Assembly (NCBI GenBank): GCA_943323675.2
Contig: CALPIR020000002.1
Location: forward strand, 1 to 35,027
Reading direction: 5' to 3'
Origin: Chitinophaga pinensis
Lineage (GTDB): Bacteria > Bacteroidota > Bacteroidia > UKL13-3
Length of the DNA stretch: 35,027 nt
The notes beneath the pieces are model-generated. The model saw only the letters and a program-made list of their open reading frames with translations. It ran no database searches and was not told where the DNA came from. Of this stretch, positions 1 through 35,027 are shown piece by piece (position 1 is the first letter of the stretch; each line of letters starts with the position of its first letter). Position numbers and translations under genes: made by a program.

Positions 1-1
1 A

Positions 2-2800
2 CTTTATACTTATGGTTGGAAAGGCTTAACTATGACCATGACTGATGCTCGTGGTTGTGTGTTTTCTTTGTTTAAGGATTCGGTTGTACAAGTTGCAGGT
101 GCAAGTACTAAGGTTGTGTTTGATAAATATACTGGCTGTACACCACTTGCTTTAACATCTTATGATAGCTCAACGTCTGATTACCCAATTATTAGACGGA
201 AATGGTTGTGGACTTCAACAGATTCAACAATTACCGATACACTAAAAAATGCATCATTTGTATTTAGTAAACCTCAAAGTATTCAGGCTGATGGTTATCC
301 CGTATCATTAATTATTACTGATAGTTTAGGTTGTGAGTTTATAGCCACTCAAAAAATTGTTCCATCAAGTCCAATTGCCGAAATTAATGTAACAAAGAAT
401 GTAACATGCGGCTCAACTCAATTGATTAATGCAGCTAATACAGATGGGAGTAAAGTTTTTTCGCCAGCCAATTATAGTTGGAAACAGGGTAGTTCAACTT
501 ATATTGGCTCTGTTTACAATACTATATTTAACTTGGCTGATTCAACTTATTTGTTTGAGCTAACCGTTGTAGATTCTAATGGATGTATAGCAAATACAGA
601 TACTTTGATTAAAATTAGCAATAAGAAAACAACACTTGCGTTTTATGCTAATCCGAGTGTAAGAGCTTGTTACTTTCCAATTGTGCCCATTCAGTTATTC
701 GATACATCTGCTGTTGGATCTAGTGGTATTAAGTCAAGATATTGGACATTTGCATCAAATACAAGTACCCAATTAAGTCCAATATTTACCATTAGCAAAC
801 CTGGTAAATATGATGTTAGTTTAACTGTTACAGATAGTGCAGGCTGCGTAGATTCGCTTAAAATTAAAGATTATTTAGATTTAGGTGGACCTATGGGAAG
901 TTATACCTATAGCCCAAATAAAGGATGTGCACCCCATACAGTAAGGTTTCAAGTATTATCTCCCAATGCGCGTTACCATATTTGGGATTTGGGTAACGGA
1001 TTAGTAGACACGATGAAAGTGTTAGACGAACCATATACCTATAATGATGCAGGGACTTACTATCCAAGACTAACTTTGTATGACAGTAGTGGTTTGTGTG
1101 GTTATTCTTTTGATGCTATTGATTCGATTATTGTATTCGATAAGCCTGAACCTGACTTTGTTTCTGATACAACTAAAATTTGCTTTAATACTGAACTTAC
1201 CTTTGAAAATATAACGCCCAACAAGTCAGCGATAGTAAATTGGAAATGGATATTTAATAATGAAGAAGTATTGGGTGAAGGACCTATTATTAAGAAGTTT
1301 ACCCAGGCAGGCAAATACAATATTACCTTGATTGCTATTGATTCTAATGGATGTAGTGATACCATTACAAAATCTGATACACTTACTGTTTATAATGATG
1401 TTGTCGCTCCAAATATTCCTTCAGTTCATAGGGCAACGGTTATCGATAACAGCTCTAATTTATTTGTATTTAATCCAAGTAAAGAAGAAGATTTTTACAG
1501 CTATCGAATTTTTTATAATTACCTGAGTGCTTCGCCTCAATCATTTATTGATGTTTTAGCGGTAGCTGATACCTTTTACTTAGAAACTGGAATTAATACG
1601 CTTTTAAATCCTTATTCATATGCTATATCGGCCATAGATATTTGTAAGAATAGGAGTGCCGTGTCTCCTACACATACTACAGTTGAACTAAAGGCTTGGC
1701 CAATTGATAATGCTATTAAATTATCGTGGAGTCCATACAAAGGGTTTGGATCTATCAAGCGTTACGAGATTTGGCGTAACAATCCAGACTCGGGAATTGC
1801 ATTTTACCAGATAAAAGATGTTTCAGCTGGAACACTACAATACATTGATACCTCAATTTCTTGTTTCACAAATTATTACTATCGAATAAAAACGGTAGCG
1901 ATGGATGCTGATACATCAAAATATAGTTGGAGTGATACAAGTGGAGCTACACCTGTATATGTAAGTAGTTTACCAGGTACTAAAATTGTTAGAGTTACAG
2001 TTGTGAATGATAAGCAAGTATTGTTACAATGGGCTAAGAAATCTTATGAAGTAAGTTTTAAATATTTGATATTTAGAATGCGTGATGATGAGGCTAGTGC
2101 TACTTTTTACAAGGAAGTGTCTGATACATTTATGATTGATGAAAATGTATTAGTAGATGAACATAGCTATTCATACTTTGTTTATTTAAAAGATGCTTGC
2201 GGAGGAATTAGCTTGCTAAGTAATGAAGCAAAGACAATTTTATTGACAGTAGATTTAGTAAGAAATGACAGAGGATTATATGACCCAATTGTTTATTACA
2301 CCAAGTATCGAGAGTGGGTTAATGGTGTAAATAATTATGATGTTTTGTTTTATTATGACTCATTGGGAGTATATAGTAAGGTCTCAACCAATTCTGCTTC
2401 CGATACAACTTTCATTCATCAATATTTAACCCTGCCTCAAAGAAACTATTGCTACTCGGTTATTGCCAATGAGCTTAACGGGAATAAAACAACAAGTCAA
2501 TCAAATATTACTTGTGTTGGAACAGAACCAAGGGTGTATGTTCCAAATGTGTTTACCATAAACGGTGATGGTATAAATGAACGTTTGGTTGTAGGTGGTT
2601 TATTTATTGAGAACTATAAGATAAATATTTTTGATAGGTGGGGAAATAACGTTTTTGAAAGCAATAATAGAGATCTGTCTTGGGATGGCAATTTAGATGG
2701 CAAGCCAATGCCTTCAGGTGTTTATGTTTATTTGATAGAAGTTACAGGAAGAAGTAAGCAAAGGGTTGAAGTAACGGGTACTGTTACTTTAATTAGATAA
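2..2800 (+). CDS. Large cell-surface adhesin-like protein with tandem PKD-like repeats and a T9SS type B (gliding-motility CHU_C-type) C-terminal sorting domain; 5' end lies outside the window
   Basis: The frame is open from nt 2, with no stop before the first ATG at 32, so the N-terminus is cut by the window edge. There are five recurring modules with a D-S-x-G-C signature (ITDSLGC, VVDSNGC, VTDSAGC, LYDSSGLC, AIDSNGC). The last ~90 aa (VPNVFTINGDGINE...IFDRWGNNVFE...WDGNLDGKPMPSGVYVYLIEV) fit the type B T9SS CTD pattern. Confidence 0.8.
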   Translation, partial: LYTYGWKGLTMTMTDARGCVFSLFKDSVVQVAGASTKVVFDKYTGCTPLALTSYDSSTSDYPIIRRKWLWTSTDSTITDTLKNASFVFSKPQSIQADGYPVSLIITDSLGCEFIATQKIVPSSPIAEINVTKNVTCGSTQLINAANTDGSKVFSPANYSWKQGSSTYIGSVYNTIFNLADSTYLFELTVVDSNGCIANTDTLIKISNKKTTLAFYANPSVRACYFPIVPIQLFDTSAVGSSGIKSRYWTFASNTSTQLSPIFTISKPGKYDVSLTVTDSAGCVDSLKIKDYLDLGGPMGSYTYSPNKGCAPHTVRFQVLSPNARYHIWDLGNGLVDTMKVLDEPYTYNDAGTYYPRLTLYDSSGLCGYSFDAIDSIIVFDKPEPDFVSDTTKICFNTELTFENITPNKSAIVNWKWIFNNEEVLGEGPIIKKFTQAGKYNITLIAIDSNGCSDTITKSDTLTVYNDVVAPNIPSVHRATVIDNSSNLFVFNPSKEEDFYSYRIFYNYLSASPQSFIDVLAVADTFYLETGINTLLNPYSYAISAIDICKNRSAVSPTHTTVELKAWPIDNAIKLSWSPYKGFGSIKRYEIWRNNPDSGIAFYQIKDVSAGTLQYIDTSISCFTNYYYRIKTVAMDADTSKYSWSDTSGATPVYVSSLPGTKIVRVTVVNDKQVLLQWAKKSYEVSFKYLIFRMRDDEASATFYKEVSDTFMIDENVLVDEHSYSYFVYLKDACGGISLLSNEAKTILLTVDLVRNDRGLYDPIVYYTKYREWVNGVNNYDVLFYYDSLGVYSKVSTNSASDTTFIHQYLTLPQRNYCYSVIANELNGNKTTSQSNITCVGTEPRVYVPNVFTINGDGINERLVVGGLFIENYKINIFDRWGNNVFESNNRDLSWDGNLDGKPMPSGVYVYLIEVTGRSKQRVEVTGTVTLIR

Positions 2801-2814
2801 TGGTTGGGTAATTG

Positions 2815-3831
2815 TTAAATATCCAACCACTCTTTAGCCGTTTTATATAGCATTTGTGATTTTTCTTCGGCACTTAAATCCGACATCAACTCTATGTATT
2901 TTCCGTGTTCTAAATCGCCTAGTGGGAAAGGAAAATCACTACCTAAAGCAATTCGTTCACTGCCAAATAATTTTAAATTGTAGCGTAATGCTTCTTCATC
3001 GTGCACTAAACTATCAATGTAAAACTTCTTAATATATTGGTATGGATCAGCTACATGATTGATGTTACATAAATCGGGGCGTGCATGGTAACCATGTGAA
3101 ACCCTACCAATGGTGTGCGGGAAACAACCTCCACCATGTGCAAACATTACGCGTAATTTTGGAAATTTATCAAAAACTCCGCCAAATATCATGCTGCATA
3201 TAGCACGCGATGTTTCTGCTGGCATCCCAACTAACCAGGGTAACCAAAACTTTTTCATTTTATCTTGCCCCATCATATCCCAAGGATGTATAAATAGACA
3301 CATACCTAATTTTTCAGCAGCTTCGTAAAACGGAAAAAATCGCTCATCATCTAAGTTGTAATCTAAAATATTTGTTGCAATTTCAACACCGGGTAAATTT
3401 AATTCGTATTTGCAACGCGTTAGTTCTTCAACAGCCAATGTGGTATCCTGCATAGGCAAAGTGCCTAAACCTACAAAACGGGTGGGGTAGTCGCGTTGAA
3501 TTTGTGCCAAATGGTTGTTAATATATTGGCTCCAATCGTGCGTATGTTCTGGTTTTGCCCAATAATAAAATAAAACAGGAATAGTAGATAAGGCCATCAA
3601 TTTCACGTCATGTTTATCCATGTGTTGAATAATGGCTTTGGGATCCCAGCACATATCATCAATAGCCCTGAAAAATGTTCCATCCGCTTTCATCATATTT
3701 GCACGACCGGGTTGGTAATGGTCTAAGTATATAAACTCATCACCATAACCATATCGTTCCTTTAAGTTTGGAATAAACTCGGGCATAATGTGCGCATGAA
3801 CATCTATTTTATAAGGTGCTGTTGTAATCAT
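2815..3831 (-). CDS. ACMSD-family amidohydrolase (2-amino-3-carboxymuconate-6-semialdehyde decarboxylase-like)
   Basis: 338-aa ORF with metal-ligand motifs in ACMSD order: IDVHAHI (HxH), FIHPWD, FAHGGG, GSDFPFP. I recognise the long block WLPWLVGMPAETSRAICSMIFGGVFDKFPKLRVMFAHGGG as nearly identical to animal ACMSD. Confidence 0.8.
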   Translation of the reverse strand: MITTAPYKIDVHAHIMPEFIPNLKERYGYGDEFIYLDHYQPGRANMMKADGTFFRAIDDMCWDPKAIIQHMDKHDVKLMALSTIPVLFYYWAKPEHTHDWSQYINNHLAQIQRDYPTRFVGLGTLPMQDTTLAVEELTRCKYELNLPGVEIATNILDYNLDDERFFPFYEAAEKLGMCLFIHPWDMMGQDKMKKFWLPWLVGMPAETSRAICSMIFGGVFDKFPKLRVMFAHGGGCFPHTIGRVSHGYHARPDLCNINHVADPYQYIKKFYIDSLVHDEEALRYNLKLFGSERIALGSDFPFPLGDLEHGKYIELMSDLSAEEKSQMLYKTAKEWLDI

Positions 3832-3861
3832 GTTGTTGTGATGAAATTATATTAGAATAAT

Positions 3862-3887
3862 AAGCCCATTGCATAAGAAATGGGTTT
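3862..3887 (-). terminator. Possible weak intrinsic terminator after uxs
   Basis: Hairpin aagcccatt / aatgggttt (6 G-C/A-T core pairs plus A-T and G-U extensions, 8-nt loop) 13 nt downstream of the uxs stop. The trailing tract on the minus strand (attattct) is only moderately U-rich. Confidence 0.35.
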
Positions 3888-3899
3888 GTTTTGATGACA

Positions 3900-4880
3900 T
3901 CAAAACGAACGATGATTTGCTGTTTTGTGTAATTCTTCAGGACTTAAACTCTTAAAATAATCGTATGTAATTTTTAAACCTTCGGCACGACTAACTTTTG
4001 GCTCCCAGCCCAGAATTTCGCGCGCCTTGGTAATATCTGGTCTACGTTGTTTTGGATCGTCTGTTGGTAAAGGTTTTGATATTAGTTTCTGCTTAGTTCC
4101 TGTAAGTTTAATGATTTCTTCGCCAAATTCTTTGATGGTAATTTCATCAGGGTTACCAATGTTTACCGGATAAGGATAGTCGCTTAATAACAAGCGGTAA
4201 ATACCTTCCACCAAATCATCAACATAACAAAAAGAACGTGTTTGTGAGCCATCACCAAACATGGTTAAATCTTCACCACGTAAAGCTTGACCTATAAATG
4301 CAGGCAATACACGTCCATCATTAAGGCGCATACGCGGACCATAAGTATTAAAAATACGTATGATACGAGTTTCTAATCCATGATAGGTATGGTAAGCCAT
4401 GGTCATGGCTTCTTGAAAACGTTTTGCTTCATCATACACACCACGTGGACCAACAGGATTCACATTTCCCCAATATTCTTCTGGTTGTGGATGCACAGTA
4501 GGGTCGCCATAAACTTCACTTGTTGATGCAATTAATACACGGGCTTTTTTAACACGCGCCAATCCTAAACAATTATGAATACCCAACGAACCAACCTTTA
4601 ATGTTTGAATTGGAATTTTTAAATAATCTATTGGACTTGCAGGCGAAGCAAAATGTAAGATGTAATCTATTTTACCAGGAACGTGAATAAACTTGCTTAC
4701 ATCGTGGTGGTAAAACTCAAACTCTTTGAGCTTAAATAAATGTTCGATATTTTTTAAATCACCCGTAATTAGGTTGTCCATGCCCACTACATCATACCCT
4801 TCTTTTATAAATCTATCACACAAATGCGAGCCTAAAAATCCGGCTGCACCTGTAATTAAAACGCGTTTTTTTGTAGTCAT
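3900..4880 (-). CDS. uxs: UDP-glucuronate decarboxylase (UDP-xylose synthase-type extended SDR)
   Basis: Motifs: [17 protein letters not shown] Rossmann motif, YDEAKR (YxxxK catalytic pair), HFASPASP and the [14 protein letters not shown] block typical of UXS. I trimmed the ORF-track start (4931) to the ATG at 4880 ([11 protein letters not shown]) so the Rossmann motif sits at the N-terminus. Confidence 0.85.
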
Positions 4881-5000
4881 GTTTTGTTGTTTATAGTTCA
4901 CTGTTCGCGGTTTCGGATTCGTTACATCCACCTCTTATCCTCTTTTGAAGGAGGACGGTTAATTTATTTCGGTTGGTGATTTTTTTCCAACTTCCAGCCT

Positions 5001-6323
5001 CTATTTTTTATTAATTCCAATGCAGTAATATTCAAAACCTAATTCTTTCATTTCATCTTGTTCATAAATGTTACGTCCGTCAAAAATGGTTTTTTGTTTA
5101 AGCAATTTACCAATTACGTTAAAGTTTGGTGAGCGAAACTCCGGCCATTCTGTTGCGATTAATAGTGCATCGGCATCAATTAAGGTGTCGTAAGGGTCTT
5201 TGCAATAGCTGATGGTTTCACCCAATGTTTTTTGTGCTTCATGCATAGCAACGGGGTCATATGCAATTACCTTAGCACCTGCAGCTAATAGTTTTTCAAT
5301 AATAACTAACGAGGGAGCTTCACGCATATCATCTGTTTTAGGCTTAAATGATAAGCCCCAAAGCGCAAATGTTTTTCCCTTTAATTGCCCATCAAAATGG
5401 TTAGATATTTTATTAAATAACACCAATTTTTGGTCATCGTTAACATCTTCTACCGCTTGTAAAATACGTAAATCATGGCCATATTCTTTTGCTGTTTTTA
5501 CCAAAGCTTTTACATCTTTAGGAAAACAAGATCCACCATAACCAATACCAGGGTAAATAAACTTATTACCAATGCGAGGGTCGCTGCCAATACCTTTGCG
5601 CACCCAGTTTACATCTGCACCAACCAATTCACATAAATTGGCAATATCATTCATAAAACTAATTTTTGTGGCAAGCATTGCATTGGCTGCATACTTGGTC
5701 ATTTCGGCACTGGCTATATCCATAAAAATTATGGGATGACCATTTAGTAAAAACGGTTTGTACAGCTTACGCATAATGTCTTCAGCCTTTTTACTTTCTA
5801 TACCCACCACAATTCTATCAGGCTTCAAGAAATCATCAACAGCAGCTCCTTCTTTTAAAAATTCAGGGTTACTGGCAACATCGAACGTAATGTTAACACC
5901 ACGTTTATCTAAAGCTGCTTGTACTTCTGCTTTTACCTTGTGCGATGTGCCAACAGGAACAGTACTCTTGGTAACCACCACACCATATTCGTTCATGTGT
6001 TGACCAATCTCATTAGCAACACCTAATACATATTTTAAATCGGCACTGCCATCTTCGCCTGGGGGTGTTCCAACAGCAATAAAGGCCACATCGGCATCTT
6101 TAATGCTCTCGCTTAGGTTGGTGCTAAATTTCAACCTTCCGGCTTCCGTATTTCGCGACACTAACTCTTCTAAGCCAGGTTCATATATTGGTAAAATTCC
6201 ATTTTTTAAATTTTCAATTTTATTTTTGTCTATATCAACACAAATTACGTTGATACCCACTTCGGCAAAACAAGTTCCGGTTACTAAGCCTACATATCCA
6301 GTTCCTACAACTACTATTTTCAT
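5001..6323 (-). CDS. ugd: UDP-glucose 6-dehydrogenase
   Basis: [19 protein letters not shown]-binding N-terminus, [10 protein letters not shown] catalytic-Cys motif, ~440 aa. I trimmed the track start (6374) to the ATG at 6323. This leaves a 1-nt gap to the stop of the upstream degT-like gene (6325). Confidence 0.9.
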
Positions 6324-6324
6324 T

Positions 6325-7473
6325 TTATTTTTTAGATGCTGATTGTTGTTTACAAAATTCGTTGATGTGACCAATAATAAATTCTATTTGGTCGAAAGTT
6401 ACCTCAGGACTCATTGGTAGAGAAATAACTTTACCGCAAAGGCTTTCGGTTACGGGTAAAGAGCCCAAGGGATAATTTTCAGATTGATAAGCTTTTTGCA
6501 GATGCAATGGAATAGGGTAGTAAACCATTGAAGGTATTTGTTTTTCTGCAAGATATTCGCGCAATTCGTCACGGTTAATACCTTTACATTTTAGGGTGTA
6601 TTGATGAAAAACATGGGTTGATTTTTTTACCCGAGTTGGTATTTCAAAGTTTGGATGGTTGGCAAATGCTTCATCATACTTTTTTGCCACATTATTACGT
6701 GCATTTTCACAAGCTGTTAATGTTTGTAGTTTAACATTAAGTATGGCGGCTTGTATGGTGTCTAATCTTGAGTTAACGCCTACGTCATCGTGATGGTATT
6801 GTATACTTTGTCCATGGTTGGCAATCATTTTAATGCGTTTTTCAAGCAATTCATTACGCGTAAACATTGCACCACCATCTCCCATACAACCTAAGTTTTT
6901 TGAAGGAAAAAAGGAAGTACAACCAATATCGCCAATTGTACCTGCATGTAAAACATTGCCGTTTTGGAAAGTATATTTAGCACCAATTGCCTGCGCTGTA
7001 TCTTCGATCACAAATAAATTATGCTTTTTGGCAAGATGCATTATTGTCTCCATGTCTGCACATTGGCCAAACAAATGAACAGGCACTATGGCCTTTGTTT
7101 TTGAGGTTATGGCCTTTTCTATTTGCGAAACATCTATTAGAAAATCATCATTATTTACATCAACTAAAACAGGGGTTAACCCTAAGAGTTTTATTACTTC
7201 GGCCGTTGCAACGTATGTAAATGCAGGTAATATTACCTCATCCCCAAGTTTTAAATTCAATGCCATCATTGCAATTTGAAGAGCATCTGTTCCATTAGCA
7301 CAGGGTACTACATATGGTACATCTAAGTATTTGGCTAGGTTATGTTTAAATTCTGCCACCTCAGGGCCATTGATATACCTAGCAGATTGAATTACGCGCG
7401 CAATGGCCTCATCCAACTGGTGTTGTATTTTTTGGTGTTGCTGCTGTAAATCAACCATTTGTATAGGTCTCAT
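6325..7473 (-). CDS. DegT/DnrJ/EryC1/StrS-family PLP-dependent nucleotide-sugar aminotransferase
   Basis: 382 aa with NGTDALQIA, the [16 protein letters not shown] lysine-containing motif and a [12 protein letters not shown] block typical of sugar aminotransferases. It is first in a co-directional degT-ugd-uxs arrangement. Confidence 0.8.
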
Positions 7474-7500
7474 GTTGTATGCAATTTGTTACTTAGGTAA

Positions 7501-7530
7501 CAAATATAATTAATGATGCAGGCAAACAAA
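7501..7530 (-). promoter_or_regulatory. Bacteroidota-type promoter for degT-ugd-uxs (-33 TTTG, -7 TATATTTG)
   Basis: The minus strand reads TTTGTTTGCCTGCATCATTAATTATATTTG. That is a perfect TAnnTTTG box (7508..7501) with a TTTG 18 nt upstream (7530..7527). The box ends 27 nt before the degT ATG. Confidence 0.4.
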
Positions 7531-7539
7531 GATTTCTGT

Positions 7540-7547
7540 TATTTTTG
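7540..7547 (+). promoter_or_regulatory. Candidate -7 box (TATTTTTG) for the unknown-protein/waaA operon
   Basis: Perfect TAnnTTTG match 19 nt upstream of the ATG at 7567. No matching -33 TTTG at the expected spacing. Confidence 0.35.
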
Positions 7548-7566
7548 GACCAAGATTTATTTAATT

Positions 7567-8331
7567 ATGCGAAAAACCATCTTGCTTATTTTTATTGTTT
7601 TGGGGTCACTTCAAGTTATTGCCCAAAAGAAAATTTGGGTAGGCAAAAGCAGCAAAATATTTAACTTTCAGTTTCACTATACACATATTACCCCTGGTGG
7701 CGATTTTGCGAGTAGGTTTAATGAGTTTAACTCTATGGGTGCAGGTTTTTTATTTAAAAACACACATAATATGTTATTTGGTGCCGATGGTAGTTATCAT
7801 TTTGGCAATAATCTTAAACCATCAAACATGCTTAATAATTTAACCAACAGTGTTGGTGCTATTAATACCAATTCAGGTACACCTGCTTTGGTTAGTATGG
7901 GAATGCGTGGATTTAGTGTGTTGGGTAAGCTTGGATATTTGATTCCATTAAGTAGTAAAAACAGAAATACAGGGATAAAAATCATGTTTGGCGGTGGTTT
8001 GGTAATGCATAAAGTCAATATCAATATCACTCAAAATAATGTACCTAGTTTAACTGAAGATAGGGTAGCGGGATATGATAGGTATAGCAGTGGTTGGGCA
8101 TTGAGCCAGTTTATTGGATACCAGCATCACAGTGTTAATAGGTATACTAATTTTTATGTTGGTGCGGAGTTGATGCAGGCATACACTTACAATAGACGTA
8201 AATTTAATTATGATGAGATGCAATACGATTTAAAAATGCACAATGATTTTTATTATGGTGTTCGTTTTGCATGGATGATTCCTGTATACATGCGAACAAA
8301 AGCGGGTAGTGACGAGTTTATTTTTGAGTAA
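7567..8331 (+). CDS. Secreted hypothetical protein, possibly an outer-membrane beta-barrel
   Basis: Signal peptide MRKTILLIFIVLGSLQVIAQ begins at the ATG at 7567; the track start 7513 would put it internal and would overlap the divergent promoter. The protein is Gly/Asn/Tyr-rich with alternating hydrophobic stretches. Its stop overlaps the waaA start (TAATG). I recognise no family. Confidence 0.55.
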   Translation: MRKTILLIFIVLGSLQVIAQKKIWVGKSSKIFNFQFHYTHITPGGDFASRFNEFNSMGAGFLFKNTHNMLFGADGSYHFGNNLKPSNMLNNLTNSVGAINTNSGTPALVSMGMRGFSVLGKLGYLIPLSSKNRNTGIKIMFGGGLVMHKVNINITQNNVPSLTEDRVAGYDRYSSGWALSQFIGYQHHSVNRYTNFYVGAELMQAYTYNRRKFNYDEMQYDLKMHNDFYYGVRFAWMIPVYMRTKAGSDEFIFE

Positions 8332-9560
8332 TGATTTACGATTTAGCAATATTCTTGTACGGACTTGCAATTAGTGCAGCCTCTTTTTTTCAAAAAAAAG
8401 CAACGCTGCTAAAACTTGGACGTAAAAATACTTTAAAGCAACTTGCTAATTTTAATCGTGATCCATTAAAAAAATTAGCATGGTTTCATTGCGCTTCATT
8501 AGGCGAGTTTGAGCAAGCAAGGCCGTTAATTGAAAAACTTAAAGCGCAACAAAACATACAAATTGCTGTTAGTTTTTTTTCTCCATCGGGTTATGAGATT
8601 CGTAAAAATTATGAGTTGGCCGATGTAGTATTTTACTTACCAGCCGATACGCCTAAAAATGCTGATTTTGTATTAGGAGCGATAAAACCCGATGTGGTGT
8701 TTTTTGTTAAGTACGAAATATGGCTACACTATATTAAAGCAATTAAACATCGAAGTATTCCCCTTTATTTAATATCAGCAACTTTTCGTTCAGCTCAAAT
8801 TTATTTTAGATGGTATGGCGCTGCCTTTAAAAGTGCTTTAAAAAGTTTCGATTTAATATTTACGCAAGACCATACATCAACCCATATTTTGCAAAGAAAT
8901 GGCATTGATAATGTGCTTATGAGTAACGATACTCGTTACGACAGGGTTTACGAAACATGCCAAAATCCTAAGCCGTTGCCTATTGTAGAAGCATTTAAAC
9001 AGCAACAACGGTTATTGGTTGTAGGAAGTAGTTATGCTCATGAAGAAAAGTTAGTAGCACGATATTTAGAAGTCAATAAAAATGTAAAAATTATTATTGC
9101 TCCTCACGAAATTTCGGATGAGCGAATCGCTGAAGTGGAGGTAATATTCAAAAAATTTACGGCTATAAAATACTCGTTAGCTGATGAATTTTCTGTGCGA
9201 GATAAACAAATTCTTATTATTGATAATATTGGATTACTATCATCCATTTATCAGTATGGTGATATAGCTTTAGTTGGCGGTGGTTTCGGTAAAAAAGGTA
9301 TACATAACACATTAGAGGCAGCTACCTTTGGCATGCCTATTTTTATTGGACCGAATAACCATGACAAGTTTCCTGAAGTAAATATTTTGCACGGGGCAGG
9401 CGTTTTATTTTATATTTCATCTCAAGAAGAGCTAGATAATAAAATATTGTCATTTATAAACAATGCCAATTTACTTTATGATGTAAAACGAAATAGCATT
9501 TTGGTAATGTCATCGCATCGCGGAGCAACAAATTTAATTCTTAGTAAAGTACAAATTTAG
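8331..9560 (+). CDS. waaA: 3-deoxy-D-manno-octulosonic acid (Kdo) transferase
   Basis: WFHCASLGEFEQARPLIEKLK (the HxxSxGE motif of Kdo transferases), FFSPSG, the APHE block and GGGF...GIHNTLEAATFGMPIFIGPN C-terminal GT motif; 409 aa. Confidence 0.85.
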   Translation: MIYDLAIFLYGLAISAASFFQKKATLLKLGRKNTLKQLANFNRDPLKKLAWFHCASLGEFEQARPLIEKLKAQQNIQIAVSFFSPSGYEIRKNYELADVVFYLPADTPKNADFVLGAIKPDVVFFVKYEIWLHYIKAIKHRSIPLYLISATFRSAQIYFRWYGAAFKSALKSFDLIFTQDHTSTHILQRNGIDNVLMSNDTRYDRVYETCQNPKPLPIVEAFKQQQRLLVVGSSYAHEEKLVARYLEVNKNVKIIIAPHEISDERIAEVEVIFKKFTAIKYSLADEFSVRDKQILIIDNIGLLSSIYQYGDIALVGGGFGKKGIHNTLEAATFGMPIFIGPNNHDKFPEVNILHGAGVLFYISSQEELDNKILSFINNANLLYDVKRNSILVMSSHRGATNLILSKVQI

Positions 9561-9568
9561 TTTTAATG

Positions 9569-9871
9569 TTACTTGCCTAATAAACTGCCTAACCCTGGAA
9601 GTCCGCCCATTAAGTTTTTCATTTCATTTGCCGAAACCATTTCTGATTTGTTGATGGCATCTTCAATGGCGATACACAAATAATCCTGCAATTCAAATTT
9701 GCGTTCTGGCAGCACTAAATAAGTTTCAATGTGTACATTTTTTACTTTTTTATTGCCATCCATTGTTATGGTAACATCGCCTGATGCTGCTTGACCTTGA
9801 ACGGTAACACCAGATAAACGATGCTTAATTTCTTCTACTTTTTTTTGTGCTTCTGCTAATTTTCCGAACAT
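9569..9871 (-). CDS. ybaB: YbaB/EbfC-family nucleoid-associated protein
   Basis: 100 aa. MFGKLAEAQKKVEEIK..., a GDVTITMDGNKKVKNVHIE core and a GLPGLG tail are characteristic of this family. Confidence 0.8.
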   Translation of the reverse strand: MFGKLAEAQKKVEEIKHRLSGVTVQGQAASGDVTITMDGNKKVKNVHIETYLVLPERKFELQDYLCIAIEDAINKSEMVSANEMKNLMGGLPGLGSLLGK

Positions 9872-10087
9872 AATTGATTTGTGTTTGTTAGTATTGGCAA
9901 GATACTATTTTGGTACATGGCCAAACAAGTGCTTGCGGGTATATTTTATAGCTTGTTTTTAAAGATTTGATTGATAGTTTATTGGCTTGTTTTATAAAAG
10001 GCAAGCAAACTTAAATCATCCTTTGAATAGTGCTTAAATTGGTTAAATTCGCCCAACTTTTCAAGAAAAAAATTAATAAAACCTGAT

Positions 10088-12943
10088 ATGCAAATCTCAA
10101 GCAACTATCGTGACGAATTTGTAAAACGTCACATCTCACCGATGGAAAATGATACTGAGGCTATGCTAAAAACAATTGGTGTAGCAACTATCGATCAATT
10201 AATTGATGAAACTATTCCATCACACATACGCCTAAAAGATCGAATGAAATTACCTGAAGCAATGGGCGAAATGGAATTATTAGCCATGCTTAAGGAAATT
10301 TCAGAAAAGAATATCATCAACAAAAACTTTATTGGTACTGGTTATTATGGTACTCACACACCAAATGTGGTGCTAAGAAATATATTTGAAAATCCTGGAT
10401 GGTATACAGCTTATACGCCTTATCAAGCAGAAATTGCTCAGGGTCGTTTAGAGGCATTACTAAATTACCAAACCATGATTGTTGATCTAACCGGGATGGA
10501 AATTGCAAACGCAAGTTTGTTAGATGAAAGTACGGCAGCTGCTGAAGCGATGCATATGCTGCACGCTGAAAGTAAAAACGATAAAGCAACGAAGTTTTTT
10601 GTTTCTGAATTGTGCTTTCCGCAAACCATTGATGTGTTAAAGACACGTACCGAACCTATAGGTGTTGAGTTGGTAATTGGTAACCATGATACCATCACGT
10701 TTGATGAAACTTATTTTGGTGCATTAATTCAATACCCAGCTGGCAATGGCGAGGTGTTTGATTACAGTTCATTTATGGCTAAAGCTATTGCTATGGGCGT
10801 AAAGGTAGCTGTTGCTGCAGATTTATTAAGTTTAACTTTATTAACCCCTCCAGGCGAGTGGGGGGCTGATGTGGTATTAGGTTCTGCACAACGTTTTGGT
10901 GTGCCAATGGGTTACGGTGGACCGCACGCAGGTTACTTTGCAACTAAAGACGCCTACAAGAGACAAATGCCAGGTCGTTTAATTGGTGTGTCGATTGATG
11001 CTCAAGGTAACAAAGCCTTGCGTATGGCTTTGCAAACGCGCGAGCAACATATTAAACGCGAAAAAGCAACATCAAATATTTGTACTGCACAAGTATTACT
11101 TTCAATAATGGCCAGCATGTATGGTGTTTACCATGGCCCTAAAGGATTAAAAGGAATTGCATCACGAGTACACGGATTAACAGCACAGTTAGGTAATGTA
11201 TTAAACGAGGTTGGTTTCAAACAAAAAAACAATCACTTTTTTGATACTTTGTTGGTTGAAGTGCCAAGTGCAGATAAAGCGGTTACTGATTGCGAAACTA
11301 AATCGATTAATATTCGTAAAGTAGATGATAAACACATTGGTATATCATTAGATGAAACGCACACAATAACTGATGTAAATGCATTGATATCTGCATTAAC
11401 AGGAAAAGAATCACATTTAAAGGCTCACGATACAACTGGTGTTCATACCCCTGCTAACTATACACGTGTAAGCGATTTTATGACACATGAGGTATTTAAT
11501 TCATACCACAGTGAGCATGAAATGCTGCGTTACATCAAATTGTTAGAATCAAAAGATTTATCGCTTTGCCATAGTATGATTGCATTAGGATCATGTACCA
11601 TGAAACTTAACGCTACAGCCGAAATGATTCCGGTTACCATGCCTGGATTTGGAGCTATGCATCCATTTGTGCCTCGCAACCAAGCCACTGGTTATACTCA
11701 AATATTTAACGAGCTAACTGATTACTTAAAAGAAGTAACTGGTTTTGCGGGTATGAGTTTGCAACCCAACTCAGGTGCATCAGGTGAGTACGCAGGTTTA
11801 ATGGTGATACGCGAGTACTTAAAATCAATAGGTCAAGGACACCGTAATATTGCTTTAATTCCTTCATCGGCACATGGTACTAACCCAGCAAGTGCTGCTA
11901 TGGCAGGAATGAAGGTTGTTGTTACTAAAACATTAGATAATGGTTATGTTGATATCGATGATTTGCGTGAAAAAGCAGAATTATACAAAGACAATTTAGC
12001 TTGTTTAATGGTTACTTATCCAAGTACTTATGGTGTATTTGAAGAACGTATTACTGAAGTTTGTGATTTAATTCATCAAAATGGAGGACAGGTTTATATG
12101 GACGGGGCTAACATGAATGCACAAGTTGGACTAACAAGCCCAGCAAATATAGGTGCCGATGTTTGCCACTTAAACTTACATAAAACATTCTGCATTCCTC
12201 ATGGTGGTGGTGGGCCAGGTATGGGCCCAATTGGTGTAGCAGCTCATTTGGTTCCTTTTTTACCAGGGCATGCAGTAGTTGATATGCAAGTTGGACATCA
12301 CGCCATGACCGCAGTAAGTGCTGCACCTTGGGGTAGTGCATCAATATTGTTAATCTCTTATGCATACATCCGTTTAATGGGTACACAAGGATTAGAAGAT
12401 GCAACTAAATATGCAATTTTAAATGCTAACTACATTAAAGCACGTTTAGAGAAGCATTATGAGATTTTGTACACAGGTAGTAACGGTCGTTGTGCACATG
12501 AAATGATTTTAGATACACGTGTATTTAAGGGAGCAAGCGGAATAGAGGCAGAAGACATTGCTAAGCGTTTAATTGATTATGGTTTCCATGCACCTACTAT
12601 GAGTTTTCCTGTTGCAGGTACCATTATGGTTGAGCCAACAGAAAGTGAACCTAAATCAGAGTTAGATCGTTTTTGTGATGCAATGATTGCCATTAAGCAA
12701 GAAGTAGAGGCTATTATTACTGGTGAAGCTGACAAGACAGATAATCCTTTAAAAAATGCGCCACACACGGCACATGTTGTAACCGCTGATGAATGGAATC
12801 ATAAGTACAGCCGTCAACTAGCTGCTTATCCTTTACCATATGTAAAAGCCGCTAAGTTTTGGCCAACAGTTGGGCGTGTAAATAACACCCACGGAGATAG
12901 AAACTTAATTTGTGCTTGTATTCCTACTGAGGCATACGCATAA
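10088..12943 (+). CDS. gcvP: Glycine dehydrogenase (decarboxylating), single-chain P-protein of the glycine cleavage system
   Basis: 951 aa with [21 protein letters not shown], and the PLP-lysine context [22 protein letters not shown]. Full-length match to the GcvP pattern. Confidence 0.95.
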
Positions 12944-12970
12944 TAAAAAAGGTTTAATTATTAAACGTAA

Positions 12971-13003
12971 AAGTGGAATCCAATTAAGGATTCCACTTTT
13001 TTT
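12971..13003 (+). terminator. Rho-independent terminator of gcvP
   Basis: Perfect 11-bp stem aagtggaatcc / ggattccactt with a 6-nt loop, followed by a run of T; 28 nt after the gcvP stop. Confidence 0.8.
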
Positions 13004-13274
13004 ATTAAAAATGATAATTTGCCAAATCTTATTTCCTGTACAGAATTTAATGAAGTATGATTATTCATCGTAATGTTTTACAGTAGAGTTTCTACGATTA
13101 AATTTAAAATGATGTTTCAGGAACTAGGTCATAAAACATTGTATTTGCTTTGATACAGCCTTCGGTTATCTTAACTATGTGCTAAATTAATTCTTACCTA
13201 TTAGGGTAAAAATAATTGATGAATTCATCGTTTAGGTTTATAAATGAAAATAATAATTGCCAATGATAAGTCCC

Positions 13275-14252
13275 CTAATTTTCTGGCCTACCAATCATCT
13301 TATTTTCTTCAAGTAGTTTTTGTTGTTCTGTAATTAATGATTTGCGTTCTTCGTCTGTTAATTTTCTAGAGGTTTGTTGAAAGTTGTTTAAGTCAGGCTG
13401 ACCACCATCAACCCAGGCGGTATACCAAATGCTACCAACGGTTAAAACCGATGCTCGTATTCTTCTTTCTACCTGGTTATCTAACATATTGTGGTAAGCT
13501 TCACTATACTCTTTCGAATAAACTTTTATCATGGCTTGGCCACGTTGCTCGTTACTGTATTTTCTATCACTGCCGAAAGTAGTATTGAGTTTTCTCTCAA
13601 AATCAAGTACACTGTCTTTTGCTGCATAACTTCCTTCGCTTGCAGCCCAAGCGGCCATTTGAACGTTATCAATGTACTTGGCACGTCCAACAAAAAAATC
13701 ATACTTATCACTAAATAATTCAGGCAGGCGACTTTCCCAAAATCCATGTATACCGTATTGGTTGGTCTTTTGGCCGTTATAATTTTCTGTAGAGTGCAAA
13801 GGCACATGCGCATCACCAATATAATGACCTATATCAGCCGATATTTTTAAAATACGATCAACATCTTTTGCTTTAAATGCCTCGGTTAATTTATATTTCA
13901 TCAAGCTAATATGCCAAGGCACAATGCCGTAAGCTTTTAAAGTGTCTTCGGTGTATTTGGCAACCGCATCTTTCCAATATTTAGGAACAGTATCTATGGG
14001 TGTAATTGCCTCGTAGTAATCCAAATCAATGTAGTGTCGGCAAGCTTCCTCGGGGTCGCTGTATCTTCGCATGTCTGCATCTACCGCATGTTCGGTGATG
14101 TATTCAATATTGGTTTTATAAAATAACAATAACGATTCGGGTAATGTAAATACGGCTAATCGATTGATCATTTTATGGGCGAAAAACCCCCAACTAAATA
14201 CAGGAATTACCACACAGCAAGCCACTAAAATTAATATTGATTTTCTGATCAC
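13275..14252 (-). CDS. Zinc-dependent phospholipase C / S1-P1 nuclease superfamily protein, membrane-anchored or secreted
   Basis: N-terminal hydrophobic segment followed by WGFFAH. Metal-ligand landmarks are in the P1-nuclease/PLC order: DAD, HYIDLD, HYIGDAHVPLH, IHGFWE. 325 aa. Confidence 0.65.
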   Translation of the reverse strand: MIRKSILILVACCVVIPVFSWGFFAHKMINRLAVFTLPESLLLFYKTNIEYITEHAVDADMRRYSDPEEACRHYIDLDYYEAITPIDTVPKYWKDAVAKYTEDTLKAYGIVPWHISLMKYKLTEAFKAKDVDRILKISADIGHYIGDAHVPLHSTENYNGQKTNQYGIHGFWESRLPELFSDKYDFFVGRAKYIDNVQMAAWAASEGSYAAKDSVLDFERKLNTTFGSDRKYSNEQRGQAMIKVYSKEYSEAYHNMLDNQVERRIRASVLTVGSIWYTAWVDGGQPDLNNFQQTSRKLTDEERKSLITEQQKLLEENKMIGRPEN

Positions 14253-14271
14253 TGGTTAGTTATTTATTCTA

Positions 14272-14634
14272 TTATTCGTTCTCGCGGTTTACTGTATTAA
14301 TACTAAATGCTGGTACACAGCAACTCCAATATTCGCATGGCTCACTGAATGGATTTGAATAACGCACGCGTGTACCTTTTTGTATTAAAATGGTTTGTCC
14401 GGCTTCTAGTATTACTTCATCACCATCTATTTCAAACATTTTTTTACCCTTAATTACAATCGTTACTTCATCAAACATGGGAGTTTGGTATGGTTCACTC
14501 CAATTGGCAGGAGCAATCATGTGGGCAATACTAAAATTTTTTTCACCACTGCTTGCTAATCCGTAATGTTCTTCAATTAATTTTCCATCTGTAGTTGGCA
14601 CTACAAATGGATTGTTTTGTTTGATGTATGGCAT
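14272..14634 (-). CDS. Small cupin-fold protein
   Basis: 120 aa. The pattern E.HYG...F.IAH....W....H.....E....I.G......DG....L..G....I..G.R.....P fits a single-domain cupin barrel. It lies 14 nt after the vWA gene and 19 nt before the Zn-phosphoesterase gene. Confidence 0.6.
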   Translation of the reverse strand: MPYIKQNNPFVVPTTDGKLIEEHYGLASSGEKNFSIAHMIAPANWSEPYQTPMFDEVTIVIKGKKMFEIDGDEVILEAGQTILIQKGTRVRYSNPFSEPCEYWSCCVPAFSINTVNRENE

Positions 14635-14648
14635 ATTTTGATTGCTAT

Positions 14649-15743
14649 CTATTTTACTTTTTTTCGCCTATTTTTTTCGTAATCTTCAAAAACAAAATCG
14701 CCTAGCCCATTTAGACTGCTATAGAATGCTTTACCATTATTGGTTTGCGTAAATTCTTGCACAAACTGCTGCAGGTATGGGTCACTAGCAATCATAAATG
14801 TAGTAATGCTTATACCTAACCTTCGGCATTGCGCGGCTTGGTTTAATGTTTTGTTTATTATTTTCCTGTCTAAACCAAAACTGTTTTTATAATATCCTGC
14901 ACCTTCTTTTAGGCAAGTTGGTTTGCCATCAGTAATCATAAAAATTTGTTTGTTTGGGTTTTTTCGTCTTCTTAGTAAATCCATAGCTAACTCAAGCCCA
15001 GCATATGTATTGGTATGATAAGGACCTACTTGTAAATAAGGCAAGTCTTTTACTTCAATTGGCCATGCATCATTACCAAATACAATTATGTCTAAGGTAT
15101 CTTTTGGATAACGGGTTTTAATTAATTCAGCTAAAGCCATTGCTACTTTTTTAGCTGGTGTAATTCTGTCCTCTCCGTACAAAATCATGCTGTGGCTGAT
15201 ATCAATCATCAACACTGTGCTGGCCTGGCTTTTGTGGTCTTTTTCTCTTACTTCTAAGTCATTTTCAGTAAGTTGAAAAGAGTCAATCCCATGATTGATT
15301 TGAGCATTTTGGATACTCGTGGTAACATCAATTTGATCGGGTAAATCACCAAAAGTAAATTTTCTAGTATCGGCAGTTGCTTCATCACCCAAACCGTTTT
15401 TAGTTGATTGGTGATTGCCTTTTGGTGTTTTTTTTAGCTTACCAAATATTTCGTTTAATGCGTTTTTTCTGATGCTTTGATTGGTTTTTGATGTCGGAAC
15501 AGTCATGCCGTCCTGCGGATCGTCTTTAATGTAACCTTTGTTTTTAAGGTCTTCTATAAAATTACCCATACCATACGAGTTATCAGTAATTTTATACTTT
15601 TTATCCAACTCATTCATCCAATCTAGTGTTTCGGCAACATCACCATTGGTGTATTGCATCAGTTGTAAAAACAACTTTAGCAATTCGTCAAATTTACTGC
15701 CTTGCGGTTCAGGAGTGTACTTATGAAAAATGTGACCTAGCAT
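14649..15743 (-). CDS. von Willebrand factor A (vWA) domain protein, CoxE-like
   Basis: The C-terminal ~190 aa carry a MIDAS-type motif (VLMIDISHSM = DxSxS), then IIVFGNDAW, a conserved T (TNTYAGLELA) and FMITDGKPT. The N-terminal ~170 aa are hydrophilic and unassigned. Confidence 0.75.
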   Translation of the reverse strand: MLGHIFHKYTPEPQGSKFDELLKLFLQLMQYTNGDVAETLDWMNELDKKYKITDNSYGMGNFIEDLKNKGYIKDDPQDGMTVPTSKTNQSIRKNALNEIFGKLKKTPKGNHQSTKNGLGDEATADTRKFTFGDLPDQIDVTTSIQNAQINHGIDSFQLTENDLEVREKDHKSQASTVLMIDISHSMILYGEDRITPAKKVAMALAELIKTRYPKDTLDIIVFGNDAWPIEVKDLPYLQVGPYHTNTYAGLELAMDLLRRRKNPNKQIFMITDGKPTCLKEGAGYYKNSFGLDRKIINKTLNQAAQCRRLGISITTFMIASDPYLQQFVQEFTQTNNGKAFYSSLNGLGDFVFEDYEKNRRKKVK

Positions 15744-15849
15744 AGTGTAAAATTAAGTATTCTGTTTCATAATTAACAATAAATAGTACCAATTGATTTA
15801 GTGTGCTAAATGTTTACAAAAAATACACGCTAAAATTATTACTTGGTGT

Positions 15850-15857
15850 TATGTTTG
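15850..15857 (+). promoter_or_regulatory. Candidate -7 box (TATGTTTG) for the EEP gene
   Basis: Perfect TAnnTTTG 16 nt upstream of the ATG at 15874. No clear -33 element. Confidence 0.35.
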
Positions 15858-15873
15858 TCACCGCTTTAAAATT

Positions 15874-16884
15874 ATGTTCAGACTATTATTTATTTTATCG
15901 GCCATGTTAATTGGCCAAAGTAGCTTTGCCCAGAAAAAGATGTGCATTGCATTTTACAATCAAGAAAATTTGTTTGATACCATTGATGATCCAAATAAAA
16001 ACGACAACGAATTTTTACCATCAGCTAAAAAAGTTTGGAATACAGAGAAGTACATCAATAAAATTGATCACATGGCCAAAGTTATTTCGAGCATGAATGA
16101 ACAACAAGCACCCGATATTATTGGAATGTGTGAAGTTGAGAATGACGCTGTTTTAAAAGATATTGCAGCCGAAAAACAACTTAAAAAAGCTAATTATCAG
16201 ACGGTACATATAGAAGGACCTGACGAACGTAGTATAGACAATGGTCTATTATTCAAAGCTTCATTATTTAAACTAATTCATTCAAAAGCCTTATCGGTGC
16301 ACTTACCAAATACCAAAACCCGCGATATTTTATTGGTGCGTTTAGAGGCCAAAAATAAATCTCAATTAGTGGTGCTAGTTAATCACTTTCCATCACGAAT
16401 TGGTGGAGAAGAAGCCAGCGAATCGAAACGTATTGCTGCAGCCCAAGTTTTAAGAGGTATTTGTGATAGTTTATATAATATCAACCCACAAGAAAATATT
16501 GTTATTATGGGTGATTTTAATGATGAACCAACCAACCGTAGCATGGATAGTGTATTGCGTGCAAGGGCAAACGAATACGATTTAAATAATGGTAATTTAT
16601 TTAATGCCATGTATGAGTTAAAGCAAAACAATGAAGGCTCTCATTATTATAAAGGTCATTTTAGTATGTTAGACCAAATTATACTAAGCAGCAGCATGAC
16701 CAATTGTACTGGAGCAATTTGTTACGATAAAAGTTCGGCAAATATTTATAAACAACCTTGGATGGTAGAGGCCGAAGGCAAATATAAAGGAGCCCCTTTA
16801 CGCACATTTATTGGCGAAAAATACACAAACGGATTTAGCGATCATTTACCAGTTTACATTATGGTTACGTTGAAAAAGAAATAA
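15874..16884 (+). CDS. Secreted endonuclease/exonuclease/phosphatase (EEP) family protein
   Basis: Signal peptide MFRLLFILSAMLIGQSSFAQ. EEP landmarks: FYNQENLFD, GMCEVEN, GDFNDEP, SDHLPV. Confidence 0.8.
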   Translation: MFRLLFILSAMLIGQSSFAQKKMCIAFYNQENLFDTIDDPNKNDNEFLPSAKKVWNTEKYINKIDHMAKVISSMNEQQAPDIIGMCEVENDAVLKDIAAEKQLKKANYQTVHIEGPDERSIDNGLLFKASLFKLIHSKALSVHLPNTKTRDILLVRLEAKNKSQLVVLVNHFPSRIGGEEASESKRIAAAQVLRGICDSLYNINPQENIVIMGDFNDEPTNRSMDSVLRARANEYDLNNGNLFNAMYELKQNNEGSHYYKGHFSMLDQIILSSSMTNCTGAICYDKSSANIYKQPWMVEAEGKYKGAPLRTFIGEKYTNGFSDHLPVYIMVTLKKK

Positions 16885-16905
16885 AAACAGGATAAAATTA
16901 ATAAG

Positions 16906-16939
16906 CGGGGAAGGAGCAACATGTTCTTTCCCCGTTTTT
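16906..16939 (+). terminator. Rho-independent terminator of the EEP gene
   Basis: 10-bp stem cggggaagga / ttctttccccg (one G-U pair), 9-nt loop, then TTTTT; 22 nt after the stop. Confidence 0.75.
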
Positions 16940-17155
16940 GTGATAGGGAGTTTTTATTATCTAGCCTACATCTTTGGTGTTTTGGGGTATTTAAAACAAA
17001 CCTACAAGATGCTTAATAGATATTTAATTAACCATCAATTTCGCCTTTCGCTTGTTAGAACCAAGAGATTTTGAAAGGATTATTATGAGGCTAAGCTTGA
17101 ATCAACCTTTGCTTTAGGATAATAACAGGCAATGCCAGTGACGGTTGAATGATGT

Positions 17156-17188
17156 AAAAAAAAAGCCCCGCAAATTGCGAGGCTTTTA
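17156..17188 (-). terminator. Rho-independent terminator of the ferredoxin gene
   Basis: The minus strand reads aagcctcgcaatttgcggggctt followed by about nine T: a 9-bp GC-rich stem with a 5-nt loop. It begins about 19 nt after the ferredoxin stop (17207). Confidence 0.8.
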
Positions 17189-17206
17189 ACATGTTTTAAT
17201 ACCTGT

Positions 17207-17551
17207 TTAAATGTGCATTCTGGTTTTCTTAAACATCAATTGATCTTGCGACTCTACGTGTTCAGGATCAGGAACACAGCAATCAACTGGGCATACAGCA
17301 GCACATTGTGGTTCTTCATGGAAACCTACACACTCGGTACATTTACCTGTTACAATAAAGTATGTATCGTCCGATTTTGGAGCAAAGCGTTTAGTTGCAT
17401 CAATCGTTTCACCATCAACTTCAATTGTTCCGGTTAACGTATTTCCATCTGACCAAGCCCATTCAGCACCACTTTCGTAAATTGCATTATTAGGACATTC
17501 AGGTTCGCATGCACCGCAGTTGATGCATTCGTCAGTAATCATTATTGCCAT
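17207..17551 (-). CDS. 4Fe-4S dicluster ferredoxin
   Basis: [12 protein letters not shown] (CxxCxxCxxxCP) plus a second cluster motif [18 protein letters not shown]; 114 aa. Confidence 0.85.
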
Positions 17552-17637
17552 AAGTCTTCTTTATTTTCTGTTGTTATAACAAATGCAAAATAAGTTTTGT
17601 TGCTTTGCATTAAAAAATATAATTGTTCTAAATAACG

Positions 17638-18651
17638 ATGAATTTTCAACACACCATACAAATACTGTCCCAATTGGGTGCCTTTTTTAAACAAGAAGCT
17701 GCCACAGATAATCCCGTTTTTATTCGTGCATACCAACAAAACCCTTGGTTTACAAACGAGTATGTGAAGAAAGCACTTGGCGCTTGGAGTAGCGAACTAA
17801 CTAACGAAAAATTAAATAATTGGCTAATGAATTATCAAAATACCCCACAACCTCAATCCCAAAAAGTGGTGGTAATAATGGCGGGTAACATCCCATTGGT
17901 TGGTTTACATGATTTATTGTCGGTTCTGTTATGCGGCCACAAGGCAATTGTTAAACTATCTAGCGATGACACAGTGCTAATGAAATGGGTCATTGAAAAC
18001 TTAGTTCGATTGGCTCCTGAATTAAGCACACAAATAGAAATTACTGAAGAACGCTTGCCAAAAGATTTTGATGCTGTAATAGCAACGGGTAGTAATAATA
18101 CCAATCGTTATTTTGAATATTATTTTAAAAATAAATCCTCGTTATTTCGCAAAGCACGAACAAGCGTGGCTGTTTTAACAGGAAATGAAACGCTAGATGA
18201 TTTGCATAAATTAGGCGAAGATATTTTTACCTATTTTGGTTTGGGGTGCCGCAATGTGTCAAAAATTTATCTGCCAGAAGGTTACAATATCGCTACATTT
18301 TATGAAGGTATAGAAGACTTTTTTGATCACATTAATCATAATAAATATGCCAATAATTACACCTACCACAAGGCTATTTTATTGATGAATTTAAACAAGC
18401 ATTTTGATAATAATTTTTTATTGTTGAAGGAGGATAGCGCAATTGCTTCTCCACTTGGAGTAATGTTTTATGAGCACTATTCCGACATTAATGAATTGGC
18501 GCAAACACTCGAATTACAAAAAGAAAACATACAATGTGTGGTGAGTAAAGGCTCTATTAACAATAGTATACCCTTAGGTAGAGCACAACAACCTGAACTA
18601 ACCGATTATGCCGATGGCGTAGACACTGTTAAGTTTTTAATGGAGTTGTAG
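17638..18651 (+). CDS. LuxC-type acyl-CoA reductase family protein
   Basis: 337 aa. NPWFT near the N-terminus, MAGNIPLVGLHD, GLGCRNVSK (candidate catalytic Cys) and overall length match the acyl-CoA reductase (LuxC-like) family common in Bacteroidota. Confidence 0.6.
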   Translation: MNFQHTIQILSQLGAFFKQEAATDNPVFIRAYQQNPWFTNEYVKKALGAWSSELTNEKLNNWLMNYQNTPQPQSQKVVVIMAGNIPLVGLHDLLSVLLCGHKAIVKLSSDDTVLMKWVIENLVRLAPELSTQIEITEERLPKDFDAVIATGSNNTNRYFEYYFKNKSSLFRKARTSVAVLTGNETLDDLHKLGEDIFTYFGLGCRNVSKIYLPEGYNIATFYEGIEDFFDHINHNKYANNYTYHKAILLMNLNKHFDNNFLLLKEDSAIASPLGVMFYEHYSDINELAQTLELQKENIQCVVSKGSINNSIPLGRAQQPELTDYADGVDTVKFLMEL

Positions 18652-18696
18652 TGTTTTATTTTTTACAACACCTTTTATTTCAGCACGGTTTTCTCT

Positions 18697-20742
18697 TTAC
18701 TTTTGTTTGTAAAAGAGATGCATAAAAACAAAATGAGGTAAACTGATACACGCGAGGAAGACGAAAAATGATGGAAGTATTGTTTTAACTTGATTGGGTT
18801 CGCGAATATTTAATAATACACAAGTGATTAAAATTACAAATGCACCTAATGTGTGTGGCAGAGCCTTTTTATAAAGGCCTAATGAATTTGTTTTTAGTTG
18901 CTGCTGTAAATGGGACCACGCATTTAAACTGTGTTGGCAAATAAAATACATAGAGAATGCAATCAATAGATTAGTAAACGCTCCAACTATAAGCAGTGTT
19001 ACAAGGGCATAAGTGCTTGATTTATTGATGCTAATTGCTAGTATTAATAAATAAAAAATGGCCAATATAGCAGTTGGAATTGCATATTTAATTATAAGGT
19101 CCTCATACAAATTAATAAATTCCAATCCCTTAATATTTATAATAATATCTATTGATTCGTGGACATGCGTGAATATAATAAACATTAGAATAGAAGCCCC
19201 TAACATCAATGCCTTTAAATATGTTGATATGGCTATAACTGTTAAATTTATTTCTTGAAGTTCTGATTCTCCAAAATGAAAAGATGAATAAATAATAAAA
19301 ATTAGAAGTGATAAGGAAGGAAAGAATTGCCAAAAAAAGTAGTAAATAATTATTGTTATTACATACTTCACTATAAATATTGAGAGAGATTTCTTGTTGT
19401 TTGATATGGTTAAATGATCCAATGCACCATGCGGAATTCCAACCCAAAGCATTCCCAATGTAATGCATAAATAACTGTAATAAAGCGCTATGGTTGGGTT
19501 GTATTGTATTATGATGAAGTATACCAGTAATGTTAAGGCGGTAATCAAATACCTTGTGGAATTGTGTTTCAACGCATACACCAGCAACGATTTAAGGAAT
19601 GGGGCCAATGGCAGCGATTTAAATATTTTAACCTCTTGAATTAGTGATGTTTGTTCATCGAGGAACAAAAAGATGGTCTTTACATTTTGGGCTAAAAAAA
19701 GTTTGGTGAATATTCTTTTGCCTTCCTTAGGCCAATAAAGTAATATAATAAGCAGTAATGTGTCGTAAAACCTGAATCGCTTCTTTACCTTAAGTGAAAA
19801 GGTATTTATATCCTTACCGTTGGAATTGATGATTTCTTTTTTTACCATCTCGGCAAAGCGAAACATGTTTTTAAATCCATAACCCGTACTAGGTTTAATT
19901 AAATTAGCGTTGGTTCCAGTTTTTAAAATACCGCTGTATATGGCGGGTTGATGCAAGTGAGTAGTCATCGGGATACAACCTATTTCTTCATCTATAATTT
20001 CATAGTTCCCAACATTGCTTTGAAGTGCTTCGGTCAAGACTGCTTTAGCATAATCAATTTCTATTTTTTCTGCACCAAAACGGGTTAATTCAACTAATGC
20101 TTCATTACAAGAATAAGGTAGTGTATAAATAAATTGTGTGAAGTTGTTTTGGTCTACATTGAAGTTCATCATTTCAAATGTGTTTTCTTGAAATAAATCT
20201 TGATCACATTTTATTCTGACTCCATAAAATGATTGGTGTAGGTGAATAACGTTATTGTTCGGAGTATCGTTTTTGGATGGTGCGCTATCAAAAAGATGAT
20301 ATGTGCAGAAATTACCATGAGAGGTTTTTATCGTATAAATGTCTTTGTTTACGGATATTTCGTTTGTGGAGTAATTGAAAACGGGAATATTTGCGTTTAA
20401 TAACTTATCACGTACATAATTGTACAAATCAATACTTCTTATTAAATAATATGGTTGATCGGATATGTTTTGTTTTTGACCACCGTTTATAACAACATTA
20501 TTATAATTACGGTTGATGATTGGTTTAAGATCAATTACTATTGGATCATTTGGATGTGCCCAAAAACAATACGTTTTATCATTTATGCTTTTGTGTGATG
20601 GTTCTATTATGGCAATTTTTTTATTCTGAAAAAGTTCGTCTTTTAAGAGTGACAAAATAATAAGGCTATTACTTGCTCCAAGTCCTGAGAATATGTAATC
20701 ATAAACAAGTTCTTCGTTATTAAATTGACTTGAGAATTCCAT
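18697..20742 (-). CDS. crtY-blh: Bifunctional fusion protein: N-terminal lycopene cyclase (CrtY-type) domain plus C-terminal Brp/Blh beta-carotene 15,15'-dioxygenase domain
   Basis: Continuous 681-codon ORF. Residues 1 to ~390 carry YDYIFSGLGASNS (dinucleotide fold), FIYTLPYSCNEALVELTRF, IKPSTGYGF and RFRFYDTLLL, all lycopene-cyclase signatures. Residues ~396-681 form 8-9 hydrophobic helices with the His landmarks GIPHGALDH, SSFHFGESE, CQHSLNAWSH and LPHF, typical of Brp/Blh. The gene sits directly downstream of the rhodopsin gene. Confidence 0.8.
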   Translation of the reverse strand: MEFSSQFNNEELVYDYIFSGLGASNSLIILSLLKDELFQNKKIAIIEPSHKSINDKTYCFWAHPNDPIVIDLKPIINRNYNNVVINGGQKQNISDQPYYLIRSIDLYNYVRDKLLNANIPVFNYSTNEISVNKDIYTIKTSHGNFCTYHLFDSAPSKNDTPNNNVIHLHQSFYGVRIKCDQDLFQENTFEMMNFNVDQNNFTQFIYTLPYSCNEALVELTRFGAEKIEIDYAKAVLTEALQSNVGNYEIIDEEIGCIPMTTHLHQPAIYSGILKTGTNANLIKPSTGYGFKNMFRFAEMVKKEIINSNGKDINTFSLKVKKRFRFYDTLLLIILLYWPKEGKRIFTKLFLAQNVKTIFLFLDEQTSLIQEVKIFKSLPLAPFLKSLLVYALKHNSTRYLITALTLLVYFIIIQYNPTIALYYSYLCITLGMLWVGIPHGALDHLTISNNKKSLSIFIVKYVITIIIYYFFWQFFPSLSLLIFIIYSSFHFGESELQEINLTVIAISTYLKALMLGASILMFIIFTHVHESIDIIINIKGLEFINLYEDLIIKYAIPTAILAIFYLLILAISINKSSTYALVTLLIVGAFTNLLIAFSMYFICQHSLNAWSHLQQQLKTNSLGLYKKALPHTLGAFVILITCVLLNIREPNQVKTILPSFFVFLACISLPHFVFMHLFYKQK

Positions 20743-20769
20743 ACGCTTTAAATGATTGCTAATCTTGAT

Positions 20770-20812
20770 AAAAAAAAAGAGGACATTCAGTAAACTGAAG
20801 AGTCCTCTTTTT
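20770..20812 (-). terminator. Strong intrinsic terminator between the rhodopsin gene and crtY-blh
   Basis: The minus strand reads aagaggac-t-cttcag-ttta-ctgaa-t-gtcctctt followed by about nine T. The stem is 8 + 5 bp around a small internal loop. It starts 18 nt after the rhodopsin stop. Confidence 0.8.
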
Positions 20813-20829
20813 AAATGATAATGTAAAAT

Positions 20830-21546
20830 TTAGTCTTCGCTTCTGCTTAAAGCATAAATAACTAAACCAAAACCAATTTTGTTTATAGCATCTGCTATAT
20901 TGTATACAATATCCATTGCATGCAATGCTGCTGCTTTATCTTGTACTAATTTCATTCCAAATAAACCACCTTCTGTACCTAAAATGTATCCAAGTGGGTA
21001 AATTGCCCAACCAACTAAAACGAACCAACCTAAAATACGGGTTGCTTTAGCAACTTGTGGACCTGCAGTTTGCGATAAACTTGCTACTTCTCCAAACCAT
21101 ACTAAGTATGCAATGTAGAAATAAGCTGCTCCTGAAATAACTCCCCAAAGTACACTTTGAGTTGGGTCTAATACTTCACCAATGTAACCAGTAACTAGCA
21201 TCACTAAAGAAGCAAATATTAATTTCCAAAGTAAACCGATTTTAGCACCTGCTTTTTTGGTAATTAAATAAAATTCAACACACATCAACGGCACTGTTAA
21301 AATCCAATCTACATATCTAAAGAATGTAGGTGAATCACCTGTTTCTAAGTTGTAACCTCTCATGTAGTAGTAGTGTACTGCTGCAATGAATGTGATTAGA
21401 CCAGAAACTAATACTGACGTTCTCCATTTTTGAGACGTGTTACTTAACTCGAAAAAGAAAAATACTGAGGCAGCCATCATGGCCATTGTTCCGATAAAAA
21501 ACGTAAAAGCTACGTAATTATCACTAGCAATTTTTAAATGTTCCAT
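20830..21546 (-). CDS. Proteorhodopsin-type light-driven proton pump (DTE motif, Met at the tuning site)
   Basis: 238 aa, seven hydrophobic helices. Helix C is RYVDWILTVPLMCVEF (D80/T84/E91 = DTE; M88 at the L/Q105 tuning position). H58 is in AVHYYYMRG (the PR His75 equivalent). The Schiff-base Lys K223 is in NIADAINKIGFGL (codon ttt at 20878-20880 on the plus strand). Confidence 0.9.
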   Translation of the reverse strand: MEHLKIASDNYVAFTFFIGTMAMMAASVFFFFELSNTSQKWRTSVLVSGLITFIAAVHYYYMRGYNLETGDSPTFFRYVDWILTVPLMCVEFYLITKKAGAKIGLLWKLIFASLVMLVTGYIGEVLDPTQSVLWGVISGAAYFYIAYLVWFGEVASLSQTAGPQVAKATRILGWFVLVGWAIYPLGYILGTEGGLFGMKLVQDKAAALHAMDIVYNIADAINKIGFGLVIYALSRSED

Positions 21547-21652
21547 TTTAAAACAATTAGTTGTAACCTACTCGTATGGCTTTTCGGATTACGCCCCGTT
21601 TTTTAGAGTGGTTTCTGGACTCCACAATGCTAAATTAACAAAAGGTTTCATA

Positions 21653-21704
21653 TATGGTTTTCAAGAAGTTAAAACGAACCGCTGATTTTTATTTGAAAAC
21701 CATA
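21653..21704. repeat. Perfect 12-bp inverted repeat upstream of the rhodopsin gene (candidate operator or 5' leader hairpin)
   Basis: tatggttttcaa (21653-21664) and ttgaaaaccata (21693-21704) are exact reverse complements separated by 28 nt. A third aaccata half-site lies at 21734-21740. The repeat is 107-158 nt upstream of the ATG. Confidence 0.5.
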
Positions 21705-21995
21705 ACTTTTTAAAATAAGTATTTTAACCTCATAACCATATTTTACTTGCTAATTAGTTTTTTTTTATAGTATAAAAACTACAATATGACGTGCAATAAA
21801 AGTTTTATAAAATAAATTAAAAATGACACTAATTATTTGTCATATCCTTGGAAATTTATTGAATACACAATCCAATTTTTAAATAAACGGTTTTACCGAG
21901 CATCAATTTGGTTATTTTTAACGTTTACTTATTTTACTTTTTTATGCTTTGGGCGTTTTAAATACTCACGTTTAAGACTTGTTAACTTTTCAAAT

Positions 21996-22037
21996 AAAAA
22001 AAAATCCATTATTTACCTTATTGATAAATAATGGATT
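21996..22037 (-). terminator. Rho-independent terminator of the CxxCH T9SS gene
   Basis: The minus strand has a perfect 12-13 bp AT-rich stem (aatccattattta / taaataatggatt), a 9-nt loop and then nine T; 23 nt after the stop. Confidence 0.7.
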
Positions 22038-22059
22038 GTGTTATCGTTAGCCTGATGAT

Positions 22060-22872
22060 TTAAAACTTCACGAATTTTTTCGTGTACGTGTTTCCACTTT
22101 CGGTGGTTAATAAAATGGTGTAAATACCTTTTGATAAAAATTGAATGTTAAGTTGATTGCCAATCAAATCTGAATTATTAATTACTTGCAAACCATTAAT
22201 GTTAAACACAGTAACCTTGTTGTTAGCACTATGGTGAGCAGTTGCTATGTTGATTATATCAATTGCTGGATTTGGGTAAACAGAAATGAAATCAGTTCTT
22301 AAATTAGTTGTTAATCCTACAAATCCTTGTTTATAAAGGCGTAACCTGGTTAAGTATGTTTTATCTCCATCTTTATGTCCCTCAAAATTAGAATTAAATG
22401 CTCCATAAAATATAACCTCGTTAACATCATTAGGCGCAACCCAGTCAAAAGTCCAACTTAAAGAGTCCACTCCATCAACCCCAGCAGCACGGTAGGTCGC
22501 GTATTTATCATTACCAACCAATTTTGTCTTTGTCGTGTCCGTAATTAATAGGGTGCCTAGTAAATCGCCATTAATAGCTTGTGGTGAAATTGAGAATCCA
22601 AAACGAGTTCCTCCAATTTCTGTATTTGTAGCTTTAATCGTGTATCGTTGGCCAGGAATAAATCCTGTTTGTGGAACAGTTGATGTAATCCAACCCTCCA
22701 CATCAGTGGCAGTTCCACCATGACAAACCGTGCAGTTTTTTAAGCTATCTCCTGGAGAGCCGGTATAGCCAGGTTCTGTTCCATCTCGTTTGCCAAACTT
22801 TATTCCTGTAAACGAGCCTAAAACCACATAAACTAATGCGCCTGCAAATATATAAGGTATTATTTTTTTCAT
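22060..22872 (-). CDS. Secreted protein with a single CxxCH motif and a T9SS type A (Por_Secre_tail) C-terminal sorting domain
   Basis: N-terminal signal/anchor MKKIIPYIFAGALVYVVLGS. GYTGSPGDSLKNCTVCHGG holds C47-T-V-C50-H51 (nt 22720-22734). The C-terminal ~75 aa (ISVYPNPAIDIINI...GIYTILLTTESGNTYTKKFVKF) fit the type A CTD pattern. Confidence 0.7.
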   Translation of the reverse strand: MKKIIPYIFAGALVYVVLGSFTGIKFGKRDGTEPGYTGSPGDSLKNCTVCHGGTATDVEGWITSTVPQTGFIPGQRYTIKATNTEIGGTRFGFSISPQAINGDLLGTLLITDTTKTKLVGNDKYATYRAAGVDGVDSLSWTFDWVAPNDVNEVIFYGAFNSNFEGHKDGDKTYLTRLRLYKQGFVGLTTNLRTDFISVYPNPAIDIINIATAHHSANNKVTVFNINGLQVINNSDLIGNQLNIQFLSKGIYTILLTTESGNTYTKKFVKF

Positions 22873-22892
22873 AATGAGTATTTATTTTAATC

Positions 22893-22900
22893 CAAATGTA
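22893..22900 (-). promoter_or_regulatory. Candidate -7 box (TACATTTG) for the CxxCH T9SS gene
   Basis: Perfect TAnnTTTG on the minus strand, 20 nt upstream of the ATG at 22872. No clear -33. Confidence 0.35.
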
Positions 22901-23129
22901 ATTTTTTTATACCAAGATTATTGTTCGGTGTATTGATTATTAAATCTTTAATTAGTTTTTGCGACTTTTCTTGTTGATGAAAATATTAAACATTTTTTTT
23001 GTTTTTAGGGATTCAATTCGCAACTCCGTGTTACTGATTTTTGGGGTTGCACAGTTTTATTTTAAAAGTATAAATTACAAATATTAGCAACAAAATATAG
23101 CTTGGATAGATTATTCTACTATGAAAGTA

Positions 23130-23630
23130 TTATTCGAATTCAATTAGTATCGATCCTTTTTCAACGGCTGTTCTTTCGATAGCATTAATTTTTTTAACCA
23201 CACCATCACCAGCCGCTTTTATTACATTTTCCATCTTCATGGCTTCCAATACCAATAGCGGATCGCCTTTTTTAATTACATCGCCTAATGCCACACTAAT
23301 GCGTAAAACGAGTCCTGGCATCGGTGCTTTAATGTTGTTAACCTTATTGGTAGTAAGTTTATCCATGCCCAACTGTTTCAATAAAGCATCAAATTGGTTT
23401 TGTAAAGCAACCTGGTAATTATTTCCATTTACCACAATAGTCATGTTTTTGCCTTCTTCTTCTACATTGCCTAACTCAATAGTTAAAGATTGGTTGTTAA
23501 TGATGGCGTGGTATTTATTTTCACTTATCATGGTCCAATCTGGGGTAACAGCTTCACCATTAAGTGTTATATGATTAGATTTTATGTCAATTTCAAACTG
23601 TTGGTTGTCGTTTACTTTGGCCGTAATCAT
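23130..23630 (-). CDS. Biotin carboxyl carrier-type (biotinyl/lipoyl domain) protein
   Basis: The C-terminal ~70 aa carry the biotinylation motif LEAMKMEN in a typical hammerhead-domain context (PMPGLVLRI...GDPLLVLEAMKMEN...G.V). The N-terminal ~90 aa are unassigned. Confidence 0.75.
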   Translation of the reverse strand: MITAKVNDNQQFEIDIKSNHITLNGEAVTPDWTMISENKYHAIINNQSLTIELGNVEEEGKNMTIVVNGNNYQVALQNQFDALLKQLGMDKLTTNKVNNIKAPMPGLVLRISVALGDVIKKGDPLLVLEAMKMENVIKAAGDGVVKKINAIERTAVEKGSILIEFE

Positions 23631-23671
23631 TTTATTTTATTGTTTAAATTTTTATTGTTTAATTGTAACCC

Positions 23672-26269
23672 ATGATTAGCATCAACAAAACATATTTATT
23701 GGCTTTTGCGGGTATAGTAGCAATTACTGCATGCAAAGTAAATAAAAACACTTCAGCATCAAACACTCCAACGCAAAAAAGTGCCATTAATACGGTAACC
23801 GTAAGGCCAGTAGTTAAAGGACCCTATCGTGAAACTGCAGAACGACATATTGATTTGGAGCACATGAAGCTTGCGGTGAGGTTTAATTATGAAAAACAAC
23901 ATGTGATTGGAAAGGCTATTTTAACCGTTCGTCCATATTTTTATGATTTAAAAACGGTGGAGTTAGATGCTCGTGGTTTTGAAATAAAACAAGTGGCTTT
24001 GCTAAATGGTATTGACACGCTTACACTAAAATATAACTATAATGGTGATAAGCTATTGGTGTTTTTGGATAAAACCTTTAACCGCAAACAAAGCTTTAAA
24101 TTATACATTGATTATGTTGCCATGCCCAATGAGATAAAAGGGTTGAAGGGTATTGCCATTAAAGATGATAAAGGGCTTTATTTTATAAATCCACTAGGTA
24201 CCGAAAAGGATAAGCCAAGGCAAATTTGGACACAAGGTGAGACACAGTCAAATTCTTGTTGGTTTCCGACTATTGATGCACCTAATGAGAAAATAACACA
24301 AGAGTTGGCCATTACTGTTGATGATAAAGACATTACATTAAGTAATGGGGAGTTGATGCTGAGTAAAAACAACCCTGATGGAACAAGAACTGATTTTTGG
24401 AAACAAAACAAACCGCATGCCCCTTATTTGGTAATGCTTGCTGTTGGCGAGTTCGCTCAGGTTAAAGATTATTGGCGCGATAGTATAGCCGTTGATTATT
24501 ATGTAGAACCTGCTTATAAAAAATATGCTAAAATGGTGTTCGGTAATACACCAGAAATGATGGAAGTTTTTAGTAAAAAATTAGGAGTTGATTATCCATG
24601 GAATAAATACAGCCAAATTGTGGTGCGCGATTTTGTGAGTGGGGCAATGGAGAATACATCTGCTGTTATTCATTACGATGCGCTTCAACACAATTACCGC
24701 GAACATTTGGATAATCCTCACGAAGACATTATTGCGCATGAGTTGTTTCACCATTGGTTTGGAGATTTGGTTACTTGCGAAAGTTGGAGCAATATTCCTT
24801 TAAACGAAAGTTTTGCCACTTATGGCGAATACATATGGCAAGAAAATAAGTACAGTTTAATGGAGGCTGATTGCGAGTTTAACAATAACTTAAGAGCATA
24901 CCTTAATCAAAAAAACAAGCATAAGGTTGAACCTATAAGATACCATTATGGTAGCCGAGATGATATGTTTGATGTGGTGAGTTACCAGAAGGGCAGTTTA
25001 ATCTTACACATGTTGCGCAAGCATATTGGTGATGAAGCTTTTTTTGAATCATTAAAATTATACCTAACAAAAAATGCCTATAAAACGGTGGAGTTAGCTG
25101 ATTTACGAATTGCTTTTGAAGAAGTAACTGGTAAAGATTTAAATTGGTTTTTTAACCAATGGTTTTTAAAATCGGGTCACCCCATACTTGATTACAAGTA
25201 TGAATACAATGATACCAAACAAACCGTAAAATTAACCATTACACAAAAGCAAGACAGTATTTTTGGTGTATATAAATTACCCATTAAAGTAGATCTATAT
25301 ACGAACAATGGTATTAAAAAAGAGAATATAAACTTAGTGGATAAACAACAAACATTTGAGTTTAATACCGACTCTAGAATTAAGTTTGTAAATGTTGATG
25401 CTGATAAGGCTTTATTAGCTCTTATTCAAGACAACAAACTTTCTAGCGAGTACAAAGCTGCAATTATGGAAACGCCATTGTTTATGGATAAACGCTATGC
25501 TGTGAATGCTTGGTTAGATAATATAGGTGATACCATTACAGCAGTTGATGAAGAGATTGTTAACTACCTATTAAGTCACGAATTCTGGGGAGTGCGAGAT
25601 ATGGGCTTGAGTGCAGTAGAAAAGTTACATCCAACAAATCGTATATTGTTTGATGCAAAACTTGCGGAGTTGGCTGTTAATGACGAAAAATCTTCAACTC
25701 GTGCAGAAGCAGTTGCTTTATTGGCTCAAAATAACCCAGCTAAACATTTGACGGTATATCAAAAGTCAATTAATGATTCGGCATACAGTGTTGTGGGTGC
25801 GGGATTACAAGCCATAGCAGATGTTGATTCTGTTTTGGTTAAAGAATACATCCGCAATTATACTGGAGTTAATAATGCTAAATTACAGTTAACCATTGCC
25901 AGTATTTTAGCCGATTATTCAAATACGGATGAAGTAAGTTATTTTGAAAGTTGGGTAGGTAAATTAGGTTTCCTTCGTTTCGCATTTATGAATCAATATG
26001 TTCAGTACTTACAAATGGCAGATAAAGCGGTTCAACAAAAAGCCATTCTAGGTTTAACTAATTTTTATAAATCAACTACCGATAAAGGCATGAAAAACCT
26101 AATGCCAACATGGATTAACTACATGCAAGCACCATGGAAAGACAGGCTAGCTAAGTTAGAGGAGCAGAAACAAAAAGCCAAAAAAGACGAAGTCAGATTA
26201 AAATTGATAGATGAGCAACTGTTGGATGTAAAGATGATGATAGACGCTTATCAAAGCATCTTAAAATAA
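23672..26269 (+). CDS. M1-family zinc aminopeptidase (aminopeptidase N-like), probable lipoprotein
   Basis: GAMEN exopeptidase motif and HELFHHWFGDLVT-x18-E (NESFATYGE) zinc site. The N-terminal signal ends in AITAC (lipobox-like Cys). 865 aa with a helical C-terminal extension. Confidence 0.9.
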   Translation: MISINKTYLLAFAGIVAITACKVNKNTSASNTPTQKSAINTVTVRPVVKGPYRETAERHIDLEHMKLAVRFNYEKQHVIGKAILTVRPYFYDLKTVELDARGFEIKQVALLNGIDTLTLKYNYNGDKLLVFLDKTFNRKQSFKLYIDYVAMPNEIKGLKGIAIKDDKGLYFINPLGTEKDKPRQIWTQGETQSNSCWFPTIDAPNEKITQELAITVDDKDITLSNGELMLSKNNPDGTRTDFWKQNKPHAPYLVMLAVGEFAQVKDYWRDSIAVDYYVEPAYKKYAKMVFGNTPEMMEVFSKKLGVDYPWNKYSQIVVRDFVSGAMENTSAVIHYDALQHNYREHLDNPHEDIIAHELFHHWFGDLVTCESWSNIPLNESFATYGEYIWQENKYSLMEADCEFNNNLRAYLNQKNKHKVEPIRYHYGSRDDMFDVVSYQKGSLILHMLRKHIGDEAFFESLKLYLTKNAYKTVELADLRIAFEEVTGKDLNWFFNQWFLKSGHPILDYKYEYNDTKQTVKLTITQKQDSIFGVYKLPIKVDLYTNNGIKKENINLVDKQQTFEFNTDSRIKFVNVDADKALLALIQDNKLSSEYKAAIMETPLFMDKRYAVNAWLDNIGDTITAVDEEIVNYLLSHEFWGVRDMGLSAVEKLHPTNRILFDAKLAELAVNDEKSSTRAEAVALLAQNNPAKHLTVYQKSINDSAYSVVGAGLQAIADVDSVLVKEYIRNYTGVNNAKLQLTIASILADYSNTDEVSYFESWVGKLGFLRFAFMNQYVQYLQMADKAVQQKAILGLTNFYKSTTDKGMKNLMPTWINYMQAPWKDRLAKLEEQKQKAKKDEVRLKLIDEQLLDVKMMIDAYQSILK

Positions 26270-26282
26270 AGTATTAATTGGA

Positions 26283-26927
26283 GTGAGCTGGACAGAGAAA
26301 ACGGAATTTTTTGTAAAACAAGAACTCCAAAATGCAGAAGGGGGCCATGATTGGTGGCATATTTATAGGGTTTGGCAAAATGCTAAAACCATTTCGCGAG
26401 CAGAAAATGTTGATATTTTGGTGGTAGAATTAGCAGCCTTACTGCATGATATTGCGGATTCAAAGTTTTATGGTGGTGATGAAAATATAGGCCCTAATAA
26501 AGCACATCAGTTTTTATCAGAAATTGGCGTTCCTCTTGATGTGATTGTGCATGTGGTTAACATCATCAAGCATATGTCTTTTAAACAAACGTTTGGTGAG
26601 GCAGGATTTTCATCACAGGAAATGCGTGTGGTGCAAGATGCCGATAGGTTAGACGCAATTGGCGCAATTGGAATTGCACGAACATTTAATTACGGAGGCT
26701 TTAAAAATAGATTAATTTTTCATCCAGATATTAAACCCCAAAATTATGCTGATGTAGCATCTTATAAAAATACAACAGCACCTACAATAAATCATTTTTA
26801 CGAAAAGTTGTTGTTGTTAAAAGATGCGATGCATACTTCAACTGGTAAGCAATTGGCAGAAAACCGACATGCTTTTATGGAGCAATTTTTAGCTCAGTTT
26901 TATAAAGAGTGGGAGGGAACTAGTTAA
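26283..26927 (+). CDS. HD-domain metal-dependent phosphohydrolase
   Basis: HDWWH...LLHDIADSKF (H...HD) and a downstream DADRLDA motif. Apparent GTG start, since there is no in-frame ATG near the N-terminus. 214 aa. Confidence 0.75.
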   Translation: MSWTEKTEFFVKQELQNAEGGHDWWHIYRVWQNAKTISRAENVDILVVELAALLHDIADSKFYGGDENIGPNKAHQFLSEIGVPLDVIVHVVNIIKHMSFKQTFGEAGFSSQEMRVVQDADRLDAIGAIGIARTFNYGGFKNRLIFHPDIKPQNYADVASYKNTTAPTINHFYEKLLLLKDAMHTSTGKQLAENRHAFMEQFLAQFYKEWEGTS

Positions 26928-28041
26928 CTTTTTTAAGAGCGTAGTTATCTAATTTAAGTAAATTTAAGTACCCTGTTTGGTAGCTGTTATTTTCTTTATA
27001 TTTTACAAAATTAAAGCGAGTACCCAGTGCAGGTATGTTTTTATCAGCTAATTTATCCATCAACTTTTTGCCATTTTGATTCAAAGCATCAGTAAATAGT
27101 AACATTTGGTCGTAACCTTTTATAGCTGCTTCGGTTGGTTCGGTGCTAAAACGTTCGCGGTACTTCACCACAAATTGTTTTACTTCATCACGGGTATAAT
27201 CTGCATAAAACGGACTAAACACCGATAGGTTAACACGTTGGTATAAGTTATAATCTACATTCTTGAAATCAAACCATTGCATTAATCCATAGGTTGTTAA
27301 TTTATAAATGGTTGATGTATCGCCCGTGTTGCGAAGGGTGCCATTAACTGCACCTTCTTGTGTTGCTGCAACCACTATGTGATTTGCATTTAAATTTGAC
27401 GTGTATAATTTTAAGTCAAGTGCTGGGTTATATTCCAATACCCTTAATCGCAATTTTTTATTAGCTGCTATGGTTTTAAATGCTTGTCCTAGGCTTTTAC
27501 CAACTATAGATTTGTCATATACAACAATAATATTTGCAGCGGTGTCTACGCTTAATATTTGTTTTAAAATAATACCTGCGTATACTGGTAAATCAGGGTT
27601 TGCTGATATCCAATAAGGATCATCCAATTTAATTTTACTAAACGTCATTAAAGGCGAAACGTGGTATACTTCATTTTTTTTGCAAAACTGAGACAAGACT
27701 TGATTTCCACCTTGGCGGACTGGACCTAAAATAAGTTCACTTTCTTTAAATGCAATTGTTTGCATAATGCGTAACATGGTTAGGCTATCATTCTCTGTAT
27801 CGAATACATTCAATCTTAACTTAACACCTGCACGCTCAAGCGAGTCTAATGCGATAAGCGCTCCTTGGTAATATTCTCTGCAAATATTGCCCAATTCTGC
27901 ATCCTTGTAAGTAGAGTTTGTAAGGATTTGTTTACTGCAGAATGGTAACAGTAAGCTAATATTATTGGCTTTTTTATTTTGTGCCGATAACTGAAATGCA
28001 GCAAACGTAAATATGATCGCAACAACAAAGTGTTTCATCAA
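26920..28041 (-). CDS. Secreted type-1 periplasmic-binding-protein-fold (Leu/Ile/Val-binding-like) protein
   Basis: Signal peptide MMKHFVVAIIFTFAAFQLSAQ. The ISLLLPF...YYQGALIALDSL...LNVFDTENDS pattern resembles PBP1 solute-binding domains of Bacteroidota. No ABC permease or ATPase is adjacent. Confidence 0.5.
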   Translation of the reverse strand: MMKHFVVAIIFTFAAFQLSAQNKKANNISLLLPFCSKQILTNSTYKDAELGNICREYYQGALIALDSLERAGVKLRLNVFDTENDSLTMLRIMQTIAFKESELILGPVRQGGNQVLSQFCKKNEVYHVSPLMTFSKIKLDDPYWISANPDLPVYAGIILKQILSVDTAANIIVVYDKSIVGKSLGQAFKTIAANKKLRLRVLEYNPALDLKLYTSNLNANHIVVAATQEGAVNGTLRNTGDTSTIYKLTTYGLMQWFDFKNVDYNLYQRVNLSVFSPFYADYTRDEVKQFVVKYRERFSTEPTEAAIKGYDQMLLFTDALNQNGKKLMDKLADKNIPALGTRFNFVKYKENNSYQTGYLNLLKLDNYALKKVN

Positions 28042-28090
28042 AATAATTTATAAATGGGTAATTAATAGTGCAATGATAAAGTTAAAGATA

Positions 28091-29332
28091 CTATTCTTTA
28101 ACTGTTAATACCCAGGCCTCAGGGTTTTCGGTAGATTTAATGCTATCCATTAACCTTAAAGCTTCTTCGCGTGAGCCTAATTTGCCGTAACTAACGCGGT
28201 TACAATTAATTTTTTTGTTTAAAAGTAATTGCGCGTCAAATCCTTTAGATTTAAGCAGGTTATAATATTTACGGGCATTGGCTTCGTTACAAAATACACC
28301 ACCAATGATATGGAAAGAAAGGGTGGCACTATTATTTTCTGCAATTACAACTTCGCTTTTAGTGTTCGCAATAACAACATGATTTGTCTCAATTTCTGGT
28401 TGTGAACCTTGAACAACATCAGCTTCAATTAAATTGCCATCTTGGTTAAAGGTATAACCACCAAATTTGGGCGCACTTTTATTACTGTATGCAAATGCTT
28501 CTGCTATGTTTAATGTGGTGCTTGCATAAAGCAAAGAACTGTCAGTTAACTCGGCAACAGGTTGTTCAGGAACTTTAGTAGCAATGGTAACCTCGGGAAT
28601 ATGATTAACTTGAGGTTGTTCTGGATTACTAATAGATGACGGTTGATTTTCACTAGCCATTAATGAATCAAACCAAGAATGTACACCCGTTGTACTAATT
28701 TTAGCACCACCAATTAAGTCGGTATTGGTTAGGAAAATATAGGCATTTAAACCTAACATTACCACCAAAACAGCTGTCAATGCTTTTAGCGCAACATTTT
28801 TTGCACGTTGTTTTTTACCAATAGGTGCGGTATTTTTTCTGTCTTTAAATAATCGTGTTCGTTTGGTCCCTATTGCCAAATCAATTACTGGTGTTGCTTG
28901 TAATGGCAACAAACCAAAGGACGCGTACAAATACGTATTGTGTTTACTTGGTAAGAATACATAATTAGCTTCAGCATTAAGGCGGAAAATACCAAAAGCA
29001 TCAATTTCGATCTGTTTAACAAGTTCTAATTTATTTTTAAACTCAGTTATAACATCATCAATTGCTTTCAATGCATCGTTGTAAGTTAAACCATTATTTT
29101 GAGCTACAGTTTGTGCAAGTAGCCCATCGTTACTTTTTAAGTTTTGGTTAAACATTACCCTGCGGGCAGGCGGGGTTATGATGTGCGATACTTGGTCTAT
29201 TCGTGCATTTTCGGGATTACACACAAAGCCGCCAAAGTTTGGCATAATCACACAATCGTGCTTATGCAACAACTCTTTAACGCTGTTCCAGATGGTTTGT
29301 GATGTAATTTGAGCTGACATATTCAACCGCAA
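28091..29332 (-). CDS. Bitopic protein with N-terminal HU-like (HU-CCDC81-type) domains, one TM helix and a C-terminal SPOR peptidoglycan-binding domain
   Basis: The N-terminal half has VIMPNFGGFV...ITPPARRVMFNQNL and a second related module (GIFRLNAEANYVFLP). The TM segment is ALKALTAVLVVMLGLNAYIFL. A low-complexity linker follows. The last ~80 aa (FHIIGGVFCNEANARKYYNLLKSKGFDAQLL...RVSYGKLGSREEALRLMDSIK) look like a SPOR fold. The start could be M1 (29332) or M5 (29320). Confidence 0.65.
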   Translation of the reverse strand: MRLNMSAQITSQTIWNSVKELLHKHDCVIMPNFGGFVCNPENARIDQVSHIITPPARRVMFNQNLKSNDGLLAQTVAQNNGLTYNDALKAIDDVITEFKNKLELVKQIEIDAFGIFRLNAEANYVFLPSKHNTYLYASFGLLPLQATPVIDLAIGTKRTRLFKDRKNTAPIGKKQRAKNVALKALTAVLVVMLGLNAYIFLTNTDLIGGAKISTTGVHSWFDSLMASENQPSSISNPEQPQVNHIPEVTIATKVPEQPVAELTDSSLLYASTTLNIAEAFAYSNKSAPKFGGYTFNQDGNLIEADVVQGSQPEIETNHVVIANTKSEVVIAENNSATLSFHIIGGVFCNEANARKYYNLLKSKGFDAQLLLNKKINCNRVSYGKLGSREEALRLMDSIKSTENPEAWVLTVKE

Positions 29333-29395
29333 AATATGAAGCCTGCCTCAGTTAAACAAACTCGAAGGCGATTTTTAATATAAATGCGCCTATTA

Positions 29396-31012
29396 TCAGA
29401 AGGTTACACTTAATCCGCCTAAAATATTCAATCCATAAACCTTGTGATCGTACCAACGCTGATATTGGTTGTTGGTTAAATTGTTCATTATTAGGAATAA
29501 GCCAACGTTTTTAGTGTAGCGATAGTCAATACTTATGTTTAAGTCCGTAATGGCGTTTAAATTAAATTCTTTCTTTTCTGTTAGTTCAATTGATTTACGT
29601 TTATTCATTGTATAAACATCAGCGCGAATAATAAACTTACTGCCAATGTTGTATAAAATACTAGTACGTGTGGTAAAAGTTGGTCGGCTAAATGGTTGGG
29701 TAATTTTTAGTGAATAAGCATAATAATTCATCACAAAATTTAAATGAAACTTATCTCCAAACTCATGGTTTAGTTCTGCTTTGATGTTGCTTAAACTAGC
29801 ATTTGTGGTATCAAAAATAGTGGTTTGTCCGCGCGATGTATTATCAAATCCATAAAACAATAAGTTACGCAATTTTGCATGCGAAAACTGCAACATGAAA
29901 CTGGTTTGTCCGCTGATTTCGCCTTTAAAGCCGCCATAAATTTCAAACTTATTCTCCGTATTTAACAATGAAAAATTACTAATAAATGGATTTTCGTTCA
30001 CTAATCCACGATATGTTGTACGATTTAGTTTACCTGTTATACCAGTATATGCAGTAATTGTTTTTGGTGTAACTTGGTAAGCAGCCTCCGCCTTAGGAAA
30101 AAAGAAAAAGTTAGTTCCTTGGCTATCATTTAAAAAAGTTGAATTAAATCCAATTTTGATAAATGCTTTTGGGAATGTTAGTGTGTACTCTGGGTTAATA
30201 TCAACAAATACGCGGTTGTATTCGTACAATTTGGTTTTGGTATTGTTGGTGTTCACACCAATGCCAACTTCAAGCGGGTTACCATTAATACGTTTCGAAA
30301 AGTTTCCGTTAAGTTTAAAATCGTTTTCAATGCTTTCATTATTATCTATAAAGTTGTAAAAATTGGCATCTAAATTAAATTTCAATTTGGCTGTATCTTT
30401 AATAATATTGCTATAGCCAGCATGTACATCTAAAACTGCGTATTGTCTGCGTAAATCATTCTTTTTAATGTCAATGGTTTGTGGTTGATACCCGTAATAA
30501 TGTATTACATTTCTGTTAAACGCCACATCGGTTGTTACGGCACCTTTGCCCATAAAACGTTTGCCCCAAAGTTTAAGTGCATTATTACTAAACGCACGTT
30601 TATCATCAGGATTTGCACTAAAGTGTTTTACATACACTCCCGCTTGAGAAGTTTTATTTCTTACTGTGGTTAAGTATGCTTCAATGATGGGCGAACTGTA
30701 ATTGCCATAGCCTAACCTAAAATAGTTGTTTTTAAGTTTGGGTAATAATGCGGTACCCATTGCAAGTGGCTTGATGGTATAAATAGTTGGATCAGCATTA
30801 AGCTTTACATTAGGTAATGTATAATCTAATTTAGGAGCCTTTACTTCTGGTACTTCAGGATTGGGGTTACTTGGTATTTTTATAATATCCGTGAGTGTTG
30901 GCTTAAAATCTTTTATCACATCAAACTCGTTGTTGCGCAATGTATCTTGGGCAAAGCCAGTATTTACCAAAAGTATTAACGCAAATGCTGATATCGTTTT
31001 TTTTATACTCAT
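29396..31012 (-). CDS. Outer-membrane beta-barrel protein of unknown function (putative porin-like)
   Basis: Signal peptide MSIKKTISAFALILLVNTGFAQ. The 538-aa protein has many alternating-hydrophobicity strands, is rich in Asn/Tyr/Gly/Thr, and ends GGLSVTF (aromatic terminal residue). Confidence 0.5.
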   Translation of the reverse strand: MSIKKTISAFALILLVNTGFAQDTLRNNEFDVIKDFKPTLTDIIKIPSNPNPEVPEVKAPKLDYTLPNVKLNADPTIYTIKPLAMGTALLPKLKNNYFRLGYGNYSSPIIEAYLTTVRNKTSQAGVYVKHFSANPDDKRAFSNNALKLWGKRFMGKGAVTTDVAFNRNVIHYYGYQPQTIDIKKNDLRRQYAVLDVHAGYSNIIKDTAKLKFNLDANFYNFIDNNESIENDFKLNGNFSKRINGNPLEVGIGVNTNNTKTKLYEYNRVFVDINPEYTLTFPKAFIKIGFNSTFLNDSQGTNFFFFPKAEAAYQVTPKTITAYTGITGKLNRTTYRGLVNENPFISNFSLLNTENKFEIYGGFKGEISGQTSFMLQFSHAKLRNLLFYGFDNTSRGQTTIFDTTNASLSNIKAELNHEFGDKFHLNFVMNYYAYSLKITQPFSRPTFTTRTSILYNIGSKFIIRADVYTMNKRKSIELTEKKEFNLNAITDLNISIDYRYTKNVGLFLIMNNLTNNQYQRWYDHKVYGLNILGGLSVTF

Positions 31013-31052
31013 GCTATTTTAAATGATGTATTGATTGTTGATGAGTTAGTGA

Positions 31053-34000
31053 TTATAATTTTTCAATTTCTTTTTCTGTAATTACAGGAGGTTTAGGTTT
31101 TCCTGCTTCTTCCTCTGCAATTATTTGTTTTAACCTGTCAATTGCTGCGGTTTTATTTATACCATCGTCAAGGTTTTCAATTAAACTCTGTAAGGTAGCT
31201 TTAGCTTGAAAATTATCTTTTTGAGCGTGATAAATTTCAGCTAAAAGTAAAAAAGCTTTTTCATACCATTTGTTGTAGCTGGCGTATTTTTCTGATATTT
31301 CAAATACTGTTTTTTTACTGCCGTTATAGTCTTTTTTGGTGAATTGAATATATGCTACATGGTATTTAGCTTCTGCTGCATAAACGTTTTTGGTTTCTTT
31401 TATTAAATAATTCCACCCCACCAATGCGCTGTCGTATTGGTTAGTGCCCATATAAAAACGTGCAATATTTAAATTAGCATCTAATAATCCATCTTTAGTA
31501 CTTAAACCAGAATTGGCATATTTAAATGAATACATAGCTGCAGTATCTATAGAGAAAGCTGTCATGGTTGTTTTCATCATACCAGTAACTGCAACTTGTA
31601 AATTTTCTCTACCACTAGCTATTCGTTCTAATGCACTGTAATATTCAAATGCTTTACGCCATTGTTTCTTGTTGTAGCAGAGTACAGCTGTTTGTCGAGT
31701 TGCTCGTTCTGTATAGTCATTGCGATTTTGGTTGGCTACATATTCATAGCAAATCAACGCATCATCCATATTCTTTAATTTAAAATCACACTCAGCTTTG
31801 TAATAGTTGGCTTTTAAAATAAAGAATCCACCGCCAAAACGATTGATGTATGAGCCAAATAATTTACTGGCTTTTATACAGTCACCATTTTTATATTGAT
31901 TAAAAGCGGCCTCATAACTAATGCTATCTTGGTAAGTAGGAGAAACTACAACACATGATGCTGATTTGATAAAATCAAGGTATTCGTCAGTTTCACCTTT
32001 GTTTATGTATATGTTTTTAACCACAGCAAGTGCTTCTCTTGCCTCATCTGTATTACAATAATCTGTAGCTAAGATTTTAAACGTAGCCAATGCTTCGTTG
32101 TCATCACCATTGTTGTAATAGGCTAAACCTTTATACTGTATGGCTTTTCTGATGTACATACTTCGCGGATAGTTTTTAATGATGTTGTCAAATCCGTTTA
32201 CTGCTGCAGTATAGTTTTCTGTTTGAAGATTTACGTTTGCAATTTCAAATAGCGCATCATCAATATATGGAGATTTTTTATAGTTGTTGATGATGTTTTG
32301 AAGGGCATTGATTTTATCTGTAGGCCTACTTAATAGCCCGTAAATCATAGCTTTTTGGTATAAAGCATAATCACTTCCATTTAATTTTTTTGCAACAATC
32401 ATTTCGTAATGATCTATTGCGCGGTTATATTCTTTGGCTACAAAGTAACAATCTGCTACACGCATTGCTGCGTCAGTATATAATTCAGGGCTATTTTGCG
32501 CATGACTACTTTCTAAAAACTTTTTAAAGTTGGCAACACCCTCTGCGTAGTTTTCTAATTTTATATTACAATATCCTAAATTATAAAATGCTAGCGGATA
32601 GAACCGAGTGAATTTCACTTCATTTTCATATTTTAAAAACGATTTGTAATGTGATTCAGATTCCTTGAACTTACCTTGTTTGTAGTGCATTTCTGCTTGC
32701 CAGAAATAAGACAATGCGTAAAGTTTTTTATCATCATCCATCGTTTGCGATTTGATGAAATATTCGTCTGCAACTTGGTAATTGTTATTTAAATATTGCT
32801 CTTCAGCAAAGTAATATAATACACGTTGGTAAGCCTCTTTGTTGTCTTGGGTAGGTTTTTTTATACTTTCTATAACTGCTATAGCTTGTTTATAGTTACG
32901 TGTACTCATTAGTAAATCGCCTAAAACACCACGAGCTTCGTCAATATATTGGCTTTCGGGGTAATCGTTCACAAACTTCACAAAGTCTTTTAATGCATCT
33001 GCTTGGTTTAACTCGTAACTTATTTTGGCATAATTAAACAGTGCCAATTCGGTAATATGCTGATCAAACTTTAGTTTGTATGCTCTATCGAAAGCTAATC
33101 GAGCAGAAGGTTTTTTATCAGTTTTTATGTAACACTCTGCAAGGTGAAAGTGTGCAAATTGTGAAGTGGTATCTTGTTTATCCGTAATGCGTGTAAACTG
33201 CTCAATAGCTTTATCGTATTTGCCGTTGTTAAAATAGGCGTAACCTAAACGATATATATCCTTACTATTTAATTGTATGGGTGGATTTGCATTGTAAGTC
33301 TCCAGGTAGGGAAGTGCTTTCGCATATTCGTTTAGGTTAAAATAACTTTGTCCAACAATACCCGCTACATCATCAGCAACATCTTTATTGTTTATACTAT
33401 CGGCAAAAGCTACAACTTGTTTATACTGTTTACGAGTAAATAATATTTGAGCGATATATACTTGCGATAATGGACCAAATATTTTACTGCTTTTTATGCG
33501 GTAAAAATGGGTTAATGCTTCATCATAATTACCATCTTTGTATACCACATATCCATAATAATAATTTGCAGGGTCGTAGTATTTGTTTTTTTCGTCTTTT
33601 ATGTTTTTAAACGACAATTTACTTTCGGTAAATTTATCCGTTTTAAAATAACAGTAACCCTTTATAAACCAGTATTCATCAGCTTCTTCATTGGTTAAAC
33701 TCAACGCATCTACTTGTTCTAAATGCTGTACTGCACGTTTGTTGTCTTTTGATCGGTAAAAGTATCTGCCTAATTGAAAGTAAGCTAACTTTGCTTTTGG
33801 ATTCTCTGGGAAGTTCTGATAAACGTAACTAAGTTTTGCTATGGCATCTGCATTAAATAATTCCATGGCGCAAACTCCAGAGTAGTAGTGTGCATTTATC
33901 ACACTTTCTCTATCTGTACTTTGTATTATGTATTGGTCAAATAATTGCTGAGCCGCTGCGTATTTCTCTTTGTAAAAAAGTTCATAAGCTTCTTTGTACG

Positions 34001-34097
34001 TTTTATAACGGTGTTCGTTATTTAACGTTTGTTGTGCTTTGGCAACATGCGAAAAGCCAATAAATATCAAAAGGTATAAAATGCTTTTTAACTTCAT
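31053..34097 (-). CDS. Large secreted tetratricopeptide-repeat (TPR) protein
   Basis: Signal peptide MKLKSILYLLIFIGFSHVAKAQ, with no lipobox Cys. The 1014 aa contain dozens of 34-aa helical repeats with the A..Y/F..G..Y...A...F pattern throughout. Confidence 0.8.
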   Translation of the reverse strand: MKLKSILYLLIFIGFSHVAKAQQTLNNEHRYKTYKEAYELFYKEKYAAAQQLFDQYIIQSTDRESVINAHYYSGVCAMELFNADAIAKLSYVYQNFPENPKAKLAYFQLGRYFYRSKDNKRAVQHLEQVDALSLTNEEADEYWFIKGYCYFKTDKFTESKLSFKNIKDEKNKYYDPANYYYGYVVYKDGNYDEALTHFYRIKSSKIFGPLSQVYIAQILFTRKQYKQVVAFADSINNKDVADDVAGIVGQSYFNLNEYAKALPYLETYNANPPIQLNSKDIYRLGYAYFNNGKYDKAIEQFTRITDKQDTTSQFAHFHLAECYIKTDKKPSARLAFDRAYKLKFDQHITELALFNYAKISYELNQADALKDFVKFVNDYPESQYIDEARGVLGDLLMSTRNYKQAIAVIESIKKPTQDNKEAYQRVLYYFAEEQYLNNNYQVADEYFIKSQTMDDDKKLYALSYFWQAEMHYKQGKFKESESHYKSFLKYENEVKFTRFYPLAFYNLGYCNIKLENYAEGVANFKKFLESSHAQNSPELYTDAAMRVADCYFVAKEYNRAIDHYEMIVAKKLNGSDYALYQKAMIYGLLSRPTDKINALQNIINNYKKSPYIDDALFEIANVNLQTENYTAAVNGFDNIIKNYPRSMYIRKAIQYKGLAYYNNGDDNEALATFKILATDYCNTDEAREALAVVKNIYINKGETDEYLDFIKSASCVVVSPTYQDSISYEAAFNQYKNGDCIKASKLFGSYINRFGGGFFILKANYYKAECDFKLKNMDDALICYEYVANQNRNDYTERATRQTAVLCYNKKQWRKAFEYYSALERIASGRENLQVAVTGMMKTTMTAFSIDTAAMYSFKYANSGLSTKDGLLDANLNIARFYMGTNQYDSALVGWNYLIKETKNVYAAEAKYHVAYIQFTKKDYNGSKKTVFEISEKYASYNKWYEKAFLLLAEIYHAQKDNFQAKATLQSLIENLDDGINKTAAIDRLKQIIAEEEAGKPKPPVITEKEIEKL

Positions 34098-34151
34098 AAC
34101 GTTTAATCTTAAATATGATTAACGCCACCGAATCTAAAAGCTATACCAATT

Positions 34152-35027
34152 TTAGAAGGAATAATTTATCCCCACAGTGGGAATAATAGGCAACTGATTG
34201 ATGCGCGTAAAGCGAGCTCTGTCGAAATAGAAAATGTTATCGCGGTTGTATACGTTGGTAGCAGCCGCTGTTAGGGTCATGGTTTGATTTTTCTTGAGAG
34301 TCAGTTTTTTAGACAGTGACACATCCATGCGGTGGAAACTTGGTAAACGACCATTGTTTATGTCTGTATAATAAACACCAATATTTCCATTTTGCGTTAA
34401 AGGATTACCTGTTGCTCCTGTATTTAACTTTTCATAAAAACCTTGTGTTTGTGTAAACGGAAATCCTGAACCAAAATTCCAACGCGTATTTAAGTTCCAA
34501 GAACGTTTTTTATCAAACGTATAAGTTGCTACAATATTAACATTGTGTCGTCTGTCAAAGTGCGGAGAATATGTTCTTGTGCCATCAAAACGTTCAACAT
34601 AAGTTAAGCTGTATACAGCCCATAAATACAATTTCTTAAACTCATATTTATATTTAAAATCCATACCGTACGAACTACCAATTTCAATGGCAAAATCATT
34701 ACGTTGGTATTCTGGCTTAGTTAAGTCGTTTTCATCGTAAAGTTTATCTCTGTTAATATTGGTTAACTGAGTAAAATCTTTATAAAAACCTTCTATATTA
34801 ATTTCTTGGTGTTGTCCTAAATCCAATTCAATACCTGCGCCATAATGCCAAGCTCTTTGTAAAGCGCTATTTACATTTTGTCCGTTAAATTTACGGGGTA
34901 AGTTTTCAGGCCCTGATAAGAAACCATAGAATAGATTCACTACATCTTGGTCGTTAACTGCAGCAATTAAATTTTGTGTGTAAAACCCTCCAGCCGCTTT
35001 TAGTCTTATTTTTTCGGTAAGGTTATA
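34152..35027 (-). CDS. C-terminal part of a TonB-dependent-receptor-like outer-membrane beta-barrel; 5' end outside the window
   Basis: The frame stays open from 34940 to the window edge at 35027 (I translated it by hand: YNLTEKIRLKAAGGFYTQNLIAAVNDQDVVNLFYGF...). Beta-strand periodicity is present and the terminus is TVGINYSF, with an aromatic final residue. Confidence 0.6.
   Translation of the reverse strand, partial: YNLTEKIRLKAAGGFYTQNLIAAVNDQDVVNLFYGFLSGPENLPRKFNGQNVNSALQRAWHYGAGIELDLGQHQEINIEGFYKDFTQLTNINRDKLYDENDLTKPEYQRNDFAIEIGSSYGMDFKYKYEFKKLYLWAVYSLTYVERFDGTRTYSPHFDRRHNVNIVATYTFDKKRSWNLNTRWNFGSGFPFTQTQGFYEKLNTGATGNPLTQNGNIGVYYTDINNGRLPSFHRMDVSLSKKLTLKKNQTMTLTAAATNVYNRDNIFYFDRARFTRINQLPIIPTVGINYSF

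What the first reader, a model, noticed from the sequence alone, without database searches (positions are those of the whole stretch)
18697..20742. Lycopene cyclase and Blh beta-carotene dioxygenase fused into one 681-aa membrane protein next to the opsin
One uninterrupted ORF joins a CrtY-type lycopene cyclase domain to a polytopic Brp/Blh domain. The cyclase part (aa 1 to ~390) has YDYIFSGLGASNS, FIYTLPYSCNEALVELTRF, IKPSTGYGF and RFRFYDTLLL. The Blh part (aa ~396-681) has GIPHGALDH, SSFHFGESE, CQHSLNAWSH and LPHF. In the rhodopsin-bearing Flavobacteria I know of, blh is a stand-alone gene beside the opsin and crtY sits in a separate crt cluster. The fusion places the last two steps of retinal synthesis (lycopene -> beta-carotene -> 2 retinal) on one membrane-embedded polypeptide directly downstream of the opsin. 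This suggests substrate channelling. It also yields a two-gene photosystem cassette that needs only lycopene from the host. I cannot judge from sequence alone how widely this architecture is already catalogued; similar fusions may have been noted sporadically.
Basis: partly seen in the sequence, partly recalled or inferred. Interest (0 to 1): 0.75.

Follow-up and report, generated by a model that had tools for sequence, protein, structure and literature searches.

The report
Fused lycopene cyclase–retinal synthase beside proteorhodopsin
A freshwater Bacteroidota genome carries one 681-residue membrane protein that joins the last two enzymes of retinal synthesis, right after its light-driven proton pump gene; the fusion is real, but it is common in public data, so it is an uncharacterised family rather than a rarity.

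Summary
Window 18697-20742, on the minus strand, is one uninterrupted 681-aa ORF. Residues 40-385 match the Pfam lycopene cyclase family and residues 430-677 match the Brp/Blh beta-carotene dioxygenase family. The ORF starts 87 nt downstream of a proteorhodopsin gene (20830-21546, same strand).

It is not an assembly artefact. The identical protein occurs in five separate assemblies, and 76 of 78 related genomic loci keep both domains in one frame.

It is not rare. All 120 best database hits are about 680-aa fusions, and 93 of the 151 sequences classified (the query plus the 150 best 50%-identity cluster representatives) are complete fusions. At least 79 loci in species-representative genomes carry it, nearly all labelled Bacteroidota and many from lakes. 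In 67 of those 79 loci the opsin lies immediately upstream.

The four predicted iron-binding histidines of Blh and the cyclase FAD motif are invariant. The junction has a fixed length and is predicted to be helical.

I found no paper describing this bacterial CrtY-Blh fusion, and no experiment on it. The closest described analogue is the CrtI-CrtB-CrtYc/d-Blh protein of Thecamonas. Substrate channelling is plausible but untested. A conserved terminator-like hairpin lies between opsin and fusion gene, so "two-gene operon" needs qualification. Interest is moderate to low.

The parts
18697..20742 (-). crtY-blh fusion gene, 681 aa plus stop codon
   Evidence: One ORF. Both Pfam domains match above their cut-offs. 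The identical protein is found in 5 assemblies.
19567..20742 (-). Cyclase part, aa 1-392: an FAD-type (CrtY/LCY family) lycopene cyclase domain
   Evidence: PF05834 covers aa 40-385. The motif around G20/G22/A23/N25 and residues E214 and E218 are invariant or nearly so in 66 homologues. The AlphaFold2 model has a PHBH / geranylgeranyl-reductase-like flavoprotein fold: Foldseek E about 1e-9 to 1e-10 against Tet(50/51/56), UbiH and GGR. The domain boundary at aa 392/393 matches the split seen in locus L068.
18700..19566 (-). Blh part, aa 393-681: a polytopic Brp/Blh beta-carotene 15,15'-dioxygenase domain
   Evidence: PF15461 covers aa 430-677, and TIGR03753 is above its cut-off. H438, H489, H604 and H670 are invariant. 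Their spacing matches His21/78/188/256 of Blh Q4PNI0. Hydrophobic helices run from aa 396 to the C-terminus.
19501..19557 (-). Extra hydrophobic helix, aa 396-414, between the cyclase and the Blh core
   Evidence: It lies N-terminal of the Pfam and TIGRFAM Blh models, which begin at aa 426-430. It is predicted to be helical, with mean pLDDT about 84-95 over residues 391-420. The distance from P378 to H438 is fixed at 60 residues in 62 of 66 homologues. Its role as a topology adaptor is inferred.
20770..20812 (-). Terminator-like hairpin with a T-run, in the 87-nt spacer between opsin and fusion gene
   Evidence: MFE -18.9 kcal/mol, z = -4.3, and 0 of 200 shuffles fold as well. Comparable hairpins, with different stem sequences, occur in about 58 of 60 spacers of related loci (counted by eye).
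20830..21546 (-). Proteorhodopsin gene, 238 aa
   Evidence: PF01036 E 1.5e-43. The best solved structures are proteorhodopsins 9jov and 9jou, E 7e-84. Read from the sequence: the motif RYVDWILTVPLMCVEF gives D-T-E with Met at the spectral tuning site, and the retinal Lys is in NKIGFG.
21547..22059 (-). 513-nt AT-rich region (26% GC) upstream of the opsin; presumed promoter region
   Evidence: The hairpin at 22003-22037 is the terminator of the upstream gene. No promoter was identified.

Best explanation
The gene encodes a genuine bifunctional retinal-synthesis enzyme.

How it most likely works:
1. The N-terminal domain is a cytoplasm-facing, membrane-associated, FAD-type lycopene beta-cyclase (CrtY/LCY family). 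It converts lycopene in the membrane to beta-carotene.
2. The C-terminal domain has about 10 helices and is a Brp/Blh non-haem-iron dioxygenase. [quoted passage not shown]
3. The retinal loads the proteorhodopsin encoded immediately upstream.

The two domains are joined by a fixed-length, structured helical connection. This includes one extra hydrophobic helix (aa 396-414) that probably brings the chain to the correct side of the membrane for the Blh core.

The protein belongs to a large and old family of CrtY-Blh fusions. The family is found mainly in Bacteroidota and is usually paired with the opsin gene.

The likely benefit of the fusion is that beta-carotene is made next to the enzyme that cleaves it, at 1:1 stoichiometry. 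Retinal supply then depends only on the host's lycopene pool.

The hairpin between opsin and enzyme gene probably keeps enzyme expression well below opsin expression.

Shown here: the domain identities, conserved catalytic residues, integrity of the ORF, family size and opsin linkage. Inferred: both enzyme activities, membrane topology, channelling and transcriptional attenuation.
For: - Both domains match above the Pfam cut-offs, and the Blh part also passes the NCBIfam cut-off.
- Alignment of 66 fused homologues (45-86% identical to the query) shows invariant H438, H489, H604 and H670. Their spacings of 51, 115 and 66 residues compare with 57, 110 and 68 for His21/78/188/256 of Blh Q4PNI0, the proposed iron site.
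- The cyclase part has an invariant dinucleotide-binding motif and invariant E214 and E218. Its predicted fold is the FAD-monooxygenase / geranylgeranyl-reductase type.
- The AlphaFold2 model has mean pLDDT 87.5 and pTM 0.80 over the whole 681 residues, and the junction is helical and well scored. There are no indels at the junction: 60 residues separate P378 from H438 in 62 of 66 sequences.
- The ORF is intact in 5 separate assemblies and in 76 of 78 loci tested.
- Family size: 120 of 120 top hits are fusions. 93 of the 151 sequences classified (the query plus the 150 best 50%-identity cluster representatives) are complete fusions.
- Opsin linkage: the opsin is immediately upstream in 67 of 79 loci. 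It is also adjacent in two fused members only about 30% identical to the query, P0251 and P0253.
- No crtE, crtB or crtI gene and no second cyclase lies nearby, either in the window or in three other contexts.
- The spacer hairpin is conserved in structure but not in sequence.
Against: - No activity has been measured for any member of this family.
- The cyclase part scores far below the NCBIfam CrtY cut-offs. Beta-bicyclase specificity is therefore assumed, not shown.
- I could not inspect the model's coordinates or its predicted aligned error. A shared substrate path between the two domains is therefore unverified.
- Charge counts in the loops do not settle the membrane topology.
- Whether these genomes also carry a separate crtY, or crtEBI at all, could not be checked. 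Only 10 kb on each side of each locus was available.
- About 10 loci, including marine Flavobacteriales MAGs, have the fusion with no opsin in the available flank. Opsin linkage is therefore common but not obligatory.
Confidence: 0.75

Rival explanations
1. The fusion gives no kinetic channelling. It persists only because it guarantees co-inheritance, co-expression and 1:1 stoichiometry of two consecutive enzymes in small, streamlined genomes. Beta-carotene is released into the membrane and re-bound.
For: - Carotenoids are confined to the bilayer anyway, so proximity may add little.
- One locus (L068) encodes the two halves as overlapping ORFs, split exactly at the junction. This suggests the halves can exist separately.
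- Cyclase-only sequences are scattered among fused ones in a crude NJ tree.
- The marine members are not opsin-linked.
Against: - The junction has a fixed length, is conserved and is predicted to be structured, rather than being a variable tether.
- pTM 0.80 for the whole chain suggests a defined inter-domain arrangement.
- The L068 split lies in an A6 homopolymer and may be a sequencing error.
- Many of the cyclase-only entries may be fragments.
Confidence: 0.35
2. The N-terminal domain is not a lycopene beta-bicyclase. It could be a monocyclase making gamma-carotene, a cyclase with another specificity, or a degenerate flavoprotein domain that only anchors or regulates Blh.
For: - The CrtY equivalog models of NCBIfam score only 42.5 and 73 bits against cut-offs of 215 and 209.5.
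- There is no sequence match to any solved structure.
- The first Gly of the classic GxGxxG motif is Ser in the window protein (SGLGAS).
Against: - The Pfam family hit is strong and near full length, covering model positions 24-378 of 380.
- 60 or more positions of the cyclase part are invariant across homologues down to 45% identity. These include the nucleotide-binding motif and two glutamates in the LVELTRF segment. That pattern argues for a working enzyme.
- The persistent pairing with Blh and an opsin makes beta-carotene supply the obvious role. The absence of any other cyclase within 10 kb points the same way.
Confidence: 0.12
3. The single ORF is an assembly or sequencing artefact: a 1-nt indel that merges two adjacent genes, crtY and blh.
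For: One related MAG (L068) does show two ORFs with an ATGA overlap at the junction. Another (L064) has a frame break inside Blh.
Against: - The identical 681-aa protein is found in 5 separate assemblies.
- 76 of 78 loci tested, and more than 100 database proteins of 640-700 aa, keep one frame.
- There is no homopolymer at the window's junction.
- No length variation occurs at the junction.
Confidence: 0.02

Closest known systems
Stand-alone Blh (beta-carotene 15,15'-dioxygenase of uncultured marine bacterium 66A03, UniProt Q4PNI0) and stand-alone CrtY, as in proteobacterial PR photosystem clusters (crtE-crtI-crtB-crtY-blh)
   Same: The same two enzyme families and the same pathway steps. The same conserved histidines as the proposed iron site, His21/78/188/256. 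Both are linked to a proteorhodopsin gene.
   Different: Here the two enzymes form one polypeptide. One extra hydrophobic helix (aa 396-414) precedes the Blh core. crtE, crtB and crtI are not linked.
Marine flavobacterial PR-blh gene pairs with crtY in a separate crt cluster
   Same: A Bacteroidota host. A proteorhodopsin of the D-T-E type with Met at the tuning site. The retinal-forming enzyme is encoded next to the opsin.
   Different: In this lineage the cyclase has been brought to the opsin locus and fused to Blh.
Thecamonas trahens CrtI-CrtB-CrtYc/d-Blh four-domain protein (Rius et al. 2023, PMC10016063)
   Same: A natural polypeptide in which a lycopene cyclase domain is directly followed by a C-terminal Blh domain. 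It was interpreted as serving retinal production.
   Different: It is eukaryotic. Its cyclase is of the unrelated heterodimer-derived membrane CrtYc/d type, not the FAD-type CrtY. It also carries CrtI and CrtB.
Other natural carotenoid-enzyme fusions: fungal CrtYB, thraustochytrid CrtIBY, verrucomicrobial and marine CrtIB/CrtBI (PMC10284914, PMC2889829 Table S2)
   Same: Consecutive carotenoid-pathway enzymes fused in one protein, some within rhodopsin gene clusters. Improved metabolite transfer was proposed as the rationale.
   Different: Different enzyme pairs. None of these lists includes a CrtY-Blh pair.
Fused CrtYcd cyclases of archaea and Algoriphagus, in which two halves are joined by an additional transmembrane segment (as summarised in PMC12016392)
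   Same: A precedent for an extra membrane helix inserted at a fusion point in carotenoid enzymes, to reconcile topology.
   Different: A different protein family. The adaptor role of aa 396-414 in this protein is only inferred.

Membership tests
Lycopene cyclase family, FAD type (CrtY/CrtL/LCY; Pfam PF05834) | Profile match above the curated family threshold, over most of the model | tested here: met
   PF05834 scores 112.5 bits against a cut-off of 23.4. It covers aa 40-385 and model positions 24-378 of 380.
Lycopene cyclase family, FAD type (CrtY/CrtL/LCY; Pfam PF05834) | N-terminal dinucleotide (FAD/NAD(P)H) binding motif and a flavoprotein (PHBH/GGR-like) fold | tested here: met
   The motif is DYIFSGLGASNS, with G22, A23, N25 and S26 invariant and G20 at 90% or more. 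The AlphaFold2 model matches FAD monooxygenases and geranylgeranyl reductases in Foldseek at E 4e-10 to 1e-8.
Bacterial CrtY lycopene beta-cyclase, strict sense (NCBIfam TIGR01789 equivalog; TIGR01790 subfamily) | Score above the curated equivalog or subfamily cut-off | tested here: not met
   TIGR01789 scores 42.5 against 215.2, and TIGR01790 scores 73.1 against 209.5. The domain is a divergent family member, so beta-bicyclase specificity is inferred from context only.
Bacterial CrtY lycopene beta-cyclase, strict sense (NCBIfam TIGR01789 equivalog; TIGR01790 subfamily) | Conversion of lycopene to beta-carotene | not testable with these tools
   This needs expression in a crtEBI strain followed by HPLC.
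Brp/Blh beta-carotene 15,15'-dioxygenase (Pfam PF15461; NCBIfam TIGR03753) | Profile match above the curated cut-offs | tested here: met
   PF15461 scores 116.5 bits against 28. TIGR03753 scores 127.5 against 95.25, covering model positions 2-259 of 260.
Brp/Blh beta-carotene 15,15'-dioxygenase (Pfam PF15461; NCBIfam TIGR03753) | Conserved histidines proposed to bind Fe2+ (His21, 78, 188 and 256 of Q4PNI0, plus His192) | tested here: met
   H438, H489, H604 and H670 are invariant in 66 fused homologues. H611, H443 and H675 are conserved at 90% or more. The spacing matches the Q4PNI0 numbering quoted. The correspondence rests on spacing and motifs, not on a direct alignment to Q4PNI0.
Brp/Blh beta-carotene 15,15'-dioxygenase (Pfam PF15461; NCBIfam TIGR03753) | Polytopic all-helical membrane protein (nine helices predicted for Q4PNI0) | tested here: met
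   Hydropathy analysis and the AlphaFold2 model both give continuous hydrophobic helices from aa 396 to 677. There is one helix more than the Blh core.
Brp/Blh beta-carotene 15,15'-dioxygenase (Pfam PF15461; NCBIfam TIGR03753) | Cleavage of beta-carotene to retinal | not testable with these tools
   This needs a biochemical or heterologous assay.
CrtY-Blh fusion family, as present in sequence databases | Both domains in one ORF of about 650-700 aa, with cyclase N-terminal and Blh C-terminal | tested here: met
   The window protein is 100% identical to P0001. 120 of 120 top hits share the architecture. 93 of the 151 sequences classified (the query plus the 150 best cluster representatives) are complete fusions.
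Proteorhodopsin (the neighbouring gene) | Bac_rhodopsin fold, D-T-E proton-pump motif, retinal-binding Lys, and closest relatives being PRs | tested here: met
   PF01036 E 1.5e-43. The best PDB matches are proteorhodopsins at E 7e-84 to 1e-50. The motifs were read from the sequence.

The most novel reading that the evidence does not exclude
The CrtY-Blh fusion is a true channelling machine. Lycopene enters the cyclase, and beta-carotene passes through a continuous hydrophobic path into the Blh cavity without mixing with the membrane carotenoid pool. Retinal supply for the opsin is thereby insulated from the cell's other carotenoid branches.

The extra helix (aa 396-414) would be an evolved topology adaptor. 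The conserved hairpin between opsin and enzyme gene would set a fixed high opsin-to-enzyme ratio.

Together, opsin, attenuator and fusion gene would form a self-contained, widely spread 'add-on photosystem' for any lycopene-producing Bacteroidota.
Probability: 0.25. Interest if true: 0.55.

Novelty: new member of a known kind. Interest (0 to 1): 0.33.

Why it matters
In a large group of mostly freshwater Bacteroidota, the normal form of the rhodopsin photosystem appears to be opsin plus one fused enzyme. This differs from the textbook arrangements of opsin plus blh, or the crtEIBY-blh cluster.

Three consequences follow:
- Annotation and pathway surveys that count crtY and blh as separate genes will label these proteins as only one of the two. 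JGI calls them 'lycopene beta-cyclase' and NCBI calls them 'Brp/Blh dioxygenase'. Such surveys may therefore score retinal pathways as incomplete.
- The family is a ready-made natural test case for whether fusing two membrane carotenoid enzymes gives substrate channelling.
- It is a compact single-gene part for making retinal from lycopene in engineered hosts.

None of this changes current understanding of retinal biosynthesis. The chemistry and both enzyme families are known.

Tried and rejected
**Artefact hypothesis: rejected.** The identical protein is in five assemblies, the frame is conserved in relatives, and the junction has no homopolymer.

**Rarity: rejected**.

**Literature.** I used all ten search slots, combining crtY, blh, lycopene cyclase, fusion, fused, bifunctional, rhodopsin and Bacteroidetes (one search was a rejected query). 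I also read the relevant passages of nine papers, plus Klassen 2010 Table S2. None describes a bacterial CrtY-Blh fusion.
- The Salinibacter ruber genome paper, where I vaguely recall a cyclase/Brp fusion being mentioned, is not held. That memory is unverified.
- Subscription journals are not covered, so absence of a description is not proven.

**Mobile or viral carriage.** The scan of IMG/VR viral contigs found no relative.

**Solved structures.**
- Sequence search of the PDB gave no match to either domain.
- Fold search matched only generic FAD monooxygenases, for the cyclase half.

**Single origin of the fusion.** An NJ tree of cyclase domains from 93 fused and 27 cyclase-only sequences was star-like. 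Cyclase-only sequences lay partly in two separate clades and partly scattered among fused ones. This is inconclusive, because many short entries may be fragments.

**Recent horizontal transfer of the opsin alone.** I considered this because the opsin is 86-96% identical where the fusion is only 35-50% identical. I rejected it as the main cause. Opsin DNA identity is only 77-83%, so the differences are mostly synonymous, which points to strong purifying selection.

**Topology from the positive-inside rule:** indecisive.

**Sigma-70 promoter scan:** not informative for Bacteroidota.
Full report
**1. The observation**

The ORF list shows one uninterrupted ORF at 18697..20742 on the minus strand, with an ATG start and 681 aa.

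- Pfam places Lycopene_cycl (PF05834) on aa 40-385 at 112.5 bits against a cut-off of 23.4.
- Pfam places the Brp/Blh dioxygenase family BCD (PF15461) on aa 430-677 at 116.5 bits against a cut-off of 28.
- NCBIfam confirms the Blh half above its curated cut-off: TIGR03753 scores 127.5 against 95.25.
- The strict CrtY models match only weakly: TIGR01790 scores 73 against 209.5, and TIGR01789 scores 42.5 against 215.

The cyclase half is therefore a clear but divergent member of the lycopene cyclase family.

The gene immediately upstream on the same strand (20830..21546, 238 aa) is a microbial rhodopsin (PF01036, E 1.5e-43).
- Its best solved relatives are proteorhodopsins (9jov and 9jou, E 7e-84).
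- The sequence RYVDWILTVPLMCVEF gives the D-T-E proton-pump motif, with Met at the spectral tuning position.
- The retinal Lys lies in NKIGFG (read).

The spacer between opsin and fusion is 87 nt.

**2. Is the single ORF real?**

- The identical 681-aa protein is encoded on five contigs from five different samples or assemblies, in the same neighbourhood.
- The junction DNA (about 19560-19575) has no homopolymer run.
- A scan of one genome per GTDB species gave 209 stretches encoding relatives. The best 80 matches fall in 79 distinct loci, and all are near-full-length matches.
- I checked the reading frame in 78 loci: 73 of these related loci plus the 5 contigs of the window's own sequence. 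The cyclase and Blh matches lie in one ORF in 76 of them.

The two exceptions:
- L064 has a frame break inside the Blh half.
- L068 has two ORFs that overlap by ATGA exactly at the domain boundary (aa 392/393). The overlap lies inside an A6 run. One extra A would restore the fusion, so this may be a sequencing error, or a real fission.

An assembly artefact in the window is effectively excluded.

**3. How common is the architecture?**

It is very common.

- In the 5.8-billion-protein search, all 120 best hits carry both Pfam domains. All but one partial sequence are 661-708 aa long, and identities range from 45 to 100%.
- In the exhaustive search of 50%-identity cluster representatives, 3615 proteins hit at E < 1e-3. 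I classified 151 sequences, the query plus the best 150, with domain-wise phmmer:
  - 93 are complete fusions;
  - 27 are cyclase-only, 3 are Blh-only and 28 are partial;
  - many of the short entries are likely fragments from short contigs.
- The genome loci are almost all Bacteroidota metagenome-assembled genomes. By record title they include Crocinitomicaceae, Sediminibacterium, Ferruginibacter and other Chitinophagaceae, Saprospiraceae, Flavobacteriales and Cryomorphaceae.
  - Many isolate names refer to lakes, ponds and reservoirs.
  - One subgroup carries ERR599... run-accession names, which I take to be marine (Tara) MAGs; this is my reading of the names.
  - None of the best 80 is from a cultured isolate.
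  - A few are labelled Parcubacteria, Burkholderiales or Pseudomonadota. These may be binning errors.
- Source databases name these proteins either 'lycopene beta-cyclase' (JGI) or 'beta-carotene 15,15'-dioxygenase, Brp/Blh family' (NCBI). Each name covers only half of the protein.

**4. Linkage to the opsin**

I ran tblastn of the window's opsin against all loci.

- In 67 of the 79 genome loci the opsin lies immediately upstream on the same strand, usually 82-102 nt away.
- In two loci (L010, L011) it lies about 2 kb downstream.
- In about 10 loci no opsin is present in the available flank. Several of these flanks are very short.
- In the marine Flavobacteriales MAGs L066 and L070 the fusion sits among housekeeping genes (MutS, a SpoU methylase, a class II aminoacyl-tRNA synthetase), with no opsin within 10 kb.
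- Two fused members only about 30% identical to the query are still next to an opsin. In P0251 the opsin is upstream. In P0253 it is convergent, downstream.

No crtE, crtB or crtI gene and no second cyclase or Blh gene lies in the 35-kb window, nor in the other contexts examined. Lycopene must therefore come from genes elsewhere in the genome. I could not check this.

**5. Anatomy of the protein**

An alignment of 66 fused homologues (A1) gives 56% mean column identity.

*Cyclase half.* The nucleotide-binding motif is conserved: G22, A23, N25 and S26 are invariant, and G20 is at 90% or more. NDKTxCFW, the segment E214-L216-E218-T220-R221-F222 and IKPSxGY are also invariant.

*Blh half.*
- H438, H489, H526, H604 and H670 are invariant. 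H443, H611 and H675 are conserved at 90% or more.
- A 2026 preprint on Blh Q4PNI0 proposes His21, 78, 188 and 256 as the iron site in a nine-helix bundle. It also states that no experimental structure exists.
- The spacings here are 51, 115 and 66 residues, against 57, 110 and 68 in Q4PNI0. H438, H489, H604 and H670 are therefore the likely equivalents.

*Helices and junction.*
- Hydropathy analysis and the AlphaFold2 model show continuous hydrophobic helices from aa 396 to 677. The model has mean pLDDT 87.5 and pTM 0.80.
- The Pfam and TIGRFAM Blh models begin at aa 426-430. His21 of Q4PNI0 maps to H438. Helix 396-414 is therefore an extra helix placed before the Blh core.
- The junction is helical (helices at 379-392 and 396-414). 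It scores a mean pLDDT of 84-95 over residues 371-420.
- The junction has a fixed length: 60 residues separate P378 from H438 in 62 of 66 sequences, with essentially no gaps.

A pTM of 0.80 for a 681-residue two-domain chain suggests a defined inter-domain arrangement. I could not inspect the coordinates or the predicted aligned error.

*Structural relatives.* Foldseek against the PDB finds only FAD monooxygenases and geranylgeranyl reductases for the N-terminal half (E about 1e-9 to 1e-10). That is the fold expected for this cyclase family. Neither half has a sequence match in the PDB.

**6. How it most likely works**

This section is inference built on established knowledge of CrtY and Blh.

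1. The flavoprotein half cyclises both ends of membrane-dissolved lycopene to give beta-carotene.
2. The Blh half cleaves beta-carotene at the 15,15' bond to give two retinal molecules.
3. The retinal binds the opsin Lys.

Because the connection is rigid and of fixed length, beta-carotene is produced beside the Blh entrance. The fusion also enforces 1:1 stoichiometry and co-inheritance of the two activities. Whether there is true channelling is untested.

The extra helix may act as a topology adaptor between a cytoplasmic cyclase and a Blh core whose N-terminus would otherwise face the other side of the membrane. Fused CrtYcd cyclases offer a precedent for an added membrane segment. Loop-charge counts do not settle the topology.

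**7. The spacer between opsin and fusion**

The 87-nt spacer folds into an A-run / GC-rich stem / T9 hairpin at window 20770-20812. Its MFE is -18.9 kcal/mol, z = -4.3, and 0 of 200 shuffles fold as well.

Of 60 spacers folded from related loci, about 58 contain a comparable strong hairpin followed by a T-run, by my visual count. The stem sequences differ between lineages, so the structure is conserved rather than the sequence.

This looks like an intrinsic terminator or attenuator between two co-directional genes. The simplest reading is abundant opsin mRNA plus low read-through expression of the enzyme. An independent promoter in the 25-35 nt downstream of the hairpin cannot be excluded. The sigma-70 scan is uninformative for Bacteroidota. 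The word 'operon' should therefore be used with caution.

**8. Different evolutionary rates**

- The opsin is 86-100% identical at the protein level in most loci, while the adjacent fusion is only 35-55% identical.
- Opsin DNA identity is only 77-83%, so most opsin differences are synonymous.
- Opsin identity and fusion identity are uncorrelated (Spearman -0.09, n = 54).
- A second opsin type, 71-76% identical, accompanies some fusions.

This points to very strong purifying selection on the opsin and relaxed constraint on the enzyme. It does not point to recent transfer of the opsin alone.

**9. Comparison with what is known**

Known cases:
- Separate crtY and blh genes in PR photosystem clusters.
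- Blh 66A03 (Q4PNI0) as the reference enzyme.
- PR-blh gene pairs in marine flavobacteria. This is from my own knowledge and was not tested here.
- Natural carotenoid-enzyme fusions: CrtYB, CrtIBY, CrtIB/CrtBI and fused CrtYcd.
- The Thecamonas trahens CrtI-CrtB-CrtYc/d-Blh protein, in which a cyclase of the unrelated CrtYc/d type is followed by Blh.

I found no paper that mentions an FAD-type CrtY fused to Blh in bacteria. I used all ten search slots, one of which was a rejected query, and read passages of nine papers. Klassen's 2010 table of carotenoid fusion proteins does not list it. The library lacks most subscription journals, and the Salinibacter genome paper was not available. Absence of a description is therefore not proven.

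In sequence databases the architecture is abundantly present and auto-annotated.

**10. Verdict**

- The annotation is right, and the fusion is real.
- The window's gene is an ordinary member, with 100% identical copies already public, of a large fusion family. That family is catalogued in databases but has not been characterised experimentally.
- I file it as a new member of a known kind, namely natural fusions of consecutive carotenoid or retinal-pathway enzymes.
- Interest is moderate to low. A specialist would not be very surprised. The practical value lies in three things: annotation and pathway surveys, a clean natural test of channelling between two membrane enzymes, and a compact part for making retinal from lycopene.

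Noticed in passing
window 20770-20812 (-); spacers in L006-L084: There is a strong hairpin with flanking A-run and T-run between the opsin stop and the fusion start (dG -18.9, z -4.3). A comparable hairpin, with lineage-specific stem sequences, occurs in about 58 of 60 related spacers, which are mostly 82-102 nt long. It is probably a conserved terminator or attenuator that sets the opsin-to-enzyme expression ratio.
   Followed up: partly
window 20830-21546 compared with L006-L084: The opsin protein is 86-100% identical across species whose neighbouring fusion protein is only 35-55% identical. Opsin DNA is only 77-83% identical, so the changes are mostly synonymous. A second opsin type (71-76% identical) occurs in L010, L021, L022, L027, L034, L057 and L084. 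Opsin identity and fusion identity are uncorrelated (Spearman -0.09, n = 54).
   Followed up: partly
L068 1585-1600: In one MAG the cyclase and Blh halves are separate ORFs that overlap by ATGA, exactly at aa 392/393 of the fusion. The overlap lies inside an A6 run (ATTAAAAAATGAAC). This is either a 1-nt homopolymer error or a natural fission with translational coupling.
   Followed up: partly
L064 about 9848-10695: The Blh half is split over two frames. This is a frameshift, and may be a pseudogene or an assembly error.
   Followed up: no
L066 7973-13675; L070 3799-9493: In these Flavobacteriales MAGs (marine, judging by their names) the fusion is not next to an opsin. It sits after a SpoU methylase gene and a conserved 462-aa ORF with no Pfam match, and before a class II aminoacyl-tRNA synthetase gene.
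   Followed up: partly
L085 7111-10076; L087 8001-10865: Fused proteins only about 30% identical to the query are still adjacent to an opsin. One is labelled Pseudomonadota, which may be a binning error. In one case the opsin is upstream and co-directional. In the other it is convergent, just downstream.
   Followed up: partly
window 17638-18651 (+): A LuxC-like acyl-CoA reductase family gene (PF05893, E 1.7e-8) converges on the fusion gene, with only 45 nt between the two stop codons. It is conserved at this position only in the closest relatives (L006-L008), with a weaker same-strand match (47%) just downstream of the fusion in L030. It is probably unrelated to the photosystem.
   Followed up: no
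window 21547-22059: The intergenic region upstream of the opsin is unusually long (513 nt) and AT-rich (26% GC, against 35% for the whole window). No promoter was identified.
   Followed up: no
window 32-2800 (+) and 22060-22872 (-): These genes encode type IX secretion cargo proteins (a PKD + CHU_C protein and a Por_Secre_tail protein). This is consistent with a Bacteroidota origin for the window.
   Followed up: no
window 19130-19468 (-): A 112-aa ORF lies inside the fusion gene in another frame. It is most likely spurious.
   Followed up: no
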